A stretch of 64,000 nucleotides of DNA. Source: a bacterium (GTDB taxonomy: Bacteria > UBA8248). The stretch is taken from NCBI GenBank assembly GCA_965199855.1, contig OZ241326.1, positions 2,211,908 to 2,275,907 of the forward strand, read 5' to 3'. Within the stretch, counting starts at the first letter, position 1; every line of letters begins with the position of its first letter. This document shows, piece by piece, positions 1 through 64,000 of the stretch. The notes under the pieces are model-generated. The model worked only from the letters and a program-made list of their open reading frames with translations, searched no databases and was not told the origin of the DNA. A program made the position numbers and the translations under genes.

Positions 1-465
1 CGCCATGCTCATGTTCTCGGCGCCCGTCCCCTTGGCGGCGAAGTAGAGCTTCAGGCGATCCCCGGCGACGACGCGGTAGTGGATGACGGCGGGCGTGTTG
101 TCCTTCGTGTTCACGCGCCGGAGCGGGTCGTTCACCACCGAGCCGCGCAGGTAGCCGTCCCGGTAGCCCTGGCGAATCCCCTCGTTGATGGCGTCCTCCA
201 GAAGCCCGCCCGTCACGCGGACGTCCTGCCCCAGCTCGACGAACACGATGGAGACGCCCGTGTCCTGGCAGTAGGGCACGCGCTCGGCGGAGGCGAGCGC
301 CGCGTTCTCGGTGATCTGGTCGAGCACCATGAGGCCGAGGGCGGAGGTCTCGCGGCCCTTCGCCTCCTCGACCTTCGCCACGTAGGCGGGATCGACGCGG
401 TAGTTCGACTCGATGGCCATCTCGCGGATCCTGGCCGTCACCTCGCCCGCGTCTATCGTTCGCAT
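1..465 (-). CDS. Fumarate hydratase class I (Fe-S hydro-lyase, alpha/N-terminal region). 5'-partial; the gene continues beyond the window start.
   Basis: Manual minus-strand translation from ATG at 465 gives MRTIDAGEVTARIREMAIESNYRVDPAYVAKVEEAKGRETSALGLMVLDQITENAALASAERVPYCQDTGVSIVFVELGQD... The PYCQDTG motif and surrounding region are typical of the class I fumarase / tartrate dehydratase alpha N-terminus. There is no stop before window position 1, so it is not in the ORF track. Confidence 0.6.
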   Translation of the reverse strand, partial: MRTIDAGEVTARIREMAIESNYRVDPAYVAKVEEAKGRETSALGLMVLDQITENAALASAERVPYCQDTGVSIVFVELGQDVRVTGGLLEDAINEGIRQGYRDGYLRGSVVNDPLRRVNTKDNTPAVIHYRVVAGDRLKLYFAAKGTGAENMSMA

Positions 466-514
466 GGCCCGCCCGTCCCCAAGGCGCTCGCCGCCCGCCG
501 CGGAGGCGGCGCGC

Positions 515-4133
<3,619 letters not shown>

Positions 4134-4259
4134 TCGATATTTCGATTGGGTTGTTGTTCTTTGATACGCCGCTATAATCGGATCGAGCCGATCCTCCAGC
4201 TCGCTTCGGCTGACCAGAAACGCCTTGTTTTCATCGCAGGACCGGCGAAGATTGAAGCC

Positions 4260-6392
4260 TCATGTCCCTCCCGCCTCGACGGCTTCAATGAAGCGGGCGA
4301 GCTCCTCGCCGATGCCTTCCAGCTCGTTATTGTCTGTCGGTCTCCCCGCGGCGTCATAGCCGATATCCCCGGCTACCGCCATGAATACCGGAGAATCGCC
4401 CAATACGCTTCGCTTTCGCTCCGCATATTCCCGCTCCATGGTTTCCCGGAGCGCATCGATTTTTCCCCGGCATTCGGCGCCGACCCGCTTTTTCCATTCC
4501 CTATAGTCTTCGGACAGGCTCAACGCTTTGCCTTCCAGCCCTTCCGGATTGTCAAAGCCTCTGAGTTCCTTGATCCGCCGCTTCTTCTCCGCGTCAATCT
4601 CCCGCAACTGCTCCGGAAAATCATGCTCTTCCCTGATTTCGTCCCGTATCTCCGCTTTCCGGTTGCGGATCTCGGCGGTTGCTTCCGAAGTCCGCTTTTT
4701 CAGGAACAGCACCGAGGTTTTCACCCCCGCCCCTTTCGCCTGAAACGCGGTTTGGGGCATGGACGCCACCGCCACGAGGCGGAAATTCTCCTCCATGCCC
4801 TCCCGCGCGTATTGGAGGCTGGAGTTGGTCAGGATGCCGTCGGGTATGACGATCGCCAGATAGCCTCCCTCGGCGAGAAACCTGTGGCATTGCTCGATAA
4901 ACAGAATTTCGGAGCTCTGGCTGTCCCGGACTGTTTCCTTGCTCTTCGGGTTCAGCCAGTCGGCTTTCTTGAGCGCGTAATCGTAGTGGCGCATGTAGGC
5001 TTGCTCGGTTCGCTTGATCTGGGAGCCGAACGGCGGATTCGTGATGATGAAGTGGAAGCGTCCGTAAACGAATCCGTTGTTTCTCGTGAGAGAAAAAATA
5101 TCGTCAGCGGACATCAGCCCGTCGGCGGCGATCACGTTCGTATGGCCGTCATCGTGGAGAATCATGTTCATCTTGGCGGTTCTGGCGATTCGATCGTTGA
5201 TTTCGATGCCGAATATGTTTTTTTCCGCGAAGCTGCGCCAGTGCCTGTCATAGTCTCTTGATTCCGCCAGATCTGCTTCAAAATTCGGATAGTATTCACT
5301 CGCCTGCCGCCTGACCTTGTCAAGCGCGTGAAGCAGAAACCCGCCGCTGCCGCAGGAGGTATCCAGAACCAGCGAGTCATTGGTTATCGGCAGCGCGTCC
5401 ACGATGAACTTCACGATGGGGCGAGGGGTGAAGAACTGCCCGAACTCTCCACGAAAATAAGAACCCATGAAAGTTTCAAAGGCCTTGCCCCTGCTGTCCA
5501 GATCGGTTTTTCCAAAATCGACGCCTTCCAGATAGCCGACGACGGTGCGCAACTTTTCGCAGCCGAGGCGAATATCCTCCTGAAAGACTTCGGGGTCTTT
5601 TTGCCGCCCCTCGGCATACAGGGCGCGGACGCGCTTTTGCAGTCCCTTGTTCGTCTTGTCTTCCGTGCTTTCGGTGAACACCTGAAAATCGTAGGGTTCC
5701 CCCTTTCTCCTGGGCTTTTTCTCGTCCCACATTTTGCAGAAAATCAGCTTGTTCAACTCGTCGAAGGCTAGCGAGGGGTCGAGTTGCCCACCCCCCCAAA
5801 GCGCCTGATGCGCCTGTCTGAACCTTCTCGTCAGCGCGTCTTCCGTTATGGCTTCGAGCTCGAACAGCCTTTGTCCGTTGGCGGAACCCCCGCCCCGGGC
5901 GTATTTGAACCTGGCGAGCCGGCTGACGCCGTATTGCGGGATATCGGGAATGGGCAAGCGCTTCTTCGGCTCTTTTTCGGGAATCTCGAAGCAGGCGTCT
6001 TTTATTCGGGAGGTTACCCAGAAATACCTGGCCCGGACTGTTCCCGTGGCGGCGTAGCTGAAAGCCTGGGCGACGGCCTGCTCGAACTCGGCTTCGGAGA
6101 CGTCCTCCGCCTTGCACTCGACGACGATATGGGCGGATTCACGCTCATCGTCGTTATAGACGATAATATCCGCCTCTCTGGTGTCCGCGCCGATTTTTAC
6201 CGGAACGAACTGCTCTATGCGCTCCGGGGCGTAGCGATAAACCAGAACCAGTTTGAGGAACGTCTCCGCCTGGACGGACTCTTCCGGCCGCGCGTAATTT
6301 CGCCTCTTGCCCTGGCGAACGTAGGTGATGTATTTCCCGTCGTCATCAAACGCGATCAAGCCTTTGTCTATTCCTTCGCGCAACAGATCCAT
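4260..6392 (-). CDS. hsdM: Type I RM N6-adenine DNA methyltransferase HsdM, 710 aa, with an N-terminal HsdR_N-like PD-(D/E)xK domain and a C-terminal coiled-coil extension.
   Basis: N6_Mtase core with the ITNPPFG (motif IV, NPPF) and SAM-binding LDTSCGSGGFL (motif I). The first ~150 aa carry D…(D/E)xK (EADIIVYNDDERESAHIVVECK), resembling the HsdR N-terminal nuclease-like domain. No hsdR gene is adjacent. Confidence 0.85.
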   Translation of the reverse strand: MDLLREGIDKGLIAFDDDGKYITYVRQGKRRNYARPEESVQAETFLKLVLVYRYAPERIEQFVPVKIGADTREADIIVYNDDERESAHIVVECKAEDVSEAEFEQAVAQAFSYAATGTVRARYFWVTSRIKDACFEIPEKEPKKRLPIPDIPQYGVSRLARFKYARGGGSANGQRLFELEAITEDALTRRFRQAHQALWGGGQLDPSLAFDELNKLIFCKMWDEKKPRRKGEPYDFQVFTESTEDKTNKGLQKRVRALYAEGRQKDPEVFQEDIRLGCEKLRTVVGYLEGVDFGKTDLDSRGKAFETFMGSYFRGEFGQFFTPRPIVKFIVDALPITNDSLVLDTSCGSGGFLLHALDKVRRQASEYYPNFEADLAESRDYDRHWRSFAEKNIFGIEINDRIARTAKMNMILHDDGHTNVIAADGLMSADDIFSLTRNNGFVYGRFHFIITNPPFGSQIKRTEQAYMRHYDYALKKADWLNPKSKETVRDSQSSEILFIEQCHRFLAEGGYLAIVIPDGILTNSSLQYAREGMEENFRLVAVASMPQTAFQAKGAGVKTSVLFLKKRTSEATAEIRNRKAEIRDEIREEHDFPEQLREIDAEKKRRIKELRGFDNPEGLEGKALSLSEDYREWKKRVGAECRGKIDALRETMEREYAERKRSVLGDSPVFMAVAGDIGYDAAGRPTDNNELEGIGEELARFIEAVEAGGT

Positions 6393-6742
6393 TCGCTTCT
6401 CATTTTCAGGAGGGGCTCGACACTATACGGGGGACGGGAGGGCGGATTCGACCATGCCATGAAAGCGAACCCGGTCGCCCCTTCCATATCACGTTCGCGC
6501 GGCTGACGCCAACCCGATCGGCGGAAATTTTCGATTCCGATGGAGTTTCGCCCCTCGGCTGTGGTAGGGTGGCCGCGCGTCAGCGGGAGGCGCCGCCCTT
6601 GCTCTCGTCACAGCCGCTTCCCGGTTCTTCGCCCGCGAAACGGCGAACCGGCCCGAAAGGCCCGCCGCCCGCGCGCCGATGAGCAAAGTCCGCAGAATCA
6701 ACCCGTTGCGCTCTCCTCCCCCGGCCCGAGGCACGGCCCGCC

Positions 6743-7573
6743 ATGACGCGCCCCGCCAGACGAAGGCTCGGCCAGCATTTCCTGCACGAGAAGAGGTATC
6801 TCTCGCAAATCATTGATTTGGCTGAAATCGCGCCTGGAGAGGACGTGCTGGAAATCGGCGTCGGCGAAGGGGCGCTCACGCGCTTCCTCCTTGACGCGGG
6901 CGCGCGCGTCCACGGCGTGGAGATAGACGACGCGCTCATCCCCCCCCTGCGCTCCCTCGAAGCCGCCAGCGAGCGCTTCCGCCTGATTCACGCAGACGCC
7001 CTCGCCCTCGACTACGACGCGTTGCCCGCCAGGATGAAGGTGGCGGCGAACCTTCCCTACCAAATCGCATCAGGCATCATCCTGCAACTCATTGAAAAAT
7101 ATGAGAAATTTCCCTTCATGATCCTCATGGCGCAGCGCGAGGCGGGCGAGCGGATCTGCGCGGAGCCGGGCGGGAAGGACTACGGCGCGCTCACCCTGCG
7201 GGTGGGCTACCGCTTCGAGGCGCGGCTGTGCGGGACGGTTCCTCCGGGGGCGTTCCGCCCCCCGCCCGGGGTGGATTCCGCCCTCGTCCGCCTCAAGGCG
7301 AGAGAAGCCCCCCAGGTGGAGGTGGGGGACGAGAGCCTCTATTTCCGGCTCATCCGGGCGGGCTTCGCCCACCGCAGAAAGACGCTGCTCAACAATCTCA
7401 GGTCGCTGGATTCGGGCGGGCTTGAGAAAGGAGAGCGCCGGGGCTTGCGCCCGGAGGACTGGCGAGGTCTCCTCGAAGGGCTGGGAATCGACCCCGGAAG
7501 GCGCGCCGAGACCCTCTCGGCCGGCGAGTTCGCGCGAATCGCCCGCGCCGTCGAGTCGAGGGGGCGGCCTTGA
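6743..7573 (+). CDS. rsmA: 16S rRNA (adenine1518/1519-N6)-dimethyltransferase RsmA/KsgA.
   Basis: 276 aa. Contains GQHFL, VLEIGVGEGALT (SAM motif) and NLPYQI (motif IV), diagnostic of KsgA/Dim1. Confidence 0.9.
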   Translation: MTRPARRRLGQHFLHEKRYLSQIIDLAEIAPGEDVLEIGVGEGALTRFLLDAGARVHGVEIDDALIPPLRSLEAASERFRLIHADALALDYDALPARMKVAANLPYQIASGIILQLIEKYEKFPFMILMAQREAGERICAEPGGKDYGALTLRVGYRFEARLCGTVPPGAFRPPPGVDSALVRLKAREAPQVEVGDESLYFRLIRAGFAHRRKTLLNNLRSLDSGGLEKGERRGLRPEDWRGLLEGLGIDPGRRAETLSAGEFARIARAVESRGRP

Positions 7574-8475
7574 GCGGCGGAATCCTGATCTACCGCATGG
7601 GGGCGTTCGGGGACACGCTCCTGCTCGCGCCGCTGCTCGGACGCCTGCGGGAGGCGCGCCCGGGCGTTCGCCTCACCCTGGCGGCGAACCCCGCATACGC
7701 CGCTCCCCTGCTCGACGCGGGGCTGGCGGAGGAGATTCTGGACGGGGGCGCGCCTCCCTTTCATCTTCTCTATGACGGGCGGCCATCGGAGAACGACGCG
7801 CTCGCCCGGCTCATCCGGCGGCATGACGCCTGCGTCTTCTACACCGCCGACCGCTCGGGAGAGCTGGCGAGGCGGCTGCGTTCATCGAGGCCGGAGAAAT
7901 GCCGCGTCCACCCCCCTTTCCCGCCGGAGGGGGAGAGCGTTCACGTCTGCGCGTGGATGACGCGGGCGTGGCCCGGCCTGAGCGCGTCCGCGCCTGAAAG
8001 CATGAAGCTGACGCCTTCGGAAAACAGCCTGTCTGAGGCGGACAACCTATTGAAAAAAAATGGCTTGCGACCTTCCCGCTTCTTCATCCTCCATCCCGGC
8101 GGAGGGGGCGAGAGAAAATGGCCGCCGCCCGACGTTCTCGCGGAGATGGGCCGCGCCCTCGCGCGCGAAACGGGGCATCAGCCGGTCGTGGCGGAAGGGC
8201 CGGCGGATTCGATCGCCAGCGAGAATTTCCAGAAGCTCCCGGGCGCGCCCCTGCCGGTCCTCAGGGAAACGCCGCCCGTCATCCTGGGCGCCCTGCTCTC
8301 GAGGTCGTCCGGGTATATCGGGGGCGATTCCGGCGTCTCCCATCTCGCCTCTCTCTACGCGCCGCGCGCCTCGATACTGTATGGCCCCCATTCCGACATG
8401 AGGGTCTGGCGACCGATAGGCTCCCGAACGCGCTGCCTGTCCTGGGAGGCGGAGCGGAGGAGCGCGTTCGGGTGA
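7570..8475 (+). CDS. Glycosyltransferase family 9 (LPS heptosyltransferase-like).
   Basis: 301 aa. N-terminal ILIYRMGAFGDTLL and C-terminal …GYIGGDSGVSHLA are GT9 (RfaF/WaaC-like) hallmarks. The TTG start overlaps the rsmA stop (TTGA). Confidence 0.7.
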   Translation: MSGGILIYRMGAFGDTLLLAPLLGRLREARPGVRLTLAANPAYAAPLLDAGLAEEILDGGAPPFHLLYDGRPSENDALARLIRRHDACVFYTADRSGELARRLRSSRPEKCRVHPPFPPEGESVHVCAWMTRAWPGLSASAPESMKLTPSENSLSEADNLLKKNGLRPSRFFILHPGGGGERKWPPPDVLAEMGRALARETGHQPVVAEGPADSIASENFQKLPGAPLPVLRETPPVILGALLSRSSGYIGGDSGVSHLASLYAPRASILYGPHSDMRVWRPIGSRTRCLSWEAERRSAFG

Positions 8476-8558
8476 CGGCGCGATCGGCGCGCGTCGGGAG
8501 ATTTCCCGTCCCGCGGCGTTCATTCCGGCGGGGAGAGACTGCCGCGGCGCGGCGGGCC

Positions 8559-9269
8559 TCAGCCGAGGATGTTCGCCAGCCTGCCCCAGCGCGGCGAGCC
8601 CGAATCCCCGTTCCATGACCAGTAGATCATGAAGGCGGAGCCCCGAATCTTGTCGTCCCAGCAGGGCGCGGACCACAGCGAGCAGGGAAAGGGCAGGCCG
8701 AAGGAGTAATCCCAAAAGCGTATGGGGATGTGATCCGCGCGCTCGCCCACCTTCAGAAAGCCCCAGAAGCGGCTGTCCTGGCTGTTGTTGCGGTTGTCGC
8801 CCAGCATGAAGAGGTGGCCCGGCGGGACCTTGCGGGGGCCCCATTCGCTCTCGAGGCTCCCGGCGGCGCCGTTGGGCTTGAAGCGCGCGTATTTCTCCTC
8901 CAGCGGCTCGCAGTTTCGGGGCGCGTCCGGCGTCGCGCAGTTGATGAAGACCCTTTTTCCGCGAACCATCACCACCTCGCCCGGCAGCGCGACCACCCGC
9001 TTGATGAAGTCCCGCCGCTCATCCTTGGGAAAGCGGAACACGATGATGTCCCCGCGCCTCGGCTTCCGCAGCCAGTAGATGAACTTGTTGACGAGTATGT
9101 GGTCTCCGACGAGGAGGGTGTTCTCCATGGAGCCGGAGGGTATCTTGAACGCCTGCACGACGAAGGCGCGCACGAACAGCGCCAGCAGCAGGGCGATGAC
9201 GATCGCCTCGGCGTATTCCCGAAAAACGGATTTCGACTTTCGCCCGCGCCCCGCCTTCTCGTCCGACAC
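8559..9269 (-). CDS. lepB: Signal peptidase I (LepB).
   Basis: 236 aa. N-terminal TM segment, catalytic Ser box (IPSGSMENTL) and GDNRNNSQDSR box. Sits immediately downstream of lepA, the classical lepA-lepB arrangement. Confidence 0.9.
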   Translation of the reverse strand: MSDEKAGRGRKSKSVFREYAEAIVIALLLALFVRAFVVQAFKIPSGSMENTLLVGDHILVNKFIYWLRKPRRGDIIVFRFPKDERRDFIKRVVALPGEVVMVRGKRVFINCATPDAPRNCEPLEEKYARFKPNGAAGSLESEWGPRKVPPGHLFMLGDNRNNSQDSRFWGFLKVGERADHIPIRFWDYSFGLPFPCSLWSAPCWDDKIRGSAFMIYWSWNGDSGSPRWGRLANILG

Positions 9270-9273
9270 GCCC

Positions 9274-11076
9274 CTACTCCTTGCCCACGTCCAGAACCGC
9301 CATGAACGCCTCCTGGGGCACCTCGACGGTGCCGATGTTCTTCATGCGCTTCTTGCCCTCGCGCTGCTTTTCCAGCAACTTTCGCTTCCGCGTAATGTCG
9401 CCGCCGTAGCATTTCGCCGTAACGTCCTTCCGCAGCGCGCGAATCGTCTCCCGCGCGATCACCCGGTTGCCGACCGCCGCCTGAATGACCACCTCGAACA
9501 TCTGCTTCGGGATGATCTCCTTCATCTTCCGCACCAGCGCGCGGCCGTGATAATAGGCCTTCTCCTTGTGGATGATGGTGGAAAACGGGTCGATGGGCTG
9601 TCCGTTCAGCAGGACGTCCAGCTTCACCATCTCCGCCGGACGGTAGTCGAGGCGCTCGTAGTCGAAACTCGCGTATCCCCGGGAGGCGGACTTCAGCTTG
9701 TCGTAGAAATCGAAGAGTATCTCGCTGAAGGGCAGCTCATAGACGATCTGCACGGTATTCGTATCGATGTATTCCATGGAGCGCTGCGCGCCGCGCTTCT
9801 CCTGCGCCAGCCTGAGAACGCCGCCCACGTATTCGGCGGGCGCGAGGATGGTGCCCAGAATGAAGGGCTCCTCGATGGCCTCGATTCTCGACAGTTCGGG
9901 CAGCTTCGCGGGACTGTCGATTTCCGCGACCGTCGAATCGCTCAGCAGGACGCGGAAAATCACCGTCGGCGCCGTGATGATGAGCGTGAGGTCGTATTCG
10001 CGCTCGAGCCTCTCGCGGATGATCTCCATGTGCAGAAGCCCCAGGAACCCGCACCGGAAGCCGAACCCCAGAGCGACCGAGGTTTCCGGCTCGTAGGTGA
10101 AGGCCGAATCGTTGAGCCGGAGCTTCTCCAGCGCCGTCCTCAAGTCCTCATACTCGGCGCTGTCCGCCGCATACAGGCCGCTGTAGACCATCGCCTTCGG
10201 CTCCCGGAAGCCCTGAATGGCCTCGCGCGCGGGGTTTTTCGCCAGCGTGATGGTGTCGCCCACCCGGGTGTCGCTCACCTCCCGTATCGAAGCGGACAGG
10301 ATGCCCACCTCGCCCGGCCCGATTTCCTCTCTCCTGATCTCGCGGGGCGTGAACGCGCCCAGACTCAGCACCTGGTATTCCTTGCCGGTGGCCATGAAGC
10401 GGACGCCGTCGCCCTTGCGAATGGTTCCCTCGAACATGCGAAACAGCGGGATGGCGCCCTGGTAGGAATCATACCAGGAATCTATCACGAGCCCCCGCGG
10501 GGAGGCTTCCGGCTCTCCGCCCGGAGGCGGAATCCGCTCCACGATCGCCTCGAGGAGCGCGTCCACGCCCTCCCCCTGCTTCGCGCTCACCGTCAGGCAC
10601 TCCTCCGCGGCGATGCCGATGACGTCCTCCACCTGCCGCATCACGCGATCGGGGTCGGCCGCCGGCAGGTCGATCTTGTTGATCACCGGTATGATGACCA
10701 AGTCCTGCTCCAGCGCCAGATAGGCGTTCGCCATCGTCTGCGCCTGGATGCCCTGGGTGGCGTCAACGAGCAGCAGGGCGCCCTCGCAGGCCTGGAGGCT
10801 TCGGGAAACCTCGTAGCTGAAGTCCACGTGGCCGGGCGTATCGATGAGGTTGAAGACGTATTCCCCGCCCTTCGGCGACCTGTAGAGGATGCGGACCGTG
10901 GCCGCCTTGATGGTGATGCCCCGCTCCTGCTCCAGCGCCATCGAATCCAGCACCTGGGAGGACATCTCGCGCTCTGAAAGCGCTCCCGTCGTTTCGAGAA
11001 TGCGATCCGCCAGGGTGGATTTTCCATGGTCGATATGCGCGATGATGGAAAAGTTTCTGATTCTCTCGATGCTCAC
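9274..11076 (-). CDS. lepA: Elongation factor 4 (LepA).
   Basis: 600 aa. [21 protein letters not shown]-domain, [12 protein letters not shown], and the LepA-specific C-terminal domain. Confidence 0.95.
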
Positions 11077-11362
11077 GGCCGGGAAAAATCTCTCAGGGAA
11101 GGCGAATGGCGCGAATGCCGGAACCGCGTGACGTCAGCTGAAAGCACCGCCCCTCACCTTCGGTTCCCGCGCGGATGACGAAAAGCGACGCCGAAAGAGG
11201 CGCTGAACCCCCCGGCATCGGGCGAACACGCTATATCAGACTTCTCCGCGCCCGGTCAAATGGATTGCCCCCCGGGAACGCGCGGTGCTAGGATGCGCGA
11301 AGGGGCGCGCCTCGCTCACCCGCGCGCATTTCGCACCCGACGGAGCGGGATACCTTCAGCCC

Positions 11363-12760
11363 ATGCGTCGCCGCGGCCGAGACACCCTCATCCGCTTTTC
11401 CCTGCTGTCCGCCTTCGTCCTGTGCGCGCCGCCCGCGTCGGCGGAGAAGGAGCGCCCCTTCGGCGGACGCCTCATCATCGAAGCGGTCAGGAAGCTGCGG
11501 CCCTCCGTCGCGCATATCCGCGCGAAGCCGGGAGGCGCCGCGGCGAATCCCCTGCTCGACTTCTTCGGCAGGGGCAGGCGAAGGGAGGGCCCGCCCCGGT
11601 TCGATCAGGACGAGGCCGCCTACGGCGTAGGCGCGGGGATCATCGTCTCGAAAGAAGGGCACATCCTGACGAACCACCACGTCGTCAGGAACGCCCAGGA
11701 GATTCTGGTCAAACTCCACCGGGGCGAGGAATTCCCGGCCCGCCTGCTCGGCGTGGACGAGAAAACCGACCTCGCCCTCCTGAAGATCAAGCCTCCCGCG
11801 GACCTCCGGCCGGCAACTCTCGGCGATTCCGACAAAGCGGAGGTCGGCCAGTGGGTTCTGGCGATCGGCAGCCCTTTCGGCCTGGCGAATTCCGTATCCG
11901 TAGGCGTCATCAGCGGCAAGGAGCGGGATTTGAAGGAAGGCCCCTTTGACGAGTATCTCCAGACGGACGCCTCCATCAACCCGGGCAATTCCGGCGGGCC
12001 GCTCGCCGACGCGAAAGGCGCCGTCATCGGCGTCAACACGGCGATATTCTCCCGCGGCTCGCGCGCCTGGAGCCTGGGCGTCGGCTTCGCCATTCCGATA
12101 AACCAGGCCAGGGCCGTCATCGACTCCCTGCGCCACAGGGGCTATCCGATACGGGGCCGGCTGGGGGCGGCCGTGGCCGCCGTCCCCCCGAAGGAGGGGA
12201 AAGACCTGGGGCTGGCCCGCTCCCAGGGCGCGAAGCTCGCCGAGGTCGCGCGCGGCGGCCCCGCCCACCACGCCGGCCTGCGCCGGGGGGACGTGGTGGT
12301 CGAATTCGACGGCAAGCCGGTGAGCACCTGGCAGAGCCTTCCCCGCATCGTCGCCCGCGCGAAGCCGGATTCCCTCGTCCAGGTGAAGTTTTACCGCGAA
12401 AAGCGCCTGGAGAGCGTCTATGTCCGCCTGGGGAGCCGGCCCGAGGCGCCGCATTCCCGAAAGACGCCGGGCCGGACGAGCCTGGGCATGAAGGTCGAGG
12501 CGCTCACCCCGCACCTCGCCCGCCGCTTCGGGCTGGATTACGGCGAGAGCAAACTGGTGGTTTCCTCGATTCTGCGGGGCGGGGCGGCGGAGCGCGGCGG
12601 AATCAGGCCGGGCGACGAGATAGCGGAAGCGAACCACAAGCCCGTCCGGACGATAGAGGAGCTTCGGGAGGCCATCGACGCGTCCCGGCTCGACGGCTTC
12701 GTCCTCCTCCTTCTCAAGCGAAAAGGAACCAACCTCTTCGCCGCCCTCCAAATCAAATAG
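11363..12760 (+). CDS. htrA: Periplasmic serine endoprotease DegP/HtrA (trypsin domain plus two PDZ domains).
   Basis: Catalytic triad context (HILTNHHVV; DLALLKI; GNSGGPL). Two C-terminal PDZ-like regions. Signal peptide after MRRRGRDTLIRFSLLSAFVLCAPPASA. ORF track starts at 11285; the preferred ATG is at 11363. Confidence 0.85.
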   Translation: MRRRGRDTLIRFSLLSAFVLCAPPASAEKERPFGGRLIIEAVRKLRPSVAHIRAKPGGAAANPLLDFFGRGRRREGPPRFDQDEAAYGVGAGIIVSKEGHILTNHHVVRNAQEILVKLHRGEEFPARLLGVDEKTDLALLKIKPPADLRPATLGDSDKAEVGQWVLAIGSPFGLANSVSVGVISGKERDLKEGPFDEYLQTDASINPGNSGGPLADAKGAVIGVNTAIFSRGSRAWSLGVGFAIPINQARAVIDSLRHRGYPIRGRLGAAVAAVPPKEGKDLGLARSQGAKLAEVARGGPAHHAGLRRGDVVVEFDGKPVSTWQSLPRIVARAKPDSLVQVKFYREKRLESVYVRLGSRPEAPHSRKTPGRTSLGMKVEALTPHLARRFGLDYGESKLVVSSILRGGAAERGGIRPGDEIAEANHKPVRTIEELREAIDASRLDGFVLLLLKRKGTNLFAALQIK

Positions 12761-13113
12761 CGCCTTCAGGACAGGCCCGGGCCGGCGCCCGCCGAACGGA
12801 CGGCTTTCGCAGGGACAACCCCCGTGGTTGTCCCTCGCCGCGTTCGCGTCCCGACGACGCGCAACCATCCCGTAGGGGGCGTTCGGGAACGCCCCGCCGC
12901 CGCCGATGCGAATCTTTCCTGAAAACGGGCGGCCCCGGGGCCCCGCCCTTGCGGAACCGGCGCCCATGGGCGACCCACCCAAACGGGCGGTTCCCGAATT
13001 GCGGGGCGGCCTCGGGGAGGGGTCGCCCCTACGGAACCGTCGCCATCTCCCGCCGTCATTCCGGCGAAGGCCGGAATCCAGGGGATTGTGATCGTTCCCC
13101 ATCGTCAATGAGA

Positions 13114-13835
13114 GACAACCATAGGGGGTTGTTCCTGCGAAATGATGAAACCCGCGGCCCCATGCCGAAGGACGGGCGGGGCGCATGAATGCGCCCCCTA
13201 CGAAGGCGGGATCGCCGCCCGCCCCCGGAAAACCGGTTGCCTCGACCGTAGGGGACGCATTCATGCGTCCCGTTTCGATCGGTGGCCACGCGCGGGCGGT
13301 TCACGAACCGCCCCTACGGGAACCGTAGCCGCCCTCACCCATAGGGACGCCCCCCTGGGTCGCCCGACAATTCGGGAGCCGCCCGCGCGGGAAAATTCGC
13401 CGGGCGGAGGCGTTTCCCCGGGCGTTTGGAGAAGAACCGCCCGCTCGCCGAAAAGCCGCGCGTGAATGTCTACGAATTTCTGCAAAATCAGACAAATTCA
13501 CGGCCTTATCCCGCAAATAGAGAGCTGTTTTCCACCTTTTTAGAGACCCCTTTGACCATCCCGCCCGGTCCCCGATTCTTCCGTCTTCCTTCCCTCCGGA
13601 GGCGCAATTCCCCCACGCCGGAAATATAACCCGACCCGGCCGCCCCCGCGGAAGCGCAGATGCGCGCAAATGCGGGCAGGCGCGCGCGATTGTTCCACGT
13701 GGAACAATTCGGACGCGGAATTTTCGGAGGAAGCGTCCGGTTTTCGGCGCGGCCGCCGCTCCGCAAGCCTCGAAAAGGCGCGGTTCGCCCCGCCCGGCTC
13801 CGCTTTGCTGGCCATGCCCGCCGCCTACGCGCCGG
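13114..13835. repeat. Inverted repeat copy A (~722 bp), non-coding, hairpin-rich. Partner is at 20006..20726.
   Basis: Six-frame ORFs here have reverse-complement twins of identical amino-acid sequence in the 19970..20579 region (for example 13261..13485(-) = 20355..20579(+); 13426..13629(+) = 20211..20414(-)). That gives ~99-100% nucleotide identity in inverted orientation. Confidence 0.85.
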
Positions 13836-13952
13836 GAGGCTTCCGTCCCGCGCGCGCCGCCTCCGCCTGATTGACATTCGGGCGTGGTGTCGTAATCTGC
13901 GGGGCGTTTCGGGGCTACACGGGAGCGGACGAACGGACGGCGGGGAGCGGAC

Positions 13953-14603
13953 ATGAAGATTTTCATCGATACGGCGAGTCTGGAGGAAATCGAGGAGGCG
14001 GCCTCCACCGGCATCCTGGACGGCGTGACGACGAACCCCTCGCTCATCGCGAAGGAAGGCGCCGACCACCACGCGAGAATCAGGGAAATCTGCGGGCTGG
14101 TGGACGGGCCGGTGAGCGCGGAGGTGATCGCCGTGAAGTGGGAGGAGATGGTCGAGGAGGGGCGGGCGCTGGCCGCCATCCACGAGAACGTGGTGGTGAA
14201 GGTTCCGGTGGGCGTGGAGGGGCTGCGCGCCGTCAAGGCGCTGCGCGAGGAGAGCGTCGACACGAACGTCACCCTCATCTTCAGCCCCGCCCAGGCCATG
14301 CTGGCGGCGAAGGCGGGCGCCTCGTTCGTGAGTCCCTTCGTGGGGCGGCTGGACGACGTCTCAAACCCCGGCATGGAGATGGTGAGCGACATCGCCCGGA
14401 TTTTTCACAACTACGACTACGCCGCCCAGGTTCTGGTGGCGAGCGTGCGCTCGCCGATTCACCTGCTCGAGGCGGCGAAGATGGGGGCGGACGCGGCGAC
14501 GGTTCCCTTTCAGGTCATCGCCCAGCTGCTCAAGCATCCGCTGACGGATATCGGGCTGGAGAAATTCCTGGCGGACTGGCGCCGCGCCGGCGAGATGCGC
14601 TGA
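13953..14603 (+). CDS. tal: Transaldolase (short Tal / fructose-6-phosphate aldolase family).
   Basis: 216 aa. [13 protein letters not shown]…TTNPSL…VKVP, with the catalytic Lys context typical of small transaldolases. Confidence 0.9.
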
Positions 14604-14622
14604 CTTTCAGGGAGGTTCAGGG

Positions 14623-14853
14623 ATGATGCCGATGTATGAATTTCTGTGCGGAAGCTGCGAGAAGGATTTTGAGAAAATCGTGGCGTCCGTCGAGGCCGCC
14701 GACCGCGTGGAGTGTCCCGAATGCGGCTCGCGCGAGGCGCGCCGGAAACTCTCCCTGTTCGCCAAATCCGCATCGGGCGCCGCGGCCCAGGCCTCGGCCT
14801 TCAGCGGCTACTCCGCCGGCGGCGGCTGCGGCGGGGCGTGCTCGTGCCACTAG
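14623..14853 (+). CDS. FmdB-family zinc-ribbon protein (putative regulatory).
   Basis: 76 aa. CGSC…CPECG double CxxC zinc ribbon at the N-terminus, with a Gly/Ala/Cys-rich tail. Confidence 0.65.
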   Translation: MMPMYEFLCGSCEKDFEKIVASVEAADRVECPECGSREARRKLSLFAKSASGAAAQASAFSGYSAGGGCGGACSCH

Positions 14854-14937
14854 CCCCGCGGGGGCGCTGAATCCGCGCTTCCGCCGGGCCGATTCGCGCG
14901 CGATCCTTCGGGAATCTTTCAGCAGGGAGGAGAGACC

Positions 14938-16188
14938 ATGCCGCAAGAGGAGCAGGTCAGCGTCTTCGAGACCGCGAGCGCGCAGTTCGACGAGGCGGCG
15001 GCGCACGTCGATCTGGACGATGAGGTTCGCCACCTCCTCAAGACGCCCTTCCGCGAGGTGAAGGTAGAAATCCCCATCCGCAGGGACGACGGCTCTCTCG
15101 GCGTCTGGGAGGGATACCGCATCCAGTTCAACGGCGCGCGGGGGCCGTTCAAGGGCGGAATCCGCTACCACCACGAGGTGGACCCGGACGAGGTGCGCGG
15201 CCTCTCCGCGCTCATGGCGTGGAAGACGGCGCTCGTCAACATTCCGTTCGGGGGCGGCAAGGGCGGCATCTGCGTCAACGTGGGGGAGCTCAGCCGCTTC
15301 GAGCTGGAGCGGCTCACGAGAAAATACACCGCGCGCATCGGGCGCGTCCTGGGGCCCTACCGCGACATTCCCGCCCCCGACGTGAACACGAACGCGCAGG
15401 TGATGGCGTGGATTTTCGATGAATACAGCAGCCGCCACGGCTACGCGCCGGCCTGCGTCACGGGAAAGCCCGTGTCCATGGGCGGCTCCCCGGGGCGCGA
15501 GGCCGCCACCGGGCGGGGCGCCGTGATGGCGTTCGGGGAGGTCGCCAAAAAGGAGGGCTGGGAGCCCGCCACCATGACGGCGGCGATTCAGGGCTTCGGG
15601 AACGTGGGCGCCTTCGCCGCCAGGTTCATCGGCGATCTGGGGGTGAAGGTGGTGGCGATATCGGGCAGCCGGGGCGCCTGCTTCAACGGGGACGGCGTCG
15701 ACGTCGAGGCGGCCGCCGCCCACCGCAGGGAGCACGGGACGCTGGAGGGCCTCGCGGGAGCGGAGGAGATCACCAACGAGGAGCTTCTCGCCCTCGACGT
15801 GGACGTCCTGGTTCCGGCGGCTCTCGGCGGCGCGATTCACGCGGGCAACGCGGCGGACGTGAAGGCGCGCGTCATCGTGGAAGGGGCGAACGCTCCCGTA
15901 ACCGACCGGGGCGAGAAGACGCTGGCCGAGAGCGGCCGCGTCGTGGTGATACCCGACGTGCTGGCGAGCGCGGGCGGCGTCACGGTCTCCTACTTTGAAT
16001 GGGCGCAGAACATCCAGCAGTTCGCCTGGGACGAGGAGCGGGTGAACGCCGAGCTGGGCAGAATCATGGCGCGCGCCACGGCCGAGGTGCATGAGCTGGC
16101 GAAGGAGAAAGGCGTCTCGCTGCGCGCGGCGGCCTTCATCATCGCGATTGAAAGGGTGGCGGAGGCGGAGCGCCTTCGCGGCGTATAG
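14938..16188 (+). CDS. Glutamate dehydrogenase (Glu/Leu/Phe/Val dehydrogenase family).
   Basis: 416 aa. KGGIRYH, NIPFGGGKGG (active-site Lys box), and a GFGNVG Rossmann motif. Confidence 0.9.
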   Translation: MPQEEQVSVFETASAQFDEAAAHVDLDDEVRHLLKTPFREVKVEIPIRRDDGSLGVWEGYRIQFNGARGPFKGGIRYHHEVDPDEVRGLSALMAWKTALVNIPFGGGKGGICVNVGELSRFELERLTRKYTARIGRVLGPYRDIPAPDVNTNAQVMAWIFDEYSSRHGYAPACVTGKPVSMGGSPGREAATGRGAVMAFGEVAKKEGWEPATMTAAIQGFGNVGAFAARFIGDLGVKVVAISGSRGACFNGDGVDVEAAAAHRREHGTLEGLAGAEEITNEELLALDVDVLVPAALGGAIHAGNAADVKARVIVEGANAPVTDRGEKTLAESGRVVVIPDVLASAGGVTVSYFEWAQNIQQFAWDEERVNAELGRIMARATAEVHELAKEKGVSLRAAAFIIAIERVAEAERLRGV

Positions 16189-16214
16189 CGTCCGCCGCCC
16201 CGCTGGAGCTTTCG

Positions 16215-17129
16215 TTGGCTGGTCTCGTCATAGACGCCCGGGGCATCGAAAAATCCTTCGGAACCCTCCGGGCCGTCGCCGGCGTCTCGCTCCAGGTGGA
16301 GCCCGGAGAGTGCTTCGGCATTCTGGGCCCCAACGGCGCGGGCAAAACCACGACAATCAAGATGCTGCACGGCGCCGTTCAGCCCGACGCGGGCGTCCTG
16401 CGGGTGCTCGGCCTCGACGTGGCGACCCAGAGCCGGCTCGTTCGGGAGGGGATGGGCGTCGTATCGCAGGAGGACACGCTGGACCGCGATTTGACGGTAT
16501 ATGAGAACCTCTGGGTCTATGCGGGATTTTTCGGCATCTCGAGGAAGGCGTCGCTCTCCCGCATCGAGCATCTGCTCGACTTCCTGCAGCTTCGGGAAAA
16601 GTGGGACTCGAAGATCAAGACCCTCTCGGGCGGAATGAAGCGCCGCCTCCACATCGCGCGCGCCCTGATCCATGAGCCGAAGTTCCTGATTCTGGACGAA
16701 CCCACCACGGGCCTCGATCCGCAGGCGAGGCATCTCGTCTGGCGCAGGCTCCGGGAGCTCGGCGACCGGGGGCTGACCATTCTTCTCACCACCCATTACA
16801 TGGAAGAGGCGGCGCGGATGTGCGATCGCATCGGCATCATGGACGGGGGGAGATTTCTTCTCGAAGGCGCGCCGCAGGCGCTGGTGCGCGAACATGTGGG
16901 CGATGAGGCGTATGAACTCAAGGGCGGCGCGCCGCGGGAACTGCTCGACTCCCTGAAAAGCCTCCACGTCGGCGCCGAGGTCGCCGCGGACAGGCTGTAT
17001 CTCTACAGCCGCAACGGAGCGGGGCTGATGGAGCGCCTGATCGCCTCGGGGCGGAAGGATTTTCTGAGAAGGCCCGCGACCCTGGAGGATTTGTTCCTGC
17101 GGCTCACGGGCAGGGAATTGAGGGATTGA
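16215..17129 (+). CDS. ABC transporter ATP-binding protein (ABC-2 / NodI-DrrA type).
   Basis: Walker A GILGPNGAGKTT, signature LSGGMKRRL, Walker B LILDEPTTGLD. Confidence 0.85.
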   Translation: MAGLVIDARGIEKSFGTLRAVAGVSLQVEPGECFGILGPNGAGKTTTIKMLHGAVQPDAGVLRVLGLDVATQSRLVREGMGVVSQEDTLDRDLTVYENLWVYAGFFGISRKASLSRIEHLLDFLQLREKWDSKIKTLSGGMKRRLHIARALIHEPKFLILDEPTTGLDPQARHLVWRRLRELGDRGLTILLTTHYMEEAARMCDRIGIMDGGRFLLEGAPQALVREHVGDEAYELKGGAPRELLDSLKSLHVGAEVAADRLYLYSRNGAGLMERLIASGRKDFLRRPATLEDLFLRLTGRELRD

Positions 17130-17902
17130 CGCTCCTCCCCCAGGCTCCGAGCCGCCGCGCCCTCCGCGTCTGGGTTCGCCATCTGGTCTATTACCGCTCC
17201 TTCTATCTGGCGGAATGGGCGGGCAATCTGGGGGAGCACGTTCTGTGGCTCGTGGCGTTCGGCTACGGGCTGGGCAGGCTGGTGCCGAGCCTGGACGGCG
17301 TCTCATACGCGCAGTTCATCGGCCCCGGGCTGATGGTTTCCGTCGCGATGTGGAACGCGACGTATGAATCCACCTACGGCGCCTATTCGAGAATGCGGAT
17401 TCAGAACATCTACGAGTCCATGCTGATGGCCCCGCTCACGGTGGGCGACATCGTGCTGGGCGATCTTCTCTGGTGCGCGAGCCGCGCGCTGATCGGCTCG
17501 ACGCTGATGCTGCTCGTCCTGAGCCTGTTCGGGCTGGTCGGCTCGTGGTGGGCGGCGGCGATCCTTCCGGTTCTGTTCGTCGAGGCGGTGATGTTCGCGG
17601 CCCTGGGGCTGATCGCGACCTCGCTGGCGCCCAGCTTCTCGTTCTTCAACTTTTACTTCTCCGCCGTCGTCATGCCCATGTTTTTCTTCGCGGGCGCCCT
17701 GTTTCCCATCAAGGGCCTGCCGGCGTGGGTGGAGCGCATATCCGACGCCCTCCCGCTGACCCACGCCGTGAGAATCTCGCGCGGCCTGTTCCTTTACGGG
17801 CGGGTCGAGCATTTTCTCTGGCACTTTTCCTTCCTGCTCGGCTTCACGCTCCTGTTTCTCGCGGTCGCCTGCTTTCTGGTGGGCAGGCGCATGGCGGAAT
17901 GA
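17126..17902 (+). CDS. ABC-2 family transporter permease.
   Basis: 258 aa, six predicted TM helices, ABC-2 (NodJ-like) architecture. Start overlaps the ATPase stop. Confidence 0.75.
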   Translation: MTLLPQAPSRRALRVWVRHLVYYRSFYLAEWAGNLGEHVLWLVAFGYGLGRLVPSLDGVSYAQFIGPGLMVSVAMWNATYESTYGAYSRMRIQNIYESMLMAPLTVGDIVLGDLLWCASRALIGSTLMLLVLSLFGLVGSWWAAAILPVLFVEAVMFAALGLIATSLAPSFSFFNFYFSAVVMPMFFFAGALFPIKGLPAWVERISDALPLTHAVRISRGLFLYGRVEHFLWHFSFLLGFTLLFLAVACFLVGRRMAE

Positions 17903-18870
17903 GCGTGGGCGCCGCGGCGAAAATCCTGCATCCGCCGGAGCCGTTCCTGTTCCATGAGAGTCTGCTGCGCTTTCGCGCGTCGAGCGGGGAGCTCGTCAAT
18001 TCCTACGCGGACGGGGCGTATCGCAGGGTGGTGGAGACCGCCGCCGGCGCGCTGGTTCTCCTGGAGGCCAGGAGCGGGGAGGAGGGGCGAGGCGGCCCGA
18101 TTCGGCTTCAGATGACCGCCGAGGGACGGATGAGCGAATCGCTCCAAGGCGCGGGGCTGGACGCCATCAGGCACATTCTGGCTTTTGATCTCGATTTGAA
18201 GCCGTTTTACGGGATGGCGGGGCGCGACGCCGACCTGGCGCCGATTGCGAGGAAATTCAGGGGTCTCAGGCCGGTGCGCTACCCGAGCGCGTTCGAGGCG
18301 CTCGTTACGGCGATTACGGCGCAGCAGGTGAACCTGACCTTCGCCGGGACGATACGCGGGCGCATGGTGAAGCGATGGGGCGGAAAGCTGCGCGTCGGCG
18401 GACGGACGCGCTACGCCTTTCCGCGCCCGGAGCGCCTGGCGCGGGCGCGCGTCTCCACCCTGCGCGCCATGCAGTTCTCGGAGCGAAAGTCGGAATACGT
18501 GATTGGCGTGGCGCGCGCCGCCCTGGAAGGACGGCTGGACGAGGGCGAGCTGCGCGCTCTGCCCGTTGAGGAGGCGGTGGCCCGGCTCGCCGGAATACGG
18601 GGCGTGGGCCGCTGGACGGCGGAGCAGACGCTGTTTCGGGCGCTTGGCCGCGTGGAGGTTTTCCCCGGGGGCGACCTGGGGGTGCGGAAGGTCGTGGCGC
18701 GCTATTGCTTCGGAGAGGAGCGCGTGGACGAGGAGCGCGCGCGCGGGCGGGCGGACGCATGGCATCCCTGGGCTTCGCTGGCGACGACCTATCTGTTCGC
18801 CGCGTGGCGCGCGGGCGTTGCGCCCGCGGGCGAAGCGAAACGGCGCATCGGGAATCGGGCGCGCGGATGA
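17899..18870 (+). CDS. DNA-3-methyladenine glycosylase II-like (AlkA / HhH-GPD base-excision glycosylase).
   Basis: 323 aa from MSVGAAAKIL… HhH-GPD region (…LAGIRGVGRWTAEQTLFRALGR… with catalytic Asp context …FPGGDLG…). The ATG overlaps the permease stop (ATGA). The ORF track lists a longer out-of-frame-overlapping 17473 start that is unlikely. Confidence 0.7.
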   Translation: MSVGAAAKILHPPEPFLFHESLLRFRASSGELVNSYADGAYRRVVETAAGALVLLEARSGEEGRGGPIRLQMTAEGRMSESLQGAGLDAIRHILAFDLDLKPFYGMAGRDADLAPIARKFRGLRPVRYPSAFEALVTAITAQQVNLTFAGTIRGRMVKRWGGKLRVGGRTRYAFPRPERLARARVSTLRAMQFSERKSEYVIGVARAALEGRLDEGELRALPVEEAVARLAGIRGVGRWTAEQTLFRALGRVEVFPGGDLGVRKVVARYCFGEERVDEERARGRADAWHPWASLATTYLFAAWRAGVAPAGEAKRRIGNRARG

Positions 18871-20015
18871 GCGGCTTTCGGGCCTCCATCGAACGGCGGG
18901 AAGAAGAGCTGCTGGCGCCCTGCGCGGCGCGCAGCGCCGAGAGTCTCGGGCGAAGGCACCCGGAAGCCGAGCACGGGATGCGGACGGCGTTTCAGCGCGA
19001 TCGCGACCGGATCATCCACACGCAGGCCTTCCGGAGGCTTGAATACAAGACCCAGGTCTTCGTGAACCACGAAGGGGACCATTACCGGACGCGCCTGACG
19101 CACACCATAGAGGTGAGCCAGATCGCGCGCTCCATCGCCCGCGCGCTCTCCCTGAACGAAGACCTCGCCGAAGCGGTCGCGCTCGCGCACGATTTGGGCC
19201 ACCCCCCCTTCGGCCACGCCGGGGAGAAGGTTCTGGACGCCCTCATGGAGGAGCGCGGCGGGTTCGAGCACAACCTGCAGGCGCTGCGGATCGTCGAGGC
19301 GCTGGAGAGGCGCTACCCCGCCTTTCCGGGCCTGAACCTGACGTGGGAGACGCGCGAGGGAATCATCAAGTATCTGGATCGCTATGACGGCCCGATGCCC
19401 CGGGGGCTGACGAACGCGATCGCCCCCGGCCTGGAGGCCCAGGTGGTCGACGCGGCGGACGAGATCGCCTACAACAACCACGACCTGGACGACGGCCTCT
19501 CCTCCCGGCTGTTCGGCCTTGAAGACTTGCGGGACGCCCGCCTTTGGCGCGAACACCACGAAAACTCGAAGAAAGCCTTTCCCGAAGCTCCCCGGCGGGA
19601 GCGCAAGCACGACGTCATCCGCCGCATCATCAACGCGCAGGTTCAGGACATCATCGCGTCCGCGCGCGAGCGCGTTCGGCGCCGGGGGCTGCGCCGCATC
19701 TCGGACGTGCGGGAAGGCGGGCATGACGCGGTTGTCTTCAGCGAGGAGATGCGCGGGAAGAACGCCGAGCTCAAGCGCTTCCTGATGGAGCGGATGTACC
19801 GGAACGAGCGGGTGCTGAGACTGGAGGAAAGCGCCCGGGAAACGCTGAGCGGGCTGTTTCGCCTCTACGTCGCCGAGCCTCGCAGGATACCGGAGCACGC
19901 CCGCAGGCGCGAGGAAACGGACGGCCGGCATCGAATGGTCTGCGACTACGTCGCCGGCATGACGGACCGCTACGCCCTCCAGCAGCACGAGCGGTGGCTG
20001 GGCGCCGGCGCGTAG
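18867..20015 (+). CDS. dgt: dGTP triphosphohydrolase-like protein (HD domain).
   Basis: 382 aa from MSGFRASIERR… Contains RTRLTHTIEVSQIARSIA and HDLGHPPFGH (HD motif) in a Dgt-like fold. The ATG overlaps the alkA-like stop (ATGA). The 3' end runs ~10 nt into IR copy B. Confidence 0.85.
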   Translation: MSGFRASIERREEELLAPCAARSAESLGRRHPEAEHGMRTAFQRDRDRIIHTQAFRRLEYKTQVFVNHEGDHYRTRLTHTIEVSQIARSIARALSLNEDLAEAVALAHDLGHPPFGHAGEKVLDALMEERGGFEHNLQALRIVEALERRYPAFPGLNLTWETREGIIKYLDRYDGPMPRGLTNAIAPGLEAQVVDAADEIAYNNHDLDDGLSSRLFGLEDLRDARLWREHHENSKKAFPEAPRRERKHDVIRRIINAQVQDIIASARERVRRRGLRRISDVREGGHDAVVFSEEMRGKNAELKRFLMERMYRNERVLRLEESARETLSGLFRLYVAEPRRIPEHARRREETDGRHRMVCDYVAGMTDRYALQQHERWLGAGA

Positions 20016-20726
20016 GCGGCGGGCATGGCCAGCAAAGCGGAGCCGGGCGGGGCGAACCGCGCCTTTTCGAGGCTTGCGGAGCGGCGGCCGCGCCGAAAAC
20101 CGGACGCTTCCTCCGAAAATTCCGCGTCCGAATTGTTCCACGTGGAACAATCGCGCGCGCCTGCCCGCATTTGCGCGCATCTGCGCTTCCGCGGGGGCGG
20201 CCGGGTCGGGTTATATTTCCGGCGTGGGGGAATTGCGCCTCCGGAGGGAAGGAAGACGGAAGAATCGGGGACCGGGCGGGATGGTCAAAGGGGTCTCTAA
20301 AAAGGTGGAAAACAGCTCTCTATTTGCGGGATAAGGCCGTGAATTTGTCTGATTTTGCAGAAATTCGTAGACATTCACGCGCGGCTTTTCGGCGAGCGGG
20401 CGGTTCTTCTCCAAACGCCCGGGGAAACGCCTCCGCCCGGCGAATTTTCCCGCGCGGGCGGCTCCCGAATTGTCGGGCGACCCAGGGGGGCGTCCCTATG
20501 GGTGAGGGCGGCTACGGTTCCCGTAGGGGCGGTTCGTGAACCGCCCGCGCGTGGCCACCGATCGAAACGGGACGCATGAATGCGTCCCCTACGGTCGAGG
20601 CAACCGGTTTTCCGGGGGCGGGCGGCGATCCCGCCTTCGTAGGGGGCGCATTCATGCGCCCCGCCCGTCCTTCGGCATGGGGCCGCGGGTTTCATCATTT
20701 CGCAGGAACAACCCCCTGTGGTTGTC
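20006..20726. repeat. Inverted repeat copy B (~721 bp), reverse complement of 13114..13835.
   Basis: Mirrored ORF set identical in amino-acid sequence to copy A. Boundaries were located by manual alignment: inner ends at ccggcgcgtagg, outer ends at the GACAACC…GGTTGTC hairpin. Confidence 0.85.
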
Positions 20727-20760
20727 CTTCGCCGCGTTCGCCAGTCCGGGCGTTTCCCCC

Positions 20761-21042
20761 TTACCCGAACCGCCCGGCATTCAGCCGCCAATAGACCTCC
20801 GTCCCCTTGAGCGCGGCGTTCTCTTTGGCGTGATGCCACGGCGTCTTGCCCTCTTTATCCTCCGCCGCGGGATCGGCTCCGGCGGCGAGCAACGCTTCCG
20901 CGACCGCGGGGGTTTTGCTGAACTTCGCCGCCGCCACATGCAGGGGCGTCCGTCCATCCTTGATCCGCGCGTTCGGGTTCGCCCCGGCGGCGAGCAAGCC
21001 TCCTCCGCCGCCCGCTCCCCCGCCGAAGAAGAAGTAAGGCAT
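20761..21042 (-). CDS. Small ankyrin-repeat protein.
   Basis: 93 aa. DGRTPLHVAA…AEALLAAGADPAAEDKEGKTPWHHA matches two ANK repeat consensus units, followed by a Gly-rich tail. Confidence 0.65.
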   Translation of the reverse strand: MPYFFFGGGAGGGGGLLAAGANPNARIKDGRTPLHVAAAKFSKTPAVAEALLAAGADPAAEDKEGKTPWHHAKENAALKGTEVYWRLNAGRFG

Positions 21043-21084
21043 CCGGTTCGGGAGGCTGAAGGGAGGAAGAACGCCCCCGCCCCC

Positions 21085-21345
21085 CTACTCCTCCGGCGGG
21101 CCGCCCCTTCGGGCGAACTTCTCCGCGCAGGCGCCGCTGCAGAAGGCGCGCCTGCCGCCGCCCGCCCGTCTGGAGACGCCCATGCGGGAGGGGAAGAAGG
21201 TCGCGCATTCGGGGCAGTTCAGCATTTCGTCGTCCACGTCCTCCCCCGCTTCGGGGGCGACCGCGCTCCCCGCGCCGGCGAACAGGCCGCGGACGAGGCG
21301 GTAAATCCCCCAGGCCACCGCCATATAGAGCAGAAGTCGAAGCAT
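21085..21345 (-). CDS. Small membrane-anchored zinc-ribbon protein (hypothetical).
   Basis: 86 aa. N-terminal TM helix, then CPECATFF…FCSGAC (a four-Cys ribbon). Confidence 0.45.
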   Translation of the reverse strand: MLRLLLYMAVAWGIYRLVRGLFAGAGSAVAPEAGEDVDDEMLNCPECATFFPSRMGVSRRAGGGRRAFCSGACAEKFARRGGPPEE

Positions 21346-21475
21346 GGGCCTCAGCCTCGCCGCTTCTTCCGGGAACGGGGAGATTTCATCGCGCGTCCCG
21401 GCGTCCTCGGGCGGGCGGGGCCGCTCCGCGCGCGCTCCCTGAAAGGCGTTCGCCCCGGAAACTCCGGAAACCCTC

Positions 21476-21921
21476 TCATCGATACGTCTTTCCGCGATGG
21501 CGTATCCAGCCGCCCGCGCGCCCGCCCCTCGGGTCCCGGTGCGTCCAGTGGAGAACCCCGCCCTTGCGGTTCCACTCGTAGAGACCGCGCATCACCACCT
21601 CGCTGCCCGCTTCCACCGGAACGCGGGGCGCCAGGTCGATGTTGTGCGCGGCGAGCAGGGTATGTCCGTCGGCAAGGCGCACGATGAAGCGCTGGTGCCG
21701 CCTCCCCCGGAGGTCGTCCTTCAAGATTCTGACGACCTCCCCGCGCGCGGTGAGCCAGACGCGCGAGCGGCGCGCCTCGAAGAGCGCGCGGGCGCGGGAG
21801 ACTTCGCGCGCGGCGGGCGCGGCGGGAGGCTCGGCCGCCCGGGCGGGGTGAAGCGCGGCCGCCGACGCGAGAGCGAAGAGCAGGAGGCGCGCGGCGAGGC
21901 GGCCGGGGCTCGGAGGCGCCC

Positions 21922-21925
<4 letters not shown>
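21476..21925 (-). CDS. DUF3465-family secreted protein.
   Basis: 149 aa. Signal peptide, then …[38 protein letters not shown]…[19 protein letters not shown]…[11 protein letters not shown], which matches DUF3465 conserved blocks from memory. Confidence 0.55.
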
Positions 21926-25173
<3,248 letters not shown>

Positions 25174-25279
25174 GGGCTACCTCCCCCCGGCCGGAGAGGA
25201 CGCGGAAGCCTCCCCGCCCGGAAGAGGCCTTCCCCGCCCCGGCTTCGTCGAACCCGCGCGCGTCCGCCCGCCCACGGGC

Positions 25280-26371
25280 TCACTCCCCCACGCAGAAGCT
25301 GAAGAATTCGTCGAACAGCGCGCCCGCGTCATGCGGGCCGGGGCGGGCCTCGGGGTGATACTGCACGCTGAAGACTTTGGGGGCGTCCGAGCGAAGCCCC
25401 TCGCAGGTTCCGTCGTTCAGGGAGGAATGCGTGACGGCGACGCCCGCCGGCAGGCTTTCGGGGTCCACGGCGAAGGAGTGGTTCTGGGAGGTGATGGCCA
25501 CCTTCCGCGTGGCCGCGTCCCGGACGGGGTGGTTCGCCCCGTGGTGGCCGAACTTGAGCTTGTAGGTTCTGCCGCCCAGCGCCCGGGCGAGGATTTGATG
25601 CCCCAGGCAGATGCCCACGACGGGAACCCGGCCGATGATGCGCCGCGCGCTCTCGACGACGTAGCCGAGGGCGGCGGGGTCTCCCGGGCCGTTCGAGAGG
25701 AAAACGGCCGCGGGCCTCCTCGCCAGGACGCTGTCCGCCTCCTCGGAGGCCGGCACGACCTCCAGGTCGAACCTTCGGCTGAGCTCCCGGAAGATGTTGT
25801 CCTTCGCGCCCAGGTCGTAGGCCACGCAGAGCGGGCGGCCCCTTCTCTCGCCGTAGGCGCGCGCGGCGGCGCAGGTCACGTCCTTCACCAGGTCGCGCCC
25901 GTCCAGCCCGGGGCTCTCCCTGGCGCGCCTGACGAGGCCGTCCTCGTCCGGCTCCCGCGTGGAGAGCGCGGCGCGCAGGGCGCCCGCCTCCCGGATGTGG
26001 CGCGTGAGCGCGCGGGTGTCCACGCCCTCGATGCCGGGGACGCCCTCCCTCTTCAGGTAGGCGTCCAGGCTCTCGCTCGCCCGGAAGTTGCTGTGCCGCC
26101 GGCAGACCTCCTTCACGATGAACGCCTCGACCCAGACGCGGCGGGATTCCCCGTCGCCCGGAATGACGCCGTAGTTCCCGACGTGGGGATAGGTCATCAC
26201 CACCATCTGGCCGCGGTAGGAGGGATCGGTGAGCGTCTCCTGATAGCCCGTCATCGCCGTGTTGAAGACGAGCTCGCCCTCGGCGTCCGCCTCCGCCCCG
26301 AAGCCCGCGCCCCGGAAGACCCTGCCGTCCTCCAGCGCCAGGAGCGCCGGCCTGGCTTTTCGCCCCCTCAT
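25280..26371 (-). CDS. carA: Carbamoyl-phosphate synthase small subunit (glutamine amidotransferase).
   Basis: 363 aa from MRGRKARPALLALEDG… Contains CPSase_sm_chain plus a class I GATase with GICLGHQ catalytic Cys and HPE. The start overlaps pyrC's 3' end by 4 nt. Confidence 0.9.
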   Translation of the reverse strand: MRGRKARPALLALEDGRVFRGAGFGAEADAEGELVFNTAMTGYQETLTDPSYRGQMVVMTYPHVGNYGVIPGDGESRRVWVEAFIVKEVCRRHSNFRASESLDAYLKREGVPGIEGVDTRALTRHIREAGALRAALSTREPDEDGLVRRARESPGLDGRDLVKDVTCAAARAYGERRGRPLCVAYDLGAKDNIFRELSRRFDLEVVPASEEADSVLARRPAAVFLSNGPGDPAALGYVVESARRIIGRVPVVGICLGHQILARALGGRTYKLKFGHHGANHPVRDAATRKVAITSQNHSFAVDPESLPAGVAVTHSSLNDGTCEGLRSDAPKVFSVQYHPEARPGPHDAGALFDEFFSFCVGE

Positions 26372-27690
26372 GGCGCGAGCGCCCCCCGCGCGGAGATTCG
26401 GAGCTCCCCGTCGAGCCGGCTCATCCGCACCTCTCCGCCGACGACGGCGGCCGCGGCGCAGCCCCTGAGCCTCCAGCCCGCGAAGGGCGTGTTCCTGCCG
26501 CGGCTCTCGAAGGCGTCCGGCTCCACGACCACCTCGCGCGCGGGGTCGAGCAGGGTCGCGTCCCCGGGCGCGCCCTCCCGCAGGGTGCCGTAGGGCAGGC
26601 CCAGCGCCTCGCAGGGCCCGGTGGTGAACTTCGCTATCATCTCGGCGAGGGTGAGCGCGCCCGCGCCCACCAGCCTGTCCAGGGCGAGGGAGACGGCCGT
26701 CTCCAGCCCCACGACGCCGAACGGCACGGCGTCGAACTCCCGCTGGGTCTCCGCCTCGTAGTGCGGGGCGTGGTCGGAGGCGATGACGGAGATGGTCCCG
26801 TCCTTCAGGCCCTCCAGGAGCGCGCGCCTGTCCTCCTCGCCGCGGAGCGGAGGCGCCATCTTCGCGGAGGAGTCGAACCCGCGCGTCGCCTCGTCCGTGA
26901 GGGAGAAGTGGTGCGGCGTCGCCTCGCCCGTCACCCGGAGGCCGCGCGCCCGCGCCCGGCGAACCATGTCCACCGCGCCGGCGGAGGAGAGATGCAGGAG
27001 GTGGAGCTTGCCCCCCGTCAGCTCCGCCAGCCGGATGTCCCGATAGACGCAGATGTCCTCGCTCGCCGCCGGGTTTCCGGCCAGGCCGAGCATGGTGGAC
27101 ACCGCGCCCTCGTTCATCACCCGGCCGGCCGAAAGCGAGGCGTCCTCCGCGTGGTCGAGCACGCTCACCCCCAGCATTCCGGCGTATTCGAGCGCGGAGC
27201 GCATGAGCGCGGCCGTCCGCACCGGCACGCCGTCGTCGCTGAAGGCCACCGCGCCGGCCTCCACCTGCTCGGCCATCTCGCTCAGCGCCTCTCCCTCCAG
27301 CCCCACCGAAACCGAGCCGACGGGAAACACGCGGCACGCCCCCACCTCGCGCGCGCGCTTGAGGATGCGCTCGGTGATCGAACTCGTGTCGTTCACCGGG
27401 TCGGTGTTCGCCATGCACGCCACGCCGGTGAAGCCGCCGGCGGCCGCGGCGCGGGTGCCGCTTTCGATGTCCTCCTTGTATTCCTGCCCCGGCTCGCGGA
27501 AGTGGACGTGCATGTCGATGAAGCCGGGCGCCACGACGAGGCCCGCGGCGTCGAGCACCTCGTCCCCCTCGCGCGGGGCGATGCTCCTCTCCCTGCGCGC
27601 GACCCTGCCCTCCTCTATCAGGAGGTCGCTCTCCTCATCGACACCCTGGGAGGGATCGACGACGCGCCCGCCCTTAATGAGCAACGGCAT
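26368..27690 (-). CDS. pyrC: Dihydroorotase (multimeric DHOase type).
   Basis: 440 aa from MPLLIKGGRVVDPSQG… Metal-binding motifs (DMHVHFREPG…; ASDHAPH). The ORF track's upstream 119 codons are read-through. Confidence 0.85.
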   Translation of the reverse strand: MPLLIKGGRVVDPSQGVDEESDLLIEEGRVARRERSIAPREGDEVLDAAGLVVAPGFIDMHVHFREPGQEYKEDIESGTRAAAAGGFTGVACMANTDPVNDTSSITERILKRAREVGACRVFPVGSVSVGLEGEALSEMAEQVEAGAVAFSDDGVPVRTAALMRSALEYAGMLGVSVLDHAEDASLSAGRVMNEGAVSTMLGLAGNPAASEDICVYRDIRLAELTGGKLHLLHLSSAGAVDMVRRARARGLRVTGEATPHHFSLTDEATRGFDSSAKMAPPLRGEEDRRALLEGLKDGTISVIASDHAPHYEAETQREFDAVPFGVVGLETAVSLALDRLVGAGALTLAEMIAKFTTGPCEALGLPYGTLREGAPGDATLLDPAREVVVEPDAFESRGRNTPFAGWRLRGCAAAAVVGGEVRMSRLDGELRISARGALAP

Positions 27691-28693
27691 CCCGCGCCCC
27701 CCTTCGCGCCCTCTCCGGGGCGGCGTCCGCCTCCCCATCCGGCTCCGCCTCCTCCCGCTCCTCCTCCCTCCTGCCCGAGAGGAGATAGAGAATCGCCATG
27801 CGGCAGGCGACCCCGTATTCGACCTGCTCCAGAATGACGGAGAAGGGGCCGTCGGCCACGTCGGGAGCCATCTCCACCCCCCGGTTGATCGGCCCCGGGT
27901 GCATGATGAGCAGGTCCCGCCCGGCGTCCCGCAGCTTCTTCCTGGTGATCCCGTAGGAGCTGGCGTATTCGCGCTCGCTGGGAAAGGCGCCGCCGGCACC
28001 CCTCTCCAGCTGGATTCTGAGGGCGATGAGGACGTCCGCCCCGTCAATCGCCTCGTCGATCCGCGTCGTCGCGCGCGCGCCCAGGCATTCGACCTCGGCC
28101 GGCAGCATCGTGGAGGGGCCGCAGAAGGTGACCTCGGCGCCGAGCTTCAGGAGGCCGGCCGCGTTCGAGCGCGCCACGCGGCTGCGCGCGATGTCTCCCA
28201 CGATGGAGACGCGGAGCCCCTCGAACTTCTCCTTGTGCGCCCGGATGGTGTAGAGGTCGAGGAGCGCCTGGGTGGGATGCTCGTGGCAGCCGTCGCCCGC
28301 GTTCACGACGGCGCACCCGAGTTCGCGGCCCAGATAGGCGGGCGCGCCGGACGCCCAATGCCGCACGACGAGGACGTCCGTGGCCATCGCCTCGATGTTT
28401 CTCGCCGTGTCCCGCAGGGTCTCCCCCTTGCTCGCCGAGCTCGCGGCGACGGAGAGGTTGATGACGTCCGCCGAGAGGCGCTTGCCGGCGATCTCGAAGG
28501 AGGCGCGCGTCCTCGTGCTGTTCTCGAAGAACAGGTTGACGATCGTCTTGCCCCGCAGGGTGGGAACCTTCTTGACGGCGCGCTCGTTGATCTCGCGGAA
28601 GGAATCCGTCTGGTCGAGGAGAAACAATATCTCCCCGGGCTCGAGCTCCCGAATCGAGAGCAGATCCTTTCTCCGGTACGGCTCCGTTTTCAT
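27674..28693 (-). CDS. pyrB: Aspartate carbamoyltransferase catalytic subunit.
   Basis: 339 aa from MKTEPYRRKDLLSIREL… STRTR carbamoyl-phosphate site, HPTQ, and an HPGP…INRG Asp-binding half. Confidence 0.9.
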   Translation of the reverse strand: MKTEPYRRKDLLSIRELEPGEILFLLDQTDSFREINERAVKKVPTLRGKTIVNLFFENSTRTRASFEIAGKRLSADVINLSVAASSASKGETLRDTARNIEAMATDVLVVRHWASGAPAYLGRELGCAVVNAGDGCHEHPTQALLDLYTIRAHKEKFEGLRVSIVGDIARSRVARSNAAGLLKLGAEVTFCGPSTMLPAEVECLGARATTRIDEAIDGADVLIALRIQLERGAGGAFPSEREYASSYGITRKKLRDAGRDLLIMHPGPINRGVEMAPDVADGPFSVILEQVEYGVACRMAILYLLSGRREEEREEAEPDGEADAAPERARRGARDAVAH

Positions 28694-28715
28694 GGCGTCT
28701 CCCCCGCGGGCGTTT

Positions 28716-29252
28716 TCATTCCGGCTGCCGGAATCGCTTGAAGACGGCGTCCTCGCCGTCGGTCTCCTCAAGATGCACCCGCACCTCCTCGCCCCGCGCC
28801 GCCTCGACGTTCCTGCCGACGAAATCGGCGCGAATCGGCAGTTCGCGCCCCCCCCTGTCCACCAGAATCGCGAGCCGCGCCCTGCGGGGCCGGCCGAAGC
28901 TGACCAGCGCCGCCAGGGCGGCGCGCGCCGTCCGCCCCGTGCAGAGCACGTCGTCGACGAGAATCACGTCCTTCCCCTCGCAGGAGAAGGGAAGCTCCGT
29001 CTTCTTGAGCTTCGTCCGCGCGCCGCCGCCCCGGTTCAGGTCGTCCCGATAGAGGGTGACGTCGAGCGCGCCCACCGGCGGGCGCGAACCCGCCAGCGCG
29101 CGCAGCTCCCCGGCCAGCCTCTCGGCGAGCGGCGCGCCCCTCGTGCGGATGCCGATGAGCGCGAGCGCCGGCAGCTCCGCCGTCTGCTCGAGAATCTCGT
29201 GCGCGAGGCGCCTCAGCGTCCGCCTCAGCTGCCCGCCGTCGAGCTGCTTCAT
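28716..29252 (-). CDS. pyrR: Bifunctional pyrimidine operon regulator / uracil phosphoribosyltransferase PyrR.
   Basis: 178 aa from MKQLDGGQLRRTL… PRTase motif VILVDDVLCTGRTARAA; B. subtilis PyrR-like overall. It is the first gene of the pyrR-pyrB-pyrC-carA-carB operon. Confidence 0.85.
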   Translation of the reverse strand: MKQLDGGQLRRTLRRLAHEILEQTAELPALALIGIRTRGAPLAERLAGELRALAGSRPPVGALDVTLYRDDLNRGGGARTKLKKTELPFSCEGKDVILVDDVLCTGRTARAALAALVSFGRPRRARLAILVDRGGRELPIRADFVGRNVEAARGEEVRVHLEETDGEDAVFKRFRQPE

Positions 29253-29290
29253 CTTCGGGGCGAAGGCCGCCGGCCTGCCGGCCGCGCGCG

Positions 29291-29324
29291 AAAAAAAACG
29301 CCACGCCCCGGGGGGCATGGCGTT
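29291..29324 (-). terminator. Intrinsic terminator / attenuator hairpin in the pyrR 5' leader (about 40 nt upstream of the pyrR start).
   Basis: RNA-sense (minus strand) AACGCCAUGCCCCCCGGGGCGUGGCG followed by UUUUUUUU. It forms an ~10-bp GC-rich stem (one G-U pair) plus an 8-U tract. Confidence 0.65.
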
Positions 29325-29369
29325 CGGACGATGAGCGAAAAGACACCGGGCATCCGCGCTTCCTCCTTC

Positions 29370-29383
29370 GCCGCCTCACGGGA
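29370..29383 (-). promoter_or_regulatory. Candidate PyrR-binding loop (PyrR RNA element) in the pyr operon leader.
   Basis: RNA sense GUCCCGUGAGGCGG matches the PyrR binding-loop core consensus UCCNGNGAGGYU. It lies ~50 nt upstream of the attenuator hairpin, the arrangement of Bacillus-type pyr attenuation. Confidence 0.5.
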
Positions 29384-29487
29384 CGGCATTAAAGGGGAAT
29401 CCCACGCTGTTCTCGTTCGGCGGCGGGCGCGCCGAGACTATTTGGCCGAACCTAGCAGTATTCTCCGCCGGGGGCAAGCGGAATTCC

Positions 29488-29802
29488 TTACGCGCGCTTC
29501 AGAAAATCCATCGCCTCGCCCGAAGCCTCCCCGCGCGCGTCCGCCGGGGGGGCGGATTCCTCCAGAATCTCGAACAGGGCGGCGGCTTCTTTCTTCGACA
29601 TCCGGCGTCCGGCCTCGCCCAGCACCCGAACGCGCAGCGTCCTGCTTTCGAGCCGCACCCTCAGCACGTCCCCGACCTCGACCCGCGAGGAGGCTTTCGC
29701 CGCCCTTCCGTCGATGAGAACGGCGCCCTCATCCACGAGGCTCCTGGCCGCCGAGCGCCGCTTCACCAGGCGGCTGTCGCGCAAAAAGCGATCCAGGCGC
29801 AT
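29488..29802 (-). CDS. S4-domain RNA-binding protein (Hsp15/RqcP-like).
   Basis: 104 aa. MRLDRFLRDSRLVKRRSAARSLVDEGAVLIDGRAAKASSRV is a canonical S4 motif. Confidence 0.6.
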   Translation of the reverse strand: MRLDRFLRDSRLVKRRSAARSLVDEGAVLIDGRAAKASSRVEVGDVLRVRLESRTLRVRVLGEAGRRMSKKEAAALFEILEESAPPADARGEASGEAMDFLKRA

Positions 29803-29811
29803 CGCGCGCCG

Positions 29812-31290
29812 TCACCGGGAGATTGCTTTCGGGTCCGCCGAGATGCTGCGCGTCCTCTCCACCTCCGCCTCGAACTCGAACCGCGCGGAGCCGGTGTCCG
29901 TGCCGAACGCGAGATTCCTCTTTCCCTCGCCGTCGGCCCGCAGCGAGAACGCTTTGATGACGTCCGCGAAGCTTATCTTCCCCATATACGTGTTCGGCAG
30001 CAGGTAGCTGTGCCGGAACAGGTAGAGATTCGCGGCGGGGCTGGGGTTGACGAACAGCCGGTGCTTCGCGCCCAGCGCGTCGATGGCGTCCTTGTCCAGG
30101 CTGAGGGCGCGGCCCACGGTCAGCCTGTCGGACCGCCAGCGCGGGCTTTTCCGGTTCGAGCCATACGCCCAGAAAATCCTGCCCTGACCGAGAAGGGCCC
30201 CGCCCTTCGCCTCGGCGAGGGTGATTCCGACCAGACGGAAGGATATCTGCTCGCGCACGTCCCGGAAAAGGGAGGCGAGCCCGCCGCTCGCCGCGCCGGG
30301 GTCGTAGTTGATTTCCAGAAAGGCGCCCCGCCTGAGATCCGCCACCCACTCGCGGCGGCGCTTCGTGAATTTCTCGCCGAAAATCTTGCCGCGGATTTCG
30401 CCCGCCACGCGATCCAGGGTGACCGGCCGCCCCGGATTCACCTTCTCGACGCGGATGACGTGATAGCCGACCCTCGTTCTCGTGGGCCGGCTCGTCCCGC
30501 CCTCCTCCGTCGAGAAGACGAGCTGCTCCAGTTCCGGGAAAACCTCGCCCTTCTTCAGGGCGCCCAGCAGCCCGCCCCGGCTCGCGGCGGGGCCCTCGGA
30601 GGCCTTCCGCGCCACTTCGGCGAAATCCGCGCCGGGCGCGGCGGCCCGCTCGTAGGCGCGCTGCGCCTTCGCGCGCTGCGCCTCCGCGTCGGCGGCGGAG
30701 GCCCCCTCGGCGAGAGGAAAGAAAATCTGGCGCGCCACCCGGGTCTCGCCCTCGCGGTAGTCCTCCGAATGGGCGGCGTAGTAGTCCGCGACTTCCTGCT
30801 CGCCCACGGAGACGCGCGAGCCGACCTCCATGCGCTCCACCTTGCGCGCCAGCATCCTCCTGCGCATCTCCTCGCGGTATTTCTCGAACGACGTCCCCCG
30901 CGTCGAGAGGTAGCGGCGCAGCTGGGCGGTCGTCATCTTGTTCTTGCGGAGCATGTCCGCGATGGCGCTCTCGAGCTCCTTCTCATCGACCTCCGCGCGG
31001 ATGGCGGCGGCGCGCGCCAGGATGAGCTTGTTCTCCACCATGGCGTCGAGCGCCCGGAGCTCCAGTTCGCGGACGCGGCGGTTCAGCTCCTCTCCCTTGT
31101 AGGCTTTCTTCAGCTTGTCGGCGTTCGGCTTGACCAGATCCTGAAGCTCGGACAGCGTGATGATCTCGTCGTTCACCTTGGCGATGATCCTCTCGATCGT
31201 CACCAGCGCCGGCATCGCCGGCGCTGGCGCTCCCGCGAGAGCGCACATCGCCATCCCCAGAATCCGGAGCCGCCTAGCCCGATGCGCCAT
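29812..31290 (-). CDS. SurA-like periplasmic chaperone / parvulin PPIase with a long C-terminal extension.
   Basis: 492 aa. Signal peptide, SurA N-terminal-like helical region, and a parvulin domain (…VARQIFF…GGLLGALKKGEVFPELEQLVFS…VGYHVIRVEKV). Confidence 0.7.
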   Translation of the reverse strand: MAHRARRLRILGMAMCALAGAPAPAMPALVTIERIIAKVNDEIITLSELQDLVKPNADKLKKAYKGEELNRRVRELELRALDAMVENKLILARAAAIRAEVDEKELESAIADMLRKNKMTTAQLRRYLSTRGTSFEKYREEMRRRMLARKVERMEVGSRVSVGEQEVADYYAAHSEDYREGETRVARQIFFPLAEGASAADAEAQRAKAQRAYERAAAPGADFAEVARKASEGPAASRGGLLGALKKGEVFPELEQLVFSTEEGGTSRPTRTRVGYHVIRVEKVNPGRPVTLDRVAGEIRGKIFGEKFTKRRREWVADLRRGAFLEINYDPGAASGGLASLFRDVREQISFRLVGITLAEAKGGALLGQGRIFWAYGSNRKSPRWRSDRLTVGRALSLDKDAIDALGAKHRLFVNPSPAANLYLFRHSYLLPNTYMGKISFADVIKAFSLRADGEGKRNLAFGTDTGSARFEFEAEVERTRSISADPKAISR

Positions 31291-32260
31291 TTTCGAGATT
31301 TTCCCAATGATATTGAACGTTCGCGCTTCGCCTCAGTTTCCCGATCCAGTCCTTGAGCCTCTCCCTGCCCTTCTCGGCCAGCAGCCGCTTCCGGATATCC
31401 TCGCGCGCGGACGCCAGCGTCCGCAAGCTCGGCAGCCTTCTCTCCGAAACCTCCAGCAGGTGGAAGCCCAGGGGACTCTTGAATACCCGGCTCGTCCCGC
31501 CCTGCTTCAGGGACTTCACCACGCTTTCGATGTTCTCGGGCAACTCCCCTCTCTCAAAATACCCCAAATCGCCGCCCGCGTCACGCCCGGGGCCGCGGGA
31601 ATGCCTTCGCGCGAGAGAGGCGAACGACTCGCCATCCAGAATCCGCTTCCTCAATTCGGAAGCCACCTTGCGCGAGCCGACGATGATCTGGCGGATCCGC
31701 CAGCGCCGCCCGACCCGGAATTCCTCCCTGTTCCGCTCGTAGTAGGCCGCTATCTCGGCCTCGGAGACGCTCAGGCCGGAATACACCTCTCTCTCCAGGA
31801 GCTGCTCGATCTCCAGCGTCTCGCGCATGGCCCTGAGCCACCGCTCCCTGTCGATTCCCTCCTCCTTCATCACCGCGTCCAGGTTCCGGCCGCCATACTG
31901 GCGGCGAACGAACTCGACGAAGCGCTCCACTTTGCCCTCGCTCACGTATTCGCCCGTCTCCCGGAAGCGCTGAAGCAGAAGGCGCTTCTCCACGAGCTGC
32001 TCCACCGGGACCCTGGCGGCGGAGCCTCCGGCCGCGCCCGCGCGCCCGCCCCGCGCCATCAGGTGCGCGCGCACGTCCGCCCTGGTGATCGGCTCGCCGT
32101 TCACCTCCGCGACCAGCTCGCCCCCGCTCCCCGTCCGAAGCGGGGAGTCGCACCCGGCCAGCGCGAGCGGCGCCGCCAGGCAGAGGCGCGCCGCCCAGGC
32201 GCCGCCGCGCGAAAGCAGGCGCCGCGCGGCGATCCCGCCTTTCGATGACGCGATCCTCAT
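31274..32260 (-). CDS. Parvulin-type peptidyl-prolyl isomerase lipoprotein (PrsA/SurA-like).
   Basis: 328 aa. Lipobox LALAGC. Parvulin domain (…IRQIIVGS…GGDLGYFERGELPENIESVVKSLKQGGTSRVFKSPLGFHLLEV). Confidence 0.7.
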   Translation of the reverse strand: MRIASSKGGIAARRLLSRGGAWAARLCLAAPLALAGCDSPLRTGSGGELVAEVNGEPITRADVRAHLMARGGRAGAAGGSAARVPVEQLVEKRLLLQRFRETGEYVSEGKVERFVEFVRRQYGGRNLDAVMKEEGIDRERWLRAMRETLEIEQLLEREVYSGLSVSEAEIAAYYERNREEFRVGRRWRIRQIIVGSRKVASELRKRILDGESFASLARRHSRGPGRDAGGDLGYFERGELPENIESVVKSLKQGGTSRVFKSPLGFHLLEVSERRLPSLRTLASAREDIRKRLLAEKGRERLKDWIGKLRRSANVQYHWENLENGASG

Positions 32261-35200
32261 GCCTCCTCCGCCGCCAATTCCTCCCCGGAGACCCTGCGCA
32301 TCTCCAAAGCATCCATGACCTGGACGAGAAAGTCAAAATCCTCCGCCCAGCGCCCCCGGACGCCCGCGCGGAAGGCGCGCGCGTCGATGGGCTCCACCCC
32401 CGGCGCGTCCAGGAAGGCGGCCGCCAGCTCGTAGTCTCCCGGAAAAACCTCGAAGCGCGCCTCCTTCCCGCGCACGTGGATCGCCTTGATTCCGCAAAGG
32501 CGGGCGCGCAGGCGGATTTCCCCCAGCTGCAGGAGGTGGAGGGCGCGCGCGGGCAGCTCGCCGAACTTGTCCCGCAGCTCGACCGCCAGCTCCCGCAGCT
32601 CGCCCGGCGCTCGCGCGGACGCGATTCTCCGATAGACCTCCAGGCGCTCGGCCCGCGCCGGAATCCACGAGGAAGGCAGCGCGCCCGCCACCGGCGCGAC
32701 GACGTCGGGCTCGAGGCGCTCGACGGCCTCGCCCTTCGTCTCCTGAACGACCTCCTCCAGCAGCCGGCAATACATGTCGAACCCCACGGCCGAGATTTGC
32801 CCCGACTGCCGATGCCCCAGCAGATGCCCGGCGCCGCGAATCTCCAGATCGCGCATGGCGAGCCTGAAGCCGCCCCCCAGCTCGCTCAGCTCCTCGAGCG
32901 CGCGCAGCCGCTCCTTCGCCCGCCTCGTCAGGGATTCCGCCGCCGAGACCAGCAGATAGGCGTGCGCCTGGAACCTGTCGCGCCCCACCCGGCCGCGCAG
33001 CTGGTAGAGCTGCGCCATGCCGAAGGTGTCCGCCCGGTTGATCATGATGGTGTTCACCGAGGGAATGTCGAGGCCGCTCTCGATGATCGTCGTGCAGAGC
33101 AGGACGTCGGCCCGGCGGGTGACGAACCGCTCCATCACCTCCTCGAGCTCCTTTTCCTTCATCTGTCCGTGCCCCACCAGAATGCGCGCGTCCGGCAGAA
33201 GCCTCGCCAGAAGCCTGCGCATGGCGGGCAGGCTGGTCACCCGGTTGTGCACGAAAAACGCCTGGCCGCCGCGGTCGATCTCCTTCGTGATGGCCTCCCG
33301 TATCAGCTTCTCGCTGAAGCGCGAGATGTAGGTGCGCGGCGCGACCCTGTGGAGCGGGGGCGTTTCGATGACGCTCAGGTCCCGCGCGCCGGAAAGCGCC
33401 ATCTGCATGGTTCGGGGAATGGGCGTCGCGGTCAGGGTGAGAACGTCCACGGCCACGCGGAGCTTCTTGAGCTTCTCCTTGTGGGAGACGCCGAAGCGGT
33501 GCTCCTCGTCGACGATCAGCAGCCCCAGGTCGCGGAACGCCACGTCCTTCTGCAGGAGGCGGTGGGTGCCGATGACGATGTCCACGCTTCCATGGGCGAG
33601 GCCCTCCGCCACCTCCTTCTGCTCCTTCCGGCTCCGGAAGCGCGAGAGCGTCTCCACGCGGACGGGCAGCGGCTCGAAGCGCTTCCCGAAGGTTTCGCGG
33701 TGCTGATGCGCCAGCAGCGTCGTCGGCACGACGACGGCGACCTGCTTGCCCGCCGAAACCGCCCGGGCGGCGGCGCGGAGCGCCACCTCCGTCTTCCCGT
33801 AGCCCACGTCCCCGCAAACGAGGCGATCCATCGGCCGGGCGCGCTCCATGTCCTCGAGCACGTCGCGAATCGCCTGATCCTGATCCGGCGTCTCCTCGAA
33901 CTCGAAGCCGGCGGATATTTCCCGGTCGAACGCCCCCTCCCCCGAAAAGGCGTGCCCCCGGGCGGCGCTTCGCTCGGAGTAGAGGCGCACCAGGTCGCGC
34001 GCGATGCCCCGGAGCGACTTCTTGACGCTGTTCTTCGTCCTGCCCCAGCGGGTTCCCCCCAGCCTGTCCAGAGGCGGAGCGGCGCCCGCCCCGTGATACT
34101 TGTGGATGCGCTCCACGTCGTCCATCGGCACGTAGAGCCTGTCGCCGCCCGCGTATTGCAGGGTGAGAAACTCATCCTCCCCGTCCCGGTGCTCGATCAC
34201 GCGCGTGCCCACGTAGCGCCCCACGCCGTGCTCCGCGTGCACCACCAGGTCGTTCTCGCTCAAGTCCCTGAAGCCCTCGCCGGGCCTCAAGCGGGGCGCG
34301 CTGCGGGCGCTCCCCCCCGGGGCGCCGGCCAGCAAATCCTCCGCGCGGAAGAACACCCTCCCCTCGTCGGGCAGCCGGAAGCTGGCGCCGAGCCTGCCCT
34401 CGACCAGGGCGGCGTCGCGGCGCTCGTCCAGCAGCGGGGCGCCCCTGGGCAGAATCTCCACGCCCAGCTCGTGTTCGCGCAGGAGCGTCCGGACTCTCAG
34501 GGCGAGGGTCTTCTCCCCGGCCGCGATGACGACGCTTTCGTCCCGCTCGCGCCACGCGCGCAACTGCCGGACGAACGCCTCCACGCGCCCCCGGAAGGGA
34601 TTGATGATTTCCGCGGAAAAAGTCTCGCCCGCCTCCGGCGCCTCCTCCCCGCCGCCGGAGTCCAGCCCCAGGGAGTCGAACGCGAGGCGCGGCCAGATGG
34701 AGAGCTCCTCCCGAACCTCCTCCGGCCCGAGCCACAGGAGGCCCGGCTCGAAGGAGACGAGGCCCCGCTCGGGCGCGAGCCGCAGCTCCTCGTTCACCTC
34801 CTCCCACAGGCGCTCCACCGCCTCGTTCAGGCTTTCCGGCTCGTTCAGAACCCACAGCGCGTCGCCGGGCGCGGCGTCGAACAGCGTGCTCATCTCGGCG
34901 AGAAACATCGGCGCGAGGCCCTCGATGCCCGAAAAGCGCCCCTCCGCCTCCAGGTGATCGAGGAGGCGCTCTACCCTCGCGCCCGTCCCGGCGCCGGCGG
35001 CCTCCATGAGCGCGCGGCGGCCGTCTTCGAGCTCCTCCGGCGAGAGAACGATCTCCCGGGCGGGGAAAGCCTCGACGCTCCGCCGCGTGTTCAGGTTGCG
35101 CTGCGTCTGGGGATGGAAATCCCGCAGGGAGTCGAGCTCGTCGCCGCGAAACTCCAGGCGCGTCGGCCAGGCGCTCTGGGGGGAGAAGAAATCCAGAATG

Positions 35201-35727
35201 CCGCCCCTCACCGCGTATTCGCCGGGAGATTCCACGACCGATCTTCTCAGATACGTCAGCGACTCGAGCGAGCCGATGAACCCGTCGCGATCCAGCTCCA
35301 TCCCCTCGCGCAGGGGAATCACGGCGGCGTCCAGCCGGGCGGGCGGAGGGATGCGCGTCGCCATCGCGGCGGCCGTCGTCAGGACGACGCCCCGCCCCCC
35401 GCCGCGCAGAAGCCGCAACGCGGCCATCCTCGCGCCGACGACCTCGCTGGAGGGCGACAGCCTCGAAAACGGATACGCATCCCACGCCGGGAAGCTCGCC
35501 GCCGGCAGGCCGGGCGCGCCCGGGTCGCCCACGAACAGCCTCATGCCCGCCTCTATCGTCTTGAGGCGGCGCGCGTCCTCCTCCACGAAAACGACGGGGC
35601 CCTCGCGCTCGCGCGCGATTCCCGCCAGCCACCAGGCGATGGCCGCCCCGTTCGCCCCCCGCAGGCGAACGCGCTTCTCCCCCTCGAACGCCCACCGAGA
35701 GGCCGGGGGCTTATCCGCCACGCGCAT
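32257..35727 (-). CDS. mfd: Transcription-repair coupling factor Mfd.
   Basis: 1156 aa. UvrB-homology N-terminus, RNAP-interacting domain, superfamily-2 translocase motifs (LVCGDVGYGKTEVA; DEEHRFGV; TATPIPRT) and a TRG motif. Confidence 0.95.
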   Translation of the reverse strand: MRVADKPPASRWAFEGEKRVRLRGANGAAIAWWLAGIAREREGPVVFVEEDARRLKTIEAGMRLFVGDPGAPGLPAASFPAWDAYPFSRLSPSSEVVGARMAALRLLRGGGRGVVLTTAAAMATRIPPPARLDAAVIPLREGMELDRDGFIGSLESLTYLRRSVVESPGEYAVRGGILDFFSPQSAWPTRLEFRGDELDSLRDFHPQTQRNLNTRRSVEAFPAREIVLSPEELEDGRRALMEAAGAGTGARVERLLDHLEAEGRFSGIEGLAPMFLAEMSTLFDAAPGDALWVLNEPESLNEAVERLWEEVNEELRLAPERGLVSFEPGLLWLGPEEVREELSIWPRLAFDSLGLDSGGGEEAPEAGETFSAEIINPFRGRVEAFVRQLRAWRERDESVVIAAGEKTLALRVRTLLREHELGVEILPRGAPLLDERRDAALVEGRLGASFRLPDEGRVFFRAEDLLAGAPGGSARSAPRLRPGEGFRDLSENDLVVHAEHGVGRYVGTRVIEHRDGEDEFLTLQYAGGDRLYVPMDDVERIHKYHGAGAAPPLDRLGGTRWGRTKNSVKKSLRGIARDLVRLYSERSAARGHAFSGEGAFDREISAGFEFEETPDQDQAIRDVLEDMERARPMDRLVCGDVGYGKTEVALRAAARAVSAGKQVAVVVPTTLLAHQHRETFGKRFEPLPVRVETLSRFRSRKEQKEVAEGLAHGSVDIVIGTHRLLQKDVAFRDLGLLIVDEEHRFGVSHKEKLKKLRVAVDVLTLTATPIPRTMQMALSGARDLSVIETPPLHRVAPRTYISRFSEKLIREAITKEIDRGGQAFFVHNRVTSLPAMRRLLARLLPDARILVGHGQMKEKELEEVMERFVTRRADVLLCTTIIESGLDIPSVNTIMINRADTFGMAQLYQLRGRVGRDRFQAHAYLLVSAAESLTRRAKERLRALEELSELGGGFRLAMRDLEIRGAGHLLGHRQSGQISAVGFDMYCRLLEEVVQETKGEAVERLEPDVVAPVAGALPSSWIPARAERLEVYRRIASARAPGELRELAVELRDKFGELPARALHLLQLGEIRLRARLCGIKAIHVRGKEARFEVFPGDYELAAAFLDAPGVEPIDARAFRAGVRGRWAEDFDFLVQVMDALEMRRVSGEELAAEEA

Positions 35728-35808
35728 TTTCGGATTCGGCGCGGCGGCGCGCGGGAAGAGAGAGCGGGCGGATCGTTTCTGGCGGCATGAAAATTTCCCG
35801 GAACCGGC

Positions 35809-36933
35809 CTAGTTCAGCGATTTTCTGGTGATGACGAAATCCCGAAGCACGTTGGAGGGGTTTTTGGGCAGGGCGACGTTCGCGCCGTTCAGCGATACCC
35901 GCGCTCCCGCGATGTTTCCCAGGGTGAGGGTGAATTTCCCGGACGCCCTCCAGCTCTTCTCCTCGCCCGCCAGCAAAAGGAATTCTTCCACGCCTTCCGC
36001 GTCGGCGATGATCCGCACCCACGTATCCCCGAGGGCGAAAATCCTCAGCGTGAGCGGAAAAGCGGCGGTCTCCGGGGTTCGACGCTCCCGCGGCGCGCCG
36101 GCAGCGGGAGGGTTCTCCCGCGTCGGGGGATTCCCGCCGGCCGGCGCGCTCGCCGCCGGGGGAGCGTCTTGAGCGGCAGGCGTCTTCTCCGCCGGGGCCC
36201 GCTCCGCGGGCGGAGAATTTCCCGGCGGGGCGCTTTCCCCGCCCGAAGCGTCCTCCCGCGCCCGCGGAGGCGCGCCGGGCGACGGGTTCTCCTTCTCCTC
36301 ACCAGGGGACGCCTGCGGCGCGGCCGGGAGGGAGGAGCGAGCCCGCTCCGGCGCCTGCTCCTTCACCACGGAGGCGGTCGCCTCCCGCTCCCGCGCGTCC
36401 CGGCCGCCGTCCGCCTTCGTCATCAAGGGGGGAGCGTTGGCGGCGGGCGTGAGCGCGGCCCTGATTCTGGCGGGGAGCGACCCGACGAAAGCGAGCGGGT
36501 TCGTCTCTCCCTTCACGAGCCAGAGAGCCCCGCCGCCGGCGAGAAGAAAAAGCAGCACGGGCAGGGCGGCCGCCACGAATTTGACGCGCTGCTGCCGGCG
36601 GGAAGGACTGAAGCGGGCCTGGAGGTCGGAATCCGCCCCCGGCCGGTTCAACGCGGGGCCGAGCCCGATTTCCCGCCTGAAGGCGGCGGCCGCGGCGTCG
36701 GCGTCCACGCCAATCTCCTCCGCGAAGGCGCGAACGAACCCCACGCCGACCGGGCCCCTCGGCAGTCGGTCGAAAGACCCGCTTTCGATGCCTTCGAGAT
36801 AATACGATCGGATTCGCGTCCGGTCGGATATGACGCGAAGGGACAGCGCCTTCTCCTCGCGGGCGCTCCGCAGGAAAGGCCCTATCCCCTCCTCTTCCAT
36901 CCGCGCCATGATTTCCGGGTCGGTTTCCGCCAT
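35809..36933 (-). CDS. rodZ: RodZ-like cytoskeleton protein (XRE-type HTH, TM helix, Pro/Ala-rich linker, C-terminal DUF4115).
   Basis: HTH at …LSLRVISDRTRIRSYYLEGIESGSF… A single TM (VAAALPVLLFLLAGGGALWLV). Low-complexity P/A linker, then a conserved C-terminal domain. Preferred start is MAETDPEIM at 36933. Confidence 0.65.
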   Translation of the reverse strand: MAETDPEIMARMEEEGIGPFLRSAREEKALSLRVISDRTRIRSYYLEGIESGSFDRLPRGPVGVGFVRAFAEEIGVDADAAAAAFRREIGLGPALNRPGADSDLQARFSPSRRQQRVKFVAAALPVLLFLLAGGGALWLVKGETNPLAFVGSLPARIRAALTPAANAPPLMTKADGGRDAREREATASVVKEQAPERARSSLPAAPQASPGEEKENPSPGAPPRAREDASGGESAPPGNSPPAERAPAEKTPAAQDAPPAASAPAGGNPPTRENPPAAGAPRERRTPETAAFPLTLRIFALGDTWVRIIADAEGVEEFLLLAGEEKSWRASGKFTLTLGNIAGARVSLNGANVALPKNPSNVLRDFVITRKSLN

Positions 36934-37081
36934 CACCCGTCCCCTCTTCTCGAAGCCCAACGAAACAAGTCGGGGCCGGAAGGAGCAGTATACGCGCAAG
37001 GAGGCCGAAAGTCAACGCTCGGGAGGCGCCGCCCCTTCGCGTCGGGGAGAATCCCCCCCGCGCGGCGCGCGAAGCGGCGGC

Positions 37082-37951
37082 TCAGGGAAGGATGGAGAGA
37101 ATCGCGGGCGTCACGTCGCGGATGCTGGGGTTCGCCGCGTCCGCGAGCAGGACGTCGGCGTGTTTGCCGTAGAGCAGTATCGGGACGGGGTTTTTCGTGT
37201 GGGAGGAGGTCGAGGCGTCCTCCACGTTTCCGTGATCGCTGCTCAGGACGAACGTATCCTCCCCCGCGTCGAGCCGCCGCAGCGCGGCGCGCAAAAACCC
37301 GTTCAAATCCCTTAAAACCTCGAAGGCGTCGTCCGCGCCTCCGCGGTGGCCGACGTGGTCGGTGTGAAAAAACTCGTAGATCAGCAAATCCCTTCTCTTC
37401 GCCAGTTTTCCGAGGCGATCGCCCGCCTCCGCGGCGTCGAGCCCCGCCACCTCGTGGCCCTGCTCCGCCGCGATCCCGTTCGTGTAGTCCCGATAGACGG
37501 CCTCTCCCCGCGCGAGATCCTCCAGGCGGTTCAGGGGGATTCCCGCGCTTTCGGCCATCACCGTGGTCACGGAGCGTCTGCGGGCGCGCCCGCGCGCGAA
37601 GAAAGGGGGCGTATAGGCGTTGGCGAACCCGACGAGCGCGCCCCGCTCCCGCGCGCGCCTGAGCAGGCCGCTTCGGCAGACGAGGCGGCGCAGGCGCTCG
37701 TTCGGCAGCCCCTGGCGGTGGCCGCCCTCCAGTTCGGGCGCGTTCGCGCCCGTGAACAGCGCGGCGCCTCCCGTCGCGCTCTGGGGAACGCCCCCGACGC
37801 CGAGGCGGGCGTCCGCCTCGATGAGCCTGAAGCCGGGCGCCCGCCCGCCGCGCAAAAGCGCCAGCGGCGGCTCCTCCAGCCCCGAGAGGGGATTGTCCGG
37901 CCCCGGCGGGGCGACGCCCAGGCCGTCCACGAACACGAAAAGAACGGCCAT
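37082..37951 (-). CDS. Alkaline-phosphatase-superfamily metalloenzyme (cofactor-independent phosphoglycerate mutase / phosphopentomutase-like).
   Basis: 289 aa. N-terminal VLFVFVDGLG and C-terminal …EFFHTDHVGH…VLSSDHGN metal-binding blocks are typical of the metalloenzyme (iPGM/ApgM) family. Confidence 0.55.
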   Translation of the reverse strand: MAVLFVFVDGLGVAPPGPDNPLSGLEEPPLALLRGGRAPGFRLIEADARLGVGGVPQSATGGAALFTGANAPELEGGHRQGLPNERLRRLVCRSGLLRRARERGALVGFANAYTPPFFARGRARRRSVTTVMAESAGIPLNRLEDLARGEAVYRDYTNGIAAEQGHEVAGLDAAEAGDRLGKLAKRRDLLIYEFFHTDHVGHRGGADDAFEVLRDLNGFLRAALRRLDAGEDTFVLSSDHGNVEDASTSSHTKNPVPILLYGKHADVLLADAANPSIRDVTPAILSILP

Positions 37952-37952
37952 G

Positions 37953-38972
37953 CTAGAGCGTTCGTCCGACGGCCTCTGCGAACGCCCGCAGCTCCCCGAG
38001 CAGGGCGGCGAACCGCTCGGGCTTGAGCGACTGCGGCCCGTCGCTCATCGCCTTTTCGGGCTCGGGGTGGAGTTCGAGCATCAGGCCGTCCGCCCCGACG
38101 GCCACGGCCGCCTTCGCCAGGGGCGCGACGAACCGCCAGGCACCCGCCGCGTGGCTCGGGTCCACCACCACCGGCAGGTGCGTCTGCTCCTTGAGCACCG
38201 GCACGGCGCTGATGTCCAGCGTGTTGCGCGTGGCCGTCTCGAAGGTTCGTATCCCCCGCTCGCACAGCACCACGTTCGGGTTTCCCTGGCTCATGACGTA
38301 TTCCGCCGACATCAGGAACTCCTCGATCGTCGTGGACATGCCGCGCTTGAGGAAGATGGTCTTGTTCGTCCGGCCGACCTTCTTCAGCAGGGAGAAGTTC
38401 TGCACGTTGCGCGCGCCGATCTGCAGGACGTCCGCGTAGGCGCAGCACGCCGCGATGTCCTCGGAGTCCATCACCTCCGTCTGGACGGGAAGCCCCGTCC
38501 TCTCGCGCGCCTCCGCGAGGAGCCTGAGGCCCTCCTCCGCCATGCCCTGGAAGCTGTAGGGCGAGGTGCGCGGCTTGTAGGCGCCGCCCCGCAGCACGTG
38601 GCCGCCGCCCGCCTTCACGGCCTCGGCGGACTTCAGTATCTGCTCCCGGTTCTCCACCGAGCACGGCCCGCCGATGACGACGATGCGCTCGCCGCCGATT
38701 TCCACCCCCTCGCCCATCGGCAGACGGCTGGGCTCGGACCTGCCCTCCGCGCTCGCCAGCTTGAAGGGCTTGAGAATGGGCGTCACGCTCTCCACGCCGT
38801 TCAGCGAGACGAGCGACTCCAGCATGTATTTTCCGCGCTCGTCCCCGATGGCGCCGATCACCGTGCGCTCCACCCCTTCCATGACGTGTTCCTTGTAGCC
38901 GAGTTCGTTGATGCTCCTGATGGCGTTTTTCACCTCATCCTTCGTCGCGCCGCGCTTCATCACGATAATCAA
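37953..38972 (-). CDS. 3-deoxy-7-phosphoheptulonate (DAHP) synthase, class I-beta with an N-terminal ACT/FL regulatory domain.
   Basis: Near-colinear with Thermotoga-type DAHPS (…[11 protein letters not shown]…[18 protein letters not shown]…[10 protein letters not shown]…[10 protein letters not shown]…VVDPSH…). Probable TTG start ([18 protein letters not shown]) 6 nt after an AGGAGG RBS. The ORF track has ATG at 38960. Confidence 0.85.
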
Positions 38973-39195
38973 GCCGAACCTCCTTCCATCCGCGCGGAAC
39001 CCGCGCGCGTCTCCCCAAAAAAATCGCCGCGAGGCCGGAAGCCCACGGCGAACGTTCCTGCTCAGCGTCCGGTGGCGGGCGGCTCGTCCGCCCCCCGCCG
39101 CTCGGGTCTTACGAAACGGCGGGCGGACGGACGGTGATAAAGCCGAAAAAGAAGCGCCCGCCAATCGCCCGCATCGCGTCCGTCTCCCGGAAATT

Positions 39196-40566
39196 TCATC
39201 TTTCGCCGAAAAACAAGGGCTTACGATAATCCCGAAGGGAGGGAGCGTCAACCCCCGACGGCGGCGATTCCCGGATGGGCGGCGAGGGGGGCGATCCCCG
39301 GTCATCGCCCCGCGCCCGAGGAGCCGCCGGAAAAGAGACGGGTTCGGGAGAAAAGCCGCCCGCCCGCGCGTGAAAAAACGGTCGGACGCGCGAACCCCCG
39401 CGCGCTATTTCCTCGTTCTTCCCGCTCCGGCGGCTCCGCCCCGCCCGGGGCGGCCGGACGAGCCTGCCGCCCAGAACCACGTGCGCGGCCTCGAGCATCC
39501 GGCTCCCCGCGCGCCGCGCCCCCATGCAGTCCTCGAAGGAGAACCTGCCCTCCTTCATCCGGAACACGGCGACGTCGCCCCGGGCGCCCTTCTTGAGCGT
39601 CCCCACCTCGTCTTTCAGGCCAATCCACTCCGCCGCCGTCTGCGCGCTGAGCCGCACCACCTCGGAGAGGGGAAAGCCGAGCGCCAGAAACTTGCTCATC
39701 AGGGTCGGAAAGTCATACACCGGCCCATGAAGGCAGTGGGCATGGAGGTCGGTGCTCAGGTTGCCCGGCATGAGGCCCTGGGCCATGGCCCTCTCCAGAA
39801 TCTCGAAGCTGAAGCTCGAGCGCCCGTGGGCTACGTCGAGCAGGACGCCCGCATCCCGCGCCTCCCACACCGCGCGGCGCACCCGGCCCCGCCTGTCCAG
39901 AATGTTCTCGCGCCGGCCGTGAAACGCATGGGTGAGCACGTCGCCCGGGCGGAGTTTCCTGAGAATTCTCGAGAGGGGGACGGGCGTATCCCCCACGTGC
40001 GCCATGAGCGGAACCTTGAGGAACTCCGCCGCCTCGAGCGCCGCGTCCAGGGGCCTGGCGCCGCTGCCCTCCACCACGTTGCGGCTCAGGCGCACCTTCA
40101 TGCCGATGAGATGCTCGCGGTTCCTCTCGTAGCACTCCACCGCCCTGTCCACCCGAAGCGCGCGCATGTCGACGTTCTCGCCCAGGCCGTCGATGAGAAG
40201 CCCGCCCTCGGAGATGTTCAGATAGGCGCGAACCGTCGGCCGCGCCTTCTCCAGGAACCATTTCCGGAAGGCCGGATAGGTCTGCGCGCCGGCGCTGCCC
40301 GTGTCCACCGCCGTCGTCACCCCGCGCGCGAGCATCGCCGCCTCCAGGCTCACGCCGTAGTGGGTCACGCCCTCGTAGAAGTGGCAGTGGAGATCGACCA
40401 GGCCCGGTGTGACGATTTTCCCCGCGGCGTTCAGGGCGCGCCTCCCCGCGGGATCGATGCGGGGCGCCACCCTCCGCACGCGGCCGCCGGCGATTTCCAC
40501 GTCCATCGTCCCCTCCAGCCCCTGGGAGGGATCGATGACGTAGCCGCCGCGTATGACGATGTCCAT
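39196..40566 (-). CDS. Amidohydrolase-family metallohydrolase (dihydroorotase/deacetylase-like, EF_0837-type).
   Basis: From [16 protein letters not shown]… HxH metal site (DLHCHF) and downstream His/Asp ligands. The C-terminal ~70 aa are low complexity, so the true stop may be as listed but is uncertain. Confidence 0.65.
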
Positions 40567-40748
40567 CCCCGAAGCTCCCCGGAGAAGCGAGGCGCGCGCC
40601 GGAATCCCCGGCGAGGCCCGGCGCAATCCCGAATCGCCGGGACGCGGCGCCGCTCCGCCGGGCGCGTTGACACGCAATCGCCGCAGGGTGGATCATGGCG
40701 GGCGTCGAGCGCAACCATCATCCCAAACCAGCCTGCGGGAGCCGCGAG

Positions 40749-41921
40749 ATGAGCCTGCAAACCGAAGCCGCGCTTCAGTTCGACCTGGACGACACGCAAA
40801 AGATGCTTCGCCGGACGGTGCGGGAGCTCTCCGAGCGCCACATCGCCCCGCGCGCCGCCGAAATCGACGAGAACGAGGAATACCCCGAAGACATCTATCA
40901 GATGCAGAAGGAGCACGGCCTCCTCGGCATCTTCTTCCCCGAGGAATACGGCGGCGGCGGAATGGGCTTTCTGGGCGGCTGCGTCGCCATCGAGGAGATC
41001 GCGCGCTTCTGCTCGAACTCCCCGCTCTTCATCGTGCTCAACATGCTCTCGAGCCGCGTCATCGACCTGAGCGGCACGCCGGAGCAGAAGACGCATTATA
41101 TGACGGGCCTCGCCAGGGGCGAACTTCGGGGCTCCTACGCCCTCACGGAGCCCCACGCGGGCTCCGACGCCGGGAACATCCGCACGCGCGCCGTCCGGGA
41201 GGGCGAGGAGTGGGTCATCAACGGGACGAAATGCTTCTGCACGGGACCCGACAAGGCGGACTTCATCACCGTCGCCGCCAAGACCGACCCCGGCGCGGGC
41301 GCGCGGGGCATCACCTACTACGTCGTCCCCACGGACGCGCCCGGCTTCAGCATCGACAAGCACGAGCGCAAGATGGGGATGCGCGGCATCTCGACCTGCA
41401 TGCTGCGCTTCGACAGCGTGGCCGTGCCCCTCGAGAACCAGATCGGCGAGCTGAACCAGGGCTTCAGAACCGCGATGATCGGCTTCAACCAGATGCGGCC
41501 CGCCATCGGCGCGCGCGCGGTCGGCCTCGCCCAGGGGTGCCTCGACTACGCCGCGGGCTACGCGAAGGAGCGCGAGGCCTTCGGGAAGCCCATCGCCCGC
41601 CACCAGGCCGTCCAGTTCATGCTCGCCGACATGTTCATGGACATCGAGGCGTCGCGCCTGCTCGTCTATCGCGCCGCCTCGATGGTGGACGCCGGACAAA
41701 TCGGCAAGGAGAACGCCCGGTATTTCTCGACGGCCAAGACCTACGCGGCCGACATGGCGATGAAGTGCGCGATAGACGGCATCCAGGTGCTGGGCGGGGC
41801 GGGCTACATGAAGGATCACCCGCTCGAGCGCTTCATGCGCGACGCCAAGCAGATCCAGATCGTCGAGGGGACGAGCCAGATTCAGCGGATCATCATCGCC
41901 CGCAACCTGCTCGACCTCTAG
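40749..41921 (+). CDS. Acyl-CoA dehydrogenase (paralog 1).
   Basis: From MSLQTEAALQF… ACAD N-terminal, middle and C-terminal domains (…YALTEPHAGSD…GQKCFCTG…QIVEGTSQIQR…). Confidence 0.85.
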   Translation: MSLQTEAALQFDLDDTQKMLRRTVRELSERHIAPRAAEIDENEEYPEDIYQMQKEHGLLGIFFPEEYGGGGMGFLGGCVAIEEIARFCSNSPLFIVLNMLSSRVIDLSGTPEQKTHYMTGLARGELRGSYALTEPHAGSDAGNIRTRAVREGEEWVINGTKCFCTGPDKADFITVAAKTDPGAGARGITYYVVPTDAPGFSIDKHERKMGMRGISTCMLRFDSVAVPLENQIGELNQGFRTAMIGFNQMRPAIGARAVGLAQGCLDYAAGYAKEREAFGKPIARHQAVQFMLADMFMDIEASRLLVYRAASMVDAGQIGKENARYFSTAKTYAADMAMKCAIDGIQVLGGAGYMKDHPLERFMRDAKQIQIVEGTSQIQRIIIARNLLDL

Positions 41922-41933
41922 GAGCGCGCGGAG

Positions 41934-43103
41934 GTGGGGCCGGGGGCGGAGCCGCCCGCCGCGTTCGGGCTGAGCCGGGCGCAGCGAGCGCTGGGAGAGA
42001 GGGTCTATGCGCTGAGCCGCCGCCGCGTCGCGCCCCGCGCCGCCGACATCGACGAAAGCGGGGAATACCCCGAGGATATTTTCCAGCTCCTGAAGTCCCG
42101 CGGCCTCCTCGGCCTCTACGTCCCCGAAGAATACGGCGGGGCGGGCCTCGGCGTCCTGGAGACGTGCGTCGCCATCGAGCAGATGGCGCGCTTCTGCTCG
42201 AACTCTCCCCTTTTCTTCTCCGTCCACCTGCTCGCCACCCGCGCCGTCGCCATAGGCGGAACCGGGGCGCAGAAGAGCGTCTGGCTCCGCGGCGTAGCCC
42301 GGGGCGAGCTGCGCCCCGCCTTCTCGCTCACCGAGCCGCACGCGGGCTCCGACGCCGCGAACATATCGGCGCGCGCGGCGCGGGAGGGGGACTCGTGGGT
42401 CATCAACGGCCAGAAGTGCTACTGCACCGGCGCGAGCGTCGCCGACTTCCTCACCGTGGCGGCGAAGACCGAGGCCGGGGCGGGGGCGCGCGGCGTCTCC
42501 TTCTTCATCGTTCCCAAGGGCGAATTCCGGGTGGGCCGCCGCGAGAGGAAGATGGGGATGCGGGGAATCCCCACCTGCGAGGTGTTTTTGGAGAACGCCC
42601 ACGTCCCCCTCGAAAACATCATCGGCGATCGGGCGACGGGCTTCAGAACCGCCATGCTCGGCTTCAACCAGGCGCGGCCCGCCATCGGCGCGCGCGCGGT
42701 CGGCCTCGCCCAGGGGTGCCTCGACCACGCCGCGGGCTACGCCAAGGAGCGCGAGGCCTTCGGGAAGCCCATCGCCCGCCATCAGGCCGTCCAGTTCATG
42801 CTCGCCGACATGTTCATGGACGTCGAGGCGTCGCGCCTGCTCGTTTACCGCGCCGCCTCGATGGTGGATAATGGGCGCTATCAAAAGGAGGACGCGCATT
42901 TCATCTGCGCCGCGAAGTGCTTCGCGTCCGACGCGGCCATGAAGGCGGCCGTGGACGCGGTTCAGACCCTGGGCGGGGCGGGCTATACGAGGGATCACCC
43001 GCTCGAGCGGTTTATGAGAGACGCCAAGCAGCTGCAAATCATCGAGGGGACGAACCAGATTCAGCGCATGGCGATCGCCCGGAATCTGCTGGGCCTGAAC
43101 TGA
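41934..43103 (+). CDS. Acyl-CoA dehydrogenase (paralog 2, tandem duplicate).
   Basis: 389 aa. Long stretches identical to paralog 1 (RPAIGARAVGLAQGCLD…AAGYAKEREAFGKPIARHQAVQFMLADMFMD). Confidence 0.85.
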   Translation: MGPGAEPPAAFGLSRAQRALGERVYALSRRRVAPRAADIDESGEYPEDIFQLLKSRGLLGLYVPEEYGGAGLGVLETCVAIEQMARFCSNSPLFFSVHLLATRAVAIGGTGAQKSVWLRGVARGELRPAFSLTEPHAGSDAANISARAAREGDSWVINGQKCYCTGASVADFLTVAAKTEAGAGARGVSFFIVPKGEFRVGRRERKMGMRGIPTCEVFLENAHVPLENIIGDRATGFRTAMLGFNQARPAIGARAVGLAQGCLDHAAGYAKEREAFGKPIARHQAVQFMLADMFMDVEASRLLVYRAASMVDNGRYQKEDAHFICAAKCFASDAAMKAAVDAVQTLGGAGYTRDHPLERFMRDAKQLQIIEGTNQIQRMAIARNLLGLN

Positions 43104-43133
43104 CGCCTCGCTTCCCGCCGCCGGAGGTTACGG

Positions 43134-43754
43134 ATGAGCCGGACCATTGAAATTCTCACGCCCACCTCGTTCGTCCGCGCGGGCGATCATCCCCTGGCGG
43201 CGCGGCCGGGAGAGCTCGGCGGACTCAGAATCGGCTTTTTCCACAACAACAAGCCGAACGCCGACGCCCTCCTGGAGCGCATCGAGGAGCTCCTCGCGCG
43301 GGAGGACGAAACCCTCCGCTTCGTCCGCTGGGGAAAGCCGAACCCGACGCTGCCGGAGGCGCGCCTCGGCGAGTTCATCAAGCAGGTGGACGCGGCCGTC
43401 TGCGCGGTGGGCGACTGAGGCAGCTGCACGTCGTGGAGTATCCACGACGCGGTGGAGATGGAGAAAGCGGGGATTCCGACGGCCACGTTCTGCTCCAGCG
43501 AATTCTCCGCCCTGGGCGCGAACGAGCGGGTCGCCCTGGGGATGCCGGGCCTTCCGATAGTCGTCGTGCCGCACCCCGTGGGGGGGATTCCGCCCGAACG
43601 GGCGCGCGCCCTGGGGGACGCGGCGCTGGACGAGGTTCGGCGCGTCCTCACGGAGGACGCGGAATCGCTGCGAAGGGAATACCGCGAGCGCGCCTACGCC
43701 CCGCCCCGCCGGACGGTGCGCCACAAGGCGCTTTTCGCCCGGGGGTCGGCGTGA
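43134..43754 (+). CDS. Putative selenoprotein, UGSC-type (UxxC redox motif). The gene reads through an in-frame UGA at 43416..43418.
   Basis: ORFs 43134..43418 and 43452..43754 share one frame, separated only by TGA. Joined, the translation reads …AAVCAVGD-U-GSCTSWSIHDAVEMEKAGIPTATFCSSEF… The TGA is followed after 10 nt by the hairpin CGUCGUGG-AGUAU-CCACGACG. Confidence 0.7.
43428..43449 (+). ncRNA. SECIS-like mRNA hairpin (cis element), 11 nt downstream of the in-frame UGA.
   Basis: Perfect 8-bp stem cgtcgtgg/ccacgacg with a 5-nt loop AGUAU containing GU. Position and size match bacterial SECIS requirements. Confidence 0.6.
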
Positions 43755-43800
43755 GACGCCGGACGGACGGGAGCGCGCGCGGCGCAAGCGGGAGCGCGGC

Positions 43801-44892
43801 ATGAGCGATCCCTCCTCCGAAGCGCCTCCAGAAGCGGCGTCCCTCCCGAGCGAGCGGGTGAAGGTTCGGGACGCGCCCGAGGCGCTCGCGCGTCTCCTCG
43901 AGGCGAGGGGATGGGGCGACGGCCTGCCCGTCGTTCCCCCCACGCCCGGGCGCGTCGCCCGCATGGTGGAGGGGGCGGGGCTGGCCGCTGGGGAGGAAAT
44001 CGGCCGGATGCCGCCCCGCCAGGGAGTCGTCACGGTCGAGGCGCTCGCCGTCAACGCCGTGATGGCCGGATGCCTCCCGGCCTACATGCCCGTTCTCGTG
44101 GCGGCGGCGCGGGGGGCGCTCCAGCCGGAATTCTCGCTCCACGCGCTCCAGGCGACGACCCACCCGGTGGCGCCCCTGATCATCGTGAACGGCCCCGTCG
44201 CCGCGAGAATCGACATGAACGCGGCGTATGGATGCTTCGCCCCCGGAAACCGGGCGAACGCGACGATTGGCCGCGCGATGCGCCTGACGCTCCTGAACGT
44301 AGGCGGGGCGAGCCCGGGCGTTCTGGATCGCGCCACCCAGGGCTCGCCCGCGAAATACGCATTCTGCATCGCCGAGAACGAGGAGGAATCCCCCTGGGAG
44401 CCGCTGCACGTCGAGCGCGGCTTCGCGCCCGGGGAGAGCGCCGTCACGGTCGTGGGCTGCGAGGGGCCCCACAACGTCAACGATCACGTGAGCCACGCGG
44501 CGGAGGGCATTCTCGCCGCCGCCGCCGACACGATGTCCGTCATGGGCGGCAACAACTTCTATCTGAGGGGCGAGCCGCTCCTCGCGCTCGGCCCCGAGCA
44601 CGCGGCGACGATAGCGGGGGACGGGCTGTCGAAGGCGGACGTGAAGCGAAGGATTTTCGAGCTCGCCCGAAAGCCCGCGCGCCAGCTCCGGCGCGGCGCC
44701 ATGTGGGGGATGCAGACCTGGGGGGAGGAGATAGCGAGAAACGAGGGAGATGACGACTACGAGATTCCGCTTCTGGATCGGCCCGAAGACCTCATCGTCA
44801 TCGTGGCGGGCGGCGCCGGCAAGCACTCCTCCTACCTGCCGACGTTCGGCCCCACGCGCTCGGTGACCACCCGGGTCGATTCGCCGGCCTGA
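43801..44892 (+). CDS. Conserved hypothetical protein (363 aa), immediately downstream of the selenoprotein.
   Basis: Clean ORF with normal codon bias. No family recognised with confidence from sequence alone. Confidence 0.55.
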   Translation: MSDPSSEAPPEAASLPSERVKVRDAPEALARLLEARGWGDGLPVVPPTPGRVARMVEGAGLAAGEEIGRMPPRQGVVTVEALAVNAVMAGCLPAYMPVLVAAARGALQPEFSLHALQATTHPVAPLIIVNGPVAARIDMNAAYGCFAPGNRANATIGRAMRLTLLNVGGASPGVLDRATQGSPAKYAFCIAENEEESPWEPLHVERGFAPGESAVTVVGCEGPHNVNDHVSHAAEGILAAAADTMSVMGGNNFYLRGEPLLALGPEHAATIAGDGLSKADVKRRIFELARKPARQLRRGAMWGMQTWGEEIARNEGDDDYEIPLLDRPEDLIVIVAGGAGKHSSYLPTFGPTRSVTTRVDSPA

Positions 44893-45069
44893 GCGAAAGC
44901 GGGAAAACGAGGCTTCGTCCCCGCCGGGAGCGCCCCCCCTCTCGCCCGGCTTCACGGATTCCCCAAAATCCCGCTCCGCGCGCGGCCCGCGAATTGCGTC
45001 TTCGCGTTGCCCGCGGCTTCGCCTCCGTGCTAGATTCCCGCTTCCGTAGAGCCTCAGAGGGAGAAAGCC

Positions 45070-45471
45070 ATGCCGAAGCAGCAGATCGACTCGGAGAAGG
45101 TGAGGCCGGTGGCCGCGTATTCCACGGGCTGGAAGGTGTCGAACGGGCATCTCGTCATGCTGGCGGGCCAGGTGGCGACCGACACGGAGGGCCGCACCGT
45201 CGGCGGAGACGACATCAAGGCCCAGGCGCGGCAGGTCTATGAGAACGTCAAGGCCGCGCTCGAGGCCGCCGGCGCCGGAATGGAGGACGTCATCCGCCTC
45301 ACCGTCTATCTCACGGATCGGGCGAATTTTCCGGGAAGCGCGGAGGTGCGGCAAGCCTACTTCAGCCCGCCCTATCCGGCGAGCACGCTCCTCATCGTGA
45401 GCGGACTGGCGAACCCGGAATGGCTCATCGAAATCGACGCCGTCGCCTTCGTGGAGGACGGGACGCCGTGA
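45070..45471 (+). CDS. RidA/YjgF/TdcF-family reactive-intermediate (enamine/imine) deaminase.
   Basis: 133 aa. …AAYSTGWKVSNGHLVMLAGQVA… and C-terminal …RLTVYLTD…PASTLLIVSGLANPEWLIEIDAVA match the YjgF signature. Confidence 0.85.
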   Translation: MPKQQIDSEKVRPVAAYSTGWKVSNGHLVMLAGQVATDTEGRTVGGDDIKAQARQVYENVKAALEAAGAGMEDVIRLTVYLTDRANFPGSAEVRQAYFSPPYPASTLLIVSGLANPEWLIEIDAVAFVEDGTP

Positions 45472-46325
45472 GAGGCGGCAGGGCGGTTTCCGAGACGCTC
45501 GTTCTCGTGAAGGGGGGCGGCGACCTCGCCACCGGCGCGGCGCACCGCCTGCGCCGCTCGGGCTTTCCCGTGATGATGACGGAAATCGAGCGTCCGACCA
45601 TGGTCCGCCGCGCCGTCTCCTTCGCCGAATGCCTCTACGCCGGCGAATGGCGGGTGGAGGGCGTGGCTTCCGCGAGGGCGGAGGGCGGCTCCCTGGAGGA
45701 GAAAATCGCCGGCGCGCGCGCGCTGATGGAGGCGGGCGCCGTTCCCGTGATGGTCGATCCGCGCGCCGAGGCGGTCGCCCGCGTCCGGCCCGCCGTCGTG
45801 ATCGACGCGATTCTCGCCAAGCGAAACCTCGGCACCCGCATCGAGGACGCCGAGGTGGTCATCGGCCTGGGGCCCGGCTTCACGGCGGGGGTCGATTGCC
45901 ACGCCGTCATCGAGACCGCCCGGGGGCACGACCTGGGGCGGGTGATACTCGAAGGGGCGGCGAAGCCGGACACGGGCGCGCCGGGCGCCATCGCGGGCTA
46001 CGCCGCCGAGCGGCTGCTGCGCGCCCCGCGCGCCGGCGCGTTCGCCTCCGCCGCCCGCATCGGGGACGCGGTGCGGGCGGGACAGGCCGTCGCCCGGGTG
46101 GACGGGGAGGAGGTGACGGCCCGCATCGACGGCGTCCTGCGCGGCCTGCTCAGGGACGGCATCGAGGTGAGCGCGGGCTTCAAGGTGGGCGACGTCGACC
46201 CCAGGGCCGAGCCTTCCCACTGCGTGACGATATCGGACAAGTCGCGCGCCGTCGGCGGCGGCGCGCTCGAGGCCGTCATGATGTTCCTGTTCGGCGTCTC
46301 CCCGGCCGCGGAGCGCGCGAATTGA
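45468..46325 (+). CDS. YqeB-family protein (selenium-dependent molybdenum hydroxylase system accessory protein).
   Basis: N-terminal LVLVKGGGDLATGAAHRL dinucleotide-fold motif and overall similarity to the YqeB (TIGR03309-type) family. A likely GTG start overlaps the ridA stop (GTGA). The ORF track start 45420 overlaps ridA. Confidence 0.6.
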   Translation: MRGGRAVSETLVLVKGGGDLATGAAHRLRRSGFPVMMTEIERPTMVRRAVSFAECLYAGEWRVEGVASARAEGGSLEEKIAGARALMEAGAVPVMVDPRAEAVARVRPAVVIDAILAKRNLGTRIEDAEVVIGLGPGFTAGVDCHAVIETARGHDLGRVILEGAAKPDTGAPGAIAGYAAERLLRAPRAGAFASAARIGDAVRAGQAVARVDGEEVTARIDGVLRGLLRDGIEVSAGFKVGDVDPRAEPSHCVTISDKSRAVGGGALEAVMMFLFGVSPAAERAN

Positions 46326-47206
46326 GTCCCGACATTCTGGCGGAAACGGTGGAAAGCGGCGCCTACCGCATCGGGCGCAGCGAAATCCCGATCAACCAGG
46401 CGAACGGCAACGCCTTCGTCCCCCCCGCGCAGTTCTATCTGGCGGCGGGCGACGCGCTCGAGCGCATCGCGTGGGCGGTGAGCCAGAACCTCCCCGTCCT
46501 GCTCGTCGGAGAGACCGGCGTCGGCAAGACGCTCTCGGTGCGCTACCTCGCCCACATGACGAACAACGGCTTCAGGCGCGTGAACCTCAACGGCATGACC
46601 ACGGTCGATGAATTCGTGGGCAAGCTGATGATCAACGAGCAGGGCACCTACTGGGTGAACGGCATCCTGATCGACGCGATGCAGTCGGGAGACTGGCTGC
46701 TCATCGACGAGATCAACGCCTGCCTGCCCGAAATCGCCTTCTGCCTCCACAGCCTGCTCGACGACGACCGCATGATCGTCCTCTCGGAGTATGACGGCCG
46801 CGTCGTCAAGCCCCATCCGGACTTCAGGCTCTTCGCCAGCATGAACCCCCACGAGGACAGGAGATACGGCGGCACGAAGCCCCTGAACGAGGCGCTTCTG
46901 GATCGCTTCCCCGTCACCGTGAGGATGGACTACCTGCCCTTCGAGGCGGAGGTCGAGGTCATCATGCGGCAGAGCGGGAACGGCGACGAGGAGCTCGTCC
47001 GGCGCATGGTGCGCGTGGGCCACGACGCGCGCGAGGCCATGAGGAACGAAAAGGTGTTCTGCACCTTCAGCACCCGGCGCCTGATTGACTGGGCGCGCAT
47101 GGCGGCGCGGTTCGACCCCATGGAGGCCGCCGTCTCGACCATCTTCAGCAAGGTCAACTCGTTCGACGCCAAGGTGCTCGAGGACATCGTGGACAACCAC
47201 TTCTAG
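46322..47206 (+). CDS. MoxR/CoxD-like AAA+ ATPase (AAA_5, CbbQ/NirQ/NorQ family).
   Basis: Walker A LLVGETGVGKT, Walker B LLIDEINA, and MoxR-type sensor regions. A probable TTG start overlaps the yqeB stop (TTGA). It lies in the long 45629..47206 ORF. Confidence 0.75.
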   Translation: MSPDILAETVESGAYRIGRSEIPINQANGNAFVPPAQFYLAAGDALERIAWAVSQNLPVLLVGETGVGKTLSVRYLAHMTNNGFRRVNLNGMTTVDEFVGKLMINEQGTYWVNGILIDAMQSGDWLLIDEINACLPEIAFCLHSLLDDDRMIVLSEYDGRVVKPHPDFRLFASMNPHEDRRYGGTKPLNEALLDRFPVTVRMDYLPFEAEVEVIMRQSGNGDEELVRRMVRVGHDAREAMRNEKVFCTFSTRRLIDWARMAARFDPMEAAVSTIFSKVNSFDAKVLEDIVDNHF

Positions 47207-47221
47207 CCGGGAGACGCAGGC

Positions 47222-48991
47222 ATGGAGCGCCGACGCGCCCGCCTCGAGACCCTCGCGCAGGTGACGGCGCGCGACTACGGCCTCGCCCTGCTGTTCGGCT
47301 CCCGGACGGAGACCGGGGACGACGCCGTCCTCGTCGAGGACCCGGAGCGGACCCTGGCGCGCCTGGGCGGCGGCCTCGACGACGAGCGCGTCCTGCGATA
47401 CCAGAAGGGCATGACGCTCATCGAGGTGGCCCGCAGGCTCCAGGGGACGCTTCGCTGGGCGGGCCGCGCGGCCCTCGCCAACCGGGAGACGCCGGGCCTT
47501 TTCCACCTCTGGCGCGCCCTCGAGGACGCCAGATGCGAGAACCGCCTCGCCGAGTCGCTGCCCGGCACGAGAAAGAATTTCCGCGCCTTCGTCCGTCCCG
47601 CGATCGAGGACGCCGAGCGAAGCCACGCGCGGGGGGAGCTCCCCCTGCTTCTCCAGATTCAATGGGGCATCTACCTCGCCGGCGTCGGCCAGACGCCCGG
47701 CGCCGCCTCCTCAAGGCCCGGGGATTTGCCCTCGGCCTGGTTCGATTCCGTCATCGCCCAGATTCTTCAGAGGCTCGTCCCGATCATCGACCGCGCCTGC
47801 GCGGCCAAAGAGCCGAAGACCGCCTTCGACTGCGCGAACGAAATCTACGACGCCGTGCGGCGCTTCCTCACCGAGGAGCAGCTCGCGCAGATGCGCGAGA
47901 GCGAGGAGCTCTCGGAGCTTCCGGATGAAATTCTGGAGAAAATCGAGAACCAGAAACTCCAGGGGGAGGAGTCCGAGTCGCCGGAGGCGCTCCACCCGGA
48001 GGCGCTCGACGAGGTGGACGCGGACGAGGGCGAGCAGGTCGAGCTCACGCCCGAGGAGCTCGCCGCCCTGGGCCGCTGGGCGTCTCCCTGGTTCGAGATG
48101 GAGGGCGGCGGGAAGGAAGTCCACCCGACGGCGGAGCATCCCGACGAGCGCACCATCGTCCTGCCCCCGGAGGGCAAGGCGGAGGAATACGCGGCGATCA
48201 TGGACGGCGCGGGCAGCCACATCAAGGTGCTGGCGTGGAAGCTCACGCAGATCATTCAGGAGAGAGCCTACGCCCGCTTCAGCGGCTCGCACCGCTCCGG
48301 CAAGCTGAACGTCCCGAAGCTCTGGAAGCAGCGCCTGGGCAAATTTCATCTTTTTCACCGCAAGGAGGAGCCCGAGAAGCTCGACGTCTGCTTCACCCTC
48401 CTCGTGGACGAGAGCGGCAGCATGAACCGCGAATCGAAATACGTAGCCGCCAGGGAGGCGACCGTGTTCTTCGCGGAAGTCCTCGACCGGCTGGACGTGC
48501 CCTTCGAGGTGATCGGCTACTCCACCGAGAGCTCGGAGGCGGCCATGGCGGCCGCGCTCGGCCACATCCCCGCCTTCAAGTTCAGGCACATCCGGCACTC
48601 CCCCCTTCAGCACCGCATCTACAAGGGCTTCGAGGACGCCTTCCCCCAGGTCAAGAACCGTCTCGTCAACATTTATCCGCGCTTCAACAACTGGGACGAG
48701 GAGCATCTGCTGTTCGCCTACCGAAGGCTCAGCCAGCGGCCCGAGGAGGAGAAGATCATCATCATCACCTCGGACGGCCAGCCCAACGGCGACGCGGCCC
48801 ACCTCGTGAGCGCGGTCGGCCGCCTCCAGGCGCTCGGCGTGCGGATCATCGGCGTCGGCGTGGTGGACCCCTTCGTCGAGCAGATCTACCCGAACCACAT
48901 CGTGGTGCAGGACCTCTCCCAGCTCTCCACGGAGCTGGTGAACATTCTGCGGCGCGAGCTGCTCGGGGGGGCGGAGGGCCGCCCTTGGTAG
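47222..48991 (+). CDS. von Willebrand factor A (VWA) domain protein, CoxE/NorD-like partner of the MoxR ATPase.
   Basis: 589 aa. C-terminal VWA domain with MIDAS motif (LLVDESGSM…T…SDG). Has the typical MoxR-VWA gene-pair architecture. Confidence 0.8.
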   Translation: MERRRARLETLAQVTARDYGLALLFGSRTETGDDAVLVEDPERTLARLGGGLDDERVLRYQKGMTLIEVARRLQGTLRWAGRAALANRETPGLFHLWRALEDARCENRLAESLPGTRKNFRAFVRPAIEDAERSHARGELPLLLQIQWGIYLAGVGQTPGAASSRPGDLPSAWFDSVIAQILQRLVPIIDRACAAKEPKTAFDCANEIYDAVRRFLTEEQLAQMRESEELSELPDEILEKIENQKLQGEESESPEALHPEALDEVDADEGEQVELTPEELAALGRWASPWFEMEGGGKEVHPTAEHPDERTIVLPPEGKAEEYAAIMDGAGSHIKVLAWKLTQIIQERAYARFSGSHRSGKLNVPKLWKQRLGKFHLFHRKEEPEKLDVCFTLLVDESGSMNRESKYVAAREATVFFAEVLDRLDVPFEVIGYSTESSEAAMAAALGHIPAFKFRHIRHSPLQHRIYKGFEDAFPQVKNRLVNIYPRFNNWDEEHLLFAYRRLSQRPEEEKIIIITSDGQPNGDAAHLVSAVGRLQALGVRIIGVGVVDPFVEQIYPNHIVVQDLSQLSTELVNILRRELLGGAEGRPW

Positions 48992-49011
48992 CGGAAGGCG
49001 GCCTCGCGCGG

Positions 49012-49812
49012 ATGATCGGCGCCCGAGCGGGGCGGATCGTCGCGGCGGTCGGGGCGGGGGGGAAAACGAGCCTGCTCACGGCGCTCGCCCGGGAGTTTCA
49101 CGCCCGAAGCGGCGCGCCCGCCCTCCTCACGACGACCACCAGAATTTTCGCGCCCCTGCCGGAGGAGGGGATTCCCCTCGCCCTGGGCGACGCCGCCGCC
49201 CTCTCGAGGAGGCTGCGCCCCTACATGAGAGCCTGCGGCGTCTCCTGGCTCGCCCGCGGACGCGAGGGCCGCGCGCCGGTTCCGGGCCGGGAGGGCGAGC
49301 GCCGCATGAAGCTGCGCGGCTTCGCGCCCTCCGAAATCGAGGGATTGCGTCTCGCGGAGGGCCTCACCCTCATCGAGGCGGACGGGGCGAGGCGCCTGCC
49401 CGTCAAGGCGCCCGGCGCGCGGGAGCCCGTCCTGCCCGAAGGCGTGGACGCCGTGCTGGGCGTCGTGGGGCTGGACGCCCTGGGCGCGCCCCTGGACGAG
49501 GCCCATGCGTTCCGCCCGGAGCTGCTCTCGCGGATATGCCGCCTGGACGCCGGCGCGGAGATCACGGCGGAGGCGATCGGGGCGCTGTGCGCGCACCCCG
49601 AGGGGCTGTTTCGCAAGGCGGACGGCGGCGCGCGCAGGTGGATCGTCCTCAACAAGGCCGATTTGGAAGCCTCGCTGGAAAAACGAAGAAAGATCGCCTA
49701 TACTATCCGGGAAATGGCGGGAAAGCCCCATGGGCCGGCGGACGGGGTTCTCCTGACCTCCTGCCTGAAGAACAGGCCGGAAGTTTTGCTGCGAATCGGG
49801 CCGGACGCCTGA
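49012..49812 (+). CDS. YqeC-family P-loop protein (probable selenium-dependent hydroxylase accessory protein).
   Basis: 266 aa from MIGARAGRIVAAVGAGGKTSLLTALA… with a P-loop GAGGKTS. Matches the YqeC (TIGR03172-type) family. Confidence 0.65.
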   Translation: MIGARAGRIVAAVGAGGKTSLLTALAREFHARSGAPALLTTTTRIFAPLPEEGIPLALGDAAALSRRLRPYMRACGVSWLARGREGRAPVPGREGERRMKLRGFAPSEIEGLRLAEGLTLIEADGARRLPVKAPGAREPVLPEGVDAVLGVVGLDALGAPLDEAHAFRPELLSRICRLDAGAEITAEAIGALCAHPEGLFRKADGGARRWIVLNKADLEASLEKRRKIAYTIREMAGKPHGPADGVLLTSCLKNRPEVLLRIGPDA

Positions 49813-49842
49813 GAGGAGGCGGCCCGCCTGCGCGGAGGAGAG

Positions 49843-50988
49843 ATGAGCGAGGACGTTTTCAGGGAAATGGCGAGGATGAAGGAGAAGGGGCAGGCGGGCG
49901 CGCTCGCCACCGTCGTGGCCCGCAAGGGCTCCGCGCCCATGAGCGGCGACGCGAAGATGCTCGTGCGCGAGGACGGCAGCGCCGAGGGCACCGTCGGGGG
50001 CGGCTGCCTGGAGGCCGAGGTCTGGGAGACCGCGATGAGCGTCCTCGAAACGGGCGCGCCCGAGAAGCTCTCCTTCGACCTCACCCAGAAGGAGGCGGAG
50101 GACAGCGGCCACATCTGCGGCGGCGTGGTGGAGATACTGGTGGAGCCGCTCCGGGCGTTTCCCCGGGAGCTGCTCGATGAGATCAACCGCGTGAAAAACC
50201 GGGGCGGAAGTGCCGCGCTGGCGACCATCGTCCAGCCGGGGGCGCTCGACATCCCGAAGCCCGAGGCCGGGAAAATGCTCTTCAGGCGCGACGGCAGCTC
50301 CGTGGGGGAAATTCCGCGCTATTCGGCGGAAGTCTGGGCGGAGAGCGCGCAGGTGATTCGCCAGGGCAGCCCCACCCTCCTGCACTTCAGCCAGGGCGCC
50401 GCGCGCGGCGGAGGAAAGAAGCCCGCGCCCGGCGAGGCGACCGAAATTTTCGTGGAGCCCATCTCCGGCCAGCCGCTCGTCTATATCTTCGGCGGCGGGC
50501 ACGTATCCTTCTGCGTCGCGCAGGCGGCCTGGCTCGCCGGCTTCCGGGTCGCCATCGTGGAGGACAGACCCTCCTTCGCCAACAAGGAGCGCTTCCCGAT
50601 GGCCGAGGCGTTCCACGTGGGCGATTTCCCGGAAGTTTTCAGGGAAATTCCGGTGGACGAGGCGGACTACCTGGCCATCATCACCCGGGGCCACGCGAAC
50701 GACGAGGTCGTCCTCGAATGGGCGATGAAGACGAAGGCGCGCTACATCGGGATGATCGGCTCGAAGAGCAAGGTGCTGCTCACCTACCGCCATCTTCAGG
50801 AGAAGGGCTTCGCGCGGAGCGAGCTCATCGAGCGCGTCCACGCGCCCATCGGCCTGGACATCGGCGCCGACACGCCGGGCGAGATCGGAATCGCCATCGC
50901 CGCCGAGTTCGTCCGCCATCGCCGCCGGGGCGAGGCGGAAAGCGAGGGCGCGGGCAGCAAGCGGGTGCGCCTGGGAAGAAAGGCGTAA
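49843..50988 (+). CDS. xdhC: XdhC/CoxI-family molybdenum hydroxylase maturation factor.
   Basis: 381 aa. XdhC_CoxI N-terminal domain (…ALATVVARKGSAPMSGDAKMLV…GTVGGGCLE…) plus a Rossmann-like XdhC_C (…VYIFGGGHVS…). Confidence 0.8.
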   Translation: MSEDVFREMARMKEKGQAGALATVVARKGSAPMSGDAKMLVREDGSAEGTVGGGCLEAEVWETAMSVLETGAPEKLSFDLTQKEAEDSGHICGGVVEILVEPLRAFPRELLDEINRVKNRGGSAALATIVQPGALDIPKPEAGKMLFRRDGSSVGEIPRYSAEVWAESAQVIRQGSPTLLHFSQGAARGGGKKPAPGEATEIFVEPISGQPLVYIFGGGHVSFCVAQAAWLAGFRVAIVEDRPSFANKERFPMAEAFHVGDFPEVFREIPVDEADYLAIITRGHANDEVVLEWAMKTKARYIGMIGSKSKVLLTYRHLQEKGFARSELIERVHAPIGLDIGADTPGEIGIAIAAEFVRHRRRGEAESEGAGSKRVRLGRKA

Positions 50989-51032
50989 AAGCCTCTCGCC
51001 TCCGGCCCCCGAGCGGGATTCGCCCGAACGCC

Positions 51033-51845
51033 ATGAGCCACCTGCGCGCGCTCGCCGCGGCGGCGACGGACTTCCTCATCCCCCCGAAATGCCTTTTGTG
51101 CGCGAGCGCCCTGGAAATCGGCGGCGCGCGGACGATATGCGCGCCCTGCGACGAGGCGCTCGATCGCTTCGAGCCGCCCTGGTGCCCCAGGTGCGGCGCG
51201 CCCTTCCCCTCCCACGCCGCCCTGTCGCACTCCCCCGCCCACCACTGCGCGGAGTGCGCGGAAAACGTCTTTCACTTCGACGGGGCGCGCGCCGTCGGCG
51301 CCTTCAAGGGCTCTCTCCGGGAGCTGGTCCACCTGTTCAAATACGGAGGCGTCACCAAGCTGGCGCACGAGTTCGCCCCCCGGCTCGCCGCGCTCGCCGC
51401 GGACGAGCTGGGCGTCGGGCGGGACGATCCGGACGTGATCGTAACCCACGTGCCGATAGCGTCCGCGCGCTGGCGGGAGCGGGGCTTCGATCAAACGCGC
51501 CTGCTCGCGCTCCGGACGGCGAAGAGCCTCGGAGCGCCGCACGCGGACTGTCTGGAGCGCGCGAAGGAGACCCGTCCGCAAACCGGGCTCTCCGCGAGCG
51601 AGCGGCGCCGCAACGTACGGGGCGCCTTCCGGGCGCGCCCGAAGGCGGCGCGGATGCTCGAAGGGAAGACGTGCATCCTCCTCGACGACGTCATCACCAC
51701 CGGCTTCACCGCCTCGGCCTGCGCCCGCGAGCTCAAGCGGGCGGGCGCCGCCGCCGTGCACGCGCTCACCATCTGCCGCTCGCGAGGGCCCGCGCCCCCG
51801 CCGCGCGCGGAGGGGGTCAACGAGAGGGCTACGCATAACCTGTAA
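51033..51845 (+). CDS. ComF-family protein (double zinc ribbon plus phosphoribosyltransferase domain).
   Basis: From MSHLRAL… N-terminal CxxC…CxxC pairs and a C-terminal PRTase motif ILLDDVITTGFTASA. Confidence 0.8.
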   Translation: MSHLRALAAAATDFLIPPKCLLCASALEIGGARTICAPCDEALDRFEPPWCPRCGAPFPSHAALSHSPAHHCAECAENVFHFDGARAVGAFKGSLRELVHLFKYGGVTKLAHEFAPRLAALAADELGVGRDDPDVIVTHVPIASARWRERGFDQTRLLALRTAKSLGAPHADCLERAKETRPQTGLSASERRRNVRGAFRARPKAARMLEGKTCILLDDVITTGFTASACARELKRAGAAAVHALTICRSRGPAPPPRAEGVNERATHNL

Positions 51846-51873
51846 TTTTTCCCGCCCGTCAGGAGGAGCAAAA

Positions 51874-52680
51874 ATGCAGGATCGATACACGGGCGACGTA
51901 GGGGATTTCGGCAAATACGGACTGCTCCGCGCCATCACCCGGCCCGGGATTACGAAAAAAGACGGCCAGGAGACATTGAGCCTCGGCGTCGTGTGGTATC
52001 GCCATCCCGACGAGAAAGACACGAACGACGGCGAGCATATCGACTATCTCGGCCCTTCCGGGCGCGAGAATTTTCGGAAGTGCGATCCTGAACTATATGA
52101 TTGCCTGAGCAAGATCGTCAGATATGACTCCAAAACCAGGAAGGCAAAGGGTCGCAGGGCGATATCGAAGATCGAGAATAGCGAGATACTCGGTTCGCAA
52201 ACTCGTTTTTTCGGCAGGCGATGTCCTTATGACGCGGATGCTCGTAAAAAATGGCGCCGAGAAGCGTTGAACGAAATGAAGGGATGCGATTTGGTATTCC
52301 TCGACCCGGACAACGGGCTCAGGTGCAACCAGAACCTTGACAGCGGAAAACACGCCTACCTTGAGGAAGTCTTGAGCTTTGTTCTTCAAGGCAGCGCAGT
52401 AATTTTCTATCATCATCCTGACAGGTGAAAAACGCATAATGAACAAATCAGAAAACTCGCTCAATATATTGCTCGCAAGTTGGATAAAAATCACCGCGTA
52501 TCCGCTTTCCGTTACCGCAGAGGGAACTCCCGGGCGTTTTTCATCATTTGGCCGCGGGATCGGCAGAAAGTATTCAAGCCCCGCATGAAGGCGATTCGTG
52601 ATGGCCTGTGGGGCCGGGAATGTCGCTTTGAACTCACGGCGCGTTCCATCTCCGGCAAAAGCAGGGGCAACCCGAGTTAG
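51874..52680 (+). pseudogene. Hypothetical gene in a low-GC islet, interrupted by a single in-frame TGA (52426..52428). Candidate pseudogene.
   Basis: ORFs 51874..52428 and 52480..52680 are in the same frame with no other stop between them. No SECIS-like hairpin follows this TGA. GC content here is far below the genome background. Confidence 0.4.
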
Positions 52681-52704
52681 ATAAAGGGTTCCGCGCGTTT
52701 CCCC

Positions 52705-53784
52705 TCACCTCCTCCCGCTCCCGGCCATGCGGGCGGCGAGGAGGAGGGCGTCCACCATGCTGGCGTGATCCGCCGCGCCCTCCCCCGCGATGGGAAACCC
52801 CGTCCCGTGCTCCACCGAGGTTCTGACGATGGGCAGGCCCAGCGTCACGTTGACGCCGCGCACGGCGGCGCGCCCGCTCGCGTCGAAGCGAAAGCACATG
52901 AGCTTGCCGGGAATGTGTCCCTGGTCGTGATACATGGCCACGACGCCGTCGTAGCGTCCGCCCCGCAGCTCCGCGAAAATCGTGTCCGGCGGCGCGGGGC
53001 CATGCGCGTCAACCCCCGCCTCCCGCAAATCCGAGACGGCGGGGGCTATCTCCCGCGCCTCCTCCTCCCCGAACAGGCCGGATTCCCCCGCGTGGGGGTT
53101 GAGGCCCGCGACGCCGACGCGGGGCGCCCTGCGATCCAGCCGGCGCAGGGCGTCGGCCAGAACCCGCCCCACGTGGACGATTCGCTTCCTCTTCACGCGC
53201 CTGATCGCCTCCCGGAGCGGGCAGTGGGTGGAGAGGTGGGCGATGCGCATCCTCCCGCGCGCCAGCATCATGACGGGGCGCCCGCCGCCGCACAGGTCGG
53301 CGAGCATCTCGGTATGCCCCGGATAGTCGTAGCCGCCGGCGCGCAGGGCCTCCTTGCTTATCGGCGCGGTCGCCACGGCGTCCGCCAGACCCGCGCGCGC
53401 CATCGAGACGGCCGCCTCGACGCATTCTCCCGCCGCCCTGCCCAGTTCGGGCAGGACTTTTCCGAAAACCCGGCTCCCGGCGGGGACGTTCCCCAGGTCC
53501 ACCACCGGCGTCCGCGCGGACGCCGGACGCGGGGCGCGCGCCTCCTCGCGCGCGATGGATTCCAGCCGCGCGGGAATCCCCATCCTGCGGGCGTGCCTGC
53601 GAAGCGCCGCCACGTCGCCGACGATGAGGGGCGCGCATCTCTTCCGAACGCGGGGTTCGAGGACGGCTTTCAGGCACACCTCCGGCCCCACGCCCGCCGG
53701 ATCGCCCATGGTCATCGCTATGACGGGTCGTCCCTTCACGGCGGCCCCTTCCCTCCCTTCGCCCCCTCGGCTCCGGGAGCGCAT
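52705..53784 (-). CDS. pdxA: 4-hydroxythreonine-4-phosphate dehydrogenase PdxA.
   Basis: …IAMTMGDPAGVGPEV… with conserved His/metal-binding blocks (…LSTHC…; …MYHDQGHIP…). Start uncertain: ATG at 53784 or GTG at 53739. Confidence 0.85.
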   Translation of the reverse strand: MRSRSRGGEGREGAAVKGRPVIAMTMGDPAGVGPEVCLKAVLEPRVRKRCAPLIVGDVAALRRHARRMGIPARLESIAREEARAPRPASARTPVVDLGNVPAGSRVFGKVLPELGRAAGECVEAAVSMARAGLADAVATAPISKEALRAGGYDYPGHTEMLADLCGGGRPVMMLARGRMRIAHLSTHCPLREAIRRVKRKRIVHVGRVLADALRRLDRRAPRVGVAGLNPHAGESGLFGEEEAREIAPAVSDLREAGVDAHGPAPPDTIFAELRGGRYDGVVAMYHDQGHIPGKLMCFRFDASGRAAVRGVNVTLGLPIVRTSVEHGTGFPIAGEGAADHASMVDALLLAARMAGSGRR

Positions 53785-53876
53785 CGGGGGAAACCCTTGA
53801 CTTCGGCGGCGCGTCCTCCCCAAGATGCGCCTCGCACTATGAAGGCATCCGAAGCCCCCATCAAGAGGAAAACCCC

Positions 53877-54386
53877 TTGGGAGAGAAGGGCGCGAGCGCG
53901 CGGAGGACGACGCGCAAACTCCATGAGCTCGGCTTCACGCACGTCCTGATGATTCCGGACAGCGAGAGCCGGCTCCTTTACGAGGCGCTGGAGCGCGACG
54001 AGAGGATCGACCTCATCACCCCCTGCCGGGAGGGCGAGTCCGTCGCCATCGCCGCGGGGCTCTGGACGGGCGGCCAAAAGCCCCTGCTCGTGATTCAGAA
54101 CACCGGGCTGATGGAGGCGGGAGACGCCCTGCGGGGCTGCGGGACGGGCCCCGGGGCGCCTTTGCGGATGATGGTCGGCTGGCGGGGATACGGCGGGGCG
54201 ACCGCCGGAAAGCTGCCGATTGATTCGGCCTACGCCTTCACGGAGCCCCTGCTTGAGGCTTGGAGAATCCCGACCTGGCGGCTCATGTCCGACGACGACC
54301 TGGGGGCGCTCGACCTGATGGACGAGGCGGCGGCGTCCGCCTCCTACCCGGCGGCCGTCCTCACCGGCTACGGGTTCAGACCATGA
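53877..54386 (+). CDS. Sulfopyruvate decarboxylase alpha-subunit-like (ComD-type TPP enzyme N-terminal domain).
   Basis: 169 aa. The TPP_enzyme_N-like region carries the Glu context (…PCREGESVAIAAGL…). Confidence 0.65.
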   Translation: MGEKGASARRTTRKLHELGFTHVLMIPDSESRLLYEALERDERIDLITPCREGESVAIAAGLWTGGQKPLLVIQNTGLMEAGDALRGCGTGPGAPLRMMVGWRGYGGATAGKLPIDSAYAFTEPLLEAWRIPTWRLMSDDDLGALDLMDEAAASASYPAAVLTGYGFRP

Positions 54387-54399
54387 GGGGCGAATCCTC

Positions 54400-54984
54400 T
54401 TGATAGAGCGCATGGAGCTGTTCCGGGCGCTGGCCGCGCGCAGGACGGACGAAATCGTGGTGATGACCATGACCGCCACCCTCCAGTGGCCGCTGGTCTC
54501 GAAGAGCGACCTCGATTTCGACTTTCTGGCGTTCGGCATGGGCCACGCCGCCGACTTCGGCCTGGGTCTCGCCCTCGCGCGTCCCGAGCGGAAGACCATC
54601 GTCTGGAAAGGGGACGGGGGACTCCTGATGAGCCTGGGTTCGCTGGTGACGCTGGCGCGCTACGCGCCGGGAAACCTCGTCGTCTTCCTGCTCGAGAACA
54701 GGAGCTACGAGATGGTGGGCGGGCAGGCGCTTCCGCCCCGCGCCGATTTCGTGGAGCTGGCGCGCGCCTCGGGCTTCGAGGGCGGCGGCGCGACGGGCGC
54801 GGGCAAGGTCGCGCGCGTTGACTCTCTCGAAGGGTTTCAGGACGCCCTGCCGCGGATGCTCGCCGAGCAAGGCCCCCATTTCATCGTTCTTCCGGTCAAG
54901 AACAGCGAGGAGCTCCCGCCCGTGAACCATTCCGACCACGCCGGGAGAATCAGGACGCTGAGAGGGGCGCTGGGCGTCCAGTGA
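54400..54984 (+). CDS. Sulfopyruvate decarboxylase beta-subunit-like (ComE-type TPP-binding domain).
   Basis: 194 aa. TPP-binding GDG-X24-NN-like motif (GDGGLLMSLGSLVTLARYAPGNLVVFLLENRSYEMVGG). Confidence 0.65.
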   Translation: MIERMELFRALAARRTDEIVVMTMTATLQWPLVSKSDLDFDFLAFGMGHAADFGLGLALARPERKTIVWKGDGGLLMSLGSLVTLARYAPGNLVVFLLENRSYEMVGGQALPPRADFVELARASGFEGGGATGAGKVARVDSLEGFQDALPRMLAEQGPHFIVLPVKNSEELPPVNHSDHAGRIRTLRGALGVQ

Positions 54985-55027
54985 TCGGCGCGGGCGGAGA
55001 AAGCGCCCGGACCCGCGAGCCTGCGCC

Positions 55028-55717
55028 TCAGTCGAGAGTCAGGACGCTCTCCAGCTCGTCGAGCGAGCGGATTTCCGCGTCGATCTCGTGGGGAACGCGC
55101 TCTTTTTTCTGCGCGAGGCGATTCACCCAGACCACGCGGAACCCGAAGCAGGACGCGCCCGCAACGTCCCACCCGTTCGAGGAGAAGAAGCAGATTCTCC
55201 CGGCGGGAACGCCGAGCCTGTCCGCCGCCAGCCGATAGGCGTCGGGATGCGTCTTGAAAACGCCCGCCTCCTCCACGGAGAGGACGGCTTCGAGGTATTC
55301 CCCGATTCCGGCGCTTTCCACCGCGCTGGCGAGCATTTCGGGCGATCCGTTCGAGAGAATCGCCGCCCGCGCCCGCTTCTCCCTCAGCCTTTCCAGGACG
55401 CCCCGCACCTCGGGATACGCGCTCAGCCGCCCGTAGAGCGCCATGAGCTCCTCCCGAAGCTTCGGGTCGCCCACGTCCAGCGCGTCCAGGGCGAAATCGA
55501 GCGCGTCGCCCGTCACCCGCCAGAAATCCGCGTGGCGGCCCATCAGGCTCCTCAGCCACGAGTACTCGATCTGCTTCGCGCGCCAGAGCGAGGAGAGCTC
55601 CCGCCACCGCTCGCCCAGCTCCGCCCGCTTTTCCTCCGCCGCCGCGGATACGTCGAACAGCGTGCCGTAGGCGTCGAACACGCAGGCGTCAACTTCATGC
55701 TCGCCCAGCAGGATCAT
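55028..55717 (-). CDS. Haloacid dehalogenase type II (HAD superfamily).
   Basis: 229 aa. Motif I DACVFDAYGTL, with the downstream Ser/Lys/Asp motifs of L-2-haloacid dehalogenases. Confidence 0.8.
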   Translation of the reverse strand: MILLGEHEVDACVFDAYGTLFDVSAAAEEKRAELGERWRELSSLWRAKQIEYSWLRSLMGRHADFWRVTGDALDFALDALDVGDPKLREELMALYGRLSAYPEVRGVLERLREKRARAAILSNGSPEMLASAVESAGIGEYLEAVLSVEEAGVFKTHPDAYRLAADRLGVPAGRICFFSSNGWDVAGASCFGFRVVWVNRLAQKKERVPHEIDAEIRSLDELESVLTLD

Positions 55718-55751
55718 CTCGTCCTCCCCGCGTCGAGGCGCGCGCGCCCTC

Positions 55752-56726
55752 TCAAGGCGTCAGATTCACCTTGCCCAGAAACTTTTCGCCCAGCAGAAGC
55801 TCGTGGGAATCGTTCGCCCGCTCCAGGGGAAGTTCCCGCCCGACGTGGGGCTTGACGGCGCCTCTCTCCAGCAGGGGACGCAGGCGCTTGAGGATGCCCG
55901 GGACGAGCGGATTCAGATTCCCCGAGGAGAGCGCGAGAATCCTGGCGTCGCGGCCCATGGCCGCCGGCAGGGAAATCGCCGCGTCGGGCCCCTTGCCCGT
56001 CCCCGTTCCGACGACGACGATTCGGCCGTTGACGGCGATGAGCTCCAGGTCCGCGGGCAGGTTCTCGCAGGCCGCGGTTTCGACGACCACGTCCGCGCCG
56101 CGTCCGGCACTCAGCTCCATGACGCGCCCGGGGACGCTCTCCTCCCTGTAGTTGACGACCGCCCCGGCGCCCGCCGCGAGGCAGAAATCCGCCTTCTCCT
56201 TCGAGCTCGCGGTGGCGAATACCCGGCAGCCCATCGCGCGCGCCAGCTGAATCGCCAGGTGGCCCACGCCGCCCGCGCCCCCCTGGACGAGGACGCAGTC
56301 GCCCGGCGCCGCCTCTCCCTTGACGACCAGGGCGTTCCAGGCCGTGAGAAGCGGGATGGGCAGGGCGGCGCCCTCGGCGAAGGACATCGCGTCCGGGAGC
56401 CTCCCCGTGGAGGCCGCGGACAGGAGCGCCTTCCCGGCGTATGCCCCCGTCAGGGCGCGGCCCCACACCCGATCCCCCGGGGCGAACGCATCGACGCCCT
56501 CGCCCACCGCCTCCACCTCGCCGGCTACGTCCGTCCCGCACGTGTAGGGCGGGCGCATCTCGCGGGCGCGCGGATGCTTCCCCGAACGAATGGCGATTTC
56601 CAGGGGATTCACCCCGGCGGCCGCCACGCGCGCGAGAATTTCGCCCGCGCCGGGCCGCGGCTCCTCCGCGTCTTCGAGAACCATGGGATGCTCAAGTCCG
56701 AACCGCGTCACCCGCACCGCCTTCAT
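55752..56726 (-). CDS. NADPH:quinone oxidoreductase / zinc-type ADH-like MDR protein (paralog 1).
   Basis: 324 aa. GroES-like N-terminal and Rossmann domain VLVQGGAGGVG. Confidence 0.85.
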   Translation of the reverse strand: MKAVRVTRFGLEHPMVLEDAEEPRPGAGEILARVAAAGVNPLEIAIRSGKHPRAREMRPPYTCGTDVAGEVEAVGEGVDAFAPGDRVWGRALTGAYAGKALLSAASTGRLPDAMSFAEGAALPIPLLTAWNALVVKGEAAPGDCVLVQGGAGGVGHLAIQLARAMGCRVFATASSKEKADFCLAAGAGAVVNYREESVPGRVMELSAGRGADVVVETAACENLPADLELIAVNGRIVVVGTGTGKGPDAAISLPAAMGRDARILALSSGNLNPLVPGILKRLRPLLERGAVKPHVGRELPLERANDSHELLLGEKFLGKVNLTP

Positions 56727-56758
56727 GCCGCTCTCCTCATCGCGCCCGGCGCCGCGCC

Positions 56759-57733
56759 TTAGGGGATCAGGACGACCTTCCCGACGAACCGGCCCTCCAG
56801 CACGTGGTCGTGCGCCTCGTTCGCCTCCTCGAAGCGCGCCGTCCTGTCAACGTGGACGCGGAACGCGCCCTCGCGCAGCAGGGGCGCGAAGCGGCGCACC
56901 AGCTCCGGCAGCTTGGGAAACAGGTTCACCACGGCCAGCCCCAGCACCACGGCGTCCTTCGTCATCACGGCCGGAACCCGGAACTCCGCGCCCGGCCCCT
57001 TGCCCGTGCCCGTGCCGATGACGATGATTCTTCCGTCCACGCGGATGGCGTCCAGGTCCCTGTCGAAATTGTCGCACGCGCAAAGCTCGACGATGACGTC
57101 AACGCCGCGCCCGCCGGTGAGCTCCAGGCAGCGCGCGGCGAAGTCCTCCTCGCGGTAGTTGATCACCGCGTCCGCGCCCAGGCTCCGGCAGAATTCCGCC
57201 TTCTCCTCCGAGCTCACCGTCGCGAAAACGCGGCACCCCAGACGCCTGGCGAGCTGAATCGCCGCCATGCCGACGCCTCCCGCCCCGCCCTGCACCAGCA
57301 CCGTCTCGCCGGGGCCCGCCGCCGCCTTGATGACGAGCGCGTTCCAGGCCGTATAGAACGCCACCGTGACGCACGCTCCCTCCTCCCAGGAATAGGCGTC
57401 GGGCAGCTCCGCCGCGGCGTCGGCCGCAAGCCGGACGCGCTCGGCGTAGCTTCCGCCGACGGCGCGGCCATAGACGCGCTGGCCGACTCGCCAGTTCTCC
57501 ACCCCCTCGCCCAGGGCGATGACCTCCCCCGCCGCCTCGGCGCCGGGAACGTAGGGCGGCGAAACCAGTTTGGCGTAGGGGTGCCGGGCGGCGCGGATGG
57601 CCAGGTCCACCGGATTGACGCCCACTGCGCCGGTTCGTATCAGCACCTCGCCGGGCTGGGGCGCGGCGTCCTCCACGTCATCCACCCGCATGGGAACGTC
57701 CAGGTTGAATTCATGTACGCGCACCGCTTTCAT
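56759..57733 (-). CDS. NADPH:quinone oxidoreductase-like MDR protein (paralog 2, tandem).
   Basis: From MKAVRVHEF… Same architecture and motif VLVQGGAGGVG as paralog 1. The ORF track lists start 57787. Confidence 0.85.
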   Translation of the reverse strand: MKAVRVHEFNLDVPMRVDDVEDAAPQPGEVLIRTGAVGVNPVDLAIRAARHPYAKLVSPPYVPGAEAAGEVIALGEGVENWRVGQRVYGRAVGGSYAERVRLAADAAAELPDAYSWEEGACVTVAFYTAWNALVIKAAAGPGETVLVQGGAGGVGMAAIQLARRLGCRVFATVSSEEKAEFCRSLGADAVINYREEDFAARCLELTGGRGVDVIVELCACDNFDRDLDAIRVDGRIIVIGTGTGKGPGAEFRVPAVMTKDAVVLGLAVVNLFPKLPELVRRFAPLLREGAFRVHVDRTARFEEANEAHDHVLEGRFVGKVVLIP

Positions 57734-57829
57734 CAGCCGCTTCGCTCCTCCGTTCGGGAAATCGCCCCGCAAGCCGCCGGACGACAAAAGAGACCTGAAC
57801 CATATCCCATAACCGCGCGCGGGCGAAGC

Positions 57830-58699
57830 CTAGAACGCATCCGACCAGCTTCCGCGGCGGCGCTCGCCCGCGTCGCACGGCGGCGCCGCTCTCGACGCGG
57901 GGAGCGCTCCCGCCGCGGCCGCCGCTCCCGAAGCGAGAAGGGGGGTTCGCTTCGCGCTCCGCGCCGGGCGCGGAGCCGGCGCGCCGACGATCTCCAGCGC
58001 CAGCTTTCTCCTGACGGCGCGCCCGAAGGACCCGAAGCCGTCGGCGACCACCAGAAAGGAGCGCCTGCCCCCGATGACGCATTTTCGATAATACAAATCC
58101 AGGTTCGGCATCGGGGCTCTCCCCCAGGGGCTGGGCCGGCCGTTCATGATGGGGAGTCCGTTGATCGTCACCCCCGCGCGCAGGGCCTTCGCGCGCGCCG
58201 CGGTCACGAAGTCCCCGCTGTTGTTGGGGCCGTCGCCGGAGATGTCGATGACGCGGCGCTCCCCCCTGAAGCCGCTGCCCTCGAACAGCGTCAGCGCGAA
58301 CTCTATCGCGCCGCTTATGGAGGTGTAGGGCCCCCTGCCCACCGGCCTGCGGGCGAGGAGAGCGGCGAACGCCTCGGCACTCGCCCTGTCGTGAATCCCC
58401 CGCCAGCCCACCACGCTGGTCTGAAAATCGTAGCCTGCCCACTCCACGTAGGTCGCCGCGATGCGCTTTCGCCTGCCCGAGCGGATGGCGCGCAGGACGG
58501 AGGGGGAGCGAAAGGCGCTCACGTATCCCATGCGCTGGAGCTTCCCCTCTTCTTCGTCCACGCTGCCGGAGACGTCGATGGCGAGAACCAGCTCCAGGTC
58601 CACGGCGACCTCGGCGGAGCGCGCGAGACCCGCGTGAAGGGAGACAGCGAGCGCCGCCGCCAAAGCCGCCGGAGCGATTCGCGTGAAGGAGCGAGCCAT
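57830..58699 (-). CDS. Secreted DUF1194 (VWA-like) protein.
   Basis: 289 aa. Signal peptide, then LVLAIDVSGSVD (MIDAS-like) and conserved DUF1194 blocks. Confidence 0.55.
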   Translation of the reverse strand: MARSFTRIAPAALAAALAVSLHAGLARSAEVAVDLELVLAIDVSGSVDEEEGKLQRMGYVSAFRSPSVLRAIRSGRRKRIAATYVEWAGYDFQTSVVGWRGIHDRASAEAFAALLARRPVGRGPYTSISGAIEFALTLFEGSGFRGERRVIDISGDGPNNSGDFVTAARAKALRAGVTINGLPIMNGRPSPWGRAPMPNLDLYYRKCVIGGRRSFLVVADGFGSFGRAVRRKLALEIVGAPAPRPARSAKRTPLLASGAAAAAGALPASRAAPPCDAGERRRGSWSDAF

Positions 58700-58863
58700 C
58701 GCCTCTCCTGAAGCCTGCGCCTTTCCGCGCCGCGCGGGAACGGCCCGCTCCCCGCGGCGCGCCCCCGGCCGGACGCGGCGCCGGAGGCGCCCGGTTCGCT
58801 CGCGCCCGGAACCGGGCTATCGTAATATGAAACGCTGGGTTGCTTCACCATGGAGAGTTGGCG

Positions 58864-60255
58864 ATGCTCGACCTCAAGCCTCCCGACGCGGCGATCGAAA
58901 TCCTCCGCGCCCTGCGCGCCGCGGGCCACCGGGCGCTTCTCGCGGGAGGCTGCGTGCGCGACGCCCTCCTCGGCCGCGAGCCCAGGGACTGGGACATCGC
59001 CACGGACGCGGGCCCCGAAGCCGCGCGGACCCTCTTCGAGAAGACCGTGGCCGTGGGCGCGCGGTTCGGCGTCTCGCGCGTCCTGCTGGACGGCCGGGAG
59101 TTCGAGGTGGCGCAGTTCCGGCGGGACGGCGCCTACGAGGACGGCAGGCGGCCCGCCTCGGTTCTTCCCACCAGCGAGGAGGAGGACGCGAGGCGGCGCG
59201 ACTTCACCATCAACGGAATGTTCTACGACCCGTTCGAGCGCCGCGCGCTCGACTACGTCGGCGGCCTGCGCGACCTCGACGGAAAAATCATCCGCGCCAT
59301 CGGGGACCCGAACCTCCGCTTCCGGGAAGATCATCTGCGGATGATGCGGGCGGCGCGCTTCTCGGCGCGGTTCGGCTTCGACATCGAGCCGGCGACCGCC
59401 GCCGCCGTCCGCGCCAACGCCGGGCGCATCTCCAGAATAAGCCCCGAGAGGATTCAGGAGGAGCTGACGGCGATGCTCACCGGGGAGAATCCCCATCGCG
59501 CCCTCGCCGCGCTGGATTCGCTCGGACTCCTCGAATGCGTCCTGCCCGAGGTCGCCGCCATGAAGGGGGTGGCGCAGCCGCCGGAATTCCACCCCGAGGG
59601 CGACGTCTGGACGCACGTCCTCCTCATGCTGGCGCTCATGCGCGCCCCCTCGCCCGCGCTCGCCTGGGGCGTCCTGCTCCACGACGTCGGAAAGCCCGCC
59701 ACCTACGCGGAGGCCGACCGCATCCGCTTCAACGGGCACGACAGGGCGGGGGCGGAGATGAGCGCGAACGTCTGCGGCAGGCTGCGCATGTCCGGCGCGC
59801 GCGCGTCGAGGATTCGGGAGCTGGTCGCCAACCACATGCGCTTCATGCGCGTGGAGAAGATGCGGGAGAGCCGCCTGAAGCGGCTGCTCCGCGAGCCCTG
59901 CTTCGAGGAGCTCCTGGAGCTGCACCGCCTCGACTGCCTCGCCAGCCACGGCGATTTGAGAACCCATGAATTCTGCGTCCGGAAACGGCGCGCGCTCCGG
60001 GAGGAGGCCCTCCGCCCGCCGCGCCTGCTGGACGGCCGCGAACTGATGAAAATGGGCTATCCGCCGGGGCCGGGGCTGGGGGAGATTCTCGCCGCCATCG
60101 AGGACGCGCAGCTCGAGGGCCGCGTCTCCACCGCCGCGCAGGCCAGGGATTTCACGAGGCGAAACTTCGCCCTTCCGGAGACTCGCCCCTCCGGAAAGCC
60201 GCGCGCTCCCGCGCGGGCCGACCCGCCTCCCGGCGACCGCGGGGAGCGGCCATGA
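58864..60255 (+). CDS. cca: CCA tRNA nucleotidyltransferase (PolyA polymerase head domain plus HD domain).
   Basis: From MLDLKPPDAAIEIL… Nucleotidyltransferase motif …LAGGCVRDALLGREPRDWDIAT…; RDFTINGM; and a C-terminal HD region (LLHDVGK). Confidence 0.85.
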   Translation: MLDLKPPDAAIEILRALRAAGHRALLAGGCVRDALLGREPRDWDIATDAGPEAARTLFEKTVAVGARFGVSRVLLDGREFEVAQFRRDGAYEDGRRPASVLPTSEEEDARRRDFTINGMFYDPFERRALDYVGGLRDLDGKIIRAIGDPNLRFREDHLRMMRAARFSARFGFDIEPATAAAVRANAGRISRISPERIQEELTAMLTGENPHRALAALDSLGLLECVLPEVAAMKGVAQPPEFHPEGDVWTHVLLMLALMRAPSPALAWGVLLHDVGKPATYAEADRIRFNGHDRAGAEMSANVCGRLRMSGARASRIRELVANHMRFMRVEKMRESRLKRLLREPCFEELLELHRLDCLASHGDLRTHEFCVRKRRALREEALRPPRLLDGRELMKMGYPPGPGLGEILAAIEDAQLEGRVSTAAQARDFTRRNFALPETRPSGKPRAPARADPPPGDRGERP

Positions 60256-60785
60256 CGCGAACCTCCATCATGACGGCGCGCGAGCTCGAAATCTCCCTCG
60301 GAAGAATCGCTTCCGAGATGGCGGAGGCGCGCGCGGCGGACGCGGGTCTCGCCCTCGTCGGAATCCTCACGCGCGGCGAGCCGCTGGCGCGGAGGCTCCG
60401 CAGGCGCATTCAGGAGCTCGAGAACGTCGCGCCCGCCCTCGGCGCCCTCGACATCGGAATTCACCGCGACGACGCGGGACACCCCGCGAAGGGGCGCGGC
60501 TTCGAGCCGACGCTCATCGACTTCGACATCACCGACCGCCACGTCTTCCTGGTGGACGACGTGTTCTTCACGGGCCGAACCGCGCGCGCCGCCCTGGACG
60601 CCCTGATGGAGCTGGGGCGGCCGAAGCGCATCTGGCTCGCCGTCCTGATAGATCGGGGACACCGGGAGCTGCCCTTCCGCCCCGACTTCATCGGCAAGAG
60701 CGTGCCCACCTCGCTCGATGAGCGCGTCCAGGTGCGGATGCGGGAGGTGGACGGCGAGGACGGGGTATGGCTCGCGAAAGGATGA
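60252..60785 (+). CDS. PyrR-like regulator / uracil phosphoribosyltransferase (second paralog).
   Basis: 177 aa. PRTase motif VFLVDDVFFTGRTARAA, colinear with PyrR. Its ATG overlaps the cca stop (ATGA), so it is co-transcribed with cca. Confidence 0.8.
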   Translation: MTRTSIMTARELEISLGRIASEMAEARAADAGLALVGILTRGEPLARRLRRRIQELENVAPALGALDIGIHRDDAGHPAKGRGFEPTLIDFDITDRHVFLVDDVFFTGRTARAALDALMELGRPKRIWLAVLIDRGHRELPFRPDFIGKSVPTSLDERVQVRMREVDGEDGVWLAKG

Positions 60786-60948
60786 GCCGCTGCGGGGGAG
60801 AGGCGGCCGCGCTTCCCCAGGTTGCCTTTTTTATATTTTGAAGTCCAGGTCGATTTACGCACCCTCAATGCCCTGCAACCTGTCTCGCAGGGCCGCTCGC
60901 TGTTCAGGGGACATAGCCGCCGCTAACTTCTTGAATTCATGTATTTCT

Positions 60949-61422
60949 TTATCCTTTTTCATCCGAATAGGGCATTCTATCGAATCTCTTCAGTTCGACG
61001 TTGATCTTATCAATACGGAGGCAGTCTCCGCGCGATCTGACCATAAACTGATACTGATTTTCTCCTCCTAGTGGAGCTCGAGAAAATTCGTTTCTCGCAT
61101 TTACGAATGGAGCCAAACGTCCGCAGAACGCCTCAAGACTCCGCGTTTTAAGCTGGGCGATGACGAGCCTTCCCTCAATACGCGCTTGTTCTTCATCTTT
61201 CATCATCTCTTCTGGTATGCCGTGCCAATCCTTCTTTCCACCCAGAACCCACCAGTTTCGGCCTGATTCATCTTGCAACCACTTTTGGCGTTTCCCTACT
61301 GGCGTCAGGGTGACGTCGAATTTTGCGTGAATAGCATCTATGACGGGCCGCCTATCAAAATTGTTGAATTTTTCCGATGACTTCTTCATGCTTTCCTCTC
61401 CCAAGCGGCTTGAAAGCTCCAT
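60949..61422 (-). CDS. Hypothetical protein (157 aa) in a low-GC islet.
   Basis: ORF in a ~45-50% GC segment. No recognisable family. Start overlaps the upstream gene's stop by 1 codon spacing. Confidence 0.4.
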   Translation of the reverse strand: MELSSRLGEESMKKSSEKFNNFDRRPVIDAIHAKFDVTLTPVGKRQKWLQDESGRNWWVLGGKKDWHGIPEEMMKDEEQARIEGRLVIAQLKTRSLEAFCGRLAPFVNARNEFSRAPLGGENQYQFMVRSRGDCLRIDKINVELKRFDRMPYSDEKG

Positions 61423-61424
61423 CG

Positions 61425-61955
61425 CTAGTCCTCCTGTCTCTCTTCGTCCTCCTCTCCGGATTGATTGAGGGTCGCCGCGTCCAGCCCCGCTCCCAGGTTG
61501 TCGGCCAGCTCACCCCAGCCGTCCATAAAATCTCTTGCATCGTTGAACACGACGAAGGCAGCGCCGCCAGCCTCATAGAGCTGAGGAGCCGCCGCGAGTA
61601 GAGCGGCATCATCAAGGCTGGATATGTTGTCCGCCACAATCCGACCGACTGGCCCTTGAGTGTCGCAGACGGAATAGCTGGCCCCATTTTTGACGGGGAT
61701 CCAGCTCCGGGGCGGCCGTATGGATCGGCTCAACAGGACGCCGAACGCGAGCTTGGCCAGCACCGGAATCTTCTTGCCCGGCTTGAACCAACCGTTTATA
61801 GTGGTTTCGGGCACATCCAGAACCGCGCTGAGATTGCGTTGCCAGCCGCGTCGCCCGTATCTCCGCTCGAAAGCGGACCTGAGATCCATATCTTTCACAT
61901 AGTTGGTCAGCCCTTCCCGGAAATCAGCGTCGGCGATCATTCTCAAGTTGCCCAT
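61425..61955 (-). CDS. Hypothetical HTH-containing protein (176 aa) in a low-GC islet.
   Basis: Predicted helix-turn-helix around …LSAVLDVPETTINGWFKPGKKIPVLAKLAFGVL… with an acidic C-terminal tail. It is the upstream gene of a two-gene unit. Confidence 0.4.
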   Translation of the reverse strand: MGNLRMIADADFREGLTNYVKDMDLRSAFERRYGRRGWQRNLSAVLDVPETTINGWFKPGKKIPVLAKLAFGVLLSRSIRPPRSWIPVKNGASYSVCDTQGPVGRIVADNISSLDDAALLAAAPQLYEAGGAAFVVFNDARDFMDGWGELADNLGAGLDAATLNQSGEEDEERQED

Positions 61956-62101
61956 TCCATCAATCTCCCGCGTAAAATTACGAATCTCATTCTAAAAACT
62001 CTTGTAATACACGAAATTAAGTTTGTCAAGAATTAAAATAACATTTATTTAAGGAATTTCGGGTTTCAAGGGATTCCCCGGAATGAAATCAAAGATTTCC
62101 C

Positions 62102-63007
62102 CTACGCGCTCGCCCAGGCGATCATGATCGTGGCGAAGAACAGCAGGGCCGCCCCCGCCCACTTCTGCCAGGTCAGCCGCTCCTCCTCCCCCAGCCAGAC
62201 GCGCGCCAACGCGAGCGAGAACAGCGGCGCCGTATAGCTCAGGGGCATGACGACGAACACCTCCCCATACTGAAACGCCGAGAAGAACGCCAGATAGGCC
62301 GCGGCGTTGACGGCGCCCGCGACGAGGAGCCACCTCAGCCCGGCCGCGTCCATCCGGAAGCGCTCGGCGGCGGGCAGGGCGGGAGCGAGCAGCAGGAGCG
62401 TGGGCAACGAGACGGCGTTGGCGATGGTCGCGCCGATGAGGGGGTCGCCGTAGAGGAGCAGCCCGTAGCGCCGCAGGGTGGAGGCGAGCGCCATGACGAG
62501 GGCGTGAAGCAGGGGGAAGATCATGTGCGCGCGCCGCCAGTCGGCGTCTCCTTCCGGCTTCATGGTCAGGAACGCGCAGCCCGCCATCACGAAAAAAATG
62601 GCGATCCACGCCGCCGCGCCCGGCTCCTCTCCGAGCCACGCGATGGCCGCCAGGGTCGAGAGAAACGGGGTAATCGTCACCAGGGGCATGGTGCGGCCGA
62701 CGCCTATCGTCCTGAAGCCCAGAAAGAGGAGGAAGCGGCTGAACCCGGGCGCCAGGACGCCGCCGACGACGAACCAGAGCGCCGCCCGGGGCGAGAGCGC
62801 CCCCCAGTCCGAGAAGGCGAGAGAGAGGCCCCCCAGAAGCGGAATCCCCAGCCCCAGGCCGATGAGGGCGCCCACGTAGGGCGAGGTTCCCCCCAGCCCC
62901 TTGCGCGCGACGACGCTGAAGACGGCGAACAGAACCGAGGACGCCAGGCTCAGGCCCACGGCGAGATAATGCTCCAAGGCGTCCCCCTGCGGCGCGCGGG
63001 CGTCCAA
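62102..63007 (-). CDS. EamA/DMT-family transporter.
   Basis: 301 aa, ~10 TM helices, duplicated EamA-like halves. Confidence 0.8.
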   Translation of the reverse strand: MDARAPQGDALEHYLAVGLSLASSVLFAVFSVVARKGLGGTSPYVGALIGLGLGIPLLGGLSLAFSDWGALSPRAALWFVVGGVLAPGFSRFLLFLGFRTIGVGRTMPLVTITPFLSTLAAIAWLGEEPGAAAWIAIFFVMAGCAFLTMKPEGDADWRRAHMIFPLLHALVMALASTLRRYGLLLYGDPLIGATIANAVSLPTLLLLAPALPAAERFRMDAAGLRWLLVAGAVNAAAYLAFFSAFQYGEVFVVMPLSYTAPLFSLALARVWLGEEERLTWQKWAGAALLFFATIMIAWASA

Positions 63008-63090
63008 AAAAGCCGGGGCGGAAGGCTCGCCCCTCCGCCCCGGCGCGTCAAACGCTCAGGCTTCCGCCCGATTCGGCGATTCCCGCTCCC

Positions 63091-63981
63091 CTAGTAATAC
63101 GCCTGCCCGGGCGCCACCGGCGGCGTCCACTCGCAATCGCCGAAGGGCCCGTCCCCGTTCTCCTTCACGTAGGCGACGCGCGCGTCGCTCACGCTCTCAT
63201 CCATCAGGGCGCGGCGGAGCCAGTCCAGGATGTACTGGTGATTGTCCATGCCGCCCAGGTTCGTGAGGCTCACCAGGGGATGAAACTGGTTCTCGAACAC
63301 CCACAGCTCTTTCCTGCAGGTGAGGTCCTCATACACCTCGATGGCGTCCTCGAGCGGGCAAAGCGGGTCGAACTCGCCCGTCACCAGCAGGGTGGGGCAC
63401 TGTATCTTGTCCATGTAGCCCTTGACGGTCATCGCGCGCGCCATCTCGTCGAACTCGTCCTCATCCTTCATGCCCGCCATGTACATGAAAATCTGCTTGA
63501 AGCGCGGCGAGGACTGCGTGAAGATGGTGTTGTTGGGGTTGAAGCAGGCCACCGCGCTCGCCACCGCCGCCGCCCGGTGGTCGTAGCTCGCCAGACGAAG
63601 CGACCAGAAGCTGCCCATGCTGATGCCGTAGATGCCGATTTTCGTCGGCTCGACTTCCTCGCGGCCCAGCAGGTGGTCGATCACCGCGGCGCCGGCGCGC
63701 TCGTAGTTGTCCCCGACGGCGCGTATCTTCTGCATGTTGGAGTTGCCCTGCCCCGGGCCGTCCATCGCCAGCACGTGAAAGCCCCGCTCGGCGGCGACGT
63801 TGCGCCTCGCGTGGGGAAACACCTCTTTCGTCTGGTCCATGCCCGGCACGTAGATCACGCAGGGCGCCTTTCGGCGATCCGGCAGAAGGTGCAGGAGGCA
63901 CGAGATGGTCTTGCCGTCGTCGAAGGGAACCTCGACGCGCTCGATGGGGTAGGCGGCCGTCTCGGATCGCCTGTCCACCAT
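63091..63981 (-). CDS. Alpha/beta hydrolase (dienelactone-hydrolase / S9-like). The start may lie beyond the window end.
   Basis: 296 aa. Nucleophile elbow GISMGS, with downstream Asp/His in an alpha/beta-hydrolase arrangement. Confidence 0.7.
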   Translation of the reverse strand: MVDRRSETAAYPIERVEVPFDDGKTISCLLHLLPDRRKAPCVIYVPGMDQTKEVFPHARRNVAAERGFHVLAMDGPGQGNSNMQKIRAVGDNYERAGAAVIDHLLGREEVEPTKIGIYGISMGSFWSLRLASYDHRAAAVASAVACFNPNNTIFTQSSPRFKQIFMYMAGMKDEDEFDEMARAMTVKGYMDKIQCPTLLVTGEFDPLCPLEDAIEVYEDLTCRKELWVFENQFHPLVSLTNLGGMDNHQYILDWLRRALMDESVSDARVAYVKENGDGPFGDCEWTPPVAPGQAYY

Positions 63982-64000
63982 CTCCCCGAGCTTGTTGTTG

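What the first reader, a model, noticed from the sequence alone, without database searches (positions are those of the whole stretch)
43801..44892. Unassigned 363-aa protein sandwiched between the selenoprotein and the RidA/YqeB genes
Well-formed ORF, same strand, 47 nt after the selenoprotein. I could not place it in a known family from sequence alone. Its position makes it a guilt-by-association candidate for the selenium/Moco-related function of the cluster.
Basis: inference. Interest (0 to 1): 0.5.

Follow-up and report, generated by a model that had tools for sequence, protein, structure and literature searches.

The report
Obligate partner of UGSC selenoprotein
This 363-residue protein is a real gene from a very large, unnamed family with no solved structural relative, and it is almost always encoded next to, or fused with, the UGSC selenoprotein, so the two probably form one enzyme of unknown substrate rather than anything to do with molybdenum cofactor.

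Summary
The ORF (43801-44892, +, 363 aa) is real and strongly conserved. It has no Pfam, NCBIfam or PDB sequence match, and its confident AlphaFold model (pLDDT 88) has no whole-fold match in the PDB.

It belongs to a large family: 7,550 clusters at 50% identity, in Bacteria and Archaea, named 'hypothetical protein' wherever a source names it.

Linkage to UGSC holds in both directions:
- 76 of 80 genome loci found through this protein carry a UGSC gene or domain beside it; the other four are cut by a contig end.
- 65 of 79 metagenome loci found through UGSC alone carry this protein beside it; the other 14 have too little flanking sequence.
- About a third of the best 150 family representatives are in-frame UGSC fusions, in both orders.

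Rarer fusions join the module to disulfide reductases: target + thioredoxin-reductase-like, ferredoxin:thioredoxin-reductase catalytic domain + target, and TrxR-like + UGSC(Sec) in Blastococcus.

UGSC is remotely homologous to selenoprotein B of the glycine/proline reductases.

RidA and YqeB are neighbours only in the closest relatives (2 of 80, 0 of 79).

Best reading: the large substrate-binding subunit of a two-part selenol/thiol oxidoreductase of unknown substrate. The partnership is well supported; the chemistry is inferred.

The parts
43801..44892 (+). The finding: a 363-aa protein from a large family not covered by Pfam or NCBIfam. It is the proposed large (substrate-binding or catalytic) subunit that partners the UGSC selenoprotein. 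Strictly or almost strictly conserved residues are D40, T48, C91, N153, R158, K185, C189, E192 and W199.
   Evidence: ORF. No family or PDB hit. Homologues. Conservation. AF2 model with pLDDT 88 and pTM 0.89. No fold match.
43790..43794 (+). GGGAG ribosome-binding-site-like motif, 6 nt before the ATG of the target.
   Evidence: Read directly from the sequence.
43134..43754 (+). UGSC-family selenoprotein, 206 codons including one in-frame UGA. It is the proposed small redox subunit carrying Sec-Gly-Ser-Cys.
   Evidence: Translation. PF24696 at 2e-47 and NF041046 above cut-off. Remote similarity to GrdB-type selenoprotein B across the Sec region.
43416..43418 (+). In-frame TGA read as selenocysteine, the U of UGSC.
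   Evidence: The equivalent codon is TGA in 74 of 81 genome-locus copies and 82 of 82 metagenome-locus copies.
43429..43449 (+). SECIS-like hairpin CGUCGUGGA-GUA-UCCACGACG, starting 11 nt after the UGA.
   Evidence: Centroid structure. The z-score of the whole 61-nt segment is only -1.4, so the support comes from position and perfect pairing, not from energy statistics.
40695..43103 (+). Two tandem acyl-CoA dehydrogenase paralogues (40695-41921 and 41934-43103), tightly spaced upstream (gaps of 12 and 30 nt). They are probably in the same transcription unit in this lineage but are not a conserved part of the module.
   Evidence: Pfam. A promoter-like site lies at 40667-40696. ACAD lies within 3 kb in only 8 of 80 loci.

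Best explanation
The protein is the dedicated partner of the UGSC selenoprotein encoded 46 nt upstream. The two form one enzyme, as two subunits here and as a single fused polypeptide in many other organisms.

UGSC is a flavodoxin/Rossmann-like alpha/beta domain. It presents Sec-x-x-Cys at the N-terminus of a helix and is a remote homologue of the Sec-bearing part of selenoprotein B of the glycine, sarcosine, betaine and D-proline reductases.

The 363-aa protein supplies the larger, family-specific domain. Its invariant polar residues (D40, N153, E192; R158, K185, T48, W199) and two highly conserved cysteines (C91, C189) would form the substrate site.

Reducing equivalents would reach the Sec/Cys centre, and possibly the C91/C189 pair, by thiol-disulfide exchange. 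The donor would be a thioredoxin-reductase-type flavoprotein or, in some lineages, a ferredoxin:thioredoxin-reductase-type module. In this genome it is presumably the general thioredoxin system.

The enzyme would then reduce a small organic substrate. The variable neighbours suggest a carboxylic acid or acyl-CoA-type catabolic intermediate, which here may be linked to the two acyl-CoA dehydrogenases upstream.

Shown: the partnership, the fusions, the remote GrdB homology of UGSC, and the absence of any known family or fold for the target. Inferred: that the pair is a reductase, the electron path, the roles of individual residues, and the substrate class.
For: 1. Forward linkage. 76 of 80 genome loci found through the target have a UGSC gene or domain adjacent. 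The other 4 begin at a contig end.
2. Reverse linkage. Of 79 metagenome loci found with a UGSC-only peptide pattern, 59 have the target directly downstream and 6 more have it adjacent. The remaining 14 have at most 861 nt of sequence on that side.
3. Rosetta-stone fusions among the best 150 representatives at 50% identity:
- 30 UGSC C-half plus target, called from just after the Sec codon;
- at least 16 full-length UGSC-target;
- at least 7 in the reverse order, for example P0149, which ends '...AIGD' exactly at the Sec codon.
4. A natural 561-aa fusion models as one unit with pTM 0.89 despite an 18-residue disordered linker.
5. Fusions to disulfide-reductase modules:
- P0177 is target plus a Pyr_redox_2 TrxR-like domain with a CAVC motif (E 6e-41);
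- P0228 is FeThRed_B plus target (E 2e-21);
- Blastococcus L037 has TrxR-like (CAGC) plus UGSC including the TGA in one frame, followed by the target;
- a trxB-like gene sits in the same operon in Variovorax sp. SRS16 and next to the pair in L125, L033, L051 and L065.
6. 14 of 20 diverse UGSC sequences individually hit TIGR01917 (GrdB), best E 9.5e-6, always across the Sec region. 9 hit TIGR01918, and 7 each hit GrdF and GrdH.
7. The characterised precedent is a Sec subunit acting on a substrate held by a separate partner subunit, as in PrdB/PrdA (PMC11229817).
8. The family behaves like a substrate-specific catalytic family. It is large (7,550 clusters). There are several paralogues and tandem pair arrays per genome. 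Neighbours are variable and catabolic: TctC in 19 loci, SDR 14, CoA-transferase III 10, ECH 9, ACAD 8, MmgE/PrpD 6 of 80.
Against: - No activity, complex or cofactor has been shown for any member.
- The target has no detectable similarity to PrdA/GrdE or to any other family, so the Grd/Prd analogy rests on the small subunit only.
- Neither cysteine is universal. C91 is Ala in 7 of 142 sequences and C189 is L, A, V or F in 11 of 142.
- The target keeps its whole conserved core in fusions and pairs where the UGSC motif has lost Sec and Cys (IGGS, IGAA, SGVY, DSGV, GSS, GTS). At least some members therefore cannot depend on a Sec/Cys centre in UGSC.
- TrxR or FTR association is seen in only a few percent of loci, and none is near the pair in this window.
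- The catabolic neighbour families are abundant in these genomes, and no enrichment test against a background was done.
- The UGSC pattern used for the reverse test was derived from UGSC genes that sit next to the target, which could bias it towards partnered UGSCs.
Confidence: 0.6

Rival explanations
1. The protein takes part in the selenium-dependent molybdenum-hydroxylase or Moco maturation function of the downstream genes (YqeB, MoxR/CobS-like AAA, CobT/vWA-like, YqeC, XdhC-related).
For: It is on the same strand as, and about 0.2-6 kb upstream of, RidA, YqeB (TIGR03309 at 4e-104), YqeC (TIGR03172 at 2e-48) and an XdhC-related factor. The arrangement recurs in L006 and L007.
Against: RidA and YqeB are neighbours in only 2 of 80 genome loci, both 81-84% identical relatives, and in 0 of 79 metagenome loci. 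The distance to RidA varies from 177 nt to 1.5 kb even among those relatives. The family is abundant in genomes and contexts with no such genes.
Confidence: 0.04
2. The target is a non-redox enzyme, such as a hydro-lyase, isomerase or racemase acting on a small carboxylate. UGSC would be a structural or regulatory subunit, or would supply a nucleophile or acid-base residue rather than electrons.
Confidence: 0.2
3. The pair is a true Grd/Prd-type pyruvoyl reductase. The target would be a proprotein that self-cleaves before a conserved cysteine (G90|C91 or F188|C189) to create a pyruvoyl group. That group binds an amine substrate, whose C-N bond is then cleaved by the Sec of UGSC.
For: UGSC is remotely homologous to GrdB-type proteins. 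The precedent is PrdA cleaved at C421 only when complexed with PrdB (PMC11229817). C189 follows the only low-confidence loop of the model, residues 175-184. RidA, an imine/enamine deaminase, and amidohydrolases or amidases recur nearby.
Against: Neither cysteine is universal, and the replacements (Ala, Leu, Val, Phe, Ile) cannot form a pyruvoyl group. There is no similarity to PrdA/GrdE (no Pfam hit for 40 members at E<=10). No PrdH-like maturase was noticed as a conserved neighbour.
Confidence: 0.08
4. The target is not catalytic. It is a chaperone, scaffold or maturation factor needed to fold, protect or load the UGSC selenoprotein.
For: Genetic linkage and fusion are obligate.
Against: It is larger and far more conserved than its supposed client: 69 invariant columns, many of them charged or polar. 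It occurs as tandem target-target proteins and with UGSC domains that have no Sec or Cys to protect. It shows paralogue expansion with diverse catabolic neighbours.
Confidence: 0.06

Closest known systems
D-proline reductase PrdA/PrdB and protein B of glycine/sarcosine/betaine reductase (GrdB with GrdE)
   Same: In both, a small Sec subunit with a U-x-x-C motif works with a separate, co-encoded larger subunit that holds the substrate. The oxidised Se-S centre is regenerated by a thiol or flavoprotein system. UGSC shows weak but consistent sequence similarity to GrdB-type selenoprotein B across the Sec region (mechanism from PMC11229817).
   Different: The large subunit here has no detectable similarity to PrdA/GrdE and no universally conserved cleavage-site cysteine. 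No GrdA, GrdC or GrdD equivalents are present. Hosts are largely aerobic or facultative Proteobacteria, Actinobacteria, Chloroflexi and haloarchaea rather than amino-acid-fermenting Firmicutes. The pair is frequently fused.
'Unknown_1' domain fused to the UGSC-containing protein (Zhang and Gladyshev 2008, PLoS Genet, PMC2398784)
   Same: That paper reports a conserved domain of unknown function fused to UGSC in ocean metagenomes. This is most probably the same family.
   Different: The published alignment is held only as an image, so identity could not be verified. [quoted passage not shown] Here the family is very large (7,550 clusters), is an obligate neighbour as well as a fusion partner, and the UGSC model is Rossmann/flavodoxin-like.
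Thioredoxin reductase / thioredoxin / terminal thiol-dependent reductase relays, and ferredoxin:thioredoxin reductase
   Same: There are modular fusions and operons joining TrxR-like or FTR catalytic modules to UGSC or to the target. The redox motif sits at a helix N-terminus.
   Different: UGSC is not a thioredoxin-fold protein in the model. The terminal component belongs to no known reductase family.
Class I (Fe-S) fumarate hydratase alpha subunit and the chorismate-mutase/YjgF-like fold
   Different: TM is about 0.3. There is no sequence similarity, only two conserved cysteines instead of three cluster ligands, and no whole-chain superposition.

Membership tests
UGSC-partner family (probably 'Unknown_1' of Zhang and Gladyshev 2008) | Encoded adjacent to, or fused with, a UGSC-family (seleno)protein | tested here: met
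   In the window UGSC ends 46 nt upstream. 76 of 80 genome loci show the link and 65 of 79 show it in reverse; the rest are truncated. Fusions are listed.
UGSC-partner family (probably 'Unknown_1' of Zhang and Gladyshev 2008) | Family signature motifs: GW-DGLP-VPPT, NAVMAGC, QATTHP, RANATIGRA, FC-AENE and GG-G-HS | tested here: met
   All are present in the window protein and are invariant or nearly so in A1 and in 142 full-length domains.
UGSC-partner family (probably 'Unknown_1' of Zhang and Gladyshev 2008) | Sequence identity of this family with the published 'Unknown_1' alignment | not testable with these tools
   Figure S1A is held only as an image.
PrdA/GrdE pyruvoyl proproteins (Pfam Gly_reductase) | Sequence similarity to the family model | tested here: not met
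   No Pfam or NCBIfam hit at E<=0.1 for the target. No such hit for any of 40 members at E<=10.
PrdA/GrdE pyruvoyl proproteins (Pfam Gly_reductase) | Strictly conserved cysteine at an internal self-cleavage site | tested here: not met
   C91 is conserved in 135 of 142 (7 Ala) and C189 in 131 of 142 (L, A, V, F). P0221 has Ile at position 91.
PrdA/GrdE pyruvoyl proproteins (Pfam Gly_reductase) | Fold similarity to PrdA/GrdE, and presence of a pyruvoyl group | not testable with these tools
   No solved PrdA or GrdE structure turned up in the PDB searches, and the AlphaFold-database library was unavailable. Chemistry needs experiment.
Selenium-dependent molybdenum hydroxylase maturation cluster (YqeB/YqeC/XdhC) | Conserved genomic linkage to yqeB/yqeC | tested here: not met
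   YqeB and RidA lie within 3 kb in 2 of 80 genome loci, both close relatives, and in 0 of 79 metagenome loci.
Class I Fe-S fumarate hydratase / Fe-S hydro-lyase alpha | Whole-domain fold match and three cysteine ligands for a [4Fe-4S] cluster | tested here: not met
YjgF/RidA / chorismate-mutase-like fold | Sequence or structural membership | tested here: inconclusive

The most novel reading that the evidence does not exclude
UGSC plus this protein is a previously unrecognised, very widespread class of two-component (or fused) selenoenzymes with a new catalytic fold. It would be a mainly aerobic, catabolic counterpart of the Stickland glycine/proline reductases. It would use a Sec-x-x-Cys subunit fed by thioredoxin-reductase-type modules to cleave or reduce bonds in small organic acids or acyl-CoA-type compounds. 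[quoted passage not shown]
Probability: 0.35. Interest if true: 0.8.

Novelty: new variant of a known kind. Interest (0 to 1): 0.6.

Why it matters
[quoted passage not shown] Reviews up to 2026 still give it no function.

UGSC is never alone. It has an obligate partner that is larger and much more conserved, has no family name and no solved homologue, and is repeatedly fused to disulfide-reductase modules. That turns a lone redox motif into a defined enzyme system that can be tested.

Cys-form pairs exist in cultured organisms and can be expressed without selenocysteine machinery:
- Variovorax sp. SRS16, with trxB in the same operon;
- Natrinema zhouii and Natrialba asiatica;
- Mycobacterium gordonae;
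- a Sphingomonas MAG (L035).

Related copies whose Sec or Cys state was not checked occur in Paracoccus versutus and, as a 561-aa fusion, in Vibrio europaeus.

For annotation, the result shows that this gene should not be labelled as Moco-related, and it flags a large family that deserves a Pfam or NCBIfam model.

Tried and rejected
- Pfam and NCBIfam scans of the target gave nothing at E<=0.1, and 40 members scanned at E<=10 gave nothing consistent.
- PDB sequence searches with the single sequence and with a profile gave only chance hits: neuroligin and timeless.
- The AFDB50 library was unavailable.
- Scanning divergent and fused paralogues to find a bridging family showed only the UGSC domain.
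- The 2008 supplement could not confirm 'Unknown_1' because the figure is an image.
- The PrdH paper's supplement is not held, so no PrdA sequence was available for a profile-profile test.
- A compensatory Cys relocation (C91A with D176C) was tested and rejected: they are different sequences.
- Co-loss of the target cysteines with loss of the UGSC Sec/Cys motif was not seen.
- No terminator or structured RNA was found in the 177-nt gap after the gene.
- There is no tRNA-Sec or any other tRNA in the window.
- There is no second copy of the family and no TrxR- or FTR-like gene in the window.

Full report
THE OBSERVATION

The window has an uninterrupted ORF at 43801-44892 on the + strand: ATG start, 363 codons, TGA stop. 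A GGGAG motif lies 6 nt before the ATG.

The gene upstream (43134-43754) is one reading frame with a single in-frame TGA at 43416-43418, in the sequence ...AVCAVGD-U-GSCTSWSIHD.... With U written as C it matches Pfam UGSC (PF24696, 2e-47) and NCBIfam NF041046 above its curated cut-off. A perfect 9-bp hairpin starts 11 nt after the UGA, where a bacterial SECIS is expected.

Downstream lie RidA (45070-45471), YqeB (45420-46325, TIGR03309 4e-104), a MoxR/CobS-like AAA protein, a CobT/vWA-like protein, YqeC and an XdhC-related factor. Upstream of UGSC are two tightly spaced acyl-CoA dehydrogenase paralogues. On the other strand are an amidohydrolase and a DAHP synthase.

The gap to UGSC is 46 nt, not 47.

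IS IT REALLY UNASSIGNED?

Yes.
- There is no Pfam-A or NCBIfam hit at E<=0.1.
- When 40 family members were scanned one by one at E<=10, no family was hit by more than two of them.
- PDB sequence searches with the protein and with a 40-sequence profile gave only chance matches.

An AlphaFold2 model built on the alignment is confident: mean pLDDT 88.0 and pTM 0.89, with one disordered loop at 175-184.
- Foldseek against the PDB gives nothing better than the class I fumarate hydratase alpha subunit, at probability 0.75 and TM 0.29-0.34.
- The AlphaFold-database library was not available.

On present evidence the domain has no solved homologue.

THE FAMILY

The protein is not an orphan.
- A word-indexed search scored 7,991 homologues among 8,000 candidates. 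None carried a precomputed Pfam domain, and every one that a source named was called 'hypothetical protein'.
- A profile search of 1.84 billion representatives found 7,550 clusters at 50% identity with E<=1e-3, and 2,284 with E<=1e-30.

Hosts include Acidimicrobiales, Dehalococcoidia, Binatia, Methylomirabilota/Rokubacteria, Alpha-, Beta- and Gammaproteobacteria, Acidobacteriota, Mycobacterium gordonae, Blastococcus, Sphingomonas, Natrialba asiatica and Methanobacterium.

RefSeq plasmids and secondary replicons of cultured Natrinema, Halalkalicoccus, Haloterrigena, Paracoccus versutus, Variovorax, Arthrobacter, Roseovarius and Vibrio europaeus also carry it. It is annotated there as 'hypothetical protein', in Natrinema zhouii beside a gene annotated 'UGSC family (seleno)protein'.

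Conservation is striking. 69 columns are invariant among 40 sequences reaching down to 54% identity. Over 142 full-length domains:
- D40, N153 and E192 never vary;
- R158 is kept in 141, W199 in 140, T48 in 139 and K185 in 137;
- C91 is kept in 135 and C189 in 131.

WHAT IS IT LINKED TO?

I searched six-frame translations of the 80 genome loci with the window's neighbouring proteins.
- 76 loci have a UGSC gene or domain beside the target. The other four start at a contig end right at the target.
- RidA, YqeB and the amidohydrolase appear only in L006 and L007, which are 81-84% identical relatives.
- ACAD appears in 8 loci.

An undirected clustering of all neighbouring ORFs gave the same answer: UGSC is the only universal neighbour. 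The rest are variable catabolic genes:
- TctC/Bug binding proteins in 19 loci
- SDR in 14
- family III CoA-transferase in 10
- enoyl-CoA hydratase in 9
- ACAD in 8
- MmgE/PrpD in 6
- DUF6282 in 6
- amidase, MaoC, luciferase-like and TrxR-like in 4 each

For the reverse test I built an alignment of UGSC C-halves and scanned metagenome contigs with the UGSC-only pattern GSCT[ST][WC][SC][VIL]H. Of 79 loci:
- 59 have the target family directly downstream on the same strand;
- 6 more have it adjacent, either upstream or with a second UGSC copy;
- the other 14 have at most 861 nt of sequence on that side;
- none has YqeB or RidA.

One caveat applies. The pattern came from UGSC genes that are themselves partnered, so it could favour partnered UGSCs.

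FUSIONS

Many family members are longer than 363 aa. The best 150 representatives break down as follows:
- 74 are stand-alone.
- 30 are ORFs that start just after the Sec codon and run through the UGSC C-half into the target domain.
- At least 16 are full-length UGSC-target proteins.
- At least 7 have the reverse order. P0149 ends '...AVVTAIGD', exactly where the Sec codon would be.
- 6 are tandem target-target(-target) proteins.

A more divergent subfamily (L025, L045, L051, L077) is fused in the same way.

Zhang and Gladyshev (2008) reported a 'UGSC/Unknown_1' fusion in ocean metagenomes (PMC2398784). This is very probably the same domain, but their alignment is held only as an image.

LINKS TO REDOX MODULES

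Three further architectures point to thiol-disulfide chemistry.
- P0177 is the target domain followed by a thioredoxin-reductase-like flavoprotein (Pyr_redox_2, 6e-41, with a CAVC motif).
- P0228 is a ferredoxin:thioredoxin reductase catalytic domain (FeThRed_B, 2e-21) followed by the target domain.
- In Blastococcus sp. CT_GayMR19 (L037) one reading frame encodes a TrxR-like protein (CAGC), then the UGSC N-half, the TGA and the UGSC C-half. The target gene comes next.

Separate TrxR-like genes also occur with the pair.
- One lies directly upstream of the pair in L125, and others are nearby in L033, L051 and L065.
- In Variovorax sp. SRS16 the operon reads trxB-like, TctC, SDR, target, UGSC (Cys form, MCGSCT).

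These associations are rare, a few percent of loci, and none occurs in this window.

THE PARTNER

At the U position the codon is TGA in 74 of 81 genome-locus copies, with 6 Cys codons and one TAG. It is TGA in 82 of 82 metagenome copies. This fits the 255 Sec against 21 Cys forms reported in the GOS data.

Of 20 diverse UGSC sequences scanned individually against NCBIfam:
- 14 hit glycine reductase selenoprotein B (TIGR01917, best E 9.5e-6);
- 9 hit the general selenoprotein B model;
- 7 each hit the sarcosine and betaine forms;
- all hits run across the Sec region.

UGSC is therefore a remote, much shorter relative of the Sec subunit of the Stickland reductases. In D-proline reductase that subunit (PrdB, U151) attacks a substrate held on the separate PrdA subunit, and the two subunits must be complexed for maturation (PMC11229817).

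INTERPRETATION

The best-supported statement is that this protein and UGSC are two parts of one enzyme. I put confidence in that at about 0.9.

That the enzyme is a selenol/thiol-dependent reductase fed by thioredoxin-reductase-type donors is an inference. It rests on the Sec-x-x-Cys motif, the GrdB homology and the fusions. I put it at about 0.55-0.6.

The target would supply the substrate site. The invariant D40, N153 and E192, with R158 and K185, suggest binding and acid-base chemistry on an anionic small molecule. C91 and C189 may form a redox pair or act as nucleophiles.

Three observations limit this reading.
- Neither Cys is universal.
- The target keeps its full core where UGSC has lost both Sec and Cys.
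- The target has no similarity to PrdA or GrdE.

The substrate is unknown. The neighbours suggest carboxylic acids or acyl-CoA intermediates, but I ran no background-corrected enrichment test.

RIVALS
- A non-redox hydro-lyase or isomerase with UGSC as an accessory subunit remains possible (about 0.2).
- A true pyruvoyl Grd/Prd-type mechanism is unlikely because the candidate cysteines are replaceable by Ala, Leu, Val or Ile (about 0.08).
- A purely chaperone role is unlikely given the conservation pattern, the tandem domains and the paralogue expansion.

NOVELTY AND VERDICT

The gene itself is an ordinary member of a large family that is already in the databases as 'hypothetical'. A fusion of UGSC to an unknown domain was noted in 2008. 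No function, family model or structure exists.

The following are not described in the literature I could search:
- the obligate two-way linkage;
- the size and breadth of the family;
- the Rossmann-like rather than Trx-like UGSC model;
- the fusions to TrxR and FTR modules.

I rate it a new variant of a known kind: a Grd/Prd-like two-part selenoenzyme with an unrelated large subunit. Interest is 0.6.

Noticed in passing
window 43134-43754: The UGSC selenoprotein gene is split by automatic gene callers at its Sec codon into 94-aa and 98-aa ORFs, as in the gene calls on L001 and L002 for the identical sequence. The SECIS-like hairpin lies at 43429-43449.
   Followed up: partly
window 45420-50988: A full set of selenium-dependent molybdenum-hydroxylase maturation genes lies downstream: YqeB, a MoxR/CobS-like AAA protein (about 46325-47206), a CobT/vWA-like protein (47222-48991), YqeC (inside ORF 48235-49812) and an XdhC-related AOR maturation factor (49843-50988). 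The hydroxylase itself was not looked for.
   Followed up: partly
window 45420-45471: The listed YqeB ORF overlaps the end of RidA by 52 nt. The TIGR03309 match starts at residue 28 of that ORF, so the true YqeB start is probably further downstream.
   Followed up: no
window 40695-43103: Two tandem acyl-CoA dehydrogenase paralogues sit directly upstream of UGSC, with 12-nt and 30-nt gaps and a promoter-like site at 40667-40696. This arrangement is conserved only in close relatives (L001, L006, L007).
   Followed up: partly
L037 5809-8945 (Blastococcus sp. CT_GayMR19): A thioredoxin-reductase-like flavoprotein is fused in frame to a Sec-containing UGSC domain, followed by the target gene and then a second, divergent target paralogue at 10260-11228.
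   Followed up: partly
L025 193-1605, L045 11841-13229, L051 12274-13686, L077 3442-4863 (-): A divergent subfamily with the motif U-GSCTPAV(V/L)RAS has the UGSC C-half running straight into a target-like domain, about 470 aa after the Sec. It often sits in the same locus as canonical pairs.
   Followed up: partly
L083, L085, L041, L051, L071, L080: Single loci hold arrays of two to four UGSC-target pairs or paralogues. One Chloroflexi MAG (JACPQD01) contributes four separate loci.
   Followed up: no
genome loci L006-L085: One UGSC copy has TAG rather than TGA or a Cys codon at the U position. It could be a pseudogene, a sequencing error or something else. The locus was not identified.
   Followed up: no
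L165 7069-7902 and six genome loci (L018, L020, L025, L033, L042, L051): DUF6282 (PF19799) recurs immediately beside the pair, mostly in haloarchaea and Chloroflexi. It may be a third component in some lineages.
   Followed up: no
L167 3004-8291 (Vibrio europaeus plasmid pVEu): A 561-aa UGSC-target fusion lies between aconitase X plus its DUF126 small subunit and an extra enolase copy. This hints at a hydroxy-acid or amino-acid pathway.
   Followed up: no
P0145, P0170, P0184, P0292; L068, L072, L078: Some UGSC domains, fused or separate, have lost both Sec and Cys (IGGS, IGAA, SGVY, DSGV, GSS, GTS), while the target domain keeps every conserved residue.
   Followed up: partly

Follow-up and report, generated by a model that had tools for sequence, protein, structure and literature searches.

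At the locus considered here, a short AT-rich tract that carries two small genes lies between a pyrR-type phosphoribosyltransferase gene and an EamA-family gene in DNA that is otherwise rich in GC, and the question that it raises is what kind of unit these two genes form. The window, that is the whole stretch of 64,000 nucleotides analysed, has a mean GC of 0.676 (sd 0.055); in 500-nt windows, only three stretches of it have a GC below 0.5, and the islet reaches a minimum of 0.47. In 300-nt windows, GC drops from about 0.72, with values of 0.69–0.75 on both flanks, to 0.45–0.62 within the islet, with 0.45–0.49 between about 60800 and 62150, which bears out the sharp fall reported in a first-pass annotation of the sequence. 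The same annotation had described a 1.3-kb islet between pyrR2 and EamA, and this description is accurate: the islet measures exactly 1316 bp, and the neighbours match PF00156 and PF00892.

60252 to 60785, plus strand: pyrR-type phosphoribosyltransferase gene (PF00156, 2.4e-15)
60786 to 62101, no strand: AT-rich islet of 1316 bp, from the pyrR-type stop (60785) to the EamA stop (62102)
60795 to 60818, plus strand: hairpin GGGGAGAGGCGGCCGCGCTTCCCC followed by a T-run, the pyrR terminator and edge of the islet, from palindrome search and sequence
60949 to 61422, minus strand: gene B, the variable partner, 157 aa as it stands, with an alternative start at 61389
61425 to 61955, minus strand: gene A, the constant partner, 176 aa
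62102 to 63007, minus strand: EamA-family gene (PF00892, 7e-23)

Between pyrR and EamA, the islet contains A and B as its only genes, both on the minus strand and co-directional, as first noticed; the start-to-stop overlap with which they had been credited proved to be a gap of 2 nt (CG) between the TAG stop of A (61427-61425) and the ATG of B at 61422. Flanking direct repeats, tRNA genes and Rfam RNAs are absent in and beside the islet, so that neither an integration scar nor an RNA antitoxin was found. Moreover, PLSDB plasmids, INPHARED phages and IMG/VR contigs have no match to either A or B, and so offer no evidence that the islet came from a plasmid or a phage.

The larger protein, A, is composed of a helical N-terminal part, a putative three-helix helix-turn-helix (HTH) at about residues 38-75, a small C-terminal domain of a sheet plus helices, and an acidic tail, SGEEDEERQED, which had been recognised from the outset. 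An AlphaFold model based on a 45-sequence alignment (pLDDT 79, pTM 0.46) displays five N-terminal helices, a three-stranded sheet and C-terminal helices. To the eye, WQRKLGAVLDVPETTVNGWFKSGKFPxLAKLAFGVLL resembles an XRE helix-turn-helix, and the first-pass annotation had called the HTH XRE/Cro-like. This label receives no profile support, as no HTH in Pfam or NCBIfam matches at E<=1, hhalign against 434 Cro is null, and Foldseek against PDB returns nothing at E<1. In a sequence-profile search of PDB, the matches were chance ones only, with homeodomains at E 0.07, and fold searches found no solved structural relative of the C-terminal domain. Pfam, NCBIfam, PHROGs and PADLOC yielded nothing usable for A (noise only in NCBIfam and PHROGs); 53 homologues were collected by word-indexed search, and PF27050.1 is a precomputed match on three A homologues.

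The smaller protein, B, has the PD-(D/E)xK restriction-endonuclease fold. It had been described as a protein without recognisable family, and this holds for Pfam, NCBIfam, PHROGs and PADLOC, in none of which it has a match (again, noise only in NCBIfam and PHROGs). The word-indexed search found 21 homologues of B, and a profile search among 1.84 billion representatives recovered a family of 252 clusters at E<=1e-3.

The two genes are conserved as a pair. At least 11 independent loci in several phyla have A next to B (L001, L003, L010, L012, L013, L017, L018, L019, L020-22, L023 and the clade of the window). The source MAGs are labelled as Alpha- and Gammaproteobacteria, Candidatus Entotheonella and Defluviicoccus, and the spread takes in Nitrospinota-like MAGs as well, the isocitrate dehydrogenase of the window falling into a 90%-identity cluster with proteins labelled Nitrospinota; one Entotheonella chromosome possesses two copies of the cassette. 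A and B overlap by 4 nt in L003 and L023, compared with the 2-nt gap in the window, and they are fused in frame in P0077 and L018, so the pair is known both as two genes and as one fused gene. In L001, a DUF4258 gene lies between A and B, and B therefore need not be the direct partner of A. The module is AT-richer than its host in every case, with GC of 0.64-0.73 in the host, 0.58-0.63 in A and 0.46-0.55 in B. As in the window, the pair of L019-L023 sits between housekeeping genes with no mobility genes, and in L001 and L003 it is found in ICE or defence-island settings, with relaxase, integrase, IS, R-M or DndB-like genes beside it.

The partners differ in how well they are preserved. Over eight loci, mean identity is 71% for A and 45% for B, with B lower in 28 of 28 pairs, and in the comparison of L019 with L021, an independent lineage, the flanks are 91-93%, A is 85% and B only 41% identical. 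B is frameshifted or fragmentary behind A in L013 and L017, and it is also disrupted in L027, P0018, P0020 and the alleles of the window, whereas A is broken only in the homologue P0073.

A is the constant part of the cassette, and B is an exchangeable, variable cargo. A is followed in L014 by a PemK/MazF gene (PF02452, 2.7e-12), which it overlaps by 4 nt, in L011 by a DUF4258 gene (24.4 bits, with 24.1 bits for the DUF4258 gene of L001, both below the cut-off of 25), in L016 by a gene for an ankyrin protein, and in L015 by nothing. DUF4258 is listed among the RelE/ParE-superfamily toxins of toxin-antitoxin (TA) systems with an antitoxin-first gene order (PMC11980606). The A proteins of L003, where the cargo is B, and of L014, where it is PemK, are near-identical and differ in their last residues only, which puts the junction of the swap at the 3' end of A. 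Between a B-bearing and a PemK-bearing locus, the identity of A is about 85-90%, as estimated by eye from the alignment. As near-identical A proteins precede either B or PemK, A does not co-evolve with the cargo, unlike a binding antitoxin.

A promoter-like element is present upstream of A only, with none ahead of B, and is accompanied by a short palindrome.

62001 to 62029, minus strand: putative cassette promoter, TTGACA (62029-62024), 17-nt spacer, TACAAG (62006-62001)
62053 to 62061, minus strand: candidate operator CGAAATTCC, which departs from the palindrome CGA(A/T)ATTCG at one position

The arrangement TTGAC(A/T)-17-TAT-rich hexamer, 59 nt before the start of A, recurs in 11 other loci from several phyla; a generic promoter scan missed the copy in the window because its -10 box ends in G. 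With at most one mismatch, the palindrome CGA(A/T)ATTCG has 13 matches in 12 upstream regions, against 0.5 +/- 0.7 in shuffled sequences (never more than 4 in 1000 shuffles) and 0.05 per 120 nt elsewhere in the loci; since these very sequences served to read off the motif by eye, the enrichment is only indicative. In the other loci, the palindrome stands directly beside the -35 box. Both promoter and palindrome are kept whatever the cargo, which is compatible with self-regulation by A, the one gene that all loci share. The form CGAAATTCG of the palindrome is a candidate operator motif of the cassette promoters.

The cassette can tentatively be understood as a horizontally spread, self-contained two-gene TA or small-defence module, a reading that we regard as somewhat short of probable and that is the most economical one. 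It is suggested by the recurrent pairing of A with B, by the AT-rich and autonomous character of the module, by PemK/MazF and DUF4258 genes occupying the toxin slot behind A, and by the nuclease fold of B. The fusions of B to DNA-binding domains, and its repeated disruption where A is broken only once, would suit an effector. In the proposed mechanism, A would bind DNA and repress its own sigma-70-type promoter via the CGA(A/T)ATTCG palindrome beside the -35 box, and this repression, possibly together with direct binding, would hold the downstream gene in check and thereby neutralise B. Once released, B would act as a toxic nuclease harming the cell or an invader, and elsewhere MazF/PemK or DUF4258 (RelE-superfamily) toxin genes take the place of B behind this A gene and its promoter. 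The first-pass annotation had likened the islet to a TA or a small defence or abortive-infection module; the paired architecture sustains this likeness, as does the co-conservation of the two genes, whose absence would have spoken against it; no TA or defence profile matched, and a TA mechanism is inferred for A and B. Neither protein found a single family in PADLOC-DB 2.0.0 at E<=10. The absence of such a profile match suggests a case against the TA-like reading, as do the lack of profile support for the HTH of A, the lack of co-variation between A and its cargo, the missing canonical motif of B and the truncation of the B copy in the window, the last two of which are treated below.

Comparison with type II TA systems that have HTH antitoxins, such as HigBA, MqsRA, HipBA and Xre-RES, shows both likeness and difference. 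As in these systems, one operon holds two small, coupled, co-directional genes, the first of which is DNA-binding-like, with a putative HTH in A and a palindrome, the putative operator, at its own promoter; the module is AT-rich, patchy, at times multi-copy and situated between housekeeping genes; and A swaps partners with MazF/PemK (PF02452 in L014) and DUF4258 toxins (L011 and L001, below cut-off). However, A and B belong to no antitoxin or toxin family in profile searches (for B, those of Pfam, NCBIfam, PADLOC and PHROG), A is unusually large at 176 aa and has an extra conserved C-terminal domain, and the fold of the B effector is PD-(D/E)xK rather than that of RelE, MazF, PIN or HEPN. In addition, the cognate co-evolution of antitoxin and toxin is not seen, given the 71% versus 45% identity above. 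HTH-type regulators upstream of toxic or defensive cargo are also familiar from restriction-modification systems, as C proteins, and from defence systems, as BrxR/CapW-type regulators. A would resemble these in its place upstream of the cargo, its own putative operator and its constancy while the cargo differs, but it has no sequence or profile match with XRE, WYL or C-protein families, and no methyltransferase partner, A and B being alone between pyrR and EamA.

The architecture is of a familiar kind, and both protein families are uncharacterised. If the TA-like or defence reading is true, these two families would be added to the repertoire of TA and defence cassettes, the first as a regulator or antidote of HTH type that comes with a conserved operator, and the second as a family with a nuclease fold and non-canonical conserved residues, which numbers about 250 clusters at 50% identity. 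Moreover, a constant regulator with rapidly exchanged cargo would make a clean natural example among uncultured bacteria of several phyla.

The main rival explanation, rather unlikely in our estimation, takes B for a conditional type IV-like restriction nuclease and A for its transcriptional controller, in the manner of a C protein, or for its DNA-targeting partner, with the fast evolution of B reflecting changing target specificity. The structural relatives of B speak for it. The best solved-structure match is NhoI (168 aa), with PvuII and DpnI also among the matches, and the order of secondary-structure elements in B parallels that of NhoI, two C-terminal helices included. NhoI depends on 5mC, is small and solitary, and has a WD...QVK site; in the BisI family, of which it is a member, the active site has the form E...WD/AD...Q-x-K (PMC11347163). 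Like the BisI-family enzymes NhoI and Eco15I, and like PvuII, B is of similar size, has a similar order of secondary structure and is solitary, with no adjacent methyltransferase gene, as in the BisI family. Nevertheless, no sequence relationship to this family is detectable, since hhalign of B against NhoI/BisI gave a probability of 0.05, and the sequence-profile search of PDB found azurin as a chance match only, and no nuclease.

In a 117-sequence alignment, the conserved polar residues of B are K18, D23, R24 (98%), E32, K47, D51 (86%) and W66-H67-G68 (H 95%). D23 and E32 lie on helix 1, D51 in the loop before or at the start of strand 2, and W66-H67-G68 on strand 3, so that B conserves D23/E32, K47, D51 and W-H-G on elements equivalent to those of the BisI family. 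This alignment shows no conservation of the canonical D...(D/E)xK motif, and strand 3 has no (D/E)xK, which counts against the conditional nuclease, as does the want of a Q-x-K at that place; an AQxK exists in the subclade of the window only, on a later strand, and is not family-wide. As the conserved residues occupy active-site elements of the fold without a (D/E)xK, catalysis by B appears plausible but non-canonical.

The domain companions of B point in the same direction as its fold. B is fused to a HARE-HTH domain (PF05066, 1.4e-8), to RHH-like N-termini, to the C-terminal part of DndB, and to canonical PD-ExK or REase-like domains (P0197), and the PD-ExK domain of the P0197 fusion also forms a gene of its own in L002, where it precedes a distant B. 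The HARE-HTH domain is named for its occurrence in restriction endonucleases. The RHH-B fusion P0136 is a solitary gene with no antidote gene, and the existence of solitary fusions and A-B fusions is hard to reconcile with B as an unconditional poison. The gene of 184 aa ahead of that B in L002 was considered as a diverged A and rejected, as its hhalign probability was 0.4% and it carries the canonical PD-ExK domain. The defence-island setting of L003 also favours the conditional nuclease, which in addition accounts for the failure of A to co-vary with cargo, for the tolerated solitary fusions of DNA-binding domains with B, and for the diversification of B into mosaic alleles with the reading frame maintained. 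It accounts less well for the other cargoes of A, because PemK and DUF4258 are classic TA toxins and not restriction enzymes, and for the missing PADLOC match of B.

In a further proposal, A with its promoter and operator would be a portable expression platform found across phyla, behind which recombination at the 3' end of A swaps the toxic cargo (B alleles, MazF, DUF4258). B would stand at the root of a PD-(D/E)xK branch not described before, its active site would include a His, and it would be a specificity-diversifying nuclease that perhaps senses DNA modification. This would account for B alleles whose age or divergence greatly exceeds that of their host genomes. As a whole, this proposal is to be taken as unlikely.

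It is also conceivable, and quite improbable, that the pair is a split one-component regulator, in which B is a non-catalytic domain with a fold derived from PD-(D/E)xK and responds to a ligand or to the state of DNA, the DNA-binding module is either fused to it (RHH, HARE-HTH, A) or separate (A), and the pair controls genes without being toxic. The recurrence of a DNA-binding domain with B, fused or adjacent, the solitary fusions and the absent catalytic motif would all suit such a regulator, and by eye the N-termini of the RHH-B fusions have a likeness to the SeqA N-terminal motif that is not significant in Pfam. However, acidic, basic and His residues of B are strongly conserved on helix 1, at the start of strand 2 and on strand 3, bona fide toxins replace B behind the same A gene, and an AT-rich, patchy and repeatedly inactivated module behaves as a selfish or conflict gene, and not as a housekeeping regulator.

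Returning to the TA-like or defence cassette, the copy of B in this genome deserves attention in its own right, as the 157-aa reading frame that had been taken for the whole gene is incomplete. Full-length relatives of B comprise about 175-194 aa and end in two helices. As for the N-terminus, most homologues start at what is here Met12 (ATG 61389), a codon served by a GGAGAGG ribosome-binding site of its own.

60855 to 60962, minus strand: remnant ORF MKKDKEIHEFKKLAAAMSPEQRAALRDRLQGIEGA, 35 aa, the detached C-terminal helices of B in the +1 frame
60958 to 60959, minus strand: junction where the loss of 8 nt (AGATAAGC in the sister species) truncates B, from alignment with L009 and L027

The ATG of the remnant ORF sits 11 nt before the stop of B, and its product resembles the C-termini of full-length B proteins, with 88% identity to P0003 over 34 aa and 48% to L001 over 29 aa. 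When L009, from a sister species (about 86% identical overall), is aligned with the window and the relatives closest to it, these prove to have lost 8 nt at 60959/60958, which shifts the frame and removes the last 35 residues of B. The L027 allele, from the same species, and the protein P0005 keep these 8 nt and have a CAA>TAA change at the same place. Hence, by deletion or by nonsense codon, all B alleles seen in the species end just before the C-terminal helices. With the last two helices gone in every allele, the B effector of this genome is probably attenuated, and A is kept intact. Programmed frameshifting at an A-run, linking B to the remnant ORF, was also considered; the 8-nt deletion is the simpler account, and a nonsense codon is found at the same spot elsewhere. 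For genome annotation, the islet would on this reading be foreign conflict DNA with a truncated effector, and would belong neither to pyrimidine metabolism nor to transport.

At least 12 contigs of the species have the islet in this position, as does one sister species; all 12 of the 12 contigs with an identical PyrR protein carry it. A is 98.7-100% identical among these contigs, whereas B falls into three or four discrete mosaic alleles of 81-90% identity, with indels that are all multiples of three or compensated. On the same contigs, dS is 0.007-0.03 in A and pyrR, and that of B, 0.13-0.18 in most strain pairs and 0.036 between the window and L004, is 5-20 times that of the flanks. The dN/dS of B is 0.9-1.1, and 2.8 for the window versus L004. 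One allele group of B is without the near-invariant W66-H67, and L027 has frameshifts and an A-B read-through. Nonetheless, no stop interrupts the 157 codons in any of three diverged allele groups, and the chance of this under random substitution is 0.04-0.21 per pair.

The least probable explanation holds that the cassette is a relic in this genome, with B dead and drifting and A persisting by chance, as an orphan regulator or as an anti-addiction gene; the shared point of truncation, the further damage in L027, the loss of W66-H67 in one group and a dN/dS near one would agree with it, but the open codons, the frame-preserving indels and the fixation of the islet in every contig of the species and its sister speak against it, and relaxed selection alone does not produce a dS so far above that of the flanks. 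A diversity-generating retroelement was likewise weighed for the hypervariability of B and discarded, as there is neither a reverse transcriptase nor a template repeat, and the substitutions are a mixture of transitions and transversions. The diversity of B would be accounted for by diversifying selection or by recombination out of a common pool of alleles.

Gene B (60949-61422, minus strand), which lies directly downstream of gene A, is a polymorphism hot spot when the window is compared with the contigs of other strains and a sister species (L004-L009 and L025-L033). Three to four mosaic alleles of B occur, with 81-90% identity and in-frame indels, while the flanks and gene A of the same strains are 99-100% identical. 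In the strain comparison, dS of B is 5 to 20 times that of the flanks, and its dN/dS is about 1 or higher.

B is truncated at one point by either of two separate lesions, as observed across the window (60958-60962), the contig L027 and the protein P0005. The first, an 8-nt deletion, produces a C-terminus of ...YSDEKG*, and the second, a CAA>TAA substitution, produces ...YSDEDK*. The sequence 3' of the lesions, encoding the lost helices, is nearly unaltered and has gained an in-frame ATG.

Variation is also present elsewhere in the islet. Upstream of A, the region 62022-62081 is variable between strains: in one allele group, 20 nt immediately upstream of the -35 box are deleted. Gene A itself is invariant. 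At the site corresponding to 60820-60822, which separates the B remnant from the terminator hairpin of pyrR, the window and two contigs lack 17 nt (GAACGCATTGCTTTGAT or similar) that are inserted in other strains and in the sister species.

What follows A also differs between loci. L003 and L014, two other loci with A, encode near-identical A proteins, followed by B in L003 and by a PemK/MazF toxin in L014. The differences between these A proteins are confined to roughly the last 10 residues, which suggests that recombination occurred at the 3' end of A. In L016, from a Defluviicoccus MAG, the gene after A (1984-2871) is not toxin-like but encodes a 295-aa ankyrin-repeat protein. Moreover, A and B are fused in frame on two unrelated metagenome contigs (L018, 3025-4083, and that of protein P0077), with the acidic tail of A as the junction. 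A distant B homologue in L002 has as its upstream neighbor a canonical PD-ExK nuclease domain (GPDII...WWVVECKG; 5319-5873), and the same domain is fused C-terminally to B in another organism (P0197).

In the protein database, the A homologues P0044, P0060 and P0061 carry a precomputed match to PF27050.1; if this entry is a recent DUF built on the family of A, then A has already been catalogued.

Two further AT-rich islets are found in the window:

2800-6400, second islet, GC 0.44-0.59, restriction-modification genes
2841-4133, minus strand, type I specificity-domain protein (PF01420, 3e-20), second islet
4260-6392, minus strand, 710-aa fusion of HSDR_N_2 and N6_Mtase/Eco57I-type domains, second islet
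51800-52500, third islet, GC about 0.49, orphan ORF
51874-52428, plus strand, orphan ORF of 184 aa, third islet

Given the restriction-modification genes of the second islet, low-GC islets in this genome tend to contain defence genes. The 184-aa ORF of the third has no match in Pfam and is unrelated to A and B by tblastn. A Nitrospinota-like, uncultured bacterium is the probable host. The isocitrate dehydrogenase encoded at 1465-2718 falls into a 90%-identity cluster with proteins labelled Nitrospinota bacterium (MAG).
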